From: an uncultured Spirochaetota bacterium
Lineage (GTDB): Bacteria > Spirochaetota > Spirochaetia > SZUA-6 > CAVTHK01
Assembly: GCA_963734495.1 (NCBI GenBank)
Contig: CAVTHK010000011.1
Location: 544,001-608,000, forward strand
DNA: 64,000 nt
Direction: 5' to 3'
In this document: one piece after another, positions 1 through 64,000 of the stretch
How positions within the stretch are numbered: the first letter of the stretch is position 1
Layout of the letters: every line of letters starts with the position of its first letter
Notes under the pieces: model-generated
What the model was told of the DNA's origin: nothing
Database searches by the model: none
What the model saw: only the letters and a program-made list of their open reading frames with translations
Translations under genes and position numbers: made by a program

Positions 1-37
1 TTCGCGCGCGTCCACGAGGGCCGGCTCTTTTCCGCTT

Positions 38-925
38 TCATGCACGGCCGCCTTCGACGCCCAGCAGGCGCAGCTGCACGAGCGTGAGGAGAAAGACGAA
101 CCCCAGCAGGATGACCGACATGCTGCTCGCGAAGCCCATCCTGAGCTGGTTGAATCCGAACTGGTAGATCATGAGCCCGATCACCCGGGTCGACTCGCCC
201 GGTCCGCCGTCGGTGATGATGAGGAACGGCGCGAACCCCTGGATCGACCCGATGAGGGCGACGACCATCACGTAAAGGAGAGTCGGCTTGAGGAGCGGGA
301 GCGTGACGCGCATGAGCCTCTGCATCCAGTTCGTGCCGTCGATGAGCGCGGCCTCGAGCACGTCCTTGGAGATCGTCTGCAGGCCGGCGAGCAGCAGGAT
401 CGAGTAGTACCCCACCCCGGACCAGACGGTCGTGATGGTGATCGCCCACAGCGCGTGCTGGTCCGACGACAGCCACGGTATCGGGCCCAGGCCGAAGAGG
501 GACGTCACCTGCTCCATCAGGCTGAACGGCCTGAACATCACCTTCCAGACGAGGGCCGTGACGGCGAGGGGGAAGACGAAGGGGAGGAAATAGACCGCCT
601 GGAACGACCGGTAGAACGGGATCCGCTGGTTCAGCACGAGGCTGACGAACAGGGCGATGACCATGACGATCAGGACCCTGACCGCCACGTATTGCCCCGT
701 GACCCAGAGGGAGTTCCAGAAAGAGGGAAACGCCAGCACCTTCGCGTAGTTGGAGATTCCGCTCCAGCGCGGAGGCTGCAGGATCGAGTAGTCGGTAAAG
801 CTGATCGCGAGCGCCGCGAGCATCGGGCCCAGCAGGAAGACGATCATGAATATCAGGACGGGCAGAAAGAAGAGAAAGCCGGCAAGCCTTCTCTGCTCGA
901 TGTACCTCGCCGTTCTCGTCTTCAT
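38..925 (-). CDS. Carbohydrate ABC transporter permease
   Basis: Multiple TM segments; EAA loop 'LEAALIDG'; lies downstream of a sugar-binding protein. Confidence 0.9.
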   Translation of the reverse strand: MKTRTARYIEQRRLAGFLFFLPVLIFMIVFLLGPMLAALAISFTDYSILQPPRWSGISNYAKVLAFPSFWNSLWVTGQYVAVRVLIVMVIALFVSLVLNQRIPFYRSFQAVYFLPFVFPLAVTALVWKVMFRPFSLMEQVTSLFGLGPIPWLSSDQHALWAITITTVWSGVGYYSILLLAGLQTISKDVLEAALIDGTNWMQRLMRVTLPLLKPTLLYVMVVALIGSIQGFAPFLIITDGGPGESTRVIGLMIYQFGFNQLRMGFASSMSVILLGFVFLLTLVQLRLLGVEGGRA

Positions 926-963
926 CGCGGGGTCCTCGGGGGACGGCCGGAGCGGGTCAGGCG

Positions 964-1002
964 GCCCTGCCCGAGCCGGGACGGGCCCGGCTCGGGCAGG
1001 GC
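964..1002 (-). terminator. Perfect 17-bp stem-loop between the SBP and permease genes (attenuator or mRNA-stabilising hairpin)
   Basis: GCCCTGCCCGAGCCGGG-acggg-CCCGGCTCGGGCAGGGC. Confidence 0.6.
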
Positions 1003-1009
1003 AATTCCA

Positions 1010-2296
1010 TCACTTGATCGCGGCGTCCACCGTCGCTTTCGCCTTGTTCAGAGTGTCCTTGATGTCCTTGCCCTGGTAGAGGATCGACTGGACAGCCGTC
1101 TTGATGGGCTCGGAGACCTCGGACCACTTGTTCAGGAGGCCCGAGGGGAACGTGTTCTTCTGCATGCGAGCGACCAGCTCGGGATCGGGCACGACCTTGG
1201 CGGCCTCGGTCTGCGCCCACCCCTTCCTGGGGATGAGACCGCCGACTTCTGTGAGGTAGCGCGACGGGTCCTTGACGAGGTAGTCGGAGAGCTTCCAGGC
1301 CCACGACTTGTTCTTCGAGTTGACGTTCACCGAGTAGCCCCACGAGGACACGCTGGACGGAGACTCCTTTCCGGGGAACGTGGGATTCTGGATCGCCTTG
1401 ATCTTGCCCTTGAGGACCGGGTTGATGAGCCCGTAGCGGGTCCCCCACTCGATGACGTTCATGATGAACATGGAGGCCTGATTGTTCTGGCAGAGCTCCA
1501 TGTACTCCGTGGTCGACGAGATCTCGCGGTCCGTGATGCCTTCGTCGAACCTCCGCTTGAGCTCCGTGATCGCCTTGACCGCGGCGTCGCTGTTGATGAG
1601 GGTTTCGGTGCCGTCCTTGTTCATGATCGGCGCGCCGAGCTCCTCCATCATCGGCTGGAACTCCATGAAGTACCAGATCGAAGGGCTGCCGTACGGGAAG
1701 GTAACCGCCTGCCGCTTGATCCGGTTGCCCTCCTTGATGGTCAGCTTCTTGCCGAAGTTGATCACGTCGTCCCAGGTCTTGGGACCCTTGCTGGGATCCA
1801 GGCCCGCGGCCGCGAAATGCTCGGTGTTGTATCCCCACCCGAACAGGTTGTACTCGAACATCACCCCGTAGTGGTCCTTGCCGATGGAGTACTGCTCGAG
1901 GGCGCCGGGATCCCAGGAGTCCTCGAAATCCTTCATGGAGGCGTATCCCATGAACTTGACGTCCGCCTCGGTCAGGACGCTGAGGTTGTTCTTGTACGAG
2001 GTCACCAGCCTGTAGGACTGCGACCAGATATCCGGGGCCGCCCCCGCCGCGATCGCGGTCGGAAGCTTCTTCTCCAGGTCCGCATGGCTCATGAACTCGA
2101 GGGTGATGTTGTAGCTCGGGTTCTTCTGCTGAAACTCGGAGCCGAGCTTTGCCTGCAGGTCCCTCTTGGGTCCCGTCACCTCGCTCCAGAGAACCTGTTT
2201 GACCGGTCCCTTGGCCGACGCATCACTCTGGCCTCCGGCGAACGCAGTCGTCGCGAGCAGCATGCACGCGGCGATCAGAACGACGTCTCTCTTCAT
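1010..2296 (-). CDS. Carbohydrate ABC substrate-binding protein (family 1)
   Basis: Signal peptide MKRDVVLIAACMLLATTAFAGGQ; 'AAGAAPDI', 'PKTWDD'; AGGAGG RBS before start at 2296. Confidence 0.9.
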   Translation of the reverse strand: MKRDVVLIAACMLLATTAFAGGQSDASAKGPVKQVLWSEVTGPKRDLQAKLGSEFQQKNPSYNITLEFMSHADLEKKLPTAIAAGAAPDIWSQSYRLVTSYKNNLSVLTEADVKFMGYASMKDFEDSWDPGALEQYSIGKDHYGVMFEYNLFGWGYNTEHFAAAGLDPSKGPKTWDDVINFGKKLTIKEGNRIKRQAVTFPYGSPSIWYFMEFQPMMEELGAPIMNKDGTETLINSDAAVKAITELKRRFDEGITDREISSTTEYMELCQNNQASMFIMNVIEWGTRYGLINPVLKGKIKAIQNPTFPGKESPSSVSSWGYSVNVNSKNKSWAWKLSDYLVKDPSRYLTEVGGLIPRKGWAQTEAAKVVPDPELVARMQKNTFPSGLLNKWSEVSEPIKTAVQSILYQGKDIKDTLNKAKATVDAAIK

Positions 2297-2563
2297 ACGA
2301 GCCTCCTTGCTCGCTCGTTTCCGCAGGCGGGCTCGCACGCCCGTCGGTCCCGGCCACTACGGCTTCGACCGCGAGCCTGGCTCGCCCTGCCTCTCGCACC
2401 CGCTCCGGCATCGCCCCTGGCGGGAAGCCGGGCGGAGGCAACAGGATGGCGTTGTCCCGCCGCGCATGTCAAGGGAAGGGCGAGGCTCTGTCGCGTCGGC
2501 GTCGTGTTGCGAACGGCGAGCGCCCGGTGTGCCGGCCGGGGGGCAGCCGGCGCTCGGAGCGAT

Positions 2564-2592
2564 TTGATTGAGGATCGGACTCGACCTATAAT
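2564..2592 (+). promoter_or_regulatory. Sigma-70-type promoter for the peptide ABC operon
   Basis: TTGATT-N17-TATAAT, conspicuous in a GC-rich background. Confidence 0.65.
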
Positions 2593-2732
2593 GTGGCGGA
2601 GCTTGAGATGGCGAGCCGGCCCAGCGACGCCTCCGGGGCGGCGCCCGAAGAGAGTGGGCGCGCACCGCCCCGCATCACGTCCGGGCAACGAATCGATCTT
2701 GCAGGCATTTCGAACGGAAAAGGAGGCGACAG

Positions 2733-4299
2733 ATGAAGAGAATACTGGTTGTGGCGTTCGCACTGGCGATCCTCGCCGCGTTTTCGGTCTTGGGAGCGCC
2801 AAAGGACTCCATAGTGGTCGGCCTTTCGGCCGACGTGAACAACTGGCACGCCGGCTGGCACAACGGGAGCATCGAGGAGGGGCTGGTCCAGAACATCTAC
2901 GAGAACCTGTTCATGTTCGACGCCAACGCGGCCTCGGTGCCATGCCTGGCGGTGAGCTACAAGAGCATCAGCCCTCTTGTCTGGGAGTTCAACCTTCGGC
3001 CGAACGTCAAGTTCACAAACGGGGAGCCCTTCAACGCGGCATCCGTAAAGTGGAGCCTCGAGACGCAGCGTGACGACCCGAAGGTGACGAGCCGGAGCTG
3101 GCTGGCGACGATCAAAGAAGTAGAAGTCGTGAGTGACTTGATCGTTCGAATCCATACGACGCGGCCGGACCCCGAGCTCATAAACGAGCTGACGTGGTCG
3201 GGCGAGCAGATGCCCCTCAAGTACGGCAAGGATGAATACAACGGGAAGATGATCACCGAGCCGGTGGGCACCGGACCGTACAGGCTCGTCGAATGGAAGA
3301 AGGACGTCAGGATCGTCCTCGAGAGCAACCCGAACTGGTGGGGACCCAAGCCGGATGTCAGGCGCGTCGAGATCCGCCCGCTTCCTGATCCCTCCACTCG
3401 CGCCGCCGCTCTTCTTTCGGGCGAGGTCGATCTCATAGACAACCCCAACCCCGAGGACATACCGCGCCTCAAGGCAACACGCGGACTGGCAGTGGAGATC
3501 ACGCCCAGCCAGCGGGTGGTGTACCTGTTCATGGACTCGTTCCGGCCCAAGGGGGGGCCCGGCCCCGACGGGTCGCCCGGCTTGCCGCCCGGCCAGGCCA
3601 ATCCTCTGCTGGACGCCAGGGTGCGCAAGGCGCTCTACCAGGCGATCAACCGCGAGGAGATCTGCCAGCAACTGCATCAGAACCAGGCGGCGCCCGCCTA
3701 TCAGCCGATGATCCCGTCGTCTCCGGCCTACGCGGACGTGCCTGCGCCCACGTACGACCCGGCGGCGGCCCGGAGGCTGCTCGCCGAGGCAGGCTACCCG
3801 AACGGGTTCAAGACTCGACATCAAGACCATGAATGACCGGCTGCCGCACGACAAGGACACGGTTCTCGCAGTGGCCAGCCAGCTCAAGAAGATCGGCGTC
3901 GACGCGACGGTCTACGACTTCCCGAAGACGGTCATCTACTCCGCCTATGCGGCCTTCGACATGACCGTGGGGCTGCAGACCTGGGGCGCGCTGACGATGC
4001 CGGGAATGAGCTGGCGCGGTCTGTTCTACGGGGACAAGGACAAGAAGGACTACGGCCAGCAGAACCACGGGCGCTTCATCGACAAGCAGATGAACGCCAC
4101 CCTGGACAAGCTGGCTTCGGAGTTCGATCAGGCCGAGCGGCAGAAGCTCTTTACCCAGCTCACCCGGGACTTCATGGACAAGATCCCCATACTGCCGATC
4201 TACTACGTGACCCTCGTGAGGGCCATGAAGGACAACATCCAGTTCAGGGTGTACGGGGACGAGCACATCTACTACAGAAACGTCAAGATCAAGAACTAG
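2733..4299 (+). CDS. Peptide/nickel ABC substrate-binding protein (family 5), with an apparent +1 frameshift near 3813
   Basis: 'LRPNVKFTNGEPFNA', 'PVGTGPY', 'LLAEAGYPNGF'; removing one base gives ...GFK-LDIKTMNDRLP..., joining ORFs 2733..3836 and 3829..4299. Confidence 0.85.
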
Positions 4300-4381
4300 C
4301 TGAGCGGGTTTGCCCGGGGCCTCGCTCGACTCACCTGGGCGGAGGGACGCGACCCTCCGCCAGGCGTCAGGGGGAGATACC

Positions 4382-5320
4382 ATGGTCCTCAGGCTTCTGT
4401 GGAAGCGCTTTATCCAGCTGCTGCTGGTGTTCTTTCTCGTTTCCATGGCGGCCTTCCTGCTGCTCTTCATCATCGGGAACCCGGTCTACGTCATGTTCGG
4501 CGGCTCCTCCGGCATAACCCAGGACCAGATCAACGCCCTTACCCGCGAGCTGGGTCTCGATCAGCCCTTCTACGTGCAGTATGTCCGCTTTCTCCAACGA
4601 GCCGTTACAAAGGGGGATTTCGGCGTCTCCTACTACTACCACCAGCCCGCGATGGCCCTCATTCTCGAGCGCATCCCCGCCACGCTTCAGCTGACGATTC
4701 CGGCGATCGTGCTCGCCATCCTGTTGTCCGTCCCTCTCGGTGTTGCAGCGGCGCTGCACAAGGGGACCATCGTCGACAGGATCGTCCTGTCCTTATCGAT
4801 CATCGGGACGTCGGTCCCGGTCTTCTGGCTGGCTTCGATCCTGATCTATTTCTTCGCCGTTCACCTCAAGGTGCTGCCCTCCTCCGGCTACGGCGGCGTC
4901 AGGCACCTGGTGCTCCCGCTGGTCGGGGTGGTCTTTTCCGCGACCGCGGTCCTGGTCCGGCTGGTCCGGTCGGAGACGCTCGAGACGCTCGGCAAGGACT
5001 TCGTGAGGACCGCTCGCGCGAAGGGCCTGCCCTCTTCCGTCGTGACGGTCAAGCACGTGCTCAGGAACTCCCTGATCCCGTTCGTGACCTACCTGGGTCT
5101 CATGTGCGGGAACATTCTGGGCATGACCGTCGTGACCGAAAAAATCTTCGCCTGGCCGGGCAGCGGCAGGTTGCTGCTGACGTCCATCGAGAGGCTCGAC
5201 CAGCCGGTCGTCATATCGTACGTGGTCATCATCGCCCTCATCTTCGTCGTCGTGAACTTCGCGGTCGACATGACGTACCTCGTGCTCGATCCGCGCATCA
5301 GGACGAGGGAGCTGCAGTGA
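4382..5320 (+). CDS. Peptide ABC permease (DppB/OppB-like)
   Basis: 'LGLDQP', 'GDFGVS', 'FVRTARAKGL', 'TEKIFAWPG'. Confidence 0.9.
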   Translation: MVLRLLWKRFIQLLLVFFLVSMAAFLLLFIIGNPVYVMFGGSSGITQDQINALTRELGLDQPFYVQYVRFLQRAVTKGDFGVSYYYHQPAMALILERIPATLQLTIPAIVLAILLSVPLGVAAALHKGTIVDRIVLSLSIIGTSVPVFWLASILIYFFAVHLKVLPSSGYGGVRHLVLPLVGVVFSATAVLVRLVRSETLETLGKDFVRTARAKGLPSSVVTVKHVLRNSLIPFVTYLGLMCGNILGMTVVTEKIFAWPGSGRLLLTSIERLDQPVVISYVVIIALIFVVVNFAVDMTYLVLDPRIRTRELQ

Positions 5321-6180
5321 AGACGCTCCTCCGCCGCACGCGGTTCACGCAGAAGGCCGTGCGGGAGCTGCGCAGAAACCCGCTTTTCCTCGTCTCGGTG
5401 TGCGTGTTTGCGGTCTTCGCGATCATGGCGATCTTCGCGGATCGGCTGGCCCCGCATCATCTGGGGGACCTCGAGCTGATGCGCCGGCTCTCTCCGCCGA
5501 AAGCCGAGGGGAGATTCTACCTCGGCACCGACAACATGGGTCGCGACGTCTTTACCCTGGTGCTGTACGGGCTGCGCACGTCGCTCGGCGTTGCGGGTTC
5601 GGCCGTGCTGCTCGCCGCCGTGTTCGGCGGCTTCGTCGGCATGATCGCCGGATACTTCGGCGGCCGTCTCGACGCGGTGATCATGCGGCTCGTAGACATG
5701 CAGCTTTCGATTCCTTCGTTCTTCTTCGCTTTGGCAGGCACTGTCCTCCTCGGCCGAGGGGTCGTCAACCTGGTCCTCGTCCTGTCCCTCGTGGTCTGGG
5801 GAGGCTTTGCCAGGGTGGCCCGCGGATCGATACTCGCTGCGAAAGAGGAGACCTACGTCTGGGCGGCGCGCAGCCTCGGCGCCTCGAATCTGAGGATCAT
5901 TTTCTTCGATCTCACCCCGAACGTGTTGAGCCCTCTGCTCGTGATGTTGTCCGTGAACCTGCCCCACGCGATCATGATCGAAGCCTCCTTGAGCTTCCTG
6001 GGGGTCGGGCTGTCGGCAGAGGTGCCTTCGCTGGGGCGGCTGATCAGCGACGGTCTGCCACAGCTCCTGCTCGGCGCCTGGTGGATTTCGATCCTTCCGG
6101 GCGTCGTCCTGATGATCCTCGTTCTGAGCTTCAATACCATGGCGGACTCGCTGCGCGACATCCTGGACGTGAGGCAATAG
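5317..6180 (+). CDS. Peptide ABC permease (DppC/OppC-like)
   Basis: GTGA overlap start; 'LGTDNMGRD', 'AARSLGAS', 'EASLSFLGVG'. Confidence 0.9.
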   Translation: MKTLLRRTRFTQKAVRELRRNPLFLVSVCVFAVFAIMAIFADRLAPHHLGDLELMRRLSPPKAEGRFYLGTDNMGRDVFTLVLYGLRTSLGVAGSAVLLAAVFGGFVGMIAGYFGGRLDAVIMRLVDMQLSIPSFFFALAGTVLLGRGVVNLVLVLSLVVWGGFARVARGSILAAKEETYVWAARSLGASNLRIIFFDLTPNVLSPLLVMLSVNLPHAIMIEASLSFLGVGLSAEVPSLGRLISDGLPQLLLGAWWISILPGVVLMILVLSFNTMADSLRDILDVRQ

Positions 6181-6233
6181 GAGCGGCGCCGCGCGCGCCG
6201 GCCCGTTATCGGCCCGGCGGCAAGGAGAAGAAC

Positions 6234-7601
6234 ATGTCTTTGCGCGATGCGATCGGCGAGATCATGATCAGCGACAATCTCATGGAGGAGATGCATCAGC
6301 TCTGCGACGTCATCGGCAGGCGCCCGACCGGATCCGAGGGAGAAAAGGCGGCCAGGGAGTACCTTGTCGAGCGGTTCAAGCATTTCGGGCTGCAGGCCGT
6401 GGCCTCGGAACCGTTTTCGGCGCCGAACTGGACGCGCCTGCAGACCACTGCGCGCCTTCTGTCTCCGGTGCAGCGCCCGCTGTCCGTCCTCGCGCTTCCG
6501 CTGAACGGGACGCACAAGGTCCGCGCCCCGGTGGCCTGGGCGCCGTTTCAGACGGTCGAGGAGTTCAAGACGTACGCGGGCCTGCTCAAAGGCCGGATCT
6601 GCGTGACGCCGGGCCAATCGATCACCGGGTTCAGCGGCACCATCCTCCACAGGGGCGAGAGGATCCGGCTGGCGCATGAGGCCGGCGCCGCGGCGTTTCT
6701 GTGGGTCTCTAACTGGCGCGGCAACGTCCTCCCCACGGGATCGATGAGCGGGGAGATCGCGAAGACCATGCCCGCGTTCGGGATCACGCAGGAGGACGGC
6801 TTCCTCCTCCAGAGGCTCGCCGAGCGAGGCGGTGACGTGATCGTCGAGCTGGACACCCGCAACGAGGTCTCCGAAACGACCTCGTGGAACGTGTGCGGCG
6901 AGATTCCCGGTTCCGCGCCGGATGCCCCGCTGGTGCTGCTGACTGCCCACTACGACAGCCACGACGTGACCGAAGGCGCCTTCGACAACGCCGCGGGCTG
7001 CGCCGTCGTCCTGGAAGCCGCGCGCGTTCTCGGCCGGCACTACCGGCGCCAGGGGTGCCGGCTGCGGTTCGTGCTTTTCTCCGCGGAGGAAATCGGCCTC
7101 ATCGGCTCGCGCGCGTACGTCCAGGCCCATGCCGCGGAAGTGCCGTCCATGCGCTTTCTGCTGAACGTCGACGGGCTCGGCGCCGCGCCGTCGAGCAAGT
7201 ACATCCACGTGCCCGTGGGAGTCGAAGTGGCCGAGTACATACGCGGCGTCTACCGTCGCTTCGGCTATTCGGTCGATGTCGACAACGCGATCTTCATGAA
7301 CTGGGACCACGCGTCGTTCGCCCTCCAGGGGATACCGGTCGCCTCCCTGACGGCGAAGTGGCCCGTGGGCACGCAGCTCCATTTCGGCCACACGCCCGCG
7401 GACTCTCTGGACAAGATCGACCCGCAGGATCTGCGCTACGCCTCGTGCTGCGCCACTCTCCTCGTTCTCAACGCGGCCAACGACAAGTCCTGGCCTCTCG
7501 GTCACCGCACTCCCGAGCAGGTGCTCGACATACTCGAGGCTGCCGGAAAGGCCAATCCCGACGAGTTCCATTTCGCGGGAGAGAGACCGTCGGTTTCGTA
7601 G
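6234..7601 (+). CDS. M28-family metallopeptidase with PA-like insert
   Basis: 'AHYDS', 'GAFDNAAG', 'AEEIGL', 'NVDG', 'HTPADSLDKI'; AAGGAG RBS. Confidence 0.85.
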   Translation: MSLRDAIGEIMISDNLMEEMHQLCDVIGRRPTGSEGEKAAREYLVERFKHFGLQAVASEPFSAPNWTRLQTTARLLSPVQRPLSVLALPLNGTHKVRAPVAWAPFQTVEEFKTYAGLLKGRICVTPGQSITGFSGTILHRGERIRLAHEAGAAAFLWVSNWRGNVLPTGSMSGEIAKTMPAFGITQEDGFLLQRLAERGGDVIVELDTRNEVSETTSWNVCGEIPGSAPDAPLVLLTAHYDSHDVTEGAFDNAAGCAVVLEAARVLGRHYRRQGCRLRFVLFSAEEIGLIGSRAYVQAHAAEVPSMRFLLNVDGLGAAPSSKYIHVPVGVEVAEYIRGVYRRFGYSVDVDNAIFMNWDHASFALQGIPVASLTAKWPVGTQLHFGHTPADSLDKIDPQDLRYASCCATLLVLNAANDKSWPLGHRTPEQVLDILEAAGKANPDEFHFAGERPSVS

Positions 7602-7639
7602 AGCTGCGCCGAACCGGCAGAAGTCAACGGAGGTCGCTC

Positions 7640-9016
7640 ATGGAATTGTCCGAGAGGCTCATCGATTTTCGCAGGCGAATACCGGTCAGCGAAGGCTACG
7701 ACGTGGTGGTCGTGGGCGGCGGCTCCGCCGGAATCGCCGCCGCAGTCGCCGCCGGACGCAACGGCGCACGCACGTTGCTGGTCGAGCGCAACGGCTGTCT
7801 CGGCGGGACTTCGACCATCGGGCTGGTCGGCCCGTTCATGACCTCGTACGACGCCCGCAGCCGCGAGCCCGTGGTCGGCGGCGTCTTTTCCGAAGTCGTA
7901 CGCCGGATGGTAGAGAGGGGAGGGGCCGTCGACCCTGCCACGATCCCGCCGGGGACGATCTATTCCTCATTCATCAGCGAAGGCCACGGCCACGTGACCC
8001 CCTTTCAGGCGGAGGTGCTCAAGGCGGTGGCCGACGCCGTCGTCTCGGGCGCCGGCGTCGAGGTCCTGTTCCACTGCGAGTGCATCGACGTGATGCGCGG
8101 CCGCGGAGCGATCCAGGGCGTGATCCTCCACCGCAAACAGGGCACGACCGCGGTTCCCTGCAAGTACGCGGTGGACTGCAGCGGCGACGGCGACCTCGCC
8201 GTCATGGCGGGAGCCGAGTTCGTCCTGGGCCGCGGCGACGGGAAAATGCAGCCGGCTTCCACCTTCTTCCGAATAGGAAACGTCGATGACGTGAAGCTGG
8301 AATCCTGGGTGCGCGAGCACCGGCGTGTCCACGGCGAGGAGCGGCTGTTCGAATGCCTGGTCCTCGAGGCAGCGGAGCGGGGCGAATTCACGGTCCCGCG
8401 GCGCTGGATCAACATCTACCGCGAGCCGCGGCCGGGCGAGTACAGAGTCAACGTCACGCGGGTCATCGGGGTTGACGGCACGAAGAGCGAGGACCTTTCC
8501 CGCGGAGAGATCGAAGGCCGGCGACAGGTCTTCGAAGTCATGGCCTTCCTGCGCGGCCACTGCGCAGGCCTCGAGAACGCGATCCTCCTGCAGGTTGCCG
8601 ACAGTCTGGGGATCCGCGAGACGCGGCACGTGGTCGGGGACTATGTGTTGAGCGGTGATGATGTTCTCGAAGGAAGGCGCTTTCCCGACGCGATCGCGCG
8701 GTACGCGTACGTGGTCGACATCCACGACCCGACGGGCTCCGGCGGGAAGAACCAGCCCATCAAAGGAGACTACTACGAGATCCCGGCGCGCTGCCTCCGC
8801 GTCAAGGGACTGAGGAACGTGATGGTAGGCGGCAGATGCATCTCCGCGGATCACGTCGCCAACTCTTCGCTGCGCGTCATACCAGCGTGCTACGCGACAG
8901 GCGAGGCCGCCGGTGCTCTCGCCGCGCTGGCGGTGCGGCAGGGGGCGGTGGATGCGCGCGAGGTCGCCGTCGATGAGCTGCAGGCGACGCTCCGGCGGCA
9001 AGGCGGAATCCTGTGA
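7640..9016 (+). CDS. FAD-dependent oxidoreductase (FAD_oxidored family)
   Basis: '[11 protein letters not shown]', 'DCSGDGDL', 'GIRETR', 'DIHDP', 'GRCISADH'. Confidence 0.9.
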
Positions 9017-11106
9017 CGACGGCAGCCCACCCTGCGCCCCTTGCGCCGCTGCTGGAAGTGCGTGGCCTGAAGACCCATTTTGCCACGAATGCAGGGCTGG
9101 CCCGTGCCGTCGATGGGGTCAGCCTCACCCTTGCCCACGGCCGCACGCTCGGGATCGTGGGCGAGTCCGGATGCGGCAAGAGCGTCACTGCGCTGTCGAT
9201 CATGCAGCTCGTACCGCCGCCCGGCCGGATCGTCGCCGGGCAGGTTCTGCTGGAAGGCGAAGAGATGGTCGGCAGGCCCGAGCGCGAGCTGCGCAGGATC
9301 CGCGGCAAGGAGATCTCGATGATCTTCCAGGAGCCGATGACGTCGCTCAATCCGGTCTACAACGTCGGGTCCCAGATCGCGGAGGCGATCAGCTATCACC
9401 AGAAGCTGAGCGGGCGGTCCGCCCGGGCCGCGGCTGTCGAGATGCTCGACCTCGTCGGGATACCGAGCCCGGCAGAACGGGCCGACGATTATCCGCATCA
9501 GATGAGCGGCGGTATGAGACAGCGCGTCATGATCGCCATGGCTCTTTCCTGCCGCCCCAAGCTGCTCATTGCCGATGAGCCGACGACGGCTCTGGACGTG
9601 ACGATCCAGGCTCAAATCCTCGATCTGATGAACCGGCTCCGGACCGACCTTGGCACGGCGATTATCCTCATTACCCACGACATGGGAGTCATCGCCGAAA
9701 TGGTCGACGAGGTCGCCGTGATGTATGCGGGCAGGGTCGTGGAGATGGCTCCGGTCGGAGCCCTGTTTGCAGCGCCGTGCCACCCCTACACCTGGGGCCT
9801 GCTCGCGTCGATGCCCAGGTTGAACGAGAAGCGAGAGCGATTGAGGGTCATAGAGGGCGCGGTACCGAGCTCGACGGACCTTCCATCGGGCTGCCGCTAC
9901 CGCCCCCGCTGCGAATGGGCGAGGGAGCTCTGCCGCCTCAAGGAGCCGCCGTTGGGCGAGCTGGGGCCCGGGCACCTGGCCGCTTGCTGGGCACACTCCG
10001 ACTATGCCGACGCTCCTGCTCCGTCAGGGAATTACAGGCCGGTCTCGGTGGACTGGTCATCGCGCGCCCGCGCGCCGCAGGTAGAGGTCAGGATGCGAGT
10101 CGAGGGTGTGCCATCGAGCGGCGGCAGCGCCGCCGGGCCGCTCCTCGAAGTCGATCGGCTCACGAAGTATTTTCCCTCCGCCAGGAGGACGGGCCGGCCG
10201 CGCGGCGCGTCGCAGGTCAAGGCCGTCGACGGCGTGAGCTTTGCGATCAACAGGGGCGAGACGCTGGGCCTGGTCGGCGAGAGCGGCTGCGGCAAGACTT
10301 CCACAGGGTGGCTGATCCTGCGCCTCATCGAGCCCACAGCCGGGAAGGTGGTCTTCGATGGCCGGGACGTCTTCTCTTTGGGCAGAGCGGATATGCGCCG
10401 GCTGCGGCGCCACATGCAGATAGTCTTTCAGGATCCGTATTCCTCGCTGAATCCGCGGATGACCGTGCGGGACATCATCGCGCAGCCCCTGATGATCCAT
10501 CAGCTCGGCACGAAGGCGGAGAACGAAGAACGCGCGCAGGGGCTCTTGTCTGTGGTCGGCCTCACGCGCGATATGGCGATGCGATACCCCCACGAGCTGA
10601 GCGGAGGCCAGCGGCAGCGGGTGGGGGTTGCGCGCGCTCTCGCCCTGAGCCCGAAGCTTGTGATCTGCGACGAGCCGGTCTCGGCCCTGGACGTGTCCAT
10701 TCAAGCTCAGATCATCAACCTGCTCCAGGACCTTCAGCAGACCTTCGCGCTCACGTATCTGTTCATAGCGCACGACCTGTCGGTCGTTAAGCACATCTCA
10801 ACGAGAGTCGGCGTCATGTACCTCGGAAAGATGGTAGAGCTGGCAGCTAAGGACGACCTGTTCGGCGAGCCACTGCACCCCTACACCAAGGCGCTTCTCT
10901 CCGCCATCCCGGTCCCGGACCCGAGGGCGCGCAGCAGGCGCCAGATACTCAGCGGCGACATACCGAGCGCCATCGACCCCCCTTCGGGGTGCCGATTCCA
11001 TACTCGGTGCCCGGTCGCGGCGCCTGTCTGTCGCGCCGAGGCGCCGCCTTTCCGGCGAACGCGCGACGCACACTGGATCGCTTGTCACCTGGTCGCGGAC
11101 TCGTAG
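9013..11106 (+). CDS. Fused DppD-DppF-type peptide ABC ATPase (two NBDs)
   Basis: Two Walker A motifs ([16 protein letters not shown]), two signature motifs and two Cys-rich C-terminal domains in one ORF. Confidence 0.85.
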
Positions 11107-11405
11107 TGCTGCCCGGCGGTAGCGGCGCGAGCGCGAAGACAGCGTAGTAGTGCTCGGCCGGGCCAAGGGTCGCCGGAAGGGATTCGTTGACGGCGGGTCT
11201 CCTTTTTCTTACAGCTCGAAATCCACAGTTCGAAACGAGAACGTAAGCTGAACCGCGCCCCGCGGTCGCTTTCAGGGCGGAACGGGGCCGGAAGAAGGTG
11301 ACCTTGCCCGTCCGGCCTCGGGGGGACGCTTCCCTTGCCTCCTTTGACCCTTGTTTGATCTCGCGGGAGTCGCGTTGTAGGATTCCCGAAAGGGATAGCG
11401 AGATC

Positions 11406-12218
11406 ATGAACGTGCACAGGCCGGTGGTCCGGCGCCTCCTCACAGCCGTTCTCGTCCTGGGCGCGATCCCGCTGCCGGCCCAGGAGTGGGTCCGCGGCAT
11501 CACGGAACCGTATCACGACGTCACTCTGTCTTCGCCGGTGACGGGGATCGTCGTGGCGATCACGCGCAAGGAAGGCGATTCCGTCCGGCAGGGCGAGACC
11601 GTGCTCGAGCTCGAGCGCGACCTCGAGGAGCTGGAGGTCGAGCGACGGCGCCTCATCGCGGAGAGCAAGGCCGAGGTCACCGCCGCGCAGCGCCGCGTCG
11701 AGGCTCTCGCGCTCGACCTGGAGGCGACGCGACGGCTCTTTGCTTCGACGCAGTCGGTGTCCCGCGAAGAGCTGCGCCAGAAGGAGCTCGAGCACGAGCT
11801 GGCGCGCGGCGAATGGGAGCGGCTTCGGGTGGCCGAGGAGCGGGAAGACGTTGAGTACAGGATCGCGGTGGCTCAGCTCCAGAAGCGCCTGATCGTCGCG
11901 CCGTTCTCAGGCATCATCGTCAAGGTTCTCCCGGAGAGAGGGGAGACGGTCCATCCGCAGCAGCCGCTTGTCCGCATCGCCGACGTGTCGCGATGCCGCC
12001 TGGTCGTGTACATGCCCGCGGCCGCTTCGCGGCGGCTGGCGCGGGGCGCGACGGTGAGCGTGAGGGTGGACGGGGCCGGCGCGGCCGTCCCCGGAGTCGT
12101 GGAATACATCGCGCCCGTGGTGGATCCGTCCAGCGGCATGCAGGAGGTCAAGGTCCTCTTCGACAACCCGGACGGCGCGGTTCCACCCGGCGTCTCGGCG
12201 AGCCTGCTCGTGCGCTGA
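11406..12218 (+). CDS. Efflux/secretion periplasmic adaptor (membrane fusion protein)
   Basis: Signal peptide; lipoyl half-motifs 'KEGDSVRQGE' and 'APFSGII'; coiled hairpin; 'PVVDPSSG'. Confidence 0.85.
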   Translation: MNVHRPVVRRLLTAVLVLGAIPLPAQEWVRGITEPYHDVTLSSPVTGIVVAITRKEGDSVRQGETVLELERDLEELEVERRRLIAESKAEVTAAQRRVEALALDLEATRRLFASTQSVSREELRQKELEHELARGEWERLRVAEEREDVEYRIAVAQLQKRLIVAPFSGIIVKVLPERGETVHPQQPLVRIADVSRCRLVVYMPAAASRRLARGATVSVRVDGAGAAVPGVVEYIAPVVDPSSGMQEVKVLFDNPDGAVPPGVSASLLVR

Positions 12219-12277
12219 GCTGCACTGCAGGCGCCGAAGCGCACCGGCGCCGATGGCGGCCGGCGCCGGCGCGAGCC

Positions 12278-14152
12278 ATGGAAAGGGGTGCGGCCTTGGC
12301 TCAAAAACGGGTCTCGGTCGACGACGAGTCCTACCTCAGGCTTCTCGAAGGCGCGCAGAGACTGCGCCGGTTCGACGGCGAGCCGGCCCGCTTCTGGTCG
12401 GAGTTCCTCCGCAACCTGATGGCCCTGTCCGAGGCGGAGGAGGGCATCATTGCCGTCGGCGACGGCCGGGACGGCGCCTCGTGGCGCGTGCTCGCGCTGG
12501 AGCCGAGGTCCGCCGGCGACCAGGGGAAGCAGCGGCTTGCCGAGATCGCGTCCTTTGCCGGCCGCGCGCTGGAAAAGGGCATGGCGCGGTGGGAGCAGGA
12601 CGGGAGCGAGCTCGTGGCCCTGCGGCTCGAGACGGGGGCGGAGCCCGGGGCGTGCCTGCTCGCGCTCAAGGCGGGCGCGGGACAGGCGTTCACAAACGAG
12701 ACCGTCCGCCGCCTCGGGCTGCTCGCCGACGTGCCGGCCACCTACCAGCTCGCCAGGATCGCGACCGAAGCCAAGACGCGCGTCGAGCACTTTGCCGGCG
12801 TCCTCGACCTGATGGTGCTGATCAACGCGGAGCACCGCTTCCTCGCCGCGGCCATGACCTTCTGCAACGAGCTGGCCTCGCGACACCGCGCGGACCGCGT
12901 CAGCCTCGGATGGCTCGAACGCGGCTACGTGCGCCTGCAGGCCGTGAGCCACGTCGACCGCTTCCAGCGCAAGGCCGAAGCTGCCCAGATGCTCGAGGCG
13001 GCTATGGAGGAGGCGCTCGACCAGGACTCGGAGATCATCCTTCCGCCGCCGGGCGGCGCCGCCGCGGGCGCGGCCGCGCCCATCAGGCGCGACAGCCTGG
13101 CCTTTGCCCGCGCGAACGACATCGCCGACCTGTGCTCGCTCCCGCTGCGCGTCGACGACCAGGCGGTGGCCGTGTGTACCTGCGAGCGGAGCTCCGGGCC
13201 TTTCAGCGAGACGGAGCTGCGGCTCCTGCGCCTGTCCTGCGACCAGGCCGCGCGCCGCCTCGCGGATCTCAAGAGGGGCGATCGATGGGTCGGGGCGCGC
13301 GCGGCCGCTGCTGCGCGCGACCTGCTGCAGAAGGCTCTCGGCTGCGAGCACACCGGGGCGAAGCTCGCCGGCATCGCGGTCGCGGCGCTCCTCGCCGTGC
13401 TGATCTTCGGCAGGATGCCGCACAGGCCGAAGGCTCAGGCGATTCTCAGAGCCGAGACCGTGACCTACCTGACGGCCCCCTTCGACGGCCACCTGGAGAG
13501 CGTGAGGGTCCGCGTCGGCGACGGAGTCAAGAGAGGCGACGAGCTGCTCAGCCTCGATCGGGCCGAGCTCCTCCTCCGGGAGGCCGAGCTTCTTGCGGAA
13601 AAGAGCCGCTACACGAGCGAGCTGGAAAAAGCCCGCGCCTCCAACGCGCTGGCGGACGTGAGGATCGCCCAGGCCAACCTCGAGCAGTCCCAGGCCCGCC
13701 ACGACCTGGTGCGCTACCGGCTCTCCCAGGCCGCGATCACGGCCCCGTACGACGGGGTCGTCGTCGAGGGCGACCTGATGGAGCGCGTGGGCTCTCCGGT
13801 GCGCCAGGGCGACACGCTCTTCAAGCTGGCGCGCCTCGACGCGATGTACGTCGAGCTGGAGATCGCGGAAACGGACATCCAGTACGTGCATGCCGGCCTC
13901 GACGGCGACATCGCGTTTGCCAGCCGGCCCCAGGATCGCTACCCCGTGCGGGTGAGCCGCGCTGAGGCCGTGGCGGTGCCCAAGGAAAAGGGCAGCGTCT
14001 TCGTGTTCCGGGCGCAGCTCCTGGGGGCGACGGAGAGCTGGTGGAGGCCGGGGATGACCGGCGTCGCGCGCCTGGAGGCGGGCAGCCGCAGCCTGCTGTG
14101 GATTCTCACGCACCGCACGCTCGACTTTCTGCGGCTGCGTTTCTGGTGGTAG
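12278..14152 (+). CDS. GAF-domain-containing HlyD-family membrane fusion protein
   Basis: GAF-like region ('ADRVSLG', 'LCSLPLRVDDQAVAVCTCER'), a TM segment, then MFP motifs 'APFDG...VRVGDGV' and 'WRPGMTG'. Confidence 0.8.
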   Translation: MERGAALAQKRVSVDDESYLRLLEGAQRLRRFDGEPARFWSEFLRNLMALSEAEEGIIAVGDGRDGASWRVLALEPRSAGDQGKQRLAEIASFAGRALEKGMARWEQDGSELVALRLETGAEPGACLLALKAGAGQAFTNETVRRLGLLADVPATYQLARIATEAKTRVEHFAGVLDLMVLINAEHRFLAAAMTFCNELASRHRADRVSLGWLERGYVRLQAVSHVDRFQRKAEAAQMLEAAMEEALDQDSEIILPPPGGAAAGAAAPIRRDSLAFARANDIADLCSLPLRVDDQAVAVCTCERSSGPFSETELRLLRLSCDQAARRLADLKRGDRWVGARAAAAARDLLQKALGCEHTGAKLAGIAVAALLAVLIFGRMPHRPKAQAILRAETVTYLTAPFDGHLESVRVRVGDGVKRGDELLSLDRAELLLREAELLAEKSRYTSELEKARASNALADVRIAQANLEQSQARHDLVRYRLSQAAITAPYDGVVVEGDLMERVGSPVRQGDTLFKLARLDAMYVELEIAETDIQYVHAGLDGDIAFASRPQDRYPVRVSRAEAVAVPKEKGSVFVFRAQLLGATESWWRPGMTGVARLEAGSRSLLWILTHRTLDFLRLRFWW

Positions 14153-14156
14153 GGGC

Positions 14157-16313
14157 ATGGCCGAAGAGAGCCAGATATTCCACGAGAGCTGGTATCGTAT
14201 CGCGAACCAGCGCCTCTCCCTGCGCGCGAGCGTGCGCGTGAGGAGGCAGCTGTTCCGGGGGGCGCTCTGGTACGTGCTCTTCGACCCGTTTGGCGACCAG
14301 TTCTACCGGCTGCGCCCGGCGGCCTGGCGGTTCGTGGCGCGTCTCGCGGAGCGGCGTACGGTCGAGGAGGTGTGGAAGGAATCCATAGCCGTCGATCCGG
14401 ACAACGCTCCGGGACAGGAGGAGGTGATCCAGCTTCTCGCGCAGCTCTACCACGCCAACCTCCTGCACTACGAGCTCGCGGCGGACAGCGCGAAGCTCTT
14501 CGAGCGCTACCGGGAGACGAAGCAGAAGATCAGGCGCTCGGCCCTCGCCAACATCATGTTCTTCCGCCTTCCGCTGCTCGATCCCGACGCCGCTCTCCGA
14601 CGCCTCCTGCCGCTCGTGCGGCCTCTGATGGGGCCGTTGGGCGCGGCGATCTGGCTCGCGGTCGTCGGGTGGGGCGCCAAGACCGCGATCGAGAGCTTCG
14701 CCGCGCTCTCGGTGCGGAGCCAGGGGATTCTCGCCCTGCCCAACATCCCTCTGCTCTACCTCGGGATGTTCATCGTCAAGGCGCTCCACGAGCTCGGGCA
14801 CGCCTTTGCCGTGCGGCGGTACGGGGGCGAAGTCCACTCCATGGGGGTCATGTTCCTCATCTTCAACCCGCTGCCGTACGTGGACGCGACCGCGGCCTGG
14901 GCCTTCCGCAGCAAGGGACGGCGGGTGCTGGTGAGCGCGGCCGGCATGATCGTCGAGCTGTTCGTCGCCGCCCTCGCCGTGTTCGTCTGGGCCGGCACGA
15001 AGCCCGGGACGCTGAATGCGCTCGCCTACAACATGATCTTCGTGGCCTCGGTCTCGACGGTTCTCTTCAACATCAACCCTCTTCTCCGCTTCGACGGCTA
15101 CTACATCCTCTCGGACCTGCTCGACATCCCCAACCTCAGCACCCAGGCCGTGCAGCACCTCAGGCACCTCGTGGAGCGCTACGCTTTCGGGTGGAGGAAA
15201 TCGCGCAGCCCGGCCGGCAGCGTCAAGGAGGCCTTCTGGCTGACCGTCTTCGGCATCGCCAGCGGCCTGTACAGGCTCGTGGTCTTCGGATCGATACTCC
15301 TGTTCGTCGCCGACCGGCTCCTGGTGCTGGGAGTGATCATGGCGGGCATCTGCGCGGTCGCGTGGGTGGTCGTGCCGGCGCTGCGGCTCATCCGCTACCT
15401 CGCTTCGGATCCCCGCCTCGAGCGCACGCGGCTGCGCGCGGCGCTCGTGTGCCTCGCGGCGCTCGCCGGATGCGGGGCGCTGCTTTACCTGGTCCCCTTT
15501 CCCGCGAGCTTCCGCGCTCCCGGCGTGCTCGAGGCGACCCAGCACGCATTCGTGGTCAACCCCGTGGACGGCCGCGTCCAGGAGGTCCTCGTGCGGTCGG
15601 GCAATCGGGTGGAGCAGGGGACGCCGCTGGTGCGCCTGGGCAACGACGAGATCGAGCTCGCGATCCGGGAGGCGAACGCCGCCCTCGCCGCGGCCGCGGC
15701 GATGGAGCAGAAGGCCCTCAGCACGAGCCAGGCGGATCTCAAGGCCGTGCAGAGCCTGAGGGACAGCATCACGAAGAGGCTTGAAAAGCTTCGCGAGGAA
15801 CAGAGGGACCTAGTGGTGAAGGCCGACATCCCGGGCGTCTGGATTGCTCCCGACGTCGACGACCTCTCCGGGATGTGGCTGCGGCGCGGGACGCCGCTGG
15901 GAGAGCTGGTGGACGACCGCGGCTTTCGCTTCGCCTCGGTCGTCTCCGAGGACGACGTCTCCCAGGTGTTCTCCGGCAATGTGCTCGCGATCGAAGTGAG
16001 GCTGGCCGGGGAGGCGCACGTCGGCCTCCCGGCGCCCGGCTACGACGTGATCCCTATGGAGCAGAAACGGCTCCCCTCGAGGGCGCTGGGGTTCGGAGGA
16101 GGCGGGGAGATCGCGGTGGAGACGCGCGAGGCGAGCGGGGCCGTGGCGGTCGAGCCCTTCTACGAGGTGAGAGTGAACGTGCCCACCGACCGCGGCGTGG
16201 CGCTCGTGCACGGCCGCTCCGGAACGGTCCGCTTCCGGCTGGGCCCCGAGCCGCTGCTGCGGCAGTGGTACCGGCGCCTGCGCCAGCTCGTGCAGACGCG
16301 CTACCAGATGTAG
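14157..16313 (+). CDS. M50 (site-2) intramembrane peptidase fused to a HlyD-like adaptor, with an N-terminal PqqD-like region
   Basis: HEXXH 'HELGH', 'NINPLLRFDGYY', multiple TMs, C-terminal lipoyl/coiled-coil MFP. Confidence 0.85.
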   Translation: MAEESQIFHESWYRIANQRLSLRASVRVRRQLFRGALWYVLFDPFGDQFYRLRPAAWRFVARLAERRTVEEVWKESIAVDPDNAPGQEEVIQLLAQLYHANLLHYELAADSAKLFERYRETKQKIRRSALANIMFFRLPLLDPDAALRRLLPLVRPLMGPLGAAIWLAVVGWGAKTAIESFAALSVRSQGILALPNIPLLYLGMFIVKALHELGHAFAVRRYGGEVHSMGVMFLIFNPLPYVDATAAWAFRSKGRRVLVSAAGMIVELFVAALAVFVWAGTKPGTLNALAYNMIFVASVSTVLFNINPLLRFDGYYILSDLLDIPNLSTQAVQHLRHLVERYAFGWRKSRSPAGSVKEAFWLTVFGIASGLYRLVVFGSILLFVADRLLVLGVIMAGICAVAWVVVPALRLIRYLASDPRLERTRLRAALVCLAALAGCGALLYLVPFPASFRAPGVLEATQHAFVVNPVDGRVQEVLVRSGNRVEQGTPLVRLGNDEIELAIREANAALAAAAAMEQKALSTSQADLKAVQSLRDSITKRLEKLREEQRDLVVKADIPGVWIAPDVDDLSGMWLRRGTPLGELVDDRGFRFASVVSEDDVSQVFSGNVLAIEVRLAGEAHVGLPAPGYDVIPMEQKRLPSRALGFGGGGEIAVETREASGAVAVEPFYEVRVNVPTDRGVALVHGRSGTVRFRLGPEPLLRQWYRRLRQLVQTRYQM

Positions 16314-16324
16314 AGGCCGGATCG

Positions 16325-18310
16325 ATGAGCTTTCTCACGAGCGACTACCGGCGGACCACGATCCGCAAGCCGCGTCCCCTGCTGTCGGGCCTGGACTCCC
16401 GCGTGCACGGGATCTCCGGATTCCTCGCCCACGGCCTCGGCGCTTCCGGGGAGCTCATGGCGAAGGCGGAGGAGACAGACGGCCTCGCTCCGGAGTTCAA
16501 GGATCTCGGGGAGAGCGCCCTCCGCAGGCAGGTGCTCGAGCTTCGCGAGGCCTTCCGCCGCCGCAAGGCGGGCTGCGAAGAGCTGGTTCCCAGGGCGCTC
16601 GCAGCCGTGCGGGAGGTGGCGGCCCGCACGGTGGGCCTGCGTCCGTACGTGGTGCAGCTCGCGGGGGCGCTCGCGCTGCACAAGGGACGGATCGCGGAGA
16701 TGGCCACGGGCGAGGGCAAGACCCTCACCGCCGCGCTGGCGGGCGTGCTCGCCGGATGGACCGGGCTGCCGTGTCACGTGATCACCGTCAACGACTACCT
16801 GGCCGATCGGGACGCCAGGTGGATGGGCCTCATCTACTCGTTCTGCGACGTCTCCGTGGGCTGCGTGACGGGCGAGATGGACCCGGAAGCGCGGCGCGAC
16901 GCCTATTCGCGGGACGTGACCTACGTCACGAACAAGGAGATCGTCGCCGACTTCCTGCGCGATCGCCTCTGGCTCGGCGCGCTGCAGAAGGTCGGTCGAC
17001 GCCAGATCACGGCGCTGCTCGGACACGACGACGAGATCGAGCGCGGGCTGGTGACGCGCGGCATCCACGCCGCGATCGTCGACGAGGCGGACAGCCTCCT
17101 CATCGACGAGGCGGTCACGCCGCTCATCATCTCGAAGGCCCTCCCCAACGAGGTGTTCACAGAGGCCTGCCGCGTGGCGGACGGCCTCGCGTCCGAGCTG
17201 CAGGCGGGCATCGACTACCGCGTCGACCAGAAGCGCAGGGACGTCGAGCTCGCGCCCGCGACCGCCGAGAAGCTTGCCGCCCGCATCCGGGGCTCCGGCG
17301 CGCGCTTCCGGGCGGTGGGCGGCCACCTGGAGCTGGTCCACCAGGCGCTCACGGCGAGGGAGTTCTTCCACAGGGACCAGCAGTACGTGCTGCAGGACGG
17401 CAAGGTCGTCATCGTCGACGAGTTCACCGGGCGCCAGATGCCGCACCGCACCTGGCGCGCCGGGCTCCACCAGTTCATCGAGGCGAAGGAGAGCCTGCCC
17501 ATGACGACGCCGACCGAGACGCTGGCGAGGCTCAGCTTCCAGCGCTTCTACCGCTTTTTCCACAAGCTCTCCGGCATGACCGGCACGGCGTCCGAAGCGG
17601 CCCAGGAGCTCTGGGACATCTACGAGCTGGCGGTCGTGACGATCCCCGAGAACAGGCCGTGCCGGAGGCGGGTCTATCCGGCGCTGGCCTTCGCGGACGA
17701 GGAATCGAAGGCGCGGGCGATCGTGCGGGAAATCGTGGCGCTGCACAGGGAGGGACGGCCGGTCCTGGTCGGCACACGCAGCGTCAAGGCAAGCGAGCAC
17801 CTCGCGTCCCTGCTGGCATCGACGGGTCTCTGGTTCCGGGTGCTCAACGCGGTCCGTCACGCCGAGGAGGCGGCCATCGTCGCCAGGGCGGGCGAGGAAG
17901 GCGCAATCACCGTAGCCACCAACATGGCGGGCCGGGGCACCGACATCCTGCTCGGCGGCGGCGTCGCCGCGCGCGGAGGCCTGCACGTGATCGCTTCGGA
18001 GGGCCACGAGTCGCAGCGCATCGACCGGCAATTGTTCGGCCGCTGCGCCCGCCAGGGCGACCCCGGAAGCGCGAGGCTCTTCGTCAGCCTGGAGGACGAG
18101 ATCATCCGTCGCCATGTCCCCGGGGCGCTGAGGCGGCTGATAGGACGGGAGGTCGCGGCCGGGATGCCGGGCGCCAGGGCGGCCGCGGTGGCGGCGCTGC
18201 GCGCCGGTCAGGCCGCGGCCGAGAGGCTCGCGTACCGCAGGCGCCGCTCCGTGCTGCGGACCGACACGTGGCTCGACGACTCGCTGTCGTTCGCGCCGGA
18301 CGTGTCGTGA
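16325..18310 (+). CDS. Accessory SecA-like ATPase (SecA_DEAD paralog, C-terminally short, 661 aa)
   Basis: 'EMATGEGKT', 'TVNDYLA', 'VDEADS', 'VDEFTGR', 'ATNMAGRGTDI', 'GRCARQGDPG'; ends soon after NBD2. Confidence 0.9.
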   Translation: MSFLTSDYRRTTIRKPRPLLSGLDSRVHGISGFLAHGLGASGELMAKAEETDGLAPEFKDLGESALRRQVLELREAFRRRKAGCEELVPRALAAVREVAARTVGLRPYVVQLAGALALHKGRIAEMATGEGKTLTAALAGVLAGWTGLPCHVITVNDYLADRDARWMGLIYSFCDVSVGCVTGEMDPEARRDAYSRDVTYVTNKEIVADFLRDRLWLGALQKVGRRQITALLGHDDEIERGLVTRGIHAAIVDEADSLLIDEAVTPLIISKALPNEVFTEACRVADGLASELQAGIDYRVDQKRRDVELAPATAEKLAARIRGSGARFRAVGGHLELVHQALTAREFFHRDQQYVLQDGKVVIVDEFTGRQMPHRTWRAGLHQFIEAKESLPMTTPTETLARLSFQRFYRFFHKLSGMTGTASEAAQELWDIYELAVVTIPENRPCRRRVYPALAFADEESKARAIVREIVALHREGRPVLVGTRSVKASEHLASLLASTGLWFRVLNAVRHAEEAAIVARAGEEGAITVATNMAGRGTDILLGGGVAARGGLHVIASEGHESQRIDRQLFGRCARQGDPGSARLFVSLEDEIIRRHVPGALRRLIGREVAAGMPGARAAAVAALRAGQAAAERLAYRRRRSVLRTDTWLDDSLSFAPDVS

Positions 18311-18353
18311 AGGGACGCGATTCTTCCTTGACAGACGGGGGCGAGGGTACAAG

Positions 18354-18974
18354 ATGAGACTGATGAAGAACGTAGCGGTTTCGCCTCTGGCTGCAACAGC
18401 TCTGTGCGCGCTGCTGCTCGGCCTGGCTCCCGGGCTCGGAGCTCAGGAGCAGCAGGAAAAGCCGCCATGGCTCGCGATCGGCCCGCGCATCGGGGTCACG
18501 GGCGTCGTGACGCCTCAGTGGAGGTTCGACAGACAGATCCAGCAGATCCGCTCGCGCGACTCCATGTACTTTCCGGTGTACAGCGAGATCGGCCTCAACC
18601 TGGATGAGCGCATCCGGCTCGATGCGTCGGGCTCCGCGCTGATCTTCCGGCAGACCGTGCTCGCGGGGGGGCTTGATCAGAACGTCCTGCTGCCCTCGCT
18701 CGCGGGGCTCGTGGGGATCGGCACCGGCTTCGGGCTGGAGGCACTCGTGGGTCCGGAGCTCAGCCTGCACGCCTCGACCGGGGACCCCAGGTACGTGGCC
18801 TCGCTCGCCGTGGCTGTGGGATGGGTGTTTCGGGCCTGGGACAGGCCGGTGCCGCTGACTCTGGTGGTCGTGCCGCTGTCCGTCGACTGGGAGCCCAGAA
18901 TCACGCTACTCGCGGGCATCGACCTTCCGATCAGGATTCGCATCCCCAGGGAGAAGCCGGCCTTCAATTATTGA
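18354..18974 (+). CDS. Hypothetical exported protein, beta-strand rich
   Basis: Signal peptide ending 'LGAQE'; alternating hydrophobic strands. Confidence 0.6.
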   Translation: MRLMKNVAVSPLAATALCALLLGLAPGLGAQEQQEKPPWLAIGPRIGVTGVVTPQWRFDRQIQQIRSRDSMYFPVYSEIGLNLDERIRLDASGSALIFRQTVLAGGLDQNVLLPSLAGLVGIGTGFGLEALVGPELSLHASTGDPRYVASLAVAVGWVFRAWDRPVPLTLVVVPLSVDWEPRITLLAGIDLPIRIRIPREKPAFNY

Positions 18975-19083
18975 GAGCCTTCCCTGCCAGGCCCGGATCC
19001 GCACAGCCGGGGCTGTCTTTGCCCGCGCCGTCGAGAGTGGGGCCGGCGGAGCGAGATTCGAGCATGCGACGCCCGGGGCACCG

Positions 19084-19126
19084 GTCAAACTTCAGTTTTG
19101 ACTTCGCATGGCGGATGAGCGAGAAT
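19084..19126 (+). promoter_or_regulatory. Putative sigma-70 promoter with an inverted repeat overlapping -35
   Basis: GTCAAA-N7-TTTGAC; TTGACT-N17-GAGAAT upstream of the SBP start at 19151. Confidence 0.4.
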
Positions 19127-19150
19127 TCGGCGCACAGAGGAGGGTCTCGC

Positions 19151-20126
19151 ATGAAAAAGGTTGTCGCCGTTCTGCTGGCGCTGGCGGTCGTCGTCTCGTT
19201 CGCGAGCTGCGCCAGAGAAGGCTCCGAAGAAGATCACCTTCGCCTACATGTCCGGGATCGAAGATCCGTTCATGCACATGATCGAGAAGGGCGCCAGGGC
19301 CAAGGCCCAGGAGCTGGGTGTGGAGGTCCTCACCGCGGAGTACCCCAAGGCCTGGGGCCCGGAGATCCAGGTCCCGATCCTCGAAGCCCTCTCCGCGCGC
19401 GGCGGCTTTGATTTCCTCATCGTGGTCCCCACCTCGACCAAGGCCCTGGTCGCGCCGCTCAAGAAGATCAGCGACAAGGGCATCCCGATGGTCACCACGG
19501 ACACCTACCTCGGCGACGGCGACTACTCCAAGGCGAGCGACTATTCGTTCCCGCTGGCCTACATCGGCACGGACAACGAGCTCGGCGGCTACGAGGTCGG
19601 CAAGCGGCTGGCTGACATGGTCGGCAAGAAGGGGAAAGTCTACATGAACACGACGAACCCCGACGTGTCGAGCGTCAGCGGGAGACGCGACGGGTTCCTC
19701 CGCGCGATCAAGGAGTACCCCGAAATCAAGGTCGTCGCCGTCGACTACAACCTGGACGTGCAGGAGACCGCGCAGAGACAGACCGCGGCCATCCTGCAGG
19801 CCAACCCGGACCTGAAGGGCATCTTCGGCACGAACCTCTTCAGCGCCCAGGGCGCCTACCAGGCGGTGGTCAACGCGGGGCTCACGGGAGCGGTCAAGAT
19901 CGCCTCCTGGGACGCCACGGTCGACCTCATCGGCGCGCTCAAGGCCGGCAAGGTGGACCTCGTCCTCGCGCAGAAGCCGTTCGAGATCGGCTCCCTTGCC
20001 GTGGATTGGGGCTACAAGTACCTGACGCAGAAGGCCCAGGTCCCCAAGAGGATCGTGCCTGGCTTCTTCTTCTTCACCAAGGACAACGTCGACAGCCCGG
20101 ACGCTCAGCAGTACATCTACAAGTAG
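19151..20126 (+). CDS. Sugar ABC substrate-binding protein (RbsB-like, probable lipoprotein), with an apparent +1 frameshift near 19213
   Basis: GAGGAGG RBS and signal MKKVVAVLLALAVVVSFASC in one frame; mature domain ('YIGTDNELGG', 'LAQKPFEIG') in the +1 frame. Confidence 0.85.
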
Positions 20127-20142
20127 AGCCGGCGTCAGGAGG

Positions 20143-20180
20143 ACAGACGGCCGCGCGAGCGGCCGTCTGTGTTTGTTTGT
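20143..20180 (+). terminator. GNRA-capped stem-loop with U-rich tail after the SBP gene
   Basis: ACAGACGGCCGC-GCGA-GCGGCCGTCTGT followed by GTTTGTTTGT. Confidence 0.6.
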
Positions 20181-20212
20181 GCGCCGCGGGGGCGGATGCT
20201 ATAGTGGCATCC

Positions 20213-21287
20213 ATGGCGGCGCTCTCCCCGGCACAGCGCTGGGTCTCCCGGGTCGGCGAACGATGGGCCGTCCTCTTCCTGATCCTGCTCGTCGTGGTGT
20301 TCAGCCTGGTCGACTCGCACTTTTTCGCCTTCAGGAATTTCAACAACATCCTGTATTTCTCGACGACCTACCTCCTGCTGGCGGTCGGCGAGACGTTCGT
20401 GATCGTCTCCGGCGGGATCGACCTCTCGGTCGGCTTCGTCATGGGCTTCGTGGGCGTCGTCTCTGCGATGGTCATGCGCGACCTGCACGCGGCCGGGTGG
20501 CCTCAAGGCGCGAGCATGATGCTGGGCGCCGGCGTCGGGCTCGCGCTCGGCTTGATCCCCGGCCTGCGTCAACGGCGTGCTCGTGGCGCGGCTGCGCGTG
20601 CCGCCGTTCATCGCCACCCTCGGCACCTACGGGGTGGCCAACGGCGTGGCCCTCAACCTCTCCAAGGGCTTCCCCATCACGTTCCTTCCCCCGAGGGCCG
20701 GCGAGATCGGGAACAGCTTTCTCGCGTATGTCCTGCCCGGCCGGGAGTTCCGGTTCTTCCGCAGGCCCGAAGGGATCATGAATGACCAGCTCCGCAACCT
20801 GGTCGGGATCCTGCCGGGTACCGTGATCGTGACCGCCGCCGTCGTCGGGGTGTTCGCGTTCGTGCTCGGCCGCACGCGCTTCGGCCAGCACACCTACGCG
20901 ATCGGCGGCAGCCAGGACGCGGCCATCAGGGCCGGGATCGACGTGCCCGGACACCTGATGCGCATCTACCTGATCTCGTCGTTCCTTGCCTCGTTCGCCG
21001 GCGTTCTGTACGTGTTCCGCTCCGGCGTCGGGAACTTCACCACCATGAGCGCCTCGTACGAGCTGTTCGCGATCGCAGCCGTGGTCATCGGGGGCGCGAG
21101 CCTGTTCGGCGGCAAAGGCGGAATCGGCGGGACGACCGTCGGGATACTGATCCTGCTGACTCTGGAGAACGGGCTGACGATCACGGGGATCCCGGCCTTC
21201 TACCGCTACATCGCCACCGGCGTCATCCTGATCGCGGCCGTCGTCATCGACCAGGTCGCGCCTGAGCGCGAGGCCCGCGGTGAGTAG
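20213..21287 (+). CDS. Sugar ABC permease (RbsC-like), with an apparent +1 frameshift near 20567
   Basis: 'GGIDLSVG', 'PPFIATLG', 'YAIGGS'; the adjacent paralog reads 'IPGLVNG' where this copy has an extra C. Confidence 0.85.
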
Positions 21288-22422
21288 CCCGTCGAGCCCC
21301 GCCGCGGGAACCGCGGTCGGGCGCGGGCCCGCGGCCGCGCGAGAGCATCCCGGTGGTCCCGCGCGCGCCTACGCGTGGATCGGCCGGAACTGGGCATTCC
21401 TCTTCCTGCTGCTCGAGGTCGTGATCTTCGGCGTTCTCGGGAGGCGGTTCTTCGGGCTCGAGAACCTTCAGAATATCCTGGTCGCTTCCACGGCGGTGCT
21501 CCTGATGGCCGTCGGCGAGACCTTCGTGATCATCACGGGCGGGATCGACCTCTCCGTGGGGTTCGTGATGGGCTTCGCCGCCGTGAACTGCGCCAAGGCC
21601 ATCGTGTTCTTCGAGTCGATCGGCGTCCCCGACGGAGGCGCGATCCTCCTCGGCTCGAGCGCGGCGCTCCTTGTCGGGCTGATCCCCGGGCTGGTCAACG
21701 GGACGCTGATCGCCCGCCTGAGCGTGCCGCCCTTCCTCGCGACGTTCGGCATGTACGGCATCGCTTACGGCTTTTCGGAGATCCTCTCGAAGAACACGCC
21801 GATCTCGGTGCTGTCGCCGCTCGCCGGGCTCATCGGCAACGAGTACATGCTCTACGTGCTTCCGGGCAGGGGGCTGTGGCTCTTCTCCAGGCCCGCCGAC
21901 CTGGCGCCGCTGGAGCTGCGCAGGCTGGTCCCGCTGTTCCCGAACATCGTCGTGATCAGCCTGGTCTTTGTCGGCATCTTCGCCTTCGTGCTCGCTCGCA
22001 CGCGCTTCGGGCAGCACACGTACGCCATCGGCGGCAGCCAGGACGCGGCCCTGCGGGCGGGCATCGACGTGCGACGGCACCTGACGCGCATCTATATGCT
22101 GTCGTCGTTCTTCGCGTCGCTGTCCGGGGTCATGTTCGTCCTCAAGTACGTCACCGGCAGGGCCGACGCGGGCAGCGCCCGCATGCTCGACGCTGTCGTC
22201 GCGGTCGTCGTCGGCGGCGCCAGCCTGTACGGCGGCACGGGCAGGATTCGCGGGACGCTGATCGGCGCATTGATCATCGCCACCCTGGAGACGGGGATGG
22301 TGAACCTGAGCGTCCCTTCGCACAACCGCTACATCGCCATCGGTGTGATCCTGGTCATCGCGGTGCTGATCGACCAGTTCTTTCCGGAGCTCGGCCGCAA
22401 GGGGAATAACGGAGGGCGCTGA
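21280..22422 (+). CDS. Sugar ABC permease (RbsC-like)
   Basis: 'GGIDLSVG', 'PPFLATFG', 'VVGGASLYGG'. Confidence 0.9.
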   Translation: MSSPSSPAAGTAVGRGPAAAREHPGGPARAYAWIGRNWAFLFLLLEVVIFGVLGRRFFGLENLQNILVASTAVLLMAVGETFVIITGGIDLSVGFVMGFAAVNCAKAIVFFESIGVPDGGAILLGSSAALLVGLIPGLVNGTLIARLSVPPFLATFGMYGIAYGFSEILSKNTPISVLSPLAGLIGNEYMLYVLPGRGLWLFSRPADLAPLELRRLVPLFPNIVVISLVFVGIFAFVLARTRFGQHTYAIGGSQDAALRAGIDVRRHLTRIYMLSSFFASLSGVMFVLKYVTGRADAGSARMLDAVVAVVVGGASLYGGTGRIRGTLIGALIIATLETGMVNLSVPSHNRYIAIGVILVIAVLIDQFFPELGRKGNNGGR

Positions 22423-22423
22423 C

Positions 22424-23188
22424 ATGGAACCGACGCTGCGAGTGCGCGGCCTGACCAAACGGTTCGGCGGCCTGACCGCGGTGGACCGCGTGGACCTGGA
22501 AGTGTTCCCCGGCGAGGTCGTCGGCCTGCTCGGCGACAACGGGGCCGGCAAGTCCACGCTCATCAAGATGATCTCCGGCGTCTACCGCCCCGACGAAGGC
22601 GAGATCTTCTTCGAAGGAAAGGAGACAAAGCTGGGCAGTCCGATGAACGCCCTCGAGCTCGGCATCGAGACCCTGTACCAGGACCTGGCCCTGGCGGAGA
22701 ACCTGAACGTCTACTCCAACATCTTTCTCGGACGGGAGAAGACCAGGCCCTTCCTCGGCGTCATCCCGGTGCTCGACCACGACGCGATGCACGCCGAGGC
22801 GAGCAAGGTTCTGAGGCGCCTGGACATCGAGATTCCGTCCCTCCTCAGCCGCATCAAGACGCTCTCGGGCGGCCAGAGGCAGGCCGTGGCCATCTCGCGC
22901 TCGATCTACTGGAACGCCCGGCTCCTGATCATGGACGAGCCCACGGCGGCCCTGGGGGTGGCCGAGCAGAAGAAGGTGCTGGACCTGGTCCGCACCCTGC
23001 GCGCTCAGAGCATCCCGGTGATCATCATCAGCCACCAGCTCTACGACATCTTCTCGGTCTGCGACCGGCTGGTCATCATGAGGCGGGGCGAGAAGGTGGC
23101 GGAGCGGCGGACAAAGGAGACGACGCCGGACGAGGTCGTCGGCTTGATCATCGGATCGGACCTGGCGGAGCGGATCGGCCGAAGCTGA
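22424..23188 (+). CDS. Sugar ABC ATP-binding protein (single NBD)
   Basis: 'GDNGAGKS', 'LSGGQRQ', 'MDEPTAALG'. Confidence 0.92.
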   Translation: MEPTLRVRGLTKRFGGLTAVDRVDLEVFPGEVVGLLGDNGAGKSTLIKMISGVYRPDEGEIFFEGKETKLGSPMNALELGIETLYQDLALAENLNVYSNIFLGREKTRPFLGVIPVLDHDAMHAEASKVLRRLDIEIPSLLSRIKTLSGGQRQAVAISRSIYWNARLLIMDEPTAALGVAEQKKVLDLVRTLRAQSIPVIIISHQLYDIFSVCDRLVIMRRGEKVAERRTKETTPDEVVGLIIGSDLAERIGRS

Positions 23189-23203
23189 GCCGGAGGCGCC
23201 GGA

Positions 23204-23560
23204 CTACTCCTCGACGCTTTCGAGGCGGACTTCGATCCGGTCCCAGAGCTTCTGGAGGTTCTCGAGCGATCTGCGCTGCCACTGCAGCGCCCGGTTGCCG
23301 ATGAGGGTCACCGGGGCCCGGTCCATCTTCTTGACGGTCAGCAGGAATTCGCACAGCGTGCTGATCCCCGAGCTGTTGAGGAACTCCAGCCCCGTGAAAT
23401 CGAGCTCCAGGCGGGGCACGCCCGTGTCGTAGGCCGTCAGCAGGAAGTCGCGGATCCTGCCGTACTCCTGCCGGTGCCAGAGCCGAAGCGAGCCTTCGAA
23501 CGAGACTCTGCCCTGTTCATGGTCGAACGAGATCTCGTAGTCTTCGTCGCGGAGCCTCAC
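23204..23560 (-). CDS. STAS-like anti-anti-sigma-type protein (Slr1659/SiaC-like)
   Basis: 'LDFTGLEFLNSSGI' phosphoacceptor motif; C-terminal 'WQRRSLENLQKL'. Confidence 0.75.
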   Translation of the reverse strand: MRLRDEDYEISFDHEQGRVSFEGSLRLWHRQEYGRIRDFLLTAYDTGVPRLELDFTGLEFLNSSGISTLCEFLLTVKKMDRAPVTLIGNRALQWQRRSLENLQKLWDRIEVRLESVEE

Positions 23561-24165
23561 CCGAGGGCCTCCTCCGGAATCAGTCTGACCTGGACGGAGA
23601 CGTTGCCCGTCCCGCGTCCGCCTCCCGGCATGAGCTTCACGCCCAGGCCGACGCGGAAATCATGGACAAGGGTCAGCAGTCCCAGCCGGGACGCGTCTTC
23701 GGGCCGCATCTCCCTCTGAATCGTCTGCAGGTACAGCGCCTCGATGTCCGGGGCGCCGGCCAGGTCCTTGGCCAGCTCCACGAATTGCGCGGCCTGTGTC
23801 TCCCGGGCGGAATTGTCGACCTGCACCACGACCTCGTCGCGCAGCCCGAAAAGGGCGATCTCTATGGCCGAACTCGCCGGCTGCGAGAACTTGACCGCGT
23901 TCTCCACCATCTCATTGAGGATCGTGGAGAGGCTGTTCCGCATGGACCTGGTGTACCGGTACTTGCGCGCGAAGAATCCGGCCACGAAATCCGCGGTCAA
24001 GCCGCAGAGCTGCCAGTGCTCGGCGAGATCCTGCGCGAGGACCGACAGGCGGATGATGCACCGCGACACGGAGGGGGTCTGCCGGTAGGTCCCGGCGACG
24101 GCCAGCGCCTGCGCGGTCGGCAGGCTCCCCCGGGGGCGACGCTTTCCCTTGCTTCGCGTATCCAT
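23557..24165 (-). CDS. HATPase-fold Ser/Thr kinase (Slr1658/SiaB-like)
   Basis: 'WQLCGLTADF', N-box 'NEMVENAVKF', 'SRLGLLTL'. Confidence 0.75.
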   Translation of the reverse strand: MDTRSKGKRRPRGSLPTAQALAVAGTYRQTPSVSRCIIRLSVLAQDLAEHWQLCGLTADFVAGFFARKYRYTRSMRNSLSTILNEMVENAVKFSQPASSAIEIALFGLRDEVVVQVDNSARETQAAQFVELAKDLAGAPDIEALYLQTIQREMRPEDASRLGLLTLVHDFRVGLGVKLMPGGGRGTGNVSVQVRLIPEEALG

Positions 24166-24168
24166 GGG

Positions 24169-24831
24169 CTACTCGCGCGCCACCGCGTTGCGCCCGGCCC
24201 ACTTGGCCCGGTAGAGCGCCGTGTCCGCGCGCTGGGTGACCGACTCCACGTTGTCGCCGGGCCCGATTCCGGTCACCCCGAAGCTGCACGTGATGCGCCC
24301 GACCCTCTTGAACGGATGCTCTTCGACGGTCGCGCGGATCCGCTCCGCCAGCCTCTGGGTGTCGTCGCCGTCGGCGGCGGTGAGAATCACGAACTCCTCG
24401 CCGCCCCATCGGGCAAAGATGTCGTCCTGCCGGATGGCGCCGCGGACCACCATGATGAGCTCCACCAGGACGTCGTCGCCCGCCCGGTGGCCGTACTGGT
24501 CGTTGACCTGCTTGAACCGATCGATGTCGAACATGATGAGCGATGTTGCCGCCGGAGGACTGCTGCGCCGTTCGAGGTTGCGGTTGAGCGTGTCGTGGAA
24601 CTTGAGCCGGTTGAAGATCCCGGTCAGCGGGTCGGTGGTCGCCTGAACCGTGGCGACCCGCACCCTCCGGTCAAGCTCGTTCTCGATCAACGTGCCGTGC
24701 TCGACGGTGTTCTGGTAGACGAGCCGCAGCTCGTCGATCTCTTGCCTGAGACGGGCGATCTCCGCTTCCAGACGCTGCACTCGAGCCCGCTCCTGCTGCA
24801 GCTCCATCTGGACATTCTCGATATCCTGCAT
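24169..24831 (-). CDS. Diguanylate cyclase with N-terminal coiled coil
   Basis: 'TDPLTGIFNR', 'DIDRFKQVND', RxxD I-site 'RQDD', active site GGEEF. Confidence 0.92.
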   Translation of the reverse strand: MQDIENVQMELQQERARVQRLEAEIARLRQEIDELRLVYQNTVEHGTLIENELDRRVRVATVQATTDPLTGIFNRLKFHDTLNRNLERRSSPPAATSLIMFDIDRFKQVNDQYGHRAGDDVLVELIMVVRGAIRQDDIFARWGGEEFVILTAADGDDTQRLAERIRATVEEHPFKRVGRITCSFGVTGIGPGDNVESVTQRADTALYRAKWAGRNAVARE

Positions 24832-24900
24832 CTCCGTCCGGCAAGTCTCCCGCTACTGCGACCCGGCGAGAGGGCTCCAGCCGCCCGTATGGCCGCCGAT

Positions 24901-24928
24901 ATTATACAATATAGGCGCACGCGGTCAA
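24901..24928 (-). promoter_or_regulatory. Sigma-70-type promoter for the DGC-kinase-STAS operon
   Basis: Minus strand TTGACC-N16-TATAAT. Confidence 0.55.
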
Positions 24929-25079
24929 GGCGGAGGCCATTCCGGAGCATCCCGGGGCCGAAAGAGGGCATCCGGAGCGCTCCGTCGTCGTTGTGTCCGG
25001 GCGACTCGGGGGGCCGGCAGGCTTCCCACCGCCGCGACCGAACGCCGGCAGGCCGCAGGCGCCGGGTGGGGAAGGGTCG

Positions 25080-26564
25080 ATGGCCGAATCGAGCGGCGTG
25101 AAACAGAAAGTCCAGCCGCACGCAACGTTCGAGAGCACGGTCCGGGACCTCATCGGCCAGAATCGGCTGAGGTTCCCGTCCGTGCTCGAGCGGGTCTTCC
25201 GGGCGGACTACTACGAAAAATACGGCGCGATGACCCGGATTGCTCTGGGGATGGCGTTCGCCTTGTACTCGACCTTCGGGCTCCTCGACCGCTTCCTCGC
25301 TCCGGAGGTCTACCGCACCATCTGGCTGATCCGCTTCGGCATCGTCGATCCCATCATGGTCGTCGTCATGGTGCTCAGCTTCTTCCCGTTCTTCCGGTCG
25401 ATCGCGCAGGGGGTCCTGAGCGTGGCCACGCTGCTCGCGGGGCTCGGCATCGTGGCGATGATCATCGTCCTCGGCAACTCGCAGGCCTCCCTCTCGTACT
25501 ACGCCGGCCTGATCCTTGTCCTGATGTGGCTGTACACGTTCCCTCGCATCCGCTTCGGCTACGCCACCCTGGTCGGCTGGCTGATCGTGGTCGCGTACGA
25601 GCTCGTGGCCGTGGTGCATCAGAAGATGCTGGTCGACCCGCGGACGATCGGCATGTTCGTAAACAACAACTTCTTCTTCATCGGCGCCAGCGTCATGGGC
25701 ACGATCGTGAACTACCTGATGGAGGTCTCGGCCCGCCGGGAGTTCCTCCAGACCCAGCTCATCGCCGAGGAACAGGTCCTGCTGGAACGGGAGCGGAACG
25801 AGCTGCGGGACCGCAACACCATGATCAAGCGCGAGCTGGAAATGGCGAGGGCCGTCCAGCAGTCGCTGATACCGCGGGAGTTCCCGTCGGAGTACCTGCA
25901 CGCGATCTACCGCCCGATGGAGGAGGTGGGCGGCGACTACTTCGACATCTTCCGTCTCGACGGCGGACGCAAGATCGGGATCTTCGTGAGCGACGTCTCC
26001 GGCCACGGCGTTCCGGCCGCGCTGATCGCGGCGACGATCAAGGCCGTGCTCTCCGAATCCAGGCGGCTGCAGCAGTCGCCTGGCCGCCTGATGATGCACC
26101 TCAACGACGTGATTTCCCGCCAAACCGAGCACTACTTCGTCACCGCCTTCTACGGGATCTACGACATCGAGGGAAAATCATTCACATGGACCAACGCGGG
26201 ACATCCCCTGCCGCTCCTCTGCCATGGAGGCGCGGTCAGGGAGGTGGTCGCCCCCAAGACGCACGTGCCGCTGGGATTCCTCCCCAACTCGGAGCTGAGC
26301 GAAAAGGGCGAGACCTACGGCGAGTCCCGTATTCGCCTGACGGCCGGGAGCAGGCTCATTCTGTTCACCGACGGCCTCGTCGAAGCCACGCCCAAGGGCG
26401 ACCGGTCCACGCAGTTCGGAGACGTGATCGCCCGCACTGTGGTGCGTCTGGCCGCTCTGGCGCCCAAGGAGTTTCTGCAGGAGCTTCTGAAGGCCGTGAC
26501 CGAGTTCTGCGGCGGGGACGACTTCGCCGACGACATCTGCGCCATCTGCCTCGACATCAAGTGA
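25080..26564 (+). CDS. Membrane-sensor PP2C (SpoIIE-type) phosphatase
   Basis: About 6-7 TMs including 'SYYAGLILV'; 'VGGDYFD', 'DVSGHG', 'FTDGL', 'DDI'. Confidence 0.9.
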   Translation: MAESSGVKQKVQPHATFESTVRDLIGQNRLRFPSVLERVFRADYYEKYGAMTRIALGMAFALYSTFGLLDRFLAPEVYRTIWLIRFGIVDPIMVVVMVLSFFPFFRSIAQGVLSVATLLAGLGIVAMIIVLGNSQASLSYYAGLILVLMWLYTFPRIRFGYATLVGWLIVVAYELVAVVHQKMLVDPRTIGMFVNNNFFFIGASVMGTIVNYLMEVSARREFLQTQLIAEEQVLLERERNELRDRNTMIKRELEMARAVQQSLIPREFPSEYLHAIYRPMEEVGGDYFDIFRLDGGRKIGIFVSDVSGHGVPAALIAATIKAVLSESRRLQQSPGRLMMHLNDVISRQTEHYFVTAFYGIYDIEGKSFTWTNAGHPLPLLCHGGAVREVVAPKTHVPLGFLPNSELSEKGETYGESRIRLTAGSRLILFTDGLVEATPKGDRSTQFGDVIARTVVRLAALAPKEFLQELLKAVTEFCGGDDFADDICAICLDIK

Positions 26565-26684
26565 AAACGGCCTGCTTCCGGCCGTCGCCGTCGATTTCGT
26601 CCTCGTCTCTGAATCGGTCCTGTGGTAGGATGTGAAGGGTGACTGCGGGAACCCGCTGCGCAGGCTGCATAGGCAGGTGAAACA

Positions 26685-27179
26685 GTGACCAAGACATTCA
26701 CCCTGACGGTCGAGCCGCGATGGGAGGCCGTGGACGATGCCAGGCGCAAGAGCATCGGCTTCCTGGACGCGGGCCGCGTCTCCGCCGAGAGGATCCAGGC
26801 GCTGAGCATGGTCGTGTGCGAGCTCCTCGAAAACGGGCTCAAGTACGGCCACTTTCGATCGGATGAGGACAAGCTGACTCTGGAGATCACTCTCAGCCCG
26901 GAGGACGCCACGGTCGAGGTTCTGAATCCTTTCGACGAGGCGGCGCGCAAACATCTGCGGAGGCTGGACCAGACCGTGCAGTGGATCCGGGGATACCAGG
27001 ATCCTTTCCAGGCGTACATCGAGAAGCTCAAGGAAGTGGCCAAGAAGCCGCTGGACGACCAGGAGAGCGGGCTCGGTCTGGTCCGCATCGCTTACGAGGG
27101 CAGGGCCATTCTCGATTTCTTCGTCCCGGAGGACGGCATCCTGAACGTCTCGGCCGTCGCCAGGTTCGGGCAGGAGTAG
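26685..27179 (+). CDS. HATPase-fold Ser/Thr kinase (anti-sigma/SiaB-like)
   Basis: N-box 'ELLENGLKYG', G-box 'SGLGLVRIAYE'. Confidence 0.8.
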   Translation: MTKTFTLTVEPRWEAVDDARRKSIGFLDAGRVSAERIQALSMVVCELLENGLKYGHFRSDEDKLTLEITLSPEDATVEVLNPFDEAARKHLRRLDQTVQWIRGYQDPFQAYIEKLKEVAKKPLDDQESGLGLVRIAYEGRAILDFFVPEDGILNVSAVARFGQE

Positions 27180-27183
27180 CACC

Positions 27184-27555
27184 GTGGAATCGACCATATC
27201 CCATACGAGCGAAGATCTGACCATCACGCTGTCGGAGAACGAGGCGGTCGTGCTCAAGTGGCTCGGGCGCAGCATGATGAGGAACCCGGGCGGGTTCGTC
27301 ACTCCGATCCTGCTGGACGGGCTCAACGCCTCCACGCGGGCTCAGAAGCGCCTCGTGCTGGACTTTACCGAGCTCGAGTACATGAATTCCTCGACGATCA
27401 CCCCCGTCATCAAGATCCTGGAGAGGGTCCGCCGGGGCAGGAACGAGCTCACGGTGGTCTACAATCGATCCCTGCAGTGGCAGGAGCTGTCCTTCTCGGC
27501 GCTCCGCATCTTCCAGACGGCCGATGGCCGGGTCGCCATCAAGGGAAACGGTTGA
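27184..27555 (+). CDS. STAS/SiaC-like protein
   Basis: 'LDFTELEYMNSSTI'; 'LQWQELSF'. Confidence 0.75.
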   Translation: MESTISHTSEDLTITLSENEAVVLKWLGRSMMRNPGGFVTPILLDGLNASTRAQKRLVLDFTELEYMNSSTITPVIKILERVRRGRNELTVVYNRSLQWQELSFSALRIFQTADGRVAIKGNG

Positions 27556-28962
27556 TGAGCCAGGAATGCCCGGGAATCCAGGCCTGGGTCGAGGAAGAAG
27601 GGCGGAGAGTCGCGATCGAGGCTCGCCACGCCTCGCGATACTCGCTCTGGGTGCGATTCCTAGGCAAGGGCGCCCGCAGAAACGGAAGCGAATTCTCCCG
27701 GCTGTTCCTCACGGTCCAGGGCGAGGAGTTCGAGTTCGGAAGGTGCCGCCTGGTGACTGAGCCCAACATCGAGGGCTACGCGGGGCGGCTCGTGCTGATC
27801 GAGGAATTCAACGACTTCGAGAGCCTGCTCTTCCGCAGGCGAGTCGACCGGCTGCAGAGCCCGTTCATGAACCTCCCGCTCCTGCTCGACCACAAGCGCC
27901 AGATCGCGCCCGAGTTCAGGGACTACGCTGCCGGTCTCACCTATGACCTCAACGTGTACAAGAGCCTGTTCGACGCGGTGGACGCGAAGCTCGACGGCGA
28001 GCCTGCCCACGTGCGGGCCGTCATCGAACGCGGCGTCATCGCGAACGAGGGCGCGCAGTTCCACGATTTCATGAGTGACCGGCATGAGGAGCTCAACCGC
28101 ATCGTCGCGGACTTCAGCGACGAAGACCACGAGCGTCACGGCTTCTACCTGAGGCGCCAGCTCTGGAGCATCATCATGTGCTCCCCTTTCATGGCCCGGA
28201 CCAATCTCAAGCCGCGGGGCTATGCCGGGGACTCCGAGATGATGACGATGATCTACAAGAACGAATACAGCGGCGACTCGACCTTCGCCAAGGTGCTGAA
28301 CAAGTTCCCCCTGGGCGCGCCCGCCGCGCAGGCGGTGCGCAACCGGCGCGGGATCGTCGCCGAGGCGCTGCGGAGCTTCCGCGCCGAGGTCGCCGCCGAG
28401 CGCCGCTCGAGGCCGCTGCGCGTGCTGTCCGTCGCCTGCGGCCCCGCCTGGGAGATCACCGACATCGTCCGAGCGGCCGCCGACGCACAGAACATCCACT
28501 TCACCATGTTCGATCAGGACCAGTACGCGCTCATGGAGGTCGCATCGCGGGTCGCCGAGACCGAGCGCCGCCTGGACGTCGCGCTTTCCGTGGACTACCT
28601 GAGGGAGTCCGTGCGCACGGTCCTGGTGACCCGCGAGCTCGAGGCGAAGTGGGGAAGGTACGACTTTGTCTACTCCATGGGGCTGTTCGACTACCTCACG
28701 CCCTCCCGTCGCGCGCGCGGTGCTGGTCCGGCTGTACCGGCTGCTCGAGCCAGACGGCCGGATGGTCATCGGCAATTTCCGCGTGGGCAGCCCGGGCCGG
28801 AACTTCATGGGATACTGGCTCGACTGGGTGATCTACTATCGCAGCGAAGAGGACTTCAAGGAGCTGGCGCAGGCGCTGCCCGGAGCGCAGTCGCGGATCG
28901 AGTTCGACAGCACGGGCGTCCAGATGCTCCTGCACGTGACCAAGCCGTCGGGTACCGGCTGA
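27555..28962 (+). CDS. Class I SAM-dependent methyltransferase, PhcB-like (putative fatty-acid methyl-ester signal synthase), with an apparent +1 frameshift near 28703
   Basis: 'KPRGYAGDSEMM', 'AVRNR', SAM motif 'VLSVACGPA', 'DFVYSMGLFDYL'; the C-terminus 'GNF...WLDWVIYYRSEE' continues in the +1 frame. Confidence 0.75.
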
Positions 28963-28981
28963 CGGGCCCGCGAGGTTGCGA

Positions 28982-30384
28982 ATGAGCGAAAGGTTCTGGC
29001 CGGGACGACGGGCGGGCAGGGGCGGCGAAGGCGGGCCCACGGAGGCCGACGTCGCGTCGTTCACCTACGGCTCCGGCGACCTGGACCTCTATATCAACGC
29101 GATCGTCCACGATTCGCTGCGCACTCTCGCCATGCTCGGCATCGTCCTGGTGCCGATGTTCTTCCTGCTCGACTACTTCATGATGCCGCCGCAGCTCCTG
29201 GCCCGATTCGGGATCTACCGGCTGGCCTCCACGGTCATAGCCCTCGTCCAGTTCGTCATCGTCCGCAACACGCGGCCGGGACGCTGGTCCTACGTCCACG
29301 CCCACTTCATCTCCCTGCAGGTCGCCTTCAGCATCACGTTGATGACCATCGACCTGGGCGGGTTCGACTCGAGCTACTACGCGGGGCTCAACCTGGTGAT
29401 CATCGGGGTCAACCTCCTGCTGCCCTGGCGCGCGGTGCACTCCACGTCCAACTGCGCTGGCGATCATCGCCATGTACGTCGCCCTGAACCTGGTATCTCC
29501 CCACAAGCTACGCCGCGACCGCGCTGATGAACAACCTGTTCTTCCTCTGCAGCACCGCGGTCATCGCCATCAGCATCGGTCACGTCAGGCACCGGCTCAT
29601 CCGCAACGAGTTCCTGCTGCTGGTCGAGCTCAAGCGGGCCCGCGACGCGCTCTCCAGCGAGATGGATCTGGCCAAGCGCATCCAGACGGCGCTGCTGCCC
29701 CGCAGGGTGACCATGCCGGGCTACGAGGTCGCCGCGACCATGGTCCCCGCCAAGGAGGTCGGCGGCGACTACTACGACGTCATCGAGACCACGCGGGGGA
29801 CCGCGTGGGTCGCCATGGGCGATGTTTCGGGCCACGGAGTCGATTCGGGGCTCGTCATGATGATGGCGCAGACCAGCATCATCGCGGCGCTCGACGCCGA
29901 CAAGACCTCCGGCCCGTCTTCCGTGCTCGCGTCCGTCAACCGGGTGATCCGCGAGAACGTGGCGCGGCTGGGCTCGGAGCACTACATGACCGTCACCCTT
30001 TTGCGGCTCGACGGCGGGACGGTCACCGCGGCCGGCAAGCACCAGGACATCCTGGTCTACCGGGCGGCCGAGCAGCGCTCGGAGGTGATCCCCTCGGCCG
30101 GCACCTGGATCGGCATCGCCGACGACATCGCCGGATACCTGAGCGATTCGTCCTTCGATATGGGTCCGGGCGACGTGCTGCTGCTGTTCACCGACGGGAT
30201 CACCGAAGCGATGAACGACCAGCGCGAGATGTACGGCCAGGAGAGGCTCCAGCTGAGCCTGGATCGGTACGCGCACCTGCCGGTGGCGGGCATCGTGGAG
30301 CGGCTGATGGACGACGTGCGCGCGTTCCGCTCCGAGCAGCTGGATGACATGACTCTGGTGGTGATCAGGAGAATCGCGCAGTAG
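28982..30384 (+). CDS. Membrane-sensor (PhcS-like) PP2C phosphatase, with two apparent +1 frameshifts (about 29456 and 29506)
   Basis: TM sensor with 'SSYYAGLNLVIIGVNLLLPW' and 'NNLFFL'; PP2C motifs 'VGGDYYD', 'DVSGHG', 'FTDGITE', 'DDMT'. Confidence 0.8.
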
Positions 30385-30445
30385 AGAGGCGCCCGCCCTC
30401 GACGGCGGGCGCCGGCTCGGTTACATTGTCGGCGAAGGGGGGGCC

Positions 30446-30814
30446 GTGCCCGACCGGAATCTGGAGAGAAACAACCTCATCTATTATCTCAAGGTATCGG
30501 ACGTGTCGACGGGTCGCCGGCTTGGCTATCTGGCCGACATCAGCACGGCCGGGCTCATGCTCATGACGGACGACCCGCTGCCCGCGGACGTGGCTTACAG
30601 GCTCAGGATCGAGCCTCCCCACGCGCGCCAGGGAGAAGCGATCGCGGTCTCCGCCGTCACGAAATGGTCCGACAAGGACAAGCATTCCGCCTTCTACAAG
30701 ACGGGGTTCGAGCTCAAGGACACTTCGGCCGCCGAGCTCAAGTCGATCAAGCGCCTGATCAAGGAGTTCCTCTACGAGGAGCCCGAGGAGGACGCGGAGC
30801 TGCCCGCCGACTGA
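30446..30814 (+). CDS. PilZ-domain protein
   Basis: RxxxR ('RNLER') and DxSxxG ('DISTAG') c-di-GMP-binding motifs. Confidence 0.8.
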   Translation: MPDRNLERNNLIYYLKVSDVSTGRRLGYLADISTAGLMLMTDDPLPADVAYRLRIEPPHARQGEAIAVSAVTKWSDKDKHSAFYKTGFELKDTSAAELKSIKRLIKEFLYEEPEEDAELPAD

Positions 30815-30832
30815 CGCGGCTCCGGGCCCGGG

Positions 30833-31537
30833 TCAGCGCCCTCCCGTTTTCGCCGCGAGGAGCCTCACGGGCGCGCCCGAGGCGTACTCTCCCTCGAGCC
30901 TGAGCGGCGCCGGGATGAGCAGGACGCGCTCGCCGAGGATCCGGGCGACTTCACCGCCCACGTTCTCTATGATGAAGGTATCGCTGCCGAGCAGAGCCCT
31001 GTGGTTCGCCGGCGCAAACGGGACGTCACGGTATTGCTCCTGGAGGTCGACGTCGGGCGCGTCGATGCCGAAGAGCCGGGCCCCTGCCGCGACCACCCAC
31101 CGGGCGGCCTCGAGGCTCAGCGTGCGATACTGCTGGTAGTAACGGTAGGGCTCCGACTTGAAGAGCGGCGCCCAGCCCGTGTAGACGACGAGGGCGTCGC
31201 CCTTTCGCAGCTCGAGGCGGCCCGACGACAGGGCCGCCTGCAGGTCCGGCAGGGAGATCTCCCGCGGCCCTCCCTGCGCCGGTCCGTATTTCGCCGAGAG
31301 GTCGACCACCACGGCATCGCCGATCAGCTCCCCGATCCTGATCGCGTCGAGCCTCCTGCCCTTCTCGGTCATGTGCCACGGGGCGTCCATGTGCGTGCCG
31401 AAATGGAGGCTCATCGTCACGATCGCGTGCCGGCAGCCGTGGCTCGCGAACATCTGGATGTTCCTGAAGTGAGCGAAGCCGAAGGGATGATAGGTGTCCT
31501 CGTCGAATCCGTGCGTAAGGTCGTAGAAATCCGGCAT
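30833..31537 (-). CDS. Cyclase-family metal-dependent hydrolase (kynurenine formamidase-like)
   Basis: 'HFGTHMDAPWH', 'GIDAPDVD', 'IIEN', 'GAPVR'. Confidence 0.85.
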   Translation of the reverse strand: MPDFYDLTHGFDEDTYHPFGFAHFRNIQMFASHGCRHAIVTMSLHFGTHMDAPWHMTEKGRRLDAIRIGELIGDAVVVDLSAKYGPAQGGPREISLPDLQAALSSGRLELRKGDALVVYTGWAPLFKSEPYRYYQQYRTLSLEAARWVVAAGARLFGIDAPDVDLQEQYRDVPFAPANHRALLGSDTFIIENVGGEVARILGERVLLIPAPLRLEGEYASGAPVRLLAAKTGGR

Positions 31538-31597
31538 GGGTTCCTCCCGGCCTGAGGCCGCGGCTCCCGCAGCAGACGGGATCGGAAGCGTTCGTCC

Positions 31598-32536
31598 TCA
31601 GGCCTTGCGGCTGCTCGCGAAGATGATCGCGAGAATGATGACCCCGGTCAGGATGTAGCGCAGGCCGATGGTGAACTTCAGAATATCGAGAACGTACAAG
31701 ATCAGCAGCAGAAGCAGGGAGGCGCCGATGACGCCCGGTATGTTGGAGTCGCCTCCGGCGATGCTGCTGCCCCCGATCACGGGAACGGCGATCGAGTTCA
31801 GCAGGTACTCGCGGCCCATGCCCAGCGTGACGCCTCCGCCGAACGCCGAGAGGAGGACGCCCGTGAGCCCCGCGAACAGCCCGCTCAGGATGTAGGTGAC
31901 CGACTTGTTGGCGTCGACGTTGATCGCCGCGAGCGACGCCGCCTTGGTGTTCTGTCCGATGGCGTGGATGTAGCGGCCGTAGCGCGAGCGGGTGAGCGAC
32001 AGGTGCATCGCCGCCGAGATGGCGACGATCAGCAGGAAGAGGAGCGGAACCGGCCCGAGCTTGATGTTCACGAAGGCCGCAAGCGCCGGCGGAGGCTTGA
32101 TCTGCAGCCCCCGGAAAAAGACGATCGAGACGGTCTGGACGATGAAGCCCGAAGCCATGGTCGCGATCATGGGCGGGATCCGCAGGAGCCTGATCAGGCC
32201 GAAGTTGAAGGCGCCGATCGCGACGCCCGCGGCGAGGCCGGCGAGCAGCCCCCACGCGATGTTGCCGTCGACCGCGTTCATGGCCTTCATGGCAACGAAC
32301 CCGGTGAGCCCGATCGTGTAGGGGACCGAGAGGTCGATGTTCCCGGCGCCGAGAGTGATCACGAGCATCTGCCCGATGCCGACGAGCGTGAAGAAGGAGG
32401 CGAAGCTCGCCGACGCGGTGAGCGTCCCCGTGGCATCCGCGGAGACGAGCGCGATCACGGCATAGACGACCACCACGCCGACGTAGGACCAGACCCATCG
32501 GGTGGCGAGGACCTCGGACAAACGACCGTTAAGCAT
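31598..32536 (-). CDS. Sugar ABC permease
   Basis: 'GNIDLS', 'PPMIAT', 'VIGGSSIAGG'. Confidence 0.9.
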   Translation of the reverse strand: MLNGRLSEVLATRWVWSYVGVVVVYAVIALVSADATGTLTASASFASFFTLVGIGQMLVITLGAGNIDLSVPYTIGLTGFVAMKAMNAVDGNIAWGLLAGLAAGVAIGAFNFGLIRLLRIPPMIATMASGFIVQTVSIVFFRGLQIKPPPALAAFVNIKLGPVPLLFLLIVAISAAMHLSLTRSRYGRYIHAIGQNTKAASLAAINVDANKSVTYILSGLFAGLTGVLLSAFGGGVTLGMGREYLLNSIAVPVIGGSSIAGGDSNIPGVIGASLLLLLILYVLDILKFTIGLRYILTGVIILAIIFASSRKA

Positions 32537-33485
32537 ACCTGGCCTTTCGCGAAGGCTTGACGATGCCGTTCAGGAAAAGGACGAGGAGCAGGATAAAGCC
32601 CTGCGATCCGATCTGCCAGTCCGGCGAGACCTTGAGGAACGTCAGGAGCGTTCCGAGCAGCGTCATCGTGCACGCCCCGAGGACCGCTCCCACGGCGGAG
32701 ACCTTGCCGCCGGCAAAGGAGCCGCCGCCGAGCATGACGCCCGCCACGCACAGCAGCGTGTAGTTCGACGCGATGTTCGCGTCCGAGCTCGTCGTGATGC
32801 CCGCGAGCGCCATCCCCGAGAGAATGCCGAGGAGCCCCACGAGCCCGAAGATCACCGCCTTGAGCATCGTGATGGAGTGGCCGGACTGCGAGATCGCCTT
32901 GACGTTCCCGCCGATTCCCCGAACGAGGATCCCGAAGCCGGTCCTGAAGAGAACGAGGTGGCCGACGACCGCCAGGCCGCCGAGAAAGAGGACCGGCAGC
33001 GGGATGATCGGAGGCACGAGCGATACGGCCTTCTGGAGGACGACGGGGATGTTGCTTCCCGGCGAAGGCTGGATCGTCACGGCCAGGCCCGTCCAGATGA
33101 ACGACATCCCGATGGTGACGACGATCGAGGAGAGCCCCCGCGCCTGCAGCATCGCGCCGATGAACATGTAGACGGCGACGATGCCGGCAAGCAAGGCGAT
33201 CCCCAGCACGGGACGGGCCGGGACCACCACTCCCATGATGCAGGTCACGAGGCTCACGAGATTGCCGATCGAGAAGTCGATCTCTCCGATGGCCATGGCG
33301 AACATCTGGGCCAGCGTCGCCAGGCTGAGCGGGATCGCCATGTTGAGCAGGAGCTGCAGCCCGACGTACTTGAGGACGACCGGGCGGAGAACCGCCAGCG
33401 GGACAAAGATCACCAGCACCGAGAGGATCGGCAGGAACAGGAGCTGGACGTTGCTGCCCCTTCTGATTGCGGCCCACGTAGTCAA
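32529..33485 (-). CDS. Sugar ABC permease (start uncertain; an RBS and ATG at about 33493 are out of frame)
   Basis: 'GEIDFSIG', 'MLGGGSFAGG', multiple TMs. Confidence 0.85.
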   Translation of the reverse strand: MTTWAAIRRGSNVQLLFLPILSVLVIFVPLAVLRPVVLKYVGLQLLLNMAIPLSLATLAQMFAMAIGEIDFSIGNLVSLVTCIMGVVVPARPVLGIALLAGIVAVYMFIGAMLQARGLSSIVVTIGMSFIWTGLAVTIQPSPGSNIPVVLQKAVSLVPPIIPLPVLFLGGLAVVGHLVLFRTGFGILVRGIGGNVKAISQSGHSITMLKAVIFGLVGLLGILSGMALAGITTSSDANIASNYTLLCVAGVMLGGGSFAGGKVSAVGAVLGACTMTLLGTLLTFLKVSPDWQIGSQGFILLLVLFLNGIVKPSRKARYA

Positions 33486-33521
33486 GCGCTCATGCTCCTC
33501 TGAGGACCCGTCACGGACGGG

Positions 33522-34982
33522 TCAGAACGAAGACTTCAGGACGTCTTCTTCAGTGGCCTCGTCTCCCGAGAGCTCCGCGATGATGCTGCCCGACTTGAAG
33601 ACGTAGATCCGATCGCAGTACTTGAGCTCATCCATCTCCGTCGTGTACCAGACGAAGCTGCGGCCCTCGCGGCTTTCCTCCAGGATGAGCCTGTAAATCT
33701 CTTCCTTGGTGCCGACGTCCACACCGCGCGTCGGGTCGTCCATGAGAACGAGGGGCGACCTGGCCTCGAGGCAGCGGGCGAAGAGCACCTTTTGCTGGTT
33801 GCCGCCGCTCAGGCTCATGATCCCCCGCGTGACCGAATCCGTCCTGATGTCGATCGCCTGTTTCCACTTCTCGGCGACGGCCTTTTCCTTTTTCACGTCG
33901 ATGAGCAGCAGCCGCTTGATCTGCTCGTAGACCTGGAGCGTGATGTTCTTCGCGATCGACCAGACCGGGAAGATCCCGTCCGACTGACGGTCGCCGGGAA
34001 CGAACGTGACCGGGCCCTTGATCCGGTACTCCCCGTTGTTGCGGTAGTCGAAGAGGTCCAGGAGGAGCTGGGTCTGGCCGTGCCCGGCCAGCCCCGTCAG
34101 GCCCACGATCTCCCCCTCGTGCACCCTGATGCGGAGCCGGTCGCCGTCCGACGCGGGCTCGATCACCAGCTGGGTGTTCTCGAACGCGCCGTTGTGACGA
34201 TGGGCGCTCTCAGCGGCCTCCCCGGCGTCCTTGATGAGCCGCGCCTCGCCCATGAGCTCGATGATCTTCTCCCGCGAGGCATCCCTGGTTTCGAGGATGC
34301 CGACGTTCAAGCCGTCCTTGAGGACCGCGATGCGGCTGGTGCAGGCGAGCACCTCGTCGAGCAGGTGGGAGATGTAGATGACGCTGAGAGGCTCGCCGCG
34401 AAGCGAGTTGATGTAGTCGATGAGCTGCCCGGTCGTGTGGTGGTCCAGGGCGCTGGTAGGCTCGTCCAGGATGACTAGCCTCAGGGCAGTCTCGACCGTG
34501 GAAAAGGCCTTGGCGATCTCGACGATCTGCCGGTCGCCCAGCGACAGGTCCTCGACGACATCGGTCGCCCGGACGCCGTGGCCCGGGAAGATCCGGTCCA
34601 TCGTCTGCATGATCATCTTCCCGGCCGCCTTCTGCCAGCCGAAGCCGCCCAGGCCGGGATGGAAGACGCGCATGTTCTCGACGACCGACAGGTTCGGGCA
34701 CAGGCTCAGCTCCTGGAAGACGGCCCGGATCCCGAGCGCGTTGGCCGCGTGCACGTCGTAGTCGGCCCTCAAGGGGGTGCCGTCGACGAGGACGCTTCCC
34801 GACGTCTGGTGATAGGTGCCCGTGAGGATGTTCACGAGCGTGGACTTGCCCGCGCCATTGTGACCGACGATCCCGAGGGTCTCGCCATCGTAGATCGACA
34901 GGCTCACATCGTTGAGAGCATGAGAGTGGACGAAGAACTTGTTGACGCCCTTCAGGTCTACGATCGCATTTTTGAGATTCAT
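33522..34982 (-). CDS. Sugar ABC ATP-binding protein (tandem NBD, RbsA-like)
   Basis: 'GHNGAGKS', 'LDEPTSALD', 'LSGGNQQK', 'DDPTRGVDVG'. Confidence 0.92.
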   Translation of the reverse strand: MNLKNAIVDLKGVNKFFVHSHALNDVSLSIYDGETLGIVGHNGAGKSTLVNILTGTYHQTSGSVLVDGTPLRADYDVHAANALGIRAVFQELSLCPNLSVVENMRVFHPGLGGFGWQKAAGKMIMQTMDRIFPGHGVRATDVVEDLSLGDRQIVEIAKAFSTVETALRLVILDEPTSALDHHTTGQLIDYINSLRGEPLSVIYISHLLDEVLACTSRIAVLKDGLNVGILETRDASREKIIELMGEARLIKDAGEAAESAHRHNGAFENTQLVIEPASDGDRLRIRVHEGEIVGLTGLAGHGQTQLLLDLFDYRNNGEYRIKGPVTFVPGDRQSDGIFPVWSIAKNITLQVYEQIKRLLLIDVKKEKAVAEKWKQAIDIRTDSVTRGIMSLSGGNQQKVLFARCLEARSPLVLMDDPTRGVDVGTKEEIYRLILEESREGRSFVWYTTEMDELKYCDRIYVFKSGSIIAELSGDEATEEDVLKSSF

Positions 34983-35003
34983 CGGGTGCCGACGGAAAGC
35001 GAA

Positions 35004-35035
35004 GCGATCCCGCCCGGCTGCCCGGGCGGGATCGC
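35004..35035 (-). terminator. 14-bp stem-loop after the SBP gene
   Basis: GCGATCCCGCCCGG-ctgc-CCGGGCGGGATCGC. Confidence 0.55.
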
Positions 35036-35079
35036 CCGCAGGTTCGCTGCTCTTGCCGCGCCGGCCCCCCTGGGGGGGC

Positions 35080-36156
35080 TTACTTGATCGGGTCCGGCGG
35101 CGCCGGCTTTCCGGCCTTGGCGTTCGCGATCAGCTCCTGCACCCACGACTGCGGGTAGGGGATCGTGGCCACTCCACCCTTTTCCGTATTCGCCAGGAAG
35201 TAGTCGAGCTTGTCCAGGGGAATCGACAGGGGCGGCAGCTTGATCTCCTTGGGCACGTCCTTGCCGTTGAGCACTTCGACGGCGACCCAGAACGCGATCT
35301 GCACCGCGCTCGGCGATATGGTGATCGAAGTGGTCTTGTACCCGCCGGGGGTCTTGTCGTTCAGCTCCTTCCAGATGGCCAGCTCGTCGTACCGGTTGCC
35401 CATGATGACCATCGGCAGGGGCCTGCCGGCCGCCTGGAACGCCTTGACCGCGCCGTACCCGTCACCGCCCTGGTCCACCACTGCGTCGATCTTGGGAAGC
35501 GAAGGCAGGATGCCGGCCACCGCTTTCTGTGCGGTCGCCTGGTCCCAGTTGCCGTAGACTTCGCCGACGACCTTGAGCCCGGGGTAGCTCTTGAGCCCGG
35601 ACACGATGCCGCCGTGGATCGCGTCGTTGACGTAAGTGCCCGCGAGGCCGCGGATCTCGAGGAGGTTGCCGGTCGTGCCGAAGTTCTTCGCGATGTACTC
35701 GACCTCGGTCCGTCCGTAGTAGTCGAAGTCGGTGAGCAGCCGGTACGCCCCGGGGTTCGTCACCGCGTTGTCGAACGAGATCACGGGGATCTTGGCGGCA
35801 ATCGCCTTGTCGATCGCCGCGTTCAGCGCCGTCGGCGAGGCGGCGTTGATCACGATCGCGTTGTACCCTTCGAGGATCAGGTTCTGCAGCTGCGCGGCCT
35901 GCTCGGCTGCCGAGCTCTCGTTGGTCGTGAACGCGGGGCCATCGGCGATGATGCCGGCGGCCTTGGCCCCGTCGGTGACGGACTTCCAGTCCCGAAGCAT
36001 CTGCTGCCGCCACGAGTTGGCGGCGTAATCGTTGCTGAGCGCTATGCGCCATTTGCCCGGTTGCGTTCCAGCCGCGCTCTTTTCCCCGCCGCCGCTCGCG
36101 AACACCATCGCGGCGACCAGCAGGAGACCCGCGGTCAGGACGAGCACCTTTCTCAT
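35080..36156 (-). CDS. Sugar ABC substrate-binding protein
   Basis: Signal 'VFASGGGE'; 'IALSNDYAANSWRQQM', 'IPVISFD'; AGGAGGAG RBS. Confidence 0.9.
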   Translation of the reverse strand: MRKVLVLTAGLLLVAAMVFASGGGEKSAAGTQPGKWRIALSNDYAANSWRQQMLRDWKSVTDGAKAAGIIADGPAFTTNESSAAEQAAQLQNLILEGYNAIVINAASPTALNAAIDKAIAAKIPVISFDNAVTNPGAYRLLTDFDYYGRTEVEYIAKNFGTTGNLLEIRGLAGTYVNDAIHGGIVSGLKSYPGLKVVGEVYGNWDQATAQKAVAGILPSLPKIDAVVDQGGDGYGAVKAFQAAGRPLPMVIMGNRYDELAIWKELNDKTPGGYKTTSITISPSAVQIAFWVAVEVLNGKDVPKEIKLPPLSIPLDKLDYFLANTEKGGVATIPYPQSWVQELIANAKAGKPAPPDPIK

Positions 36157-36203
36157 TTATGACTCCTCCTGTCCGAGACACTTCCGGCCTCGGACCGCAG
36201 CAA

Positions 36204-36242
36204 AGTTATTGCTGACGCCCCACCGAGTCAACATGAGTTGAC
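36204..36242 (-). promoter_or_regulatory. Putative sigma-70 promoter with a palindrome over -35
   Basis: Minus strand TTGACT-N17-TAACTT; GTCAAC-ATGA-GTTGAC at 36227-36242. Confidence 0.45.
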
Positions 36243-36298
36243 CTGGCCGGAGCGCGCGGCCCGCCCGGGGGAGCGCCGGCGGGGCGCCGCGCTCCGGA

Positions 36299-37012
36299 TC
36301 AGTCGTTCTTTGTCACGAGGTCGGGATAGGTCTTCTGCAGATCCGCGATCTTCGGCAGATCCCAGTAGACGATGTACGGATAGTCGGGGTTCTTGTCGAG
36401 GAAGTGCTGGTGATACTCCTCGGCGGCGTAGAACGCCGGGAGCGGCACCACCTGGGTCACGATCGGCTTCGAGAACACCTTTGCATCGCCCAGGACCCCG
36501 ACGTAGTCATCGGCGGTCTTCTTCTGCTCCGGGCTCGTGTAGAAGAGCGCCGACCGGTACTGCGTGCCGTGATCGGGACCCTGGTAGTTCAGCTCGGTCG
36601 GGTCGCACACGACCGAAAAGAAGACCTTGAGCAGGGTCCCGTAGCTGATCACCGAAGGGTCGAACGTGACCTCGACCGACTCCGCGTGCCCCGTCGTGCC
36701 GCTGCTCACGATCTCGTAGATCGCGGTGTCGGCGCTGCCGCCCGCATAGCCGGCCGCCGTGTCCTTGACGCCCTTGAGGCGCTCGAACACGCCCTGCACG
36801 CCCCAGAAACAGCCGCCCGCGAAAACCGCCTTCTCCAGGCGTGGGCTCGCCGTCACGCTCGCCTGCATCGCGCCTTGCGGCGCCGGGGGATCCGGAAACT
36901 GGCGGCTCGCCCCCGCCGGCGGGCCCTTCGACTGGGCCGCGCAGCCAACCGCGAGCGCGAGTGTGGCGCCAACGACTATTACATTGCGCAGTGCGCGGCG
37001 TGCTGCATTCAT
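36299..37012 (-). CDS. msrA: Peptide-methionine (S)-S-oxide reductase, exported (probable lipoprotein)
   Basis: 'FAGGCFWG', 'TTGHAE', 'QYRSA', 'AEEYHQ'; N-terminal signal 'LAVGC'. Confidence 0.92.
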   Translation of the reverse strand: MNAARRALRNVIVVGATLALAVGCAAQSKGPPAGASRQFPDPPAPQGAMQASVTASPRLEKAVFAGGCFWGVQGVFERLKGVKDTAAGYAGGSADTAIYEIVSSGTTGHAESVEVTFDPSVISYGTLLKVFFSVVCDPTELNYQGPDHGTQYRSALFYTSPEQKKTADDYVGVLGDAKVFSKPIVTQVVPLPAFYAAEEYHQHFLDKNPDYPYIVYWDLPKIADLQKTYPDLVTKND

Positions 37013-37075
37013 GTTCGCCTCCCCGCAGCAGAATTGTCCGACAAAGTTAGTCAGGAACGAGCCGGGAGGATAGGG

Positions 37076-37273
37076 GTGCCGGTCAAGGCCTATCGCATCG
37101 AGGCGCTGCAGGACGGCGCCTGGTCGGTCGCGGCCCGCGTCGCGGACAACTATCGCAGGCGAAGGATCCATAGGCTCGACGGCGCGCTGCTCACTCGCGA
37201 GCTCCGCGTCGTGATCGAGGAGACCTGGGGAAGCGAGACGGCGCGGGTGTTCGCGGTGCGGGCCTTCGCCTGA
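37076..37273 (+). CDS. Small ORF (65 aa) resembling an isolated C-terminal discoidin-like segment; possibly a gene remnant
   Basis: GGAGG RBS plus GTG; 'VKAYRIEA...DNYRRRRIH...LRVVIEETWG...ARVFAVR'. Confidence 0.5.
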   Translation: MPVKAYRIEALQDGAWSVAARVADNYRRRRIHRLDGALLTRELRVVIEETWGSETARVFAVRAFA

Positions 37274-37283
37274 CCTGCGGCGG

Positions 37284-38207
37284 TCAGCGCCGCGGGCCGG
37301 GGAGGGCGCCGCGCGTCGCGGTCTGCAGGCGGTAGACGCTCGTGCGGGCGGTCAGGAACAGGACGCCGCCGTCCTCGCCCCAGGCCAGGTTCGCGGGCAG
37401 CTCCGGCAGGAGGATGCGCCCGAGCAGCCTGCCGCCGCGGTCGCAGACCCACACGCCGCCCGGCCCCGTGCAGAAGACGTTCCCCTGGAGATCCACCTTG
37501 AGGCCGTCGGCCACGCCGGGGTCCGCGGAGGCCATGTCCAGAAAGACCCGTGTCCGCCGCAGCCTCCCGTCCCCATCGACGTCGAACGCGCGGATGTGCG
37601 CGCGCGCCGAATCGTCCACGTAGAGCACGGACTCGTCGGGCGAGAACGCAAGCCCGTTCGGCAGCGCAAAGTCGTCCGCGAGGAGCTCGAGCTCCCCGTC
37701 GGGGGCGAGCCGGTACACGCCGTTGCAGGCGAGCTCCTTGCCCGGGATCGGGGCGGACCACCAGTTCGCGGGCCTCGCCATCCCCGGCGTGCTCGGCTGC
37801 ACGGCGTACGGCGGGTCCGTGAAATAGATCGAGCCGTCGGACTTGACGACGATGTCGTTGGGACTGTTCAGGCGCTTGCCCTGGAAACGCTCCGCCACCA
37901 CCGCGCGCGTGCCGTCGTCCGCGACGCGGGTGACGCGCCGGCCGCCGTGCTCCGCCGCGAGGACCCGCCCCTGCAGGTCCAGCGTCAGCCCGTTGGAGTG
38001 GCCGGTCGCCCACGTGGTCAGCTCCGGCCCCTCGGGGAGGCGCCGCCAGCGGGCGATCCGGTTGTTCCGGATGTCGCTGAAGAGCAGGTGGGTGCCGCGC
38101 CACAGCGGCCCCTCGGTGAACGCGAGGCCGCCCGCGATCCGCTCGGCGGAGGCGTCGGGCGGGACCAGGGCGTGAAGTGCAGGACTGCGAACCTCGAGCA
38201 GCGACAT
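37284..38207 (-). CDS. SMP-30/gluconolactonase family protein
   Basis: 'FTEGPLW', 'LNSPND', 'FTDPPY', 'PNGLAFSPD', 'DGLKVD'. Confidence 0.9.
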   Translation of the reverse strand: MSLLEVRSPALHALVPPDASAERIAGGLAFTEGPLWRGTHLLFSDIRNNRIARWRRLPEGPELTTWATGHSNGLTLDLQGRVLAAEHGGRRVTRVADDGTRAVVAERFQGKRLNSPNDIVVKSDGSIYFTDPPYAVQPSTPGMARPANWWSAPIPGKELACNGVYRLAPDGELELLADDFALPNGLAFSPDESVLYVDDSARAHIRAFDVDGDGRLRRTRVFLDMASADPGVADGLKVDLQGNVFCTGPGGVWVCDRGGRLLGRILLPELPANLAWGEDGGVLFLTARTSVYRLQTATRGALPGPRR

Positions 38208-38330
38208 CGGGCCTCCTCGAGCGGCCGCGCTCGCGCGGGCGCCCGCACCAGTGTACACCCGCGGGCGGTAGATTAACCGTTGCCGGCCTGGCAAGGGACC
38301 TGGCGCGGACGCCAGGTCCAGGGAGGAGCG

Positions 38331-39725
38331 ATGGCTGAACGTTTTGTTGCGATGCAGGTGGGCGCCGTGTCCTTTGTCGACGAAGGCGTGGGCCGGGTGC
38401 TCGATACCCTGCGGGAGAAGGGCGGCGTCAACGCCCTGTTCCTGGCGACGCCGACGTGGACACGCGGCACGGGAGGGAGGCAGATCCCCGGCGTCCCGGT
38501 GCCCGACCACGGCGCGCGGGAGCACGACCTGGACTGGCGCGGCGGCAACTACGCCACCGTGCACCCGCAGTACTACGGCGGCACGATGCTGGGGGCGGCC
38601 GGCCGCGCGCCCGAGCACCCGGAGTGGGACATCTTCGAAGCGGTGCTGCCCGAGGCGAAGCGGCGGGGCATGAAGAGCGTGGCCTGGATCGAGGAGTCCT
38701 CTTACGCGCAGGAGCTGCGCAGCTACGCGAACTTCCCCAAGTGCCTCGAGACCGACCCGTTCGGCCGGCCGGTGGGCACCTTCTGCTTCAACAATCCCGA
38801 CTATCGCACGTGGCACCTGTCCATCATCGAAGACTACGCCAAGAGCTACGATCTCGACGGGATCGCCTGGTGCTCGGAGCGGCCGGGCCCCCTGAACCAG
38901 CTCATCCAGGGCCACGGAACGATGGGCCGCTTTGCGCTCTCCTGCTTCTGCCCCCACTGCCGCGCGAAGGCAAAGGAGCGCGGCATCGACGCGCGGCGCG
39001 CCATCCAAGGCTACCGCCGGGGCATCGAGTGGAGCGAGGCCGTCGCGGCGGGCAACATCCCCTCCGACGGCGCCTTCGTCACCTTCTGGCGGCTGCTTCT
39101 GCAGTACCCCGAGATGCTGGCATGGCAGACCCTGTGGACGGACAGCCAGTGGCAGATGTACCGCGACATCTACGGCGTGGCCAAGGCGTGCAAGCCCGGG
39201 CTCCAGGTGGGCTGGCACGTGTACCACAACATCTCGTTCAGCCCCTTCTACCGCGCCGACCAGGACTACGACGAGCTCTCGCGGTTCTCGGACTTCATCA
39301 AGGTGGTGGCCTACAACAACGTGGCCGGCCCGCGCTTCCACGACTGGGTGAGCGCCATCTGCAGGAGCCTGTTCGCCGACGCGACGCCGGCCGAGGTCTA
39401 CCCGCTGATGCTCAAGCTGCTCAAGCTCGAGGAGAGCGACTTCGACGGGCTGCCGGCGGCCGGGTTCTCGGCCGACTACGTGCGGCGCGAGACCGTGCGC
39501 GCGCTCGCCGCCGTCAAGGGCCGCTGCCGCATCTACCCCGGGATCGACATCGACATCCCGACCCCGAAGCTGGACCAGACGAAATGCACCCGCGACGGGG
39601 TCAAGGCCGCCGTGCTCGCGGCGTTCGAGGGCGGAGCGCACGGCGTCGTCCTCAGCCGCAAGTACTCCGAGATGAAGCTCGAGAACCTGGCCGGCGCAGG
39701 AGACGCCCTGCGCCAACTCGGTTAG
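38331..39725 (+). CDS. Hypothetical glycoside-hydrolase-like TIM-barrel protein
   Basis: 'CFNNPDYR', 'YDLDGIAWCSER', 'CFCPHC', 'IYPGIDIDIP'; GGAGG RBS. Confidence 0.6.
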   Translation: MAERFVAMQVGAVSFVDEGVGRVLDTLREKGGVNALFLATPTWTRGTGGRQIPGVPVPDHGAREHDLDWRGGNYATVHPQYYGGTMLGAAGRAPEHPEWDIFEAVLPEAKRRGMKSVAWIEESSYAQELRSYANFPKCLETDPFGRPVGTFCFNNPDYRTWHLSIIEDYAKSYDLDGIAWCSERPGPLNQLIQGHGTMGRFALSCFCPHCRAKAKERGIDARRAIQGYRRGIEWSEAVAAGNIPSDGAFVTFWRLLLQYPEMLAWQTLWTDSQWQMYRDIYGVAKACKPGLQVGWHVYHNISFSPFYRADQDYDELSRFSDFIKVVAYNNVAGPRFHDWVSAICRSLFADATPAEVYPLMLKLLKLEESDFDGLPAAGFSADYVRRETVRALAAVKGRCRIYPGIDIDIPTPKLDQTKCTRDGVKAAVLAAFEGGAHGVVLSRKYSEMKLENLAGAGDALRQLG

Positions 39726-39737
39726 GTCGGCCATGAA

Positions 39738-40829
39738 ATGAACAAAATTGAAGTCGTCCGTGCGCGGATGGCGAGCCAGGGGCTTGGGGCGCGGGTCGAG
39801 GCGGCCGACCCGGCCGAGGTCGTCAGGCGGCTGGGCGCGGTGCAGGCGCAGGACTACCTCGGGGGCCTGTGGGCGGTCGCGCTGCGCGCAGGGGCGGCCG
39901 GCGAAGCGGACGTGGAGGCGGCGCTGGCCCGCGGCTCGATCGTGCGCACCTGGCCCATGCGGGGCACGCTGCACCTCGTGGCCGCCGAGGACGCGCGCTG
40001 GATGCTGGCGCTGCTCGCGCCGCGCGTGGTGGCCGCGAGCGCCGCGCGCGAGCGGCAGCTCGGCCTCGACGCCGCGGTGCATGCGCGCGGCCGCAGGGCG
40101 CTCGCGGCCGCGCTGCGCGGCGGCAACCGGCTCACGCGGCTCGAGACCTATCGCGTGCTGGAGCGGGCCCGCATCCGCACGGCGGGGCAGCGCGGGTACC
40201 ACGTCCTCTGGCGGCTCGCGCACGAGGGGCTCATCTGCTTCGGGCCGCGGGAGGGCAAGCAGCAGACCTTCGTGCTTCTCGACGAATGGCTGCCCGGCGG
40301 CCGGACGCTCGCCGGCGACGAGGCTCTCGCGGAGCTCGCGGCGCGCTACTTCGCGGGTCATGGGCCGGCGACACTGCAGGACTTCGCGTGGTGGTCCGGG
40401 CTTCCCGCGGCCGAGGCGCGCGCCGCCCTCGAGCTCGCGAAGCCGCGTCTCGCCGAAGAGGACGGGCGGGGCCGCAGCCTGTGGCTCGCGCGCAGCGGCC
40501 CCGGCACCGTGCCGGCGGCCGGCCGCTCGCCGCGGGGTGCCTTCCTTTTACCTCCCTTCGACGAGCTCCTGGTGGGCTACGCGGACCGGAGCGACGTCGT
40601 CGATTCGGAAGACGGCGCGACGGTGTCGAGCCTTCTGAGGCCCGCCGTGCTCCTGCGCGACCACGTCGCCGGGACCTGGAGGCGCGCGATCAGAGACGAC
40701 AAGGTGGTGATCAGCGTGAGCCGTTTCGCGGAGCCCCGGCCGTCCGACGCGCGCGCGCTGGCCGCGGCGGCCGCCCGGTACGGCCAGTTCCTCGGAAAGA
40801 CAGCGGCGCTCGCCCGCTCGCGGTCGTAG
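39738..40829 (+). CDS. AlkZ-like HTH_42 winged-helix DNA glycosylase
   Basis: 'VQAQD' (QxQ), 'RGTLH', 'HGPATLQDFAWWSGL', 'LLPPFDE'. Confidence 0.8.
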   Translation: MNKIEVVRARMASQGLGARVEAADPAEVVRRLGAVQAQDYLGGLWAVALRAGAAGEADVEAALARGSIVRTWPMRGTLHLVAAEDARWMLALLAPRVVAASAARERQLGLDAAVHARGRRALAAALRGGNRLTRLETYRVLERARIRTAGQRGYHVLWRLAHEGLICFGPREGKQQTFVLLDEWLPGGRTLAGDEALAELAARYFAGHGPATLQDFAWWSGLPAAEARAALELAKPRLAEEDGRGRSLWLARSGPGTVPAAGRSPRGAFLLPPFDELLVGYADRSDVVDSEDGATVSSLLRPAVLLRDHVAGTWRRAIRDDKVVISVSRFAEPRPSDARALAAAAARYGQFLGKTAALARSRS

Positions 40830-40871
40830 TCTCGCGCCGCAGCGAATACGTCCTTATACTGGGGCGTGGCC

Positions 40872-41645
40872 ATGAAATTCGCGATCGAGCTTCATCGCTG
40901 GTTCGAGGGAGGCCTGGACCGGCGGATCTTCGGCGGGCGGCCGCCGGCCTGGTCCCCGCGGCTCGCCTTCACCCTCGAGAACCTGGTCCTGATGCTGGGC
41001 GTCTTCTATTTCCTGCTGAACACCCTTGCGTACAACTGGACCGGGTCCCTCTATGCCCCCGGCACGGGATTCAGGCTCGACCGGGTGTTCGGGGGCCTCG
41101 ACGACCGCATCCCGTTCGTTCCCGAGATGGCGATCTTCTACCTGTACCTCTTTTACCCGATGGCGACGATTTCCCTTGTCTATTTCTGCTTCGTCGAAGC
41201 CGAGAAGGGGTATGCGCTGGGCTGGGCGCTCGTGATCCTCAATTTCGCAGCGGCGGTCGTCCACGCCGTCTTCCCGGTCTCGACGTACTGGTACCGCGTC
41301 GAGCTGCTCGCCCATCCGCGGTCCGGCTTCTGGGCGGACGCCATGTACCGCGTCTATGCCACCGACACTTCGTTCAACTGCTTCCCGAGCCTGCACGCCG
41401 CGGTGGCCGCGGCGATCGCGTTCACCTGGTATCGGTACGCGCGCGCGAAACGCTCCGCGGTGCGGGCTGCGATCGCCGCCGCCGCGGCCGTGATCGCCGT
41501 CGGCGTCGTGCTGTCGACGCTGTTCGTGCGGCAGCACTACATAGCCGACGAGATCGCGGGCGTCCTCCTCGGCGTCGGCTCCACGAAGCTCGCGATCGAC
41601 GGCCTGTGGAAGAAGCCGGGCCGCGTCACCCCCCGCCCTCAGTGA
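40872..41645 (+). CDS. PAP2-superfamily membrane phosphatase/phosphotransferase (IPC synthase-like)
   Basis: 'NCFPSLH', 'STLFVRQHYIAD'; multiple TMs. Confidence 0.8.
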   Translation: MKFAIELHRWFEGGLDRRIFGGRPPAWSPRLAFTLENLVLMLGVFYFLLNTLAYNWTGSLYAPGTGFRLDRVFGGLDDRIPFVPEMAIFYLYLFYPMATISLVYFCFVEAEKGYALGWALVILNFAAAVVHAVFPVSTYWYRVELLAHPRSGFWADAMYRVYATDTSFNCFPSLHAAVAAAIAFTWYRYARAKRSAVRAAIAAAAAVIAVGVVLSTLFVRQHYIADEIAGVLLGVGSTKLAIDGLWKKPGRVTPRPQ

Positions 41646-41790
41646 TGCCGGCGGAAACGGAGCGCCGGCGCGAAGGACGCTTCGCACTCGCCGGGCGTTG
41701 ACGATGGGTGCCGCACATAGCGAATTTGAGAACGTTGCGCGCAGACGGGCCCTGACCTGGCCGCGCCTCATTTCCCCCTGGAGGGATCCG

Positions 41791-44700
41791 ATGAAAAAGT
41801 CCGTTCGTGCGTCCGTGCTCGCCGCCGTCCTGATCTGCTCGTCGCGCTCACTGTGGGCGCAGAACGAGCTCCTGGACCTGTATTCACCGTTGATCCTTGC
41901 CGGGGGCGCCAGCGCGGCAAGCATCGCCTCCCCCGAAGCGTCCGTGCTGAACCCCGCCGCTTCCGGGCCGGAGCAGCGGCTGACCATCGAAGGGAGCTAC
42001 ATCGGGCTCGCGGGTCTGGGCTCCGCGTCCGGGTGGGGCAACGTCGCCAACGCAGGCATCACCGTTCCCGCGCCGTTCGGCGTGATCTCCGGCAGCGTGC
42101 ACATGCTGAGCTCGGACTTTCCATCGATCGACGTCGACACTCTGGCCGCCTTCAATGTCTCCATAGCCAAGGACCTCTTCCCCGGCCTGTACGTCGGCGC
42201 CGGGCTCGGCTACCAGACCGGAGCCGACTGGGGGCTCGGCCTCGACGTCGGCCTGCTCGGGACTCCGGGCAACATAGGCTTTCTCAAGGATTTCCGCTGG
42301 GGCATTGCCATGCGCGGGATAGGCAAGGGCTACAGCCCCGACATGTCCTCGGGAGTCGGCAGCGCTCCGCCTGCCTTTACTCCGGATCTCGGTGTGAGCG
42401 CCACCCTGCTCAAGCAGGGTCTTTTCGCCTTTTCTCTTGCGCCCGATCTGAGCTTCCCGTCTTTGCAGGACGTCCGCTTCGTCCTGGGCGCGCGTTTCGC
42501 GTACTCCGACATGGTTTTTCTCGACATCGCGTACGACTTCGGCCTCAATGACGCGGTCGACCGGACCGCTCGTCCCTTCCCGCTCTCGTTCGGCCTCAGC
42601 GTGAAGGTCAAGGGCGACACACCGGCATCCCCGGCGTTCATGAACGGCGGCGACATCACCGCCACATCGGTCGCGGCGCCGCTCAAGGACGGAGTCACGG
42701 GATTCGGGCTCGGCGCGAATCTCGCCTTTGGCCGCCTCGACCGAAACCCGCCCGCGATCAAGCTGGGCAGCACGGAGACCGCCTACATTTCCCCGGGCAC
42801 CACGAGCAGCCAGGGCGAGCTCCTCATACCGCTCGCCGTCACCGACGAACGGTACGTGAGCGGCTACCGCCTGATCGTGAAGAACGCGCAGGGCACCGCC
42901 GTGCGCACCATCGAGGCCGCGGATCGCGGGCCGTCGAGCAAGGGACTCGCGAACCTGCGCGACCGCCTGCTCGCGGTCAAGCGGAGCATCATGGTTCCGC
43001 AGAACCTCGCCTGGGACGGCAAGGACGACAACGGCGCCAGGGTCCCGGACGGCACGTATTCGTACACGGTCGAAGCGTGGGACGACAACAACAACCTGGC
43101 CCGCACATCGCCCCTTGCCGTCGTCGTGGACACCACGGCGCCGGCCGCGAGCGCGAGCGCCGCATACCTGGAGTTCTCGCCGTCAGGCGAGGGCACCAAG
43201 GGCGTGCTGCCGATCACGCAGAGCGGCTCCGGAGAAGACCTGTGGATCGGCACGATCTACGACTCTTCGCGCAACGAGGTGCGGCAGTTCCGCTGGAGCG
43301 GCGGTTCGCCAAAGAGCTTTGAATGGAACGGAAAGGACTCCGGCGGCAGGCTCGTCCCCGACGGCACCTACAGCTACAGGGTCACGAGCACCGACCGCGC
43401 CGGGAACACGGGGTCCGCGCTCCTCGAGGGCATCGTCGTCAACACCCAGGCCACGCCGGTGAGCCTGTCGACGAACCTGCCCGCGTTCTCCCCCAACGGC
43501 GACGGGATCAAGGACGTTCTGGCGTTCCTGCCCGAGGTCAAGGTGACCAGCGGCATGGAGAAGTGGACGCTGTCCGTGAGGGATGCCGGGGGCTCGAGGA
43601 GGACCTTTGCCGGGGGGGCGACGGTCCCGGCGTCGATCGAGTTCGACGGCAAGGACGATCTGGGCGTCCGCCTGCCCGAAGGGACTTACTGGGGCTCGCT
43701 CACGGTGGTCTACCGGAACGGGCACACGCCGACCGCGGACTCCTCGCCGATCCTGCTGCGCGTGACCGCCCCTTCGGCGACGGTGAGCGCCGCGTACCGC
43801 GAGCTCTCCCCGGATGGCGTCGGCACGAGGACCGTGCTGCCCGTCCGGCAATCGGGATCGAGCGAGGAGCTGTGGCAGGGCTCGATCACGAGCTCGGCGG
43901 GACGGCTCGTGAGGAGCTGGAGCTGGATGCAGAGCGCTCCCCGGAGCTTTGAGTGGGACGGGAGGGACGCTACAGGACGGCTCGCGCCCGACGGCACCTA
44001 CTCCTACCGCGTGACCTCCACGGACGCCGCCGGCAACACGGGCTCCGCCGCCCTCGACGGCATCGTCATCAACACCGTGCCCACGCCGGTCGCCCTCGCC
44101 ATCGACAACTCGGCCTTTTCACCGAACGGCGACGGCGTGCGCGACACGCTGCGCTTCTCGCTGGTCGTCCCTGTCGGGAACGGCGTCGAGAAGTGGAGCC
44201 TCCGCGTGAGCGATCAATCGCGGAAAGTGCGTCGCAGCTTCGCGGGCCTCGCCGGCGTGCCCGCCTCGGTCGACTTTGACGGCAAGGACGACGACGGCGT
44301 GGCGCTGCCGCAGGGCACGTACACGGCGGATCTCGCCGTTTCGTACGCCAACGGACACGAGCCGGCCGACACGTCGCCGCCGTTCGTCATCGACGTCACG
44401 CCGCCCACGGCCACCGTGACCTCGGACTACTCCGTGTTCTCGCCTGTCGGCGAAGGCGCGCGCAACCTCCTCACGTTCTCTCAGGGCGTGTCCAAGGACG
44501 CGGAGTGGACGGGGGTTGTCCGAAGCGCGGCCGGCCAGGCCGTGCGCACCGTGAAGTGGAGCGGAAAGCCGGACGCGCAGTTCGCCTTTGACGGCCATGC
44601 CGATGACGGGAGCCTCCTGCCGGACGGCGGCTACACCTACGTTCTGTCGGGAACGGACCGGGCGGGCAACTCGGGGCAGTCCGGGGCGCTGGCCTTCCAG

Positions 44701-46392
44701 ATCGACACCAGGGCGACGCCGGTCATCGTGACGACGGACCTCGTCTACTTCTCACCCAACGGAGACGGCGTCAAGGACAGCGTCCGCATCATTCCGTCGC
44801 TGAAGGTCGCGACCGACGTGGAATCGTTCGAGCTGCGGATAGCGACCGCGCAGGGCGCGGTCGTGCGCCGCGTCGCGGCGAGGAACGCCGCGCCCGCGGT
44901 GTTCGCGTGGGACGGCCGCGACGACGCGGGCGCGATCGTGCCCGACGGGCAGTACGGGGTGGAGCTCGACGTCCTGTACCGCAACGGCAATCGCCCTGTG
45001 GCGCGGACGGGCCCCATCTTCGTGGACACGGTCTTTCCGAGCCTGACGATCGCGGCCGACACAATGCTGTTCTCGCCGACCGGGGACAGCACGCTCAAGG
45101 CGGTCTCGATCCGGCAGGTCTCCAGCGACGAGGACCGTTGGGACGGACGGATCTACGACGCCGGCGCCAGACTCGTGCGCACGTACGTCTGGCGGGGGAA
45201 GGCGCCGGACTTTGCGTGGGACGGCACCGACGACAAGGGCAACACCGTTGCCGACGGCGTGTACAGCTATGCGGTGTCCGCCACCGACAGGGCCGGCAAC
45301 ACCACCGCCAGGACGCTCTCCCCGATCCGCGTCGACTCGAGGTCCACGCCCGTGTCGGTGAGGGCGGCGTCCGACGGTCTTTCGCCCAACGGCGACGGGG
45401 TTCGCGACACGATCGGGTTCAACCTTTCGGTCGGAGTCCCGGATGGCATCAAGGGCTGGACGCTTTCCATCGTGGACACGGCCGGCAGCGCCCTCAAGGT
45501 GTTCGCGGGCGCATCGCCTGTCCCGGAGTCGATCTTCTGGGACGGGAAGACCGATTCGGGCAGCGCGCCCAATGGCACGTACTACGCGCGACTCGAGGTC
45601 GACTATCTCAAGGGCAACAAACCGGTGGCCAGGACGGCGTCCTTCATCTTGTCGGTCGCTCCTCCCAGGGTGACTCTCGACGCCGGGCCGCTGCCGTTTT
45701 CCCCGGACGGGGACGGGTACAACGACAGCCTGCGAATCGCGATTTCCGCCGCCGATCCGAGCCCGATCGAGTCCTGGAACATCACCGTGCTCGACCCGAT
45801 GGACCACACCTTTGCGGACTGGTCCGGAAAGGGCGCACCCCCGGGCGCGATCACCTGGGACGGGCTTTCGGCCTACGGCGAGCTGGTCCAGGCCGCGGAC
45901 GACTACACGCTCGTCGCCACGGTCAAGGACGAGCTGGGCAACGTCGGAACGATCCGCCAGAAGGTTCCCATCGACGTCCTGGTCATGCGCGAGGACGGGA
46001 AGCTTCGCATCCGCATCTCCAGCATCACCTTCAAGGCGGACACGCCCGACTACGTCGACGTGCCCGGTGACCGGCTCGACCTGAACATGAGGACGCTCGG
46101 GCGGCTGGCCGAGATCTTCAAGCGGTACTCGCAGTACAAGATCACCATCGAAGGCTACGCGGTGATGGTCTACTGGAACGATCCCGCCATGGGAAAGCAG
46201 GAGCAGGAAGGCGTCCTCATCCCGCTGTCAAAGGCGCGCGCCGAGGCAGTCAAGAGCGGCCTGGTCAAGCTCGGCATCGACGCCGGCCGCATCACCACCG
46301 TGGGCCTGGGTGGGGTGAGCCCCATCGTGCCGTTCGGCGACCTGGAGAACCGCTGGAAGGACCGGAGGGTCGAGTTCCTCCTCGTCAGGTAG
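41791..46392 (+). CDS. Large exported protein: N-terminal beta-rich region, about 10 FlgD/CHU_C-like Ig repeats, C-terminal OmpA-like domain
   Basis: Signal peptide; ten [WF][DN]G..(D)G...PDG.Y units; recurrent 'FSPNGDG..D'; 'LSKARAEAVK' and 'DRRVEF'. Confidence 0.85.
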   Translation: MKKSVRASVLAAVLICSSRSLWAQNELLDLYSPLILAGGASAASIASPEASVLNPAASGPEQRLTIEGSYIGLAGLGSASGWGNVANAGITVPAPFGVISGSVHMLSSDFPSIDVDTLAAFNVSIAKDLFPGLYVGAGLGYQTGADWGLGLDVGLLGTPGNIGFLKDFRWGIAMRGIGKGYSPDMSSGVGSAPPAFTPDLGVSATLLKQGLFAFSLAPDLSFPSLQDVRFVLGARFAYSDMVFLDIAYDFGLNDAVDRTARPFPLSFGLSVKVKGDTPASPAFMNGGDITATSVAAPLKDGVTGFGLGANLAFGRLDRNPPAIKLGSTETAYISPGTTSSQGELLIPLAVTDERYVSGYRLIVKNAQGTAVRTIEAADRGPSSKGLANLRDRLLAVKRSIMVPQNLAWDGKDDNGARVPDGTYSYTVEAWDDNNNLARTSPLAVVVDTTAPAASASAAYLEFSPSGEGTKGVLPITQSGSGEDLWIGTIYDSSRNEVRQFRWSGGSPKSFEWNGKDSGGRLVPDGTYSYRVTSTDRAGNTGSALLEGIVVNTQATPVSLSTNLPAFSPNGDGIKDVLAFLPEVKVTSGMEKWTLSVRDAGGSRRTFAGGATVPASIEFDGKDDLGVRLPEGTYWGSLTVVYRNGHTPTADSSPILLRVTAPSATVSAAYRELSPDGVGTRTVLPVRQSGSSEELWQGSITSSAGRLVRSWSWMQSAPRSFEWDGRDATGRLAPDGTYSYRVTSTDAAGNTGSAALDGIVINTVPTPVALAIDNSAFSPNGDGVRDTLRFSLVVPVGNGVEKWSLRVSDQSRKVRRSFAGLAGVPASVDFDGKDDDGVALPQGTYTADLAVSYANGHEPADTSPPFVIDVTPPTATVTSDYSVFSPVGEGARNLLTFSQGVSKDAEWTGVVRSAAGQAVRTVKWSGKPDAQFAFDGHADDGSLLPDGGYTYVLSGTDRAGNSGQSGALAFQIDTRATPVIVTTDLVYFSPNGDGVKDSVRIIPSLKVATDVESFELRIATAQGAVVRRVAARNAAPAVFAWDGRDDAGAIVPDGQYGVELDVLYRNGNRPVARTGPIFVDTVFPSLTIAADTMLFSPTGDSTLKAVSIRQVSSDEDRWDGRIYDAGARLVRTYVWRGKAPDFAWDGTDDKGNTVADGVYSYAVSATDRAGNTTARTLSPIRVDSRSTPVSVRAASDGLSPNGDGVRDTIGFNLSVGVPDGIKGWTLSIVDTAGSALKVFAGASPVPESIFWDGKTDSGSAPNGTYYARLEVDYLKGNKPVARTASFILSVAPPRVTLDAGPLPFSPDGDGYNDSLRIAISAADPSPIESWNITVLDPMDHTFADWSGKGAPPGAITWDGLSAYGELVQAADDYTLVATVKDELGNVGTIRQKVPIDVLVMREDGKLRIRISSITFKADTPDYVDVPGDRLDLNMRTLGRLAEIFKRYSQYKITIEGYAVMVYWNDPAMGKQEQEGVLIPLSKARAEAVKSGLVKLGIDAGRITTVGLGGVSPIVPFGDLENRWKDRRVEFLLVR

Positions 46393-46416
46393 CCAGTCGC
46401 GCCGCCGCGGGCGGCT

Positions 46417-47646
46417 CTACGGGCGGTACTTGCGGACGACCATCGAGGAGTTGCTGCCGCCGAAGGCAAAGTTGTTCGTGAGGAGCGTGTCGAACGCGGT
46501 CTCCCGGCACGTGGTCACGATGTTCGGGTACTGGCAGTCCTCGCTCAGGTGATCGACGTTGATCGAGGGGGCGACAAAGGACTCCTTCATCATGACCAGG
46601 GAGGCGATGAGCTCGATGGCGCCGGCTGCGCCGATCGTGTGCCCGATCTGGCTCTTGGTCGAGGCGACCATGGGCGAAGAGTCGCCGAACACCTGTTTGA
46701 TGGCGGAGATCTCGGAGGCGTCCCCCAGCACCGTCGACGTCCCGTGGGTGTTCAGGTAGTCGATGTCCTTGGCCGCAATGCCCGCGTCCGCGATGGCCTG
46801 CCGCATGCACTCGGCCTGCGTCTCCGCAACGGGCGCGACCATCGAAGCGCCGCCGTCGCAGTTGGTGGCATAGCCGGCGATCTCTCCGTAGATCGGGGCG
46901 CCGCGCCTCAGGGCGTGCTCCAGCTCCTCCACGACGACGACGCCCCCGCCCTCGCCGAGGACGAACCCGGAACGGTCGCGGTCGAAGGGCCGCGATGCGG
47001 CCGCCGGGTTGTCGTTGCAGTTCGTCGGCAGCACTCCCATCGCGTCGAAGAACGCGCTGCCCGCCCAGTCGCACGATTCGCCCCCGCCGGCGAACACGAC
47101 GTCCTGGATGCCCCACTTGATGACCTGGTAAGCGTAGCCGATGTTGACGAGCCCCGTGGCGCAGGCGTCGGAGATCCCGAGGCTCATGCCGCGGTTCTTG
47201 AGCAGCATCGTGATGTTGGCGCTCCGCGACGAGCCCATGGTCTTCGGCACGCGGATGCCGATCTTCCGCGGCTTGTTGTGCTCGTGCATCGCGAGAGCGC
47301 CCTCGAACATGTCCATCGAGCTTCCTTCGCCGCAGCCCACGATCACGCCGCAGCGGTCGCTTTCGACGTCCGTCTTCGCGAGGCGGCTGTCCTCCAGCGC
47401 CATCTTCGCCGCGTAGGTGGTGAACTCCGAGCCGCGCCCCATGAACTTGAGCGCCTTGCGGTCGAAGAACTGCGACGCGTCCCAGTCGGCGATCCAGCCG
47501 GCGATCTGGCTGTTGAACCCGTGCGCCTCCAGGTCGGGGCAGCGGGTCACGCAGCTTTTGCCTGAACGCAGCGTGCGTTCGATGCTTGCCAGCTCGAGGC
47601 CGAGCGTCGACGCCGCACCCAGACCAGTGATCACCACGCGCCGCAT
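46417..47646 (-). CDS. Beta-ketoacyl-ACP synthase (FabB/FabF family)
   Basis: Catalytic Cys 'DACATG', His 'NTHGTST', His 'GHTIGAAG'; 'NFAFGGSN'. Confidence 0.92.
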   Translation of the reverse strand: MRRVVITGLGAASTLGLELASIERTLRSGKSCVTRCPDLEAHGFNSQIAGWIADWDASQFFDRKALKFMGRGSEFTTYAAKMALEDSRLAKTDVESDRCGVIVGCGEGSSMDMFEGALAMHEHNKPRKIGIRVPKTMGSSRSANITMLLKNRGMSLGISDACATGLVNIGYAYQVIKWGIQDVVFAGGGESCDWAGSAFFDAMGVLPTNCNDNPAAASRPFDRDRSGFVLGEGGGVVVVEELEHALRRGAPIYGEIAGYATNCDGGASMVAPVAETQAECMRQAIADAGIAAKDIDYLNTHGTSTVLGDASEISAIKQVFGDSSPMVASTKSQIGHTIGAAGAIELIASLVMMKESFVAPSINVDHLSEDCQYPNIVTTCRETAFDTLLTNNFAFGGSNSSMVVRKYRP

Positions 47647-47724
47647 ACGGATACGCTCCTTGCCCGCGGGTCCCGGCCGCGGACGGCAGGAGTCTTTCAT
47701 CCCGCGCGATTCTGGTCAACGCCC

Positions 47725-48048
47725 TCAAGCGGCCGCGGGCGGCCTTACTGGTCGATGCCGGAGTCCGGAAGCATATGAGGCGGAAGCTGCCGGTGCGCCC
47801 CCGGCCGCGCCAGATAGCGCCCGACGCCGGCGCGCGTCCGCGATGGCGGCCTTTCGCAAGTAGGCATCGAGGACCCGGCCGGGATACAGAGGCTCGCCGC
47901 AGCGGGGGCATCGAGTGAGCCCTCTTCCGCGGCCCAGCTCCTTCGGATGGCTGTGGAACACGGGGCAGTAGTCGAGGCCGTTGAAGCGGCATTCTTCCCA
48001 AAGCGTCTCGCCGCACGGGCAGCGCCAAAGAGCAAGAGTCCCTCCCAT
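47725..48048 (-). CDS. Possible small Cys-rich (zinc-ribbon-like) protein
   Basis: 'CPCG' and 'CPRCG' pairs; no clear RBS. Confidence 0.35.
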   Translation of the reverse strand: MGGTLALWRCPCGETLWEECRFNGLDYCPVFHSHPKELGRGRGLTRCPRCGEPLYPGRVLDAYLRKAAIADARRRRALSGAAGGAPAASASYASGLRHRPVRPPAAA

Positions 48049-48180
48049 GGTGACAATTGGTAGCGCACTCCCGGCCCGGATTCCACTCGCGGGTTCCCCG
48101 GCGGGGCGGAGCGGCGCGGGCGACGCGAAGGCCTCGGTGCCGCGCCCGCGGTCCGCCGCCCCCCCCGGGGCGGCCCCCGG

Positions 48181-49483
<1,303 letters not shown>

Positions 49484-49503
<20 letters not shown>

Positions 49504-50770
49504 CTCTGCACCTCGGTATTGAGAGCAGCGCCTCGGTCCCGCCGCCCGGCCGGTCGCGCAGGACGATCCGGCCGCTCGCGGCTGCGGCGAACCGGCTGGC
49601 GATGGCCAGCCCTATTCCTGAGCCGCGGAGCTTCGTGGTGAAAAAAGGCTCGAAGACGCGGCGGCCGAGCCCTCTCGGGATGCCGGTCCCCCGGTCCAGG
49701 ACGACGATCTCGATCCTCGTCGCGAGGCTGCGCAGCGCGACGCGGACCTCGCTCGAAGGCCCTCCGCTCTCGAGGGCGTTCACAATGAGGTTCTCGAGGA
49801 CCGAGCGGAACGCATCGGGGTCGAACCGCACCGCCGGGGCGCCCTGAGCCAGCTCACACGCGACGCCCAGACGGCTCGCCACCTGGGACGCGATCTTCGA
49901 GGCGTCCACGGGTTCCGGCCTTCCGCGCGGCTCGCGCAGCAGATCGTCGACCCGCTCGGTGAGGCTCCCGAGCCTGCGCGCCTCCTCGTCGACCCTCCTC
50001 AGGCTCGAAGAGTGCTCGAAGGGCAGCACGCGCTTGAGGTAGTCGAGCTCGAGCCGGATCGCGCTGAGCGGGTTCTTCATTTCGTGGGAGAGGACCCTCG
50101 CGGTCTCGCCGAGCAGCGCGGCGCTCCTCTGCGCATCCGCCGCGCGCCGGTAGCGGGTCATGCGGATCGTGAGCGCGCCCACGATGAGCACCCCGAGGAC
50201 GGCCGACACCGAGATCACGACCCGCAGGCGCTCGAACGCATCCTCCTGCACGAAGAAGTCGGGGTTCCTGGAGGCGAGGTAGAACCGGAAGTCGCCCGAA
50301 GCGCGGTTGGCGTCCGACACGCTGGCGCGGCCGCCCAGGTGCATGATCACCGAGATGACGCGCCGCGCATGATCGAGGCGGTAGTCGGGGGCCGAAGCGG
50401 AGGCCGCGATCTCGGCGGGCGCGAGAGAGCGCGGCGCCGTGCCCGACGGCGGGAACAGCGGCTCGCCGTCCCCGTCGTACAGGCCGAAGCCTTCGATCGC
50501 CGCATCGACCCTCTGCGTCGGATAGCTCCAGATCATCCGGACTGCTCTCCGCTCCATCGCCATCTGGGTCTGCGCGAGCTCGCGACGCATCTCGGCCTCG
50601 TTGAGATGGTGGCCCGTGAACGCGATGCCCACGATCAGCCCCATGAGCAGAAGGGGAAGGACGACCTCGTGGGGCGAGAGCAGGATCGCCAGGAGCTGCC
50701 TTGACGGAGCGACTCCGGCGCGTTCGCGGCCGGTGCCGCCGAGGTTCTCGCTTTGCCTGATGCTCTGCAT
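49484..50770 (-). CDS. Sensor histidine kinase (start uncertain)
   Basis: Two TMs; H-box 'SHEMKNPL', N-box 'NLIVNA', 'DRGTGI', 'FFTTK', 'GIGL'. Confidence 0.88.
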
Positions 50771-50954
50771 GGAAAACACGGGGCGAGGGCTCCGCCCGCG
50801 CCGTCGCGCGGCGGCCGGGGCTCTCGCGTTGCCGGCTGCAAATATAGCGACGGCGCTCGGCTCGCGGATAGAAGCGCTCCGCGCCGGGCACTCCTCTCCC
50901 GCCGTGCATGGCCCTGCCGGGAAGACTTTGCCCGAAAACCGGCCTTTTCCGCGC

Positions 50955-50971
50955 TTGGCACGGCGCTCGCA
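50955..50971 (+). promoter_or_regulatory. Sigma-54 (-24/-12) promoter
   Basis: TTGGCACGGCGCTCGCA (GG-N10-GC), divergent from the sigma-54 activator operon. Confidence 0.75.
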
Positions 50972-51117
50972 TAGACGCATCCAGGCTTCGACGCGGAGAC
51001 GCGGAACGCCGCACACGGCAACGGGGAGGAGGTGAAGGATCGAGGTCGTTGCGCGCGGCACGATGCGGGCGAAGCGGATTGCAGGATTTGCAGGACAGGA
51101 TTGCAGGAGAGGTGAAC

Positions 51118-51903
51118 ATGAAGAAGATGCTTCTTTCGATAATCGCCATGCTGGCGCTGCTCGCCGCGCCGCTGATCGCATGGGGCGGCCCCCCGGTGCT
51201 TTCGGGCTCGGGCTCGGTCTCCTCCAAGGACTACACGGTCGGCAGCTTCGACACGATCAGCCTCAAGGGGATCGCGGGCTTCCACATCATGGCCGGCGAC
51301 ACCCCCGCGGTGACCGTCAAGACCGACGCCAACATCGCCGACCACGTGATGGTGAATGTCTACGGGACGCGCCTCGAGGTCAGCATGGACCCCGCGTACT
51401 CCTATCGGCCCACGAGCTTCGAGCTCGACATCACGCTGCCGCGCATCGCCGCGGCCGCGATCTACGATTCCAAGGGCTCGATCGACAAGTTCTCGAGTGA
51501 CGCCGTGCGGCTCGACCTCTACGGGCATAGCGCGCTCGACGTGTCGGAGATGGACGCCAACATGCTCGCGCTGAGCGCGGCGGATGCGAGCTCCATCAGC
51601 GGCCGCGTCAGCGGGTACGAGACCGAAGTGTCGCTCCAGGGCAGGGCGCAGGCGAGCATCAGCGGCGACAGCGACCGCCTCGTGCTGAACGCGACCGGCG
51701 GCAGCGCGAACCTCAGCGCCCTCGACGCGAATCAGGTCACCGTCAGCCTGTCCGACGGGGCGGCCGCCCGGATCAACGGCAACCACGGCATGGACGTGAG
51801 CGGCTCCGTGCGCAACGGCGCCAGCCTCAGCTACACCGGCAAGGCGGACGTCGGCGCAGTCTTCGTCGACCCCGACTCCGGTGGTCACATCATGGGCGGT
51901 TGA
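51118..51903 (+). CDS. DUF2807/GIN (auto-transporter adhesin head-like) beta-helix protein, exported
   Basis: Signal peptide; 'GSGSVSSKDY.V.SFDTI'; repetitive small-residue beta-solenoid pattern; 'SLSYTG'. Confidence 0.75.
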   Translation: MKKMLLSIIAMLALLAAPLIAWGGPPVLSGSGSVSSKDYTVGSFDTISLKGIAGFHIMAGDTPAVTVKTDANIADHVMVNVYGTRLEVSMDPAYSYRPTSFELDITLPRIAAAAIYDSKGSIDKFSSDAVRLDLYGHSALDVSEMDANMLALSAADASSISGRVSGYETEVSLQGRAQASISGDSDRLVLNATGGSANLSALDANQVTVSLSDGAAARINGNHGMDVSGSVRNGASLSYTGKADVGAVFVDPDSGGHIMGG

Positions 51904-52012
51904 TTCCGAGAACAGGCAACGGGCGCCCCGCTCCCGTGCTCGCTCCGGCGGCCGGGCGCGGGGCGCTTTCGCGCCCCTGCCGGTTGTCTGGCCGCGGCGG
52001 ACCGCGGCCGGC

Positions 52013-52873
52013 CTATGCGAGGGCGCGCGAGCAGAGGGAATCGACTTCCAGCACCATCGTCCGGAAGTCCTCGAGCCGGTAATCCGGCCCTGGCGCGAAC
52101 GGCGGGGTCTCGATGCACATCGACCGGCCGAAGCCCAGCCCCGCGGCCGCGCGGAAGAACGCGCGCCAGTCGACGCGGCCCTTTCCGGGTGCCAGGTGCG
52201 AGTCGCGGTCACCCGCGTTGTCCGCGAGATGAAACGCGACGAGACGGTCCTTCATGGTTTCGAAGAACAGCCCGGCGCCCTCGATCCCGCCGGCGACGAG
52301 AGCATGCCCGGTGTCCAGGCACCAGCCGAGCGACGCGACGGGGAACAGCGCGCCGAGACGGGCGAAATGCTCCGGACGCGAGCCGAAGCGGCCGCCGGCG
52401 GCCGGCAGCATGTTCTCGAGGGCCACGGTCAGGCCGAGCCGCCCGGCCAGGGGAAGCAGCGCCTCCAGGCTCTTCGCGATCTGCGAGAGGTAGCGGTCGA
52501 GCCCCTCGACATCGACGCTGTAGCGGTTGGAGGTGGGGTGCTGCACGCACACCGTCGCGCCCGTGAGCGCCGCGCGCTCCATCCAGCGCGACACGGCGGC
52601 CACCGCCGCGCGCCGGTCGGTCTCGTAGAACGCCGCGATGTCGTCCTCGCGCTCGAAAGGGATGTGGAACGTCTCGATCGAGAGCCCGCCGTCGCGGAAC
52701 TGTCGGGCCGCAAGCTCGATCTCGGCGTCGCTCATCCCGGCAAACAGCGGCGGCGCGGCCTCGATGCCGGCGAGGCCCGCGGCGGCGCAGGCCTCGGCCG
52801 CCCTCTTCAGGCCATCCTTGCCCGCGGCCCCGAACGTGTAGCCGGTCGTCGACCATGTCCAGCTCTTCGTCAT
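52013..52873 (-). CDS. Sugar phosphate isomerase/epimerase (xylose isomerase-like TIM barrel)
   Basis: 'ALENM', 'CLDTGHA', 'HLADNAG', 'HLAPGKGRVDW'. Confidence 0.85.
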   Translation of the reverse strand: MTKSWTWSTTGYTFGAAGKDGLKRAAEACAAAGLAGIEAAPPLFAGMSDAEIELAARQFRDGGLSIETFHIPFEREDDIAAFYETDRRAAVAAVSRWMERAALTGATVCVQHPTSNRYSVDVEGLDRYLSQIAKSLEALLPLAGRLGLTVALENMLPAAGGRFGSRPEHFARLGALFPVASLGWCLDTGHALVAGGIEGAGLFFETMKDRLVAFHLADNAGDRDSHLAPGKGRVDWRAFFRAAAGLGFGRSMCIETPPFAPGPDYRLEDFRTMVLEVDSLCSRALA

Positions 52874-53015
52874 GCGGCCTCCCCTCCACGCCGCATCATC
52901 CCCGGGCGGCCGGGCGGCGGTCAAGCCGCAAGCCCCTCGCAAGGCCCTCGCGGGCCCGCGCGCTCGCGACGGCCGTCGACGTGTATACTGGCGGCGTCGC
53001 GCGAAGGGAGGTCCG

Positions 53016-53768
53016 ATGGCAACGACGGCGGAAGTCCTCGCGCGGCTGGCCGCGAAAGGCAGCCGCGCCAACGTCGAAGGGATGGCCAGGTTCGGGATGA
53101 GCACGGCCGGCCGCCTCGGCGTGCCCGTGCCCGAGATGCGGAAGCTCGCCAGGGAGATCGGCCGGGATCACCGCCTGGCGGCCGGGCTGTGGAAGACGGG
53201 CGTCCCGGAGGCGAGGATCCTCGCCTCCATGATCGCGGAGCCGCGGGAGCTCACGGCCGCGGACATGGACCGATGGGCCGCGGACTTCGATTCGTGGGAC
53301 GTCTGCGACCAGGTGTGCATGAACCTCTTCGAGAAGGCGCCTCACGCCCGGCGCAAGATCGTGGAATGGGCGCGGAGCGACGAGGAGCTCGTCAAGCGGG
53401 CCGCCTATTCGCTGCTCGCCTGCGTCGCGTGGCACGACAAGGCGGCGCCCGACTCGGACTTCCTGCCGCTCCTGCGCCTGATCGCGAGCGGAGCGACGGA
53501 CGACAGGAACTTCGTGAAGAAGGCGGTCAACTGGGCGCTGCGCACCATCGGAAAGCGCAATCCCCGGCTGAACGAGGCGGCGCTCCGGACCGCGCGCGAG
53601 ATCCGCGGCCTCGACTCCAGCGCGGCGCGCTGGATCGCCGCCGACGCGATCCGCGAGCTCGAGAGCGACGCCGTGCGTGCGCGGCTGCGCCGTGCGCCGG
53701 TCAGCCCGACGTCAGCTCGTCCAGCGAATCGAGGCAGCGCTTCTGGGCGGCGGCGCGCTCGGCGATGA
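53016..53768 (+). CDS. DNA alkylation repair protein (AlkD-like HEAT repeat)
   Basis: 'SWDVCD', 'DDRNFVKKAVNWALRTIGKRN'. Confidence 0.85.
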   Translation: MATTAEVLARLAAKGSRANVEGMARFGMSTAGRLGVPVPEMRKLAREIGRDHRLAAGLWKTGVPEARILASMIAEPRELTAADMDRWAADFDSWDVCDQVCMNLFEKAPHARRKIVEWARSDEELVKRAAYSLLACVAWHDKAAPDSDFLPLLRLIASGATDDRNFVKKAVNWALRTIGKRNPRLNEAALRTAREIRGLDSSAARWIAADAIRELESDAVRARLRRAPVSPTSARPANRGSASGRRRARR

Positions 53769-54753
53769 CCGCGATGAGGGAGCGCGCGAGCTCCCGCTGG
53801 TCCGGCGAATCGACCGGCGGGATGCCGTAGTCCTTGCTCACCGCCTGCTTCTTGCCGTAGTTCGACTCGACCTTGGCCACCCATTCGGGCTTGATGCCCC
53901 CGATCCCGGCAAAGGCGCCCGCCAGGCCGCCGACCATCGTGCCGATGGTGTCGGCGTCACGGCCGAAGTTCGCGGCGTAGATCACGGCCTGCACGGGGTT
54001 GCCGCGGGCGAGGTGGAACAGGGAAAAGACGCAGGGCACGGTCTCTCGCGAATCGCTTTTGACGTCCCGCAGCGGCCCCGCGTAGAACGCTTCGCGGAAC
54101 TCCTCGTAGCGCCCCTTCTGCCTCGCCAGCGCGACGGTGGATTCGATGCACTGCCGCATCTCCGCGGAGCTCGTCCTGTGGAGGTAGGCGGTGGAAGCTT
54201 CGATCACGGAATCGACCGTGGATCGCGGGTTCATCGCCTCCGCGATCGCGGCGGCGACGGCGCAGGCTCCGTCCCGGCAGAACGTCGAGTCCCCCGCGTG
54301 GATGAGCCCGGCCACGTCGTACGTCTCCGTGGCCGCCTGCCTCGGGTTGCAGGCGTTGATGAGGCCCATCGGCGAGATCGCCATCGCGGAGCTGCTGCTC
54401 TGCATGTTGCCGAGCCCCGCGTAGACCGGCAGGGTGAGCCCGCTTTCCACCTTGTGGAACATGTTCCTCACCGGCACGAAGAACATCTTGTAGAACTTCC
54501 TGTTGCGCAGAAACGACGCCGCGAACTCATCCGCCGTGACGTGGCCCCCGCCGTCCAGGATGGCCCCGATGAGGATCAGCCTGATGGCCGAGTCGTCGGT
54601 GCCCGCGCCCTCGAAATCGCTGATTTCGCCGAAGTCCTTGGCTATCTCACGGAAGTCCCTGCCTTCCGTGCGCGCCCCCATCGCGTCGCCGATCAGGCCG
54701 CCCACGAGCGATCCGTACACCCTGTCGAAGAGCCGTCCGCCGTCCTTTTTCAC
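53701..54753 (-). CDS. ADP-ribosylglycohydrolase family protein
   Basis: 'GDAMGA', 'TDDS', 'GRDADTIG'. Confidence 0.9.
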   Translation of the reverse strand: MKKDGGRLFDRVYGSLVGGLIGDAMGARTEGRDFREIAKDFGEISDFEGAGTDDSAIRLILIGAILDGGGHVTADEFAASFLRNRKFYKMFFVPVRNMFHKVESGLTLPVYAGLGNMQSSSSAMAISPMGLINACNPRQAATETYDVAGLIHAGDSTFCRDGACAVAAAIAEAMNPRSTVDSVIEASTAYLHRTSSAEMRQCIESTVALARQKGRYEEFREAFYAGPLRDVKSDSRETVPCVFSLFHLARGNPVQAVIYAANFGRDADTIGTMVGGLAGAFAGIGGIKPEWVAKVESNYGKKQAVSKDYGIPPVDSPDQRELARSLIAVIAERAAAQKRCLDSLDELTSG

Positions 54754-55312
54754 CGTTCCCCCCTTTGTCCGCCGCGGGCCTCTCCGAGAACACGGCGAGG
54801 TAGCGCACGCGGCCGCTCACCGGCTGCAGGTCGTGCTCGTCCTCGGAGTCGAAGTAGAGGCTGTCGCCCGGCCGCAGCGTGTACTCGACGCTCCCGACCC
54901 GGTACTTCATCTCTCCCTCGAGCATGTAGACGAACTCCTCGCCCCTGTGGCTCAGGGGCTGCGCCCCGATCCTCTTCTTCTCAGCCTCGAAGAGGAAGGG
55001 CTGGAACGCCTTGTCCGGCCGCTCCTGCGCGAAGGCGACGAAGCGGTAGCCTTTGCTCGTCGCCACCATCCGGCTGCGCTCCTCGGCTGCCTTGTGATGA
55101 ATCGTGCCGCGCTGGCCTGTCTCGTCCAGCAGGGTGGACACGCGGATCCCCAGCGCGTCGGCGATCTTGACCAGCGTGGAGACCGGCGGCATGGTCCTGC
55201 CGGTCTCGATCTTGGAGAGCAGGCTGGTCGAGAATCCGCACTCGAGGGCGATCTCCTGCAGCGTCCTCGCCTGCCGGAGCCGCAGCTTGCGGATGCGCCT
55301 TCCCAGTTCCAT
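54647..55312 (-). CDS. XRE-family HTH regulator with cupin sensor (true stop may be about 54750 if the G run has lost a base)
   Basis: 'TLQEIA...LLSKIETG'; cupin 'HRGEEFVY', 'PGDSLYFDS'. Confidence 0.88.
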   Translation of the reverse strand: MELGRRIRKLRLRQARTLQEIALECGFSTSLLSKIETGRTMPPVSTLVKIADALGIRVSTLLDETGQRGTIHHKAAEERSRMVATSKGYRFVAFAQERPDKAFQPFLFEAEKKRIGAQPLSHRGEEFVYMLEGEMKYRVGSVEYTLRPGDSLYFDSEDEHDLQPVSGRVRYLAVFSERPAADKGGNGEKGRRTALRQGVRIARGRPDRRRDGGAHGRQGLP

Positions 55313-55337
55313 CGGAATGACTCCTGGTCGATCGCTG

Positions 55338-55385
55338 TGAACAGTATTCAAATTGCTTGAGTTGTCAACCGTCCTCTGTTACGAT
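55338..55385. promoter_or_regulatory. Divergent promoters with a candidate XRE operator
   Basis: Plus strand TTGAGT-N17-TACGAT; minus strand TTGACA; palindrome TGAA-CAGTA-TTCA at 55338-55350. Confidence 0.45.
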
Positions 55386-55417
55386 CAAAGCGTTCGACGC
55401 GGGCGGCAGGGGGGCAG

Positions 55418-56173
55418 ATGGCTGACATCATGGATCGGGTCGGGGTGAGCGCGACGGGGGGCGAGGCGCGCAAGCCGCTGGAGGAGGTGCTGGCCTCCTA
55501 TTCGTCGATGGGCTACCGGTACTTCGAGGCGTGGCTCAAGGGCCGCGGGTCCGCGATGGACATGAGCCGGGGCGCGGACGCCTACGTGAGCCTGGCGCGG
55601 CGCTACGGCATCAAGTACTGCTCCCTGCACATGCGCACGGTCGAGACGGCGTCGGCGGACGCCATCGCCCTCGCCGTGGAAGAGGCGCTCTTCGCCGAAA
55701 AGCTGGGCGCCCGCGTCGCGACGCTGACCTGCTCGACCAGGGAGGTCTACGTCGAGACGGCGCGCCGGGTCCTCAACGCCATCGAGGGGCACGACCTCAC
55801 GCTGGTCATCCAGGTGCACGAAGGGCGGGCGATCGAGACCATGGATCAGCTCACCGAGGTGCTCGACGCGGTGGGGGACGAGCGGCTGAAGGTGCAGCAC
55901 GAGGTGGGCACCTTCCACGCGCTGGGGGTCCCCTGGAACAAGGTGATCGAGCGTTTCGGCCTTCGGATCGGCCTGGTGCACATCAAGGACATGGTGGGCG
56001 ACCAGAGCGTCGCCCTGGGAACGGGCGAGGTGGACGTTCCCGGGATCTTCGCCGAGATGCGCAGGATCGGCTACCAGGGCTTCTACGTGATCGAGATCCA
56101 GAACAAGGACCAGGAGAACACCCGCCGCTACTTCCGGGAGGCGGTGGACCTGCTTCGGACTCGGTGCGGATGA
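55418..56173 (+). CDS. Sugar phosphate isomerase/epimerase family protein
   Basis: 'VHIKD', 'LGTGEVD', 'GYQGFYVIE'. Confidence 0.85.
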   Translation: MADIMDRVGVSATGGEARKPLEEVLASYSSMGYRYFEAWLKGRGSAMDMSRGADAYVSLARRYGIKYCSLHMRTVETASADAIALAVEEALFAEKLGARVATLTCSTREVYVETARRVLNAIEGHDLTLVIQVHEGRAIETMDQLTEVLDAVGDERLKVQHEVGTFHALGVPWNKVIERFGLRIGLVHIKDMVGDQSVALGTGEVDVPGIFAEMRRIGYQGFYVIEIQNKDQENTRRYFREAVDLLRTRCG

Positions 56174-56186
56174 AGCGGAGGGCGGC

Positions 56187-57197
56187 ATGAAGGACCTCAA
56201 GGTCGGAGTGATCGGGCTCGGGCTGGGGCGCCATTTCGTGGCGGCGTGCAACGCTTCGCCCCTCGTGGGGAGGCTGGTGATCTGCGATCCCGACGAGGGC
56301 AGGCAGGCCCAGGCCCGCGAGCAGGCGCCGAGAGTGGCCGCCGCCTACGCCTCGATCCCCGAGATGCTCGACGCCGAGAAGCTCGACGTCGCGTGCGTCG
56401 TCACGCCGGACCACATGCACAGGGAGCACGTCGGCCTCTGCCTGGACGCGGGGTGCCACGTCCTGATGACCAAGCCTCTCGCCACCAGTCTCGAGGACGG
56501 GCGGGCCATCGTGCGGGCCGCGGAGTCCTCGGGGCGCAAGCTCATGGTGGCGCACGAGCGGCGCTTCCGCGCCCGCTTCCGCCGCGTCCGGGAGATGCTC
56601 GAGGCGGGCGACCTCGGCGACCTCATCCTCGTGCAGATGAACCAGCTGGGCGACCGGCGCAAGCAGTTCGCGAGAGCGCCCTGGTACGCCTCACCGGAGG
56701 CCGGGAGGTCCGCGCTGGTCGGATCGGGGATCCACGAGGTGGACCTGCTGCGCTTCTTCGCGGCAAAGCCGATCCTCACCGTTGCCGCGGCCAGCAACCG
56801 CCTGGGCGACCTCGACTTCCCGAAGTCCAAGACGACGGCCACCGTCTTCCAGTTCGAGGGCGGCGCGATCGGCCAGACCGCCATCAGCTACGAGGCGCAC
56901 TGGCCCGCGAAGCAGCCGCCGGCGCACTTCCTCCTCGTGGGTGCGCACGGCGTCGTGCTCGACGACAAGGTCAGGACCGACCGGGACGACGACTGGAAGC
57001 CGCTGCCCAAGGACGAGATGGAGACCGCGGCCGGGTGCGGGCGGGCCACCGACACGTTCCTGGAGGTGGTGGCCCGCGGCGGTACCGTGCCCGTGAGCCC
57101 GCGCGACGGCTATGCGACGCTGGCCGCGTGCATCGCCGCCGATGAGTCGGCGGAAAGCGGAAGGATCGTGAAGCCGGATTCCGAGGCGTTCGCGTAG
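56187..57197 (+). CDS. Gfo/Idh/MocA family oxidoreductase
   Basis: 'GVIGLG', 'VTPDHMH', 'TKPLA', 'IHEVD'. Confidence 0.9.
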   Translation: MKDLKVGVIGLGLGRHFVAACNASPLVGRLVICDPDEGRQAQAREQAPRVAAAYASIPEMLDAEKLDVACVVTPDHMHREHVGLCLDAGCHVLMTKPLATSLEDGRAIVRAAESSGRKLMVAHERRFRARFRRVREMLEAGDLGDLILVQMNQLGDRRKQFARAPWYASPEAGRSALVGSGIHEVDLLRFFAAKPILTVAAASNRLGDLDFPKSKTTATVFQFEGGAIGQTAISYEAHWPAKQPPAHFLLVGAHGVVLDDKVRTDRDDDWKPLPKDEMETAAGCGRATDTFLEVVARGGTVPVSPRDGYATLAACIAADESAESGRIVKPDSEAFA

Positions 57198-57266
57198 AGG
57201 CGGCGGCGGGCGCCCGACAGTGGCTGCGGGGCCGGCTGCGGCCGGTCCCGCGCGAGGGAAGGTCCT

Positions 57267-58193
57267 GTGAAGCGGGGGGACAGGTCGATTTTGCGGAGGG
57301 CATCCCGCGAGCTCCTCGTCAACCGGCAGGTGTACCTCATGCTCCTGCCGGTCCTCCTGTACTACGCCCTGTTCCACTTCCAGCCGATGTACGGCGCCCA
57401 GATCGCGTTCAAGAGCTTCAACCCGGTCAAGGGCATCTGGGGCAGCCAGTGGATCGGCTTCCGTCACTTCCAGGCGTTTTTCGGGAGCTACTACGCCTGG
57501 CGCATCATCAGGAACACCCTGCTCCTCAACTTCTGGCACGTGATCTTCGCGTTTCCGGCGCCGATCATCGTGGCGCTCCTCGTCAACGAGGTCACCCACC
57601 AGGGCTACAAGAGGGTCGTGCAGACGCTGACCTACCTGCCGCACTTCATCTCCCTGGTGGTGGTGTGCGGGCTGATCATCGACTTTCTCGCGCGCGATGG
57701 GGTCGTCAACCAGCTCATAGCGGCGGGCGGCGTCGAGCCCATTCCGTTCATGATCATTCCCCAGTGGTTCCGGTTCGTCTACGTGAGCTCGGGCATCTGG
57801 CAGCAGGCAGGCTGGGAATCCATCATCTATCTCGCTGCGCTCTCGGCGATCAACCCCGAGCTTTACGAGGCCGCGGTGGTCGACGGCGCGGGCCGGTGGC
57901 GCCAGACCTGGTCCATCACCCTTCCCGGAATCGCGCCGACGATCATCATCATGCTGATCCTGCGGATGGGCCGCATGATGAACATCGACCTCGAAAAGGT
58001 GCTCCTGCTCTACAACCCGCAGACCTACGAGACCGCGGACGTGATCAGCACCTTCGTGTACCGCAAGGGGCTGCTGGAAAAGAGCTTCAGCTACAGCACG
58101 GCGGTGGACCTGCTCAACTCGGTGATCAACTTCGCCATGCTCATGCTGTTCAACCGGCTGAGCCGGAGGATTACGAGGACCAGCCTGTGGTAG
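57267..58193 (+). CDS. Carbohydrate ABC permease (LplB-like)
   Basis: 'YLPHFIS', 'LYEAAVVDGA', 'ETADVISTFVY'. Confidence 0.92.
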   Translation: MKRGDRSILRRASRELLVNRQVYLMLLPVLLYYALFHFQPMYGAQIAFKSFNPVKGIWGSQWIGFRHFQAFFGSYYAWRIIRNTLLLNFWHVIFAFPAPIIVALLVNEVTHQGYKRVVQTLTYLPHFISLVVVCGLIIDFLARDGVVNQLIAAGGVEPIPFMIIPQWFRFVYVSSGIWQQAGWESIIYLAALSAINPELYEAAVVDGAGRWRQTWSITLPGIAPTIIIMLILRMGRMMNIDLEKVLLLYNPQTYETADVISTFVYRKGLLEKSFSYSTAVDLLNSVINFAMLMLFNRLSRRITRTSLW

Positions 58194-58209
58194 AGAGGCG
58201 AAGACGGCG

Positions 58210-59088
58210 ATGAAACGGACCGGCGGCGAGATCGTCTTTCAGGCATTCGACCTCCTGCTGCTCACCGCGTTCGCCTTTGCCTGCGTGTACCCGTTCATCT
58301 ACGTGTTGTTCGCCTCGCTCAGCGATCCCGCGCGCATCGTCGCGCACCGTGGCATCCTCGTGGCTCCTCTGGGGTTCTCCCTGGGCCCCTACAGGATGGT
58401 CTTCGAGAATCCCCACATTCTCAGCGGGTACAAGAACACCCTGATCGTGCTCGTCGCCGGGACCTCGATCAACCTGTTCCTGACGTCGCTCGGGGCGTAC
58501 GGCCTTTCGAGGCGCAGGATCGCGCTGCGCGACGCCCTGATGTTCCTGATCGTATTCACCATGATGTTCCGCGGCGGCCTGATACCGCTCTACCTCCAGG
58601 TGGGGAGCCTCGGGCTGGTGGACACCCGGTGGTCGCTCATCCTGCCCTCCGCCGTCAGCGCCTGGAACCTCGTCATCATGCGCACGTACCTGTTGAGCCT
58701 CCCTGAAAGCCTGGAGGAGTCGGCGAGGATCGACGGCGCCGGCGACTGGACCATCCTGTTCCGCGTCGTGCTGCCGCTCGCGATGCCCGTCGTGGCGGTG
58801 ATGACTCTCTTCTACGGGGTGCACCACTGGAACAGCTGGTTCCACGCGATGCTCTTTCTCCGCGACCGCGCGCTCTACCCGCTGCAGCTCATTCTCCGCG
58901 AGATCCTGATCGCGAACGACACGCGGAGCATGACGACGTCGCTGATCAGCTCCGTGGACGAGGAGCAGGTCGGGGAGACGATCAAGTACGCGACCATCGT
59001 GGTGGCCACGCTGCCGATTCTTTGCGCGTATCCGCTCCTGCAGAAGTATTTCGTCAAGGGGGTCATGATCGGAGCGATCAAGGGCTGA
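58210..59088 (+). CDS. Carbohydrate ABC permease (LplC-like)
   Basis: 'LEESARIDGA', 'HWNSWF', 'YPLLQKYFVKG'. Confidence 0.92.
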   Translation: MKRTGGEIVFQAFDLLLLTAFAFACVYPFIYVLFASLSDPARIVAHRGILVAPLGFSLGPYRMVFENPHILSGYKNTLIVLVAGTSINLFLTSLGAYGLSRRRIALRDALMFLIVFTMMFRGGLIPLYLQVGSLGLVDTRWSLILPSAVSAWNLVIMRTYLLSLPESLEESARIDGAGDWTILFRVVLPLAMPVVAVMTLFYGVHHWNSWFHAMLFLRDRALYPLQLILREILIANDTRSMTTSLISSVDEEQVGETIKYATIVVATLPILCAYPLLQKYFVKGVMIGAIKG

Positions 59089-59196
59089 CCGTCCGCGAGG
59101 CGCCGTCGGGCGCGCGGCGGGAAGCCAACGGCACAGGCGAAACCCTCGGCCCTTACGGGACCGGGGAGAACGCGACGTTTCCCAAAGGAGGTGCGT

Positions 59197-60762
59197 ATGA
59201 AGCGCCTTGCAATCGTACTGGTGGTGCTGCTGGCACCGATGCTCGCCTTTGCGAGCCCGGCCGGGGAGGTCACGGCGGCGAAGACCGAGGGGCCGGTGGT
59301 CCTCACGGCCTTCTGGAGGCTCGACGCCAAGACCGGCATGACGCTGAAGAGCTACTCGGAGATGACCGTCTTCAAGGAGCTGGAAAAGCGGACCGGCGTG
59401 CGCCTGGAGTTCAAGCACCCGCCCTCAGGCCAGGAGAACGAACAGTTCAACCTGATGCTCGCCTCCAACAACCTGACCGACCTGATCTACTGGGACTGGT
59501 GGGCCTCGGTGCCCGGCGGACCCGGCCAGCTCATCGCGGATGGGCAGATCATCCGGCTCAACGAGCTCTTCGACAAGTACGCGCCCAACTACCTGGCCTA
59601 TCTCAAGGCGGACCCGGAGCGGCGCAAGCAGGCGAGCCTCGACGACGGGACGCTCTACACGATCCCGAAGATCAAGAGCGACAAGTACAACCGCATCAGC
59701 GACGGCTTCCAGGTGCGCCAGGACTGGCTGGACCGCATCGGCGCCGAGAAGCCGACCACCATCGACGGCTGGTACAAGATGCTCTCGGCCATCAGGAAGG
59801 CCGACGCCAACGGCAACGGGAAGGTGGGCGACGAGATCCCGTTCAGCGGCACCGGCCTGGACAAGTTCTCGCTGCGACGCTTCGCGTTCGCCTGGGGCGT
59901 CTCGTGGAACTTCGGCCTCGCCGGCCGCAAGGTCGTCTACGGCCCGATCGAGCCCGCGTACAAGGATCACCTCGCGACCATGGCCAAGTGGTACGCCGAG
60001 AAGCTGATCGACCAGGACTTCGTCACCAACAACGACAAGAACTTCGAGTCCAAGGTGGTCGGCGACATCGTCGCGTCCTACGCCGGGAACATCAACGGCC
60101 ACATGGGCAAGTTCCTCGGCCTCAAGCAGAACGACCCGAGCTTCAAGCTGGTCGGGATCCAGCCTCCAATCGGCCCCGCCGGCAAAGCCTACGGTCCCAT
60201 GGACTCCGAGATGACGGGCAACGCGGTCGTCGTGTCCGCCTCGTGCAAGAACAAGGAAGCGGCCGTGCGGTGGGGGGACTACCTCTTTACCAAGGACGGC
60301 ATCATGCTCACCAACTTCGGGGTGGAGGGCCTCACCTACACGATGCAGGACGGCCAGCCGGTGTTGACCGACCTCATCAAGAAGAACCCGAACAAGCTGC
60401 CCATGATCAACGCCCTGAGCCAGCACGTCTGGTCGGCCAGCAGCGGGCCCGGCCTGCAGCTTGAGCGCGTCTTCAAGCAGATCCAGCTCCCGCCTCAGAT
60501 CGACGCGGTCAACCTCTACCAGGCCGTGCAGGACGCGGGCGTTCTCATGCCCCCGGCCTTCCCGACGCCCAAGGAGGCCGAGCGCCTGTCCGCGATCATG
60601 ACCGACATCCAGACCTACGCGGACGAGATGTACTGCAAGTTCGTGCTGGGGCAGGTGCCGATCTCGGACTGGGACAAGTACGTGGCCACGATCAGGAAGA
60701 TGAACATCGACGAAGCGACTGCGATCTGGCAGGGGGTCGTCAATCGGTACGACAAGAGGTAA
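59197..60762 (+). CDS. Carbohydrate ABC substrate-binding protein (LplA-like)
   Basis: Signal peptide; 'RQDWLD', 'DANGNGK.GDEIP'; AAGGAGG RBS. Confidence 0.9.
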   Translation: MKRLAIVLVVLLAPMLAFASPAGEVTAAKTEGPVVLTAFWRLDAKTGMTLKSYSEMTVFKELEKRTGVRLEFKHPPSGQENEQFNLMLASNNLTDLIYWDWWASVPGGPGQLIADGQIIRLNELFDKYAPNYLAYLKADPERRKQASLDDGTLYTIPKIKSDKYNRISDGFQVRQDWLDRIGAEKPTTIDGWYKMLSAIRKADANGNGKVGDEIPFSGTGLDKFSLRRFAFAWGVSWNFGLAGRKVVYGPIEPAYKDHLATMAKWYAEKLIDQDFVTNNDKNFESKVVGDIVASYAGNINGHMGKFLGLKQNDPSFKLVGIQPPIGPAGKAYGPMDSEMTGNAVVVSASCKNKEAAVRWGDYLFTKDGIMLTNFGVEGLTYTMQDGQPVLTDLIKKNPNKLPMINALSQHVWSASSGPGLQLERVFKQIQLPPQIDAVNLYQAVQDAGVLMPPAFPTPKEAERLSAIMTDIQTYADEMYCKFVLGQVPISDWDKYVATIRKMNIDEATAIWQGVVNRYDKR

Positions 60763-60771
60763 GGCTTCGCG

Positions 60772-60808
60772 CGAAGGGACGGCCCGGCCGCTCCGGGCTG
60801 TCCCTTCG
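60772..60808 (+). terminator. Stem-loop terminator after the SBP gene
   Basis: CGAAGGGACGGCCCGG-ccgct-CCGGGCTGTCCCTTCG. Confidence 0.65.
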
Positions 60809-60840
60809 TTATCTCCGCGCGTGCGCGGGCGGCGGCCGCC

Positions 60841-61503
60841 GTGATTCCGCGCCCCGTTGATCTCCCGGCCTGTCTGGGGGACGCGCTGCGGGCGCTCTTT
60901 CCCACGCTCGCGTGGGAGCGCGTGTCTTTCTTCGACGGCATCCCGTGGCCTTTCAGCCTCGGCGACGAGGACGCCATCACGCTGACCGGCGGGCTCTCGC
61001 GCATCCGCATCTGCTTCCGTCCCTCGGTCTGCGAGCCGCTGTCGCTGCGATTCTTCCTGCTCTGCGGCCACGAGCTCGTGCACGCGCTGCAGGTGCAGCA
61101 GTCGCCGGCCGGCGGCCGCGGGCTCGGGCTGCTCAACGCCTTTATCGTGCATTACCTGACGTGCTTCTTCGCCGCGTGGTCCGCGCTGCCCCATCACGGC
61201 AACCTCTACGAGGACGAGGCCTACGAGTATGAAGGCATCCTCGGCGGCGCCCTCCACGCAGCCGGCCGGGAGCGCGCGTTGCCGTGCGACGCCGCGGGCC
61301 GCCCCGCCTCCGGCTTCGCCGGCGTGCCCGCGCTCGCGCGCATCGACCCGCGCGTGATCAGGCGCCGGGCCGCGGCGCGGGGCCCGTGCGCAGGCGGCGC
61401 CGCCGCCGTGGGCGCGGGCCTGCTCGCCGCCGTGACCGCCGCCGCCGGCGCCGCCGTCTACGGCGTCGCGTGCCTGGTGTCGCGCCTGTTCAACGGGAAG
61501 TGA
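60841..61503 (+). CDS. Hypothetical HEXXH zincin-like protein (DUF4157-like)
   Basis: 'AITL', 'HELVHALQ', 'NLYEDEAY'; hydrophobic C-terminus. Confidence 0.55.
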   Translation: MIPRPVDLPACLGDALRALFPTLAWERVSFFDGIPWPFSLGDEDAITLTGGLSRIRICFRPSVCEPLSLRFFLLCGHELVHALQVQQSPAGGRGLGLLNAFIVHYLTCFFAAWSALPHHGNLYEDEAYEYEGILGGALHAAGRERALPCDAAGRPASGFAGVPALARIDPRVIRRRAAARGPCAGGAAAVGAGLLAAVTAAAGAAVYGVACLVSRLFNGK

Positions 61504-62695
61504 CGACCCTGCCGTCGCGGATCACCGCGAGCGGCGGCTCGTGGTCGCGGATCGCCTCCCACACCGTCGGCGCGTCGAGGATCACCAGGTCCGCGCGCCC
61601 GTCGGGCGCGAGGCGGTGGGCCTCGAGCCCGAGGAGGTCGGCCGCGCGCGTCGTGACGAGGTCGTACAGGAGCTCGAGGTCGGCGAACGTGGTCATCCAC
61701 AGCAGGTGTGCCGCGAGGAACGCGACTTCGAGCATGCTGTTGCGGCCGAAGGGGTAGTAGGCGTCGGCGATGTCGTCCTGGCCGAGGGCGACGGCCACGC
61801 CCGCGTCGAGCAGCTCGCGCACGCGGGCGTGCAGCGGGCCGGTGTGCGGATCGCTCACCACCCCGATGCGGGCGCGCGCGGCGAGGGCAGCGACCTTGCG
61901 GAAGTACGGCTCCGGGTAGAGCGCCATCGCGCGGCAGTGGTGCGCCGTCACGCGGCCCTCCCATCCGTCTGCGATGGTCCTGACCGCCAGCATCTCGAGC
62001 GTCCGCAGGCCGGGGTCTCCCGCGTCGTCGATCAGCATGGAGACGCCGCGGTCGTGGCTGCGCGCGATCGCGAACATGCGCTCGACGTGCTCGCGGGCGT
62101 CCGCCTCCGTGTACTCGATCCAGGGGATCCCGCCCACGACGTCCGCTCCGAGCTCCATGGCCTCCCGCACGTACCGCTCGGCCTCCGGGTCGCGGATCAC
62201 CCCGTCCTGCGGGAAAGCCACGACCTGCAGCTCGACGCGCCCTCTGAGCTCTTCGCGCACGCGCAGGAGCGCCTTGACTCCCTCGAGGCGCGCCTTGCCG
62301 TCGGTGTCGGCGAAGGCGCGGATGTGCGTGCAGCCGTGACGGAGCGCGAGCGCCACGGCCCGTCGCGCGTTGTCCGCGATCCATCCCTCGTCGTAGCGCT
62401 CCTTGACGCGGGACGCAAGCTCGATCGCGGTCATCGCGGCCCCCATCGTGCCGCCCTGATACGAGGTGAGGGCCTCCTGCGCGGCCATGGGGAGCGTGTA
62501 GACCTTGCAGAGATGCAGGTGAGCGTTGACGAAGGATTCGGTGACGAGGCGCCCTTGCGCGTCGACGGCGTTCGCGGCCCGGACGTCCAGACCGTGCCCG
62601 ATCTCCGCGATTCGTCCGTCCTGAACGGCAATCTGGACCGTATCGACCCCCGACGTTCGAGTCCGGGCGTTGCGGATCAGAAGATCAGCGTGCAC
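61490..62695 (-). CDS. Amidohydrolase, cytosine/creatinine deaminase-like
   Basis: 'NAHLHL', 'VAFPQDG', 'VVGGIP', 'LGQDD'. Confidence 0.88.
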   Translation of the reverse strand: MHADLLIRNARTRTSGVDTVQIAVQDGRIAEIGHGLDVRAANAVDAQGRLVTESFVNAHLHLCKVYTLPMAAQEALTSYQGGTMGAAMTAIELASRVKERYDEGWIADNARRAVALALRHGCTHIRAFADTDGKARLEGVKALLRVREELRGRVELQVVAFPQDGVIRDPEAERYVREAMELGADVVGGIPWIEYTEADAREHVERMFAIARSHDRGVSMLIDDAGDPGLRTLEMLAVRTIADGWEGRVTAHHCRAMALYPEPYFRKVAALAARARIGVVSDPHTGPLHARVRELLDAGVAVALGQDDIADAYYPFGRNSMLEVAFLAAHLLWMTTFADLELLYDLVTTRAADLLGLEAHRLAPDGRADLVILDAPTVWEAIRDHEPPLAVIRDGRVVTSR

Positions 62696-62849
62696 AGGCG
62701 CCTCCCGCCTTCAGATTAACCGACCCGACCCGACCCGTCGATGCCTCTCCGACGACTGCGAAACGGCTCTTGAAACGTTCTCGTAACGCCCATCCCGTAG
62801 ACTTCCCTCGTGCGGGCGCGCTCTCCGCGCTTTCGCACGAGGAGGGTCT

Positions 62850-63746
62850 ATGGAGGTGCGAAGAAAGAGGCTGGTCCTGCTGACAGCCGCCCTGATGCTG
62901 GCAGCCGCGGGCGCGCAGGCGGACTGGAGTTTCGGCACGCCGGTCAACCTCGGGCCGCTCGTCAACAGCGGGGGCGGCGAGGGCTCGCCCGACGTGTCTG
63001 CCGACGGCCTGGAGCTGTACTTCAACTCCGACCGGCCTGGCGGCTTCGGCAACGCGGACATCTGGGTCTCGAAACGGGCGACGAAGGACGCGCCGTGGGG
63101 GCCCGCCGAGAACCTCGGCCCGGTCGTCAACACCGCGGCCGCGGAAATCTCGCCGTGCATCTCTACCGACGGGCTGGAGCTCTACTTTTCCGACTACCGG
63201 GCCAACCGCGCCGGAGGGGTCGGAAAATCGGACATCTGGGTGACGACCCGGCCGGACAGGAATGCGCCCTGGGGACCGCCGGTGAACATCGGCCCCGTCG
63301 CCAACAGCCCGGGCGAAGAGGTCACTCCGGAGATCTCGCATAACGGGCTCGAGCTGTACTTCGAGTCGGACCGCCCCGGCGGCCTGGGCATGGACGATCT
63401 CTGGGTGGCGAAGCGGGCGAGCACCAGGGACCCCTGGGGACGCCCGGCCTGGCTCGGCGCGACTCTCAACGCCGCGGGCAACGACCATTGCCCGAACCTG
63501 ACCGCGGACGGGCTCACGATGTTCTATGACGCTACCCCTGCAGGCACCACCGTCGGCGACCTCATGGTGACGACGCGGGCGACGCTGAGCGGCGAGTGGA
63601 GCACGCCGGTCAACCTCGGGCATGGCCCTTCGGACCACTGGGCCTCGAGCATCGCGGCCGACGGAACCGTGCTCTACTTCGCTTCCACGCGGCCCGGCGG
63701 ATCGGGCGGCAACGACATCTGGGCGGTGCCGATCATCCGGAAGTAG
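62850..63746 (+). CDS. Exported PD40 (WD40-like) beta-propeller repeat protein
   Basis: Signal peptide; five repeats 'W..P.NLG..VN...P.[IV]S.DGL.LYF.S.RPGG.G..DIW'. Confidence 0.85.
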   Translation: MEVRRKRLVLLTAALMLAAAGAQADWSFGTPVNLGPLVNSGGGEGSPDVSADGLELYFNSDRPGGFGNADIWVSKRATKDAPWGPAENLGPVVNTAAAEISPCISTDGLELYFSDYRANRAGGVGKSDIWVTTRPDRNAPWGPPVNIGPVANSPGEEVTPEISHNGLELYFESDRPGGLGMDDLWVAKRASTRDPWGRPAWLGATLNAAGNDHCPNLTADGLTMFYDATPAGTTVGDLMVTTRATLSGEWSTPVNLGHGPSDHWASSIAADGTVLYFASTRPGGSGGNDIWAVPIIRK

Positions 63747-63758
63747 CCGGGTGAGAAG

Positions 63759-63797
63759 GCAGAACGAAGGCTGCCCCCGCGGGCGGCCTTCTTCTGC
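63759..63797 (+). terminator. Stem-loop after the PD40 gene
   Basis: GCAGAA(C)GAAGGCTGCCC-ccgc-GGGCGGCCTTCTTCTGC. Confidence 0.5.
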
Positions 63798-63840
63798 GAG
63801 CTGAGATATCGCCCGGGACAACAGCCACCGGAGGTTCCCT

Positions 63841-64000
63841 TTGAGCAGCATTCGCGATGAGGTTCTCGCGGCAAACGCGCGCTACGCCCAGGGCTTCGGC
63901 GACAAGGGCAGGCTGCCCATGCCGCCCGGCCGCAGGTTCGCGATTCTCACGTGCATGGACGCGAGGCTGGACCCCGCGAAGTACGCTGGCCTCGCCGAAG
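63841..64000 (+). CDS. Beta-class carbonic anhydrase (partial, runs off the window)
   Basis: GGAGG RBS plus [26 protein letters not shown]...'[11 protein letters not shown]' (CxDxR zinc motif); not in the ORF track. Confidence 0.85.

Follow-up and report, generated by a model that had tools for sequence, protein, structure and literature searches.

A Nine-Gene Island in a Spirochaete Joins a PhcB-Family Methyltransferase to PhcS-Like Phosphatase Receptors: A Candidate Phc-Like Signalling Circuit

The window (the whole 64,000-nucleotide stretch of DNA that was analysed, from an uncultured Spirochaetota bacterium) carries a divergent island of nine genes. With somewhat more belief than doubt, we read this island as a Phc-like chemical signalling circuit in which phosphatase-ended receptors drive a Ser/Thr partner switch and c-di-GMP. 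If the cassette works as read, the receptor of a lipid-type signal acts directly on a serine/threonine partner switch and on c-di-GMP, and signalling in many environmental lineages, as well as in some pathogenic ones, is built on the same synthase–receptor pair. The reading also offers a ligand hypothesis for an orphan six-helix membrane domain that lies outside Pfam and resembles the membrane anchors of cyclases in structure. The same hypothesis extends to the slr1658/slr1659 regulators and to more than 1500 methyltransferases named 'PhcB-like' in the databases. The link of the cassette to PhcS is new here. Literature searches, whose coverage did not extend to subscription journals, returned no paper describing the cassette.

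Layout of the Island

A cyclase, kinase and STAS gene reading leftward and six genes reading rightward had been proposed from the sequence by the first-pass annotation. GC3 phase, the list of open reading frames and the family scores bear out this layout, and the island was recovered at 23204–30814 with the following features.

23204..23560, minus strand: S1, slr1659-superfamily STAS-like phosphoprotein, 118 aa with an LNSSG motif (NF047705 109.3 bits, cut-off 100; STAS and STAS_2 weak)
23557..24165, minus strand: K1, slr1658-superfamily kinase-like protein (GHKL-type), 202 aa (NF047703 120.8 bits, cut-off 100; HATPase_c weak)
24169..24831, minus strand: diguanylate cyclase, a coiled-coil stalk of about 60 aa followed by GGDEF (PF00990 137.6 bits)
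24901..24928, minus strand: promoter-like site TTGACC-16-TATAAT between the two divergent gene groups, pointing toward the leftward operon
24993..26564, plus strand: TP1, six-helix PhcS-like membrane domain (T-b) plus PP2C (SpoIIE 144 bits; T HMM 204.7 bits)
26685..27179, plus strand: K2, cassette-type kinase-like protein, 164 aa (HATPase_c_2 E 2e-4; slr1658_superfam 42.3 bits, under cut-off)
27184..27555, plus strand: S2, cassette-type SiaC/STAS-like phosphoprotein, 123 aa with a YMNSS motif
27555..28962, plus strand: PhcB-family SAM methyltransferase, broken by one extra base near 28700
28976..30384, plus strand: TP2, PhcS-like membrane domain (T-a) plus PP2C (SpoIIE 129.3 bits; extra bases near 29454 and 29508)
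30446..30814, plus strand: PilZ c-di-GMP receptor, 122 aa (PF07238 27.7 bits, cut-off 22.5)

The promoter-like site agrees with the consensus at 11 of 12 positions and is a consensus match only. The pattern was matched twice, both times at this site, as against 0.8 ± 1.0 matches in shuffled sequences. TP1 has an alternative ATG start at 25080. An active cyclase is marked by GG[D/E]EF and a PilZ receptor by RxxxR together with [D/N]xSxxG, and both signatures are intact in the translations. The cyclase has GGEEF with an RQDD I-site five residues upstream, and the PilZ protein has RNLER and DISTAG.

Two of the nine island genes are out of frame in this window. Three single extra bases fall within approximately 810 bp, one near 28700 in the methyltransferase gene and two, near 29454 and 29508, in TP2. 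By tblastn, residues 1–383 of an intact methyltransferase of 468 aa (P0001) align in one frame and residues 383–468 in the next. For TP2, residues 4–156 of an orthologue (from G028) align in one frame and residues 180–471 in another, and a third frame gives a sensible transmembrane stretch between the two pieces. Taken as real mutations, the breaks would make both genes pseudogenes and the island here a decaying remnant. The crowding of three extra bases into so short a stretch fits such decay, as does a same-genus genome (G001, 99% complete) that gave no match to the methyltransferase gene, a result indicating that the island is dispensable. We nevertheless judge decay to be very improbable. 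Both genes are free of in-frame stops and other signs of decay, and their GC3 is 0.84–0.97 over the bulk of each, with dips only in windows spanning a break or a gene boundary. The broken methyltransferase is still 96% identical to the intact protein. Logan contigs of two runs of related strains (X2 and X3, 90–99% alike) have one letter fewer at all three places, so the genes are intact elsewhere; the X2 contigs are 95–99% alike, with a loose end at 28699. The assembly consists of 18 contigs yet reaches only 83% marker completeness, which fits indel errors. The first-pass annotation had called for a "corrected methyltransferase", and the +1 break near 28700, absent from the X2 and X3 contigs, justifies that correction.

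The Methyltransferase

The methyltransferase has an N-terminal β barrel, a helical domain and a Rossmann domain (AF2 model, pLDDT 88.2). It belongs to a family of more than 1556 proteins of approximately 465 aa each. A profile of 22 family members was aligned with six PhcB orthologues taken from phcBSRQ-type operons, and hhalign returned a probability of 100% (E 1.6e-43) over 418 columns (27–464 against 52–489). BLASTP gave 32% identity to PhcB over 297 aa (E 1e-42). Motifs outside the SAM site, namely RTxxKPxGYAGDxEM, AQAxRNR and GLFDYL, are common to the family and PhcB. Judged by these alignments, the protein is a full-length PhcB homologue and does not fall in an unrelated family; the first-pass annotation had supposed a PhcB-like synthase. 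The identity to the PhcB orthologues in the profile alignment is 26%, with low confidence over the N-terminal third, so the substrate may differ. The nearest folds to the model are small-molecule methyltransferases.

Searches of the two methyltransferase pieces against Pfam and NCBIfam gave no match, and a sequence search of the PDB gave nothing below E 0.3. In a class-wide sample of 401 genomes, strong matches were confined to G031 (full length) and G182 (PhcB-type). The plasmid collection, searched with P0001, yielded relatives of the C-terminal half only, the best at 30.7% over 58% of the query; full-length forms were not among them. We also considered c-di-GMP binding by the N-terminal barrel. 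PilZ occurs in 10–84% of the members of Atlas clusters, but RxxxR and DxSxxG are absent from the family alignment, and the idea was dropped.

The Receptor Domain

The membrane domain of TP1 and TP2 (called the T domain here) comprises approximately 214 residues with six membrane helices. The AF2 model of TP1 (pLDDT 90.9) shows the six helices and a long output helix. The T HMM scored 170.5 and 74.5 bits on the two pieces of TP2. It also scored 47–71 bits on all six PhcS orthologues, whereas none of 2000 shuffled sequences exceeded 8.9 bits and the reversed one scored −2.0. Profile–profile comparison with the PhcS sensor gave an hhalign probability of 97.6% (E 3.5e-12) over 198 columns. Among 32,241 six-frame ORFs of its own genome, the HMM found five matches at E≤10; three of them belong to the island, and another is a partner-switch protein at 28.8 bits. 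Six residues (L69, D70, Y140, G143, Y173 and F199) do not vary among T-a, T-b and PhcS. By these profile comparisons, both PP2Cs carry a membrane domain homologous to the sensor domain of PhcS, and the proposal of phosphatase-fused membrane sensors with PhcS likeness stands. TP1 groups in the T-b clade and TP2 is of type T-a; the island thus holds two receptor paralogues.

Neither HisKA nor REC was found in the island. Both receptors in the window end in SpoIIE/PP2C and do not have the histidine-kinase output of PhcS. The domain itself is modular. In 19 further T proteins, the outputs are PAS-HisKA-HATPase(-REC) in twelve, HisKA-HATPase-REC without PAS in two, Hpt-HATPase in two, and HATPase alone, PAS-GGDEF-EAL and PP2C in one each; the output is of the histidine-kinase type in 17 of the 19.

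Pfam recognises the T domain in none of 32 segments. MASE8 (PF20968, cut-off 26.2) was not listed at E≤1 for any of the 32, and two PhcS N-termini scored 22.6 and 24.2 bits against it, under the cut-off. AC_N was weakly matched by 11 of the 32 segments. The fold matches six-helix cyclase membrane anchors (ImcA, 8wcn, TM-score 0.68, rmsd 2.8 Å; mammalian adenylyl cyclases).

These anchors have no known diffusible ligand, and together with the weak AC_N matches they would fit another function. The system could serve cell-autonomous lipid or envelope homeostasis, in which a fatty-acid intermediate of the membrane is methylated, the six-helix domains monitor membrane composition and cells do not communicate. 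The surveyed loci, which hold no conserved export gene in the cassette, are in keeping with this. Against it, fatty-acid methyl esters need no exporter. Moreover, the homologous Ralstonia pair makes and senses a secreted signal, as described in PMC8578825 and PMC11960443, and we regard pure homeostasis as quite unlikely. A point against the signalling circuit that we favour is that, even for PhcS, ligand binding rests on genetics in the Phc papers, as far as their accounts go.

Conservation Across Genomes

The gene neighbourhood was surveyed at 80 loci. Of the 71 that have room on either side of the methyltransferase gene, 62 keep the order kinase–STAS–methyltransferase–membrane PP2C whole, and the order occurs in at least eight phyla. 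Upstream of the methyltransferase, K and S are present in 70/77 loci, with a K homologue directly upstream in 71/77. Downstream, a T gene is found in 67/73 and T plus PP2C in 65/73. The combination had been expected to be conserved if it was meaningful, and it is. As the same order recurs in most of the 80 loci from other genomes, the arrangement is not due to chance. With the methyltransferase family, the membrane domains and the conservation each tested, the overall reading of the first-pass annotation is supported.

A second T gene, usually fused to a histidine kinase, was seen in 29 of 65 loci. Sequence records name the carriers as Spirochaetota including Leptospira, Desulfobacterota, Myxococcota, Fidelibacterota, Calditrichota, some Gammaproteobacteria and others. 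Natronospirillum operosum and Saccharospirillum are cultured, non-pathogenic examples. The spread over many phyla, the two receptor paralogues and the histidine-kinase version of the receptor in many relatives go beyond what had been noted before. Run shares were all at most 0.25, and we draw no conclusion on habitat from them.

We tentatively put forward, as a possibility that we hold with less than even confidence, that Phc-like methyl-ester systems span phyla, each with a PhcB-type synthase and two PhcS-type receptors and working mainly through a Ser/Thr partner switch and not a His-Asp relay. If true, bacteria would possess a new and widespread class of cell-to-cell communication, of which the Ralstonia system would be a single specialised branch.

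Partner Switches and the Proposed Circuit

K1 and S1 pass the 100-bit NCBIfam cut-offs for slr1658/slr1659. K2 and S2 reach none of the curated cut-offs and are relatives only; the S2 scores, all under cut-off, are 19.5 bits for SiaC, 17.7 for STAS and 32.6 for slr1659_superfam. Both small proteins carry an NSS motif (LNSSG in S1, YMNSS in S2). In the S2 family (37 sequences), S69 and S70 never vary, and Y66, M67 and N68 hardly do. The corresponding phospho-switch face of SiaC is described as N67/T68/S69 (PMC8457831).

The S2-type gene always adjoins the methyltransferase gene, and the two overlap or abut. On one alternative reading of this adjacency, S2 regulates the methyltransferase as an output of the partner switch, while the PP2Cs sense unrelated membrane or environmental cues and the methylated product is not their ligand. 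Proteins of the DUF1987/SiaC type have been proposed to modulate adjacent proteins (PMC8457831), and most cassettes have no other obvious output gene. Set against this, the methyltransferase travels with the same receptor family in two different wirings, the phcBSRQ-type histidine kinase and the PP2C, histidine-kinase and GGDEF-EAL forms described here, which is what a synthase–receptor pair predicts. Regulation by S2 is, moreover, compatible with S2 feedback within a signalling circuit. We therefore consider it unlikely that the methyltransferase is an output alone. A predicted complex of the methyltransferase with S2 (score 0.15, mark 0.32) bears neither way on binding.

In the signalling circuit as we envisage it, the PhcB-family methyltransferase would produce a small, hydrophobic, methylated molecule, which homology suggests to be a 3-hydroxy fatty-acid methyl ester. 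The molecule would partition into membranes, might pass between cells, and would be read by the paralogous six-helix receptors T-a and T-b. The ligand state would set the PP2C activity of the receptors against the kinases K1 and K2, and this balance would in turn set the phosphorylation of the N-S-S serine in S1 and S2. The most likely partner of S1 in its unphosphorylated form is the stalk of the neighbouring cyclase, and this binding would switch c-di-GMP synthesis on in the way that SiaC acts on SiaD. The c-di-GMP would be read by the PilZ protein, whose gene closes the rightward operon. S2 may feed back on signal synthesis, given that its gene always stands just before that of the methyltransferase.

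The c-di-GMP link recurs among relatives. PAS-GGDEF-EAL lies directly upstream of K in all six loci tested, and 13 of the 80 related loci have a PilZ gene after the cassette. A GGDEF gene is absent within 8 kb in 51 of the 80, and c-di-GMP is therefore not a universal output.

Comparison with Known Systems

The island and the Phc system share a synthase that is homologous over nearly its full length (N-terminal barrel, helical and Rossmann domains) and a receptor with a homologous six-helix membrane domain, and in both the synthase and receptor genes are adjacent. The product of the Phc synthase is methyl 3-hydroxymyristate or methyl 3-hydroxypalmitate. A reference phcBSRQ-type operon (L099) encodes a methyltransferase, a histidine kinase, a REC-HisKA-HATPase protein and a REC protein. 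Its histidine kinase has His at 230, in agreement with the H230 of PhcS described in PMC11960443, and PhcR is described as a prototypical Rec-HK (PMC13269768). The receptor output differs: a PP2C acting on a kinase/STAS partner switch in the island, and a histidine kinase with receiver proteins in Phc. The island also has two receptor paralogues and a link to c-di-GMP enzymes and PilZ, and it has no PhcR- or PhcQ-type genes. Its host is a spirochaete and not a betaproteobacterium.

The resemblance to SiaABCD of Pseudomonas aeruginosa is one of logic. In the Sia system, a small STAS-like protein with an N-[S/T]-S switch motif is phosphorylated to a degree governed by a membrane PP2C and a kinase, and in its free form it activates a stalk-GGDEF cyclase; the island carries the motif and is predicted to follow the same scheme. 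The switches had been called Sia-like, and this holds as an analogy only, since every Sia family cut-off is missed and the kinase/STAS pairs are related to slr1658/slr1659. The SiaA model (NF038263, cut-off 700) scored 36.6 and 58.7 bits on the two PP2Cs, the SiaD model (NF038266, cut-off 290) 151.2 bits on the cyclase and the SiaC model (PF09345, cut-off 24.5) 19.5 bits; no SiaB model was listed at E≤0.1. The island further differs from SiaABCD in its sensor domain, its slr1658-type kinases, its two switch pairs and its embedded methyltransferase.

K1 and S1 are members of the slr1658/slr1659 superfamilies of Synechocystis sp. PCC 6803, and K2 and S2 are weaker relatives. In the accounts given by PMC7555055 and PMC6525291, all that is known of slr1658/slr1659 is the phenotype of a regulatory mutant (iron-starvation recovery, pgr5 overexpression), with no signalling chain known. 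BgrRSTUWV of Sinorhizobium meliloti, as described in PMC8457831, is alike in that a partner switch governs a diguanylate cyclase.

Organization of the island

Nine genes make up the island at 23204–30814, arranged as a pair of divergent operons, in agreement with the first-pass annotation. The layout is read from the ORF list and from third-position G+C, which clearly marks the coding frames in this window of 66% G+C.

Genes of the island, with their model scores
GGDEF cyclase, leftward operon: 220 aa, short coiled-coil stalk and GGDEF domain (PF00990, 137.6 bits)
K1, leftward operon: 202 aa, kinase-like, slr1658 superfamily (NF047703, 120.8 bits, cut-off 100)
S1, leftward operon: 118 aa, STAS-like, slr1659 superfamily (NF047705, 109.3 bits, cut-off 100)
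TP1, rightward operon: 523-aa membrane protein with C-terminal SpoIIE-type PP2C (144 bits)
K2, rightward operon: 164 aa, kinase-like (HATPase_c_2, E 2e-4; slr1658 model, 42.3 bits)
S2, rightward operon: 123 aa, SiaC/STAS-like (SiaC, 19.5 bits; slr1659 model, 32.6 bits)
MTase, rightward operon, 27555..28962 (+): methyltransferase, between S2 and TP2
TP2, rightward operon: second membrane PP2C (129.3 bits)
PilZ protein, rightward operon, last gene: 122 aa (27.7 bits, cut-off 22.5)

K2 and S2 missed every curated cut-off. The translated cyclase retains GGEEF and an RQDD I-site, and the PilZ protein retains RNLER and DISTAG. In the intergenic region, a near-consensus promoter-like site, TTGACC-16-TATAAT, is oriented toward the leftward operon. 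Judged from translations, ABC-transporter-like genes lie on both sides of the island, with a permease and an ATPase on the left (21280–23188) and a permease on the right (30833–32536), where a 234-aa ORF occupies 30833–31537.

The reading frame of MTase breaks once, near 28700, and that of TP2 twice, near 29454 and 29508. All are +1 shifts, so that three single extra bases fall within ~810 bp. P0001, a protein from another data set that is 96% identical to the broken MTase, is intact at 468 aa. We compared window positions 28300–29800 with contigs of four public runs. Contigs of X2 (95–99% alike) and X3, runs of related strains, have one letter fewer at each of the three sites, and an X2 contig ending at 28699 runs on without the extra letter. 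The assembly has only 18 contigs, yet its marker completeness is 83%. We take the breaks to be errors of assembly or changes private to the strain, and not signs that the system is decaying; similar frame errors may be present in other genes of this assembly.

The methyltransferase resembles PhcB

The N-terminal 381 aa of MTase matched at least 1556 proteins of ~465 aa each, many of which carry the JGI name 'extracellular factor 3-hydroxypalmitic acid methyl ester biosynthesis protein'. The AlphaFold model of P0001 (pLDDT 88.2) shows a beta barrel (8–81), a helical domain (102–278) and a Rossmann domain (288–462). Foldseek placed this fold among small-molecule methyltransferases, with 3ocj as the top match. 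PilZ annotations occur on 10–84% of members in the Atlas neighbours of MTase; canonical c-di-GMP motifs are absent from the N-terminal barrel in the family alignment. Relatives of the C-terminal half only (residues ~219–464, ~28% identity) are found in 123 Rhizobium plasmid records (H8–H25).

A phc-operon reference was sought in 401 genomes from the GTDB class of one gammaproteobacterial carrier, and one of those sampled, G182, gave a strong partial match. Its locus L099 encodes, in order, HtpG, a methyltransferase, a histidine kinase, a REC-HisKA-HATPase protein and a REC protein. Position 230 of the kinase is a histidine, the position of the H230-PhcS described in a passage of PMC11960443, and part of PMC13269768 presents PhcR as a prototypical Rec-HK. 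Because of this gene order, the shared H230 and the Rec-HK nature of PhcR, we take L099 to be an operon of the phcBSRQ type. Its methyltransferase and P0001 share 32% identity over 297 aa (E 1e-42). A profile of 22 MTase family sequences could be aligned along 418 columns with those of six PhcB orthologues (100%, E 1.6e-43); MTase does not fall in an unrelated family. This alignment covers motifs outside the SAM site and, at low confidence, the N-terminal barrel; the identity of the family to PhcB is modest.

The receptor domain resembles the PhcS sensor

TP1 and TP2 share a ~214-aa membrane domain, T, for which we built a model from the window and iterated it on related loci. The T HMM scored 47–71 bits on all six PhcS orthologues from the family of G182; the highest score in 2000 shuffles of a PhcS N-terminus was 8.9 bits, and the reversed sequence gave −2.0. 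No conclusion here depends on the unpublished genome G578. Profile–profile comparison aligned T with the PhcS sensor over 198 columns (97.6%, E 3.5e-12). The membrane regions do resemble the PhcS sensor, as the first-pass proposal required. The HMM is also specific: a six-frame translation of the genome gave 32,241 ORFs, of which only five scored at E≤10, three of them pieces of the island. L69, D70, Y140, G143, Y173 and F199 (TP1 segment numbering) are invariant in both T types and PhcS.

Pfam covered none of 32 T segments; weak, sub-threshold AC_N matches occurred in 11 of them, and PhcS N-termini approached MASE8 without reaching it. In the AlphaFold model of T (window 25080–25860, pLDDT 90.9), six helices form a bundle from which a long helix exits. 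The structure nearest to this model comes from ImcA, a P. aeruginosa cyclase whose 6TM domain (8wcn; TM-score 0.68, rmsd 2.8 Å) is described in part of PMC10904736; the mammalian adenylyl cyclases AC8, AC9 and AC5 come next, through their membrane domains.

A PhcS-rooted tree splits T into two clades, T-a (72 sequences, 69 PP2C-fused) and T-b (40 sequences, 8 PP2C-fused), the latter including TP1. The broken T fragment of TP2 was excluded from the tree; we place TP2 in T-a from its 58% identity to a T-a protein of G028, a genome of the same order. Pfam was run on 19 further T proteins.

Outputs of 19 further T proteins
PAS-HisKA-HATPase, with or without REC: 12
HisKA-HATPase-REC, without PAS: 2
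Hpt-HATPase: 2
HATPase only: 1
PAS-GGDEF-EAL: 1
PP2C: 1

T-b outputs vary by lineage across loci L013–L092 (PAS-HisKA-HATPase-REC hybrid kinases, PAS-GGDEF-EAL, Hpt-HATPase, PP2C); examples are L013:10958–13255, L042:10874–14098 and L044:3476–5569. Both paralogues lie within 8 kb at 33 of 80 loci.

Conservation of the cassette

A one-genome-per-species scan returned 181 MTase relatives, and the best 80 of the 181 loci were examined. By record title, these loci come from Desulfobacterota, Spirochaetota (including Leptospira weilii and L. alstonii), Myxococcota, Fidelibacterota, Calditrichota, Bacteroidota, Nitrospirales, SAR324 and the gammaproteobacteria Saccharospirillum, Natronospirillum and Aquisalimonas. 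Gene order was counted only at loci with room.

Gene order around MTase relatives
K and S directly upstream: 70/77 loci
T-domain gene directly downstream: 67/73 loci
T plus PP2C directly downstream: 65/73 loci
Full order K-S-MTase-T-PP2C: 62/71 loci
Second T gene next: 29/65 loci

The gene combination is conserved in other genomes, a point on which the first-pass proposal depended. Exceptions include L059, a methyltransferase alone, and L077 and L085, with MTase-K-T-HK. A PAS-GGDEF-EAL gene lies directly upstream of K at all six spirochaete and gammaproteobacterial loci tested, and a PilZ gene follows the cassette at 13 of 80. Of 31 genomes from the order to which the window belongs, 3 have a full-length MTase: this one, G028 (K-S-MTase-TP-PilZ) and G009 (S-MTase-PilZ). 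No island counterpart or full-length MTase was found in the same-genus genome G001.

Elsewhere in the window's genome, a long ORF at C3:440835–443609 matches the PP2C (161.6 bits), K (46.3) and, weakly, T (28.8) HMMs and is followed by an S-like ORF (31.4 bits). The pair looks like a second partner-switch module in which phosphatase and kinase are fused and accompanied by a STAS partner; it has no methyltransferase.

Proposed circuit and comparison with known systems

We infer the circuit from homology, domain architecture, intact motifs and conserved order, all of them observed. The PhcB-type enzyme would make a hydrophobic methylated signal. The PhcS-type six-helix receptors would sense it and thereby tune their PP2C domains, which would oppose the K kinases. 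The switch would be the serine of the N-S-S motif in S1 and S2. Across 37 sequences, S69 and S70 of S2 never vary, and Y66, M67 and N68 are almost as constant; SiaC uses N67/T68/S69, according to a passage of PMC8457831. Free S1 would turn on the stalk-GGDEF cyclase, as SiaC does SiaD, and PilZ would read the c-di-GMP. S2 may feed back on MTase. The strongest argument that the MTase product is the receptor ligand is comparative, since the same enzyme and membrane-domain families occur side by side in two circuits that are wired quite differently. Most cassettes have no c-di-GMP gene nearby, so c-di-GMP would be a lineage-specific output. Within the reach of sequence evidence, the original interpretation of a lipid signal read by phosphatase-fused receptors is supported.

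A search of the openly accessible literature found no paper on the cassette. K1 and S1 belong to the slr1658/slr1659 superfamilies, for whose cyanobacterial founders passages of PMC7555055 and PMC6525291 give the signalling chain as not known. The island resembles SiaABCD in its switch and cyclase, and the proposed Sia-like switch holds as an analogy; none of the Sia equivalog cut-offs was reached, which places the island outside that system. It resembles Phc in synthase and receptor and lies outside Phc because its receptors are fused to PP2C instead of a histidine kinase. New here are the homology of the receptors to the PhcS sensor, their division into two paralogues and the use of a phcBSRQ-type operon as reference.
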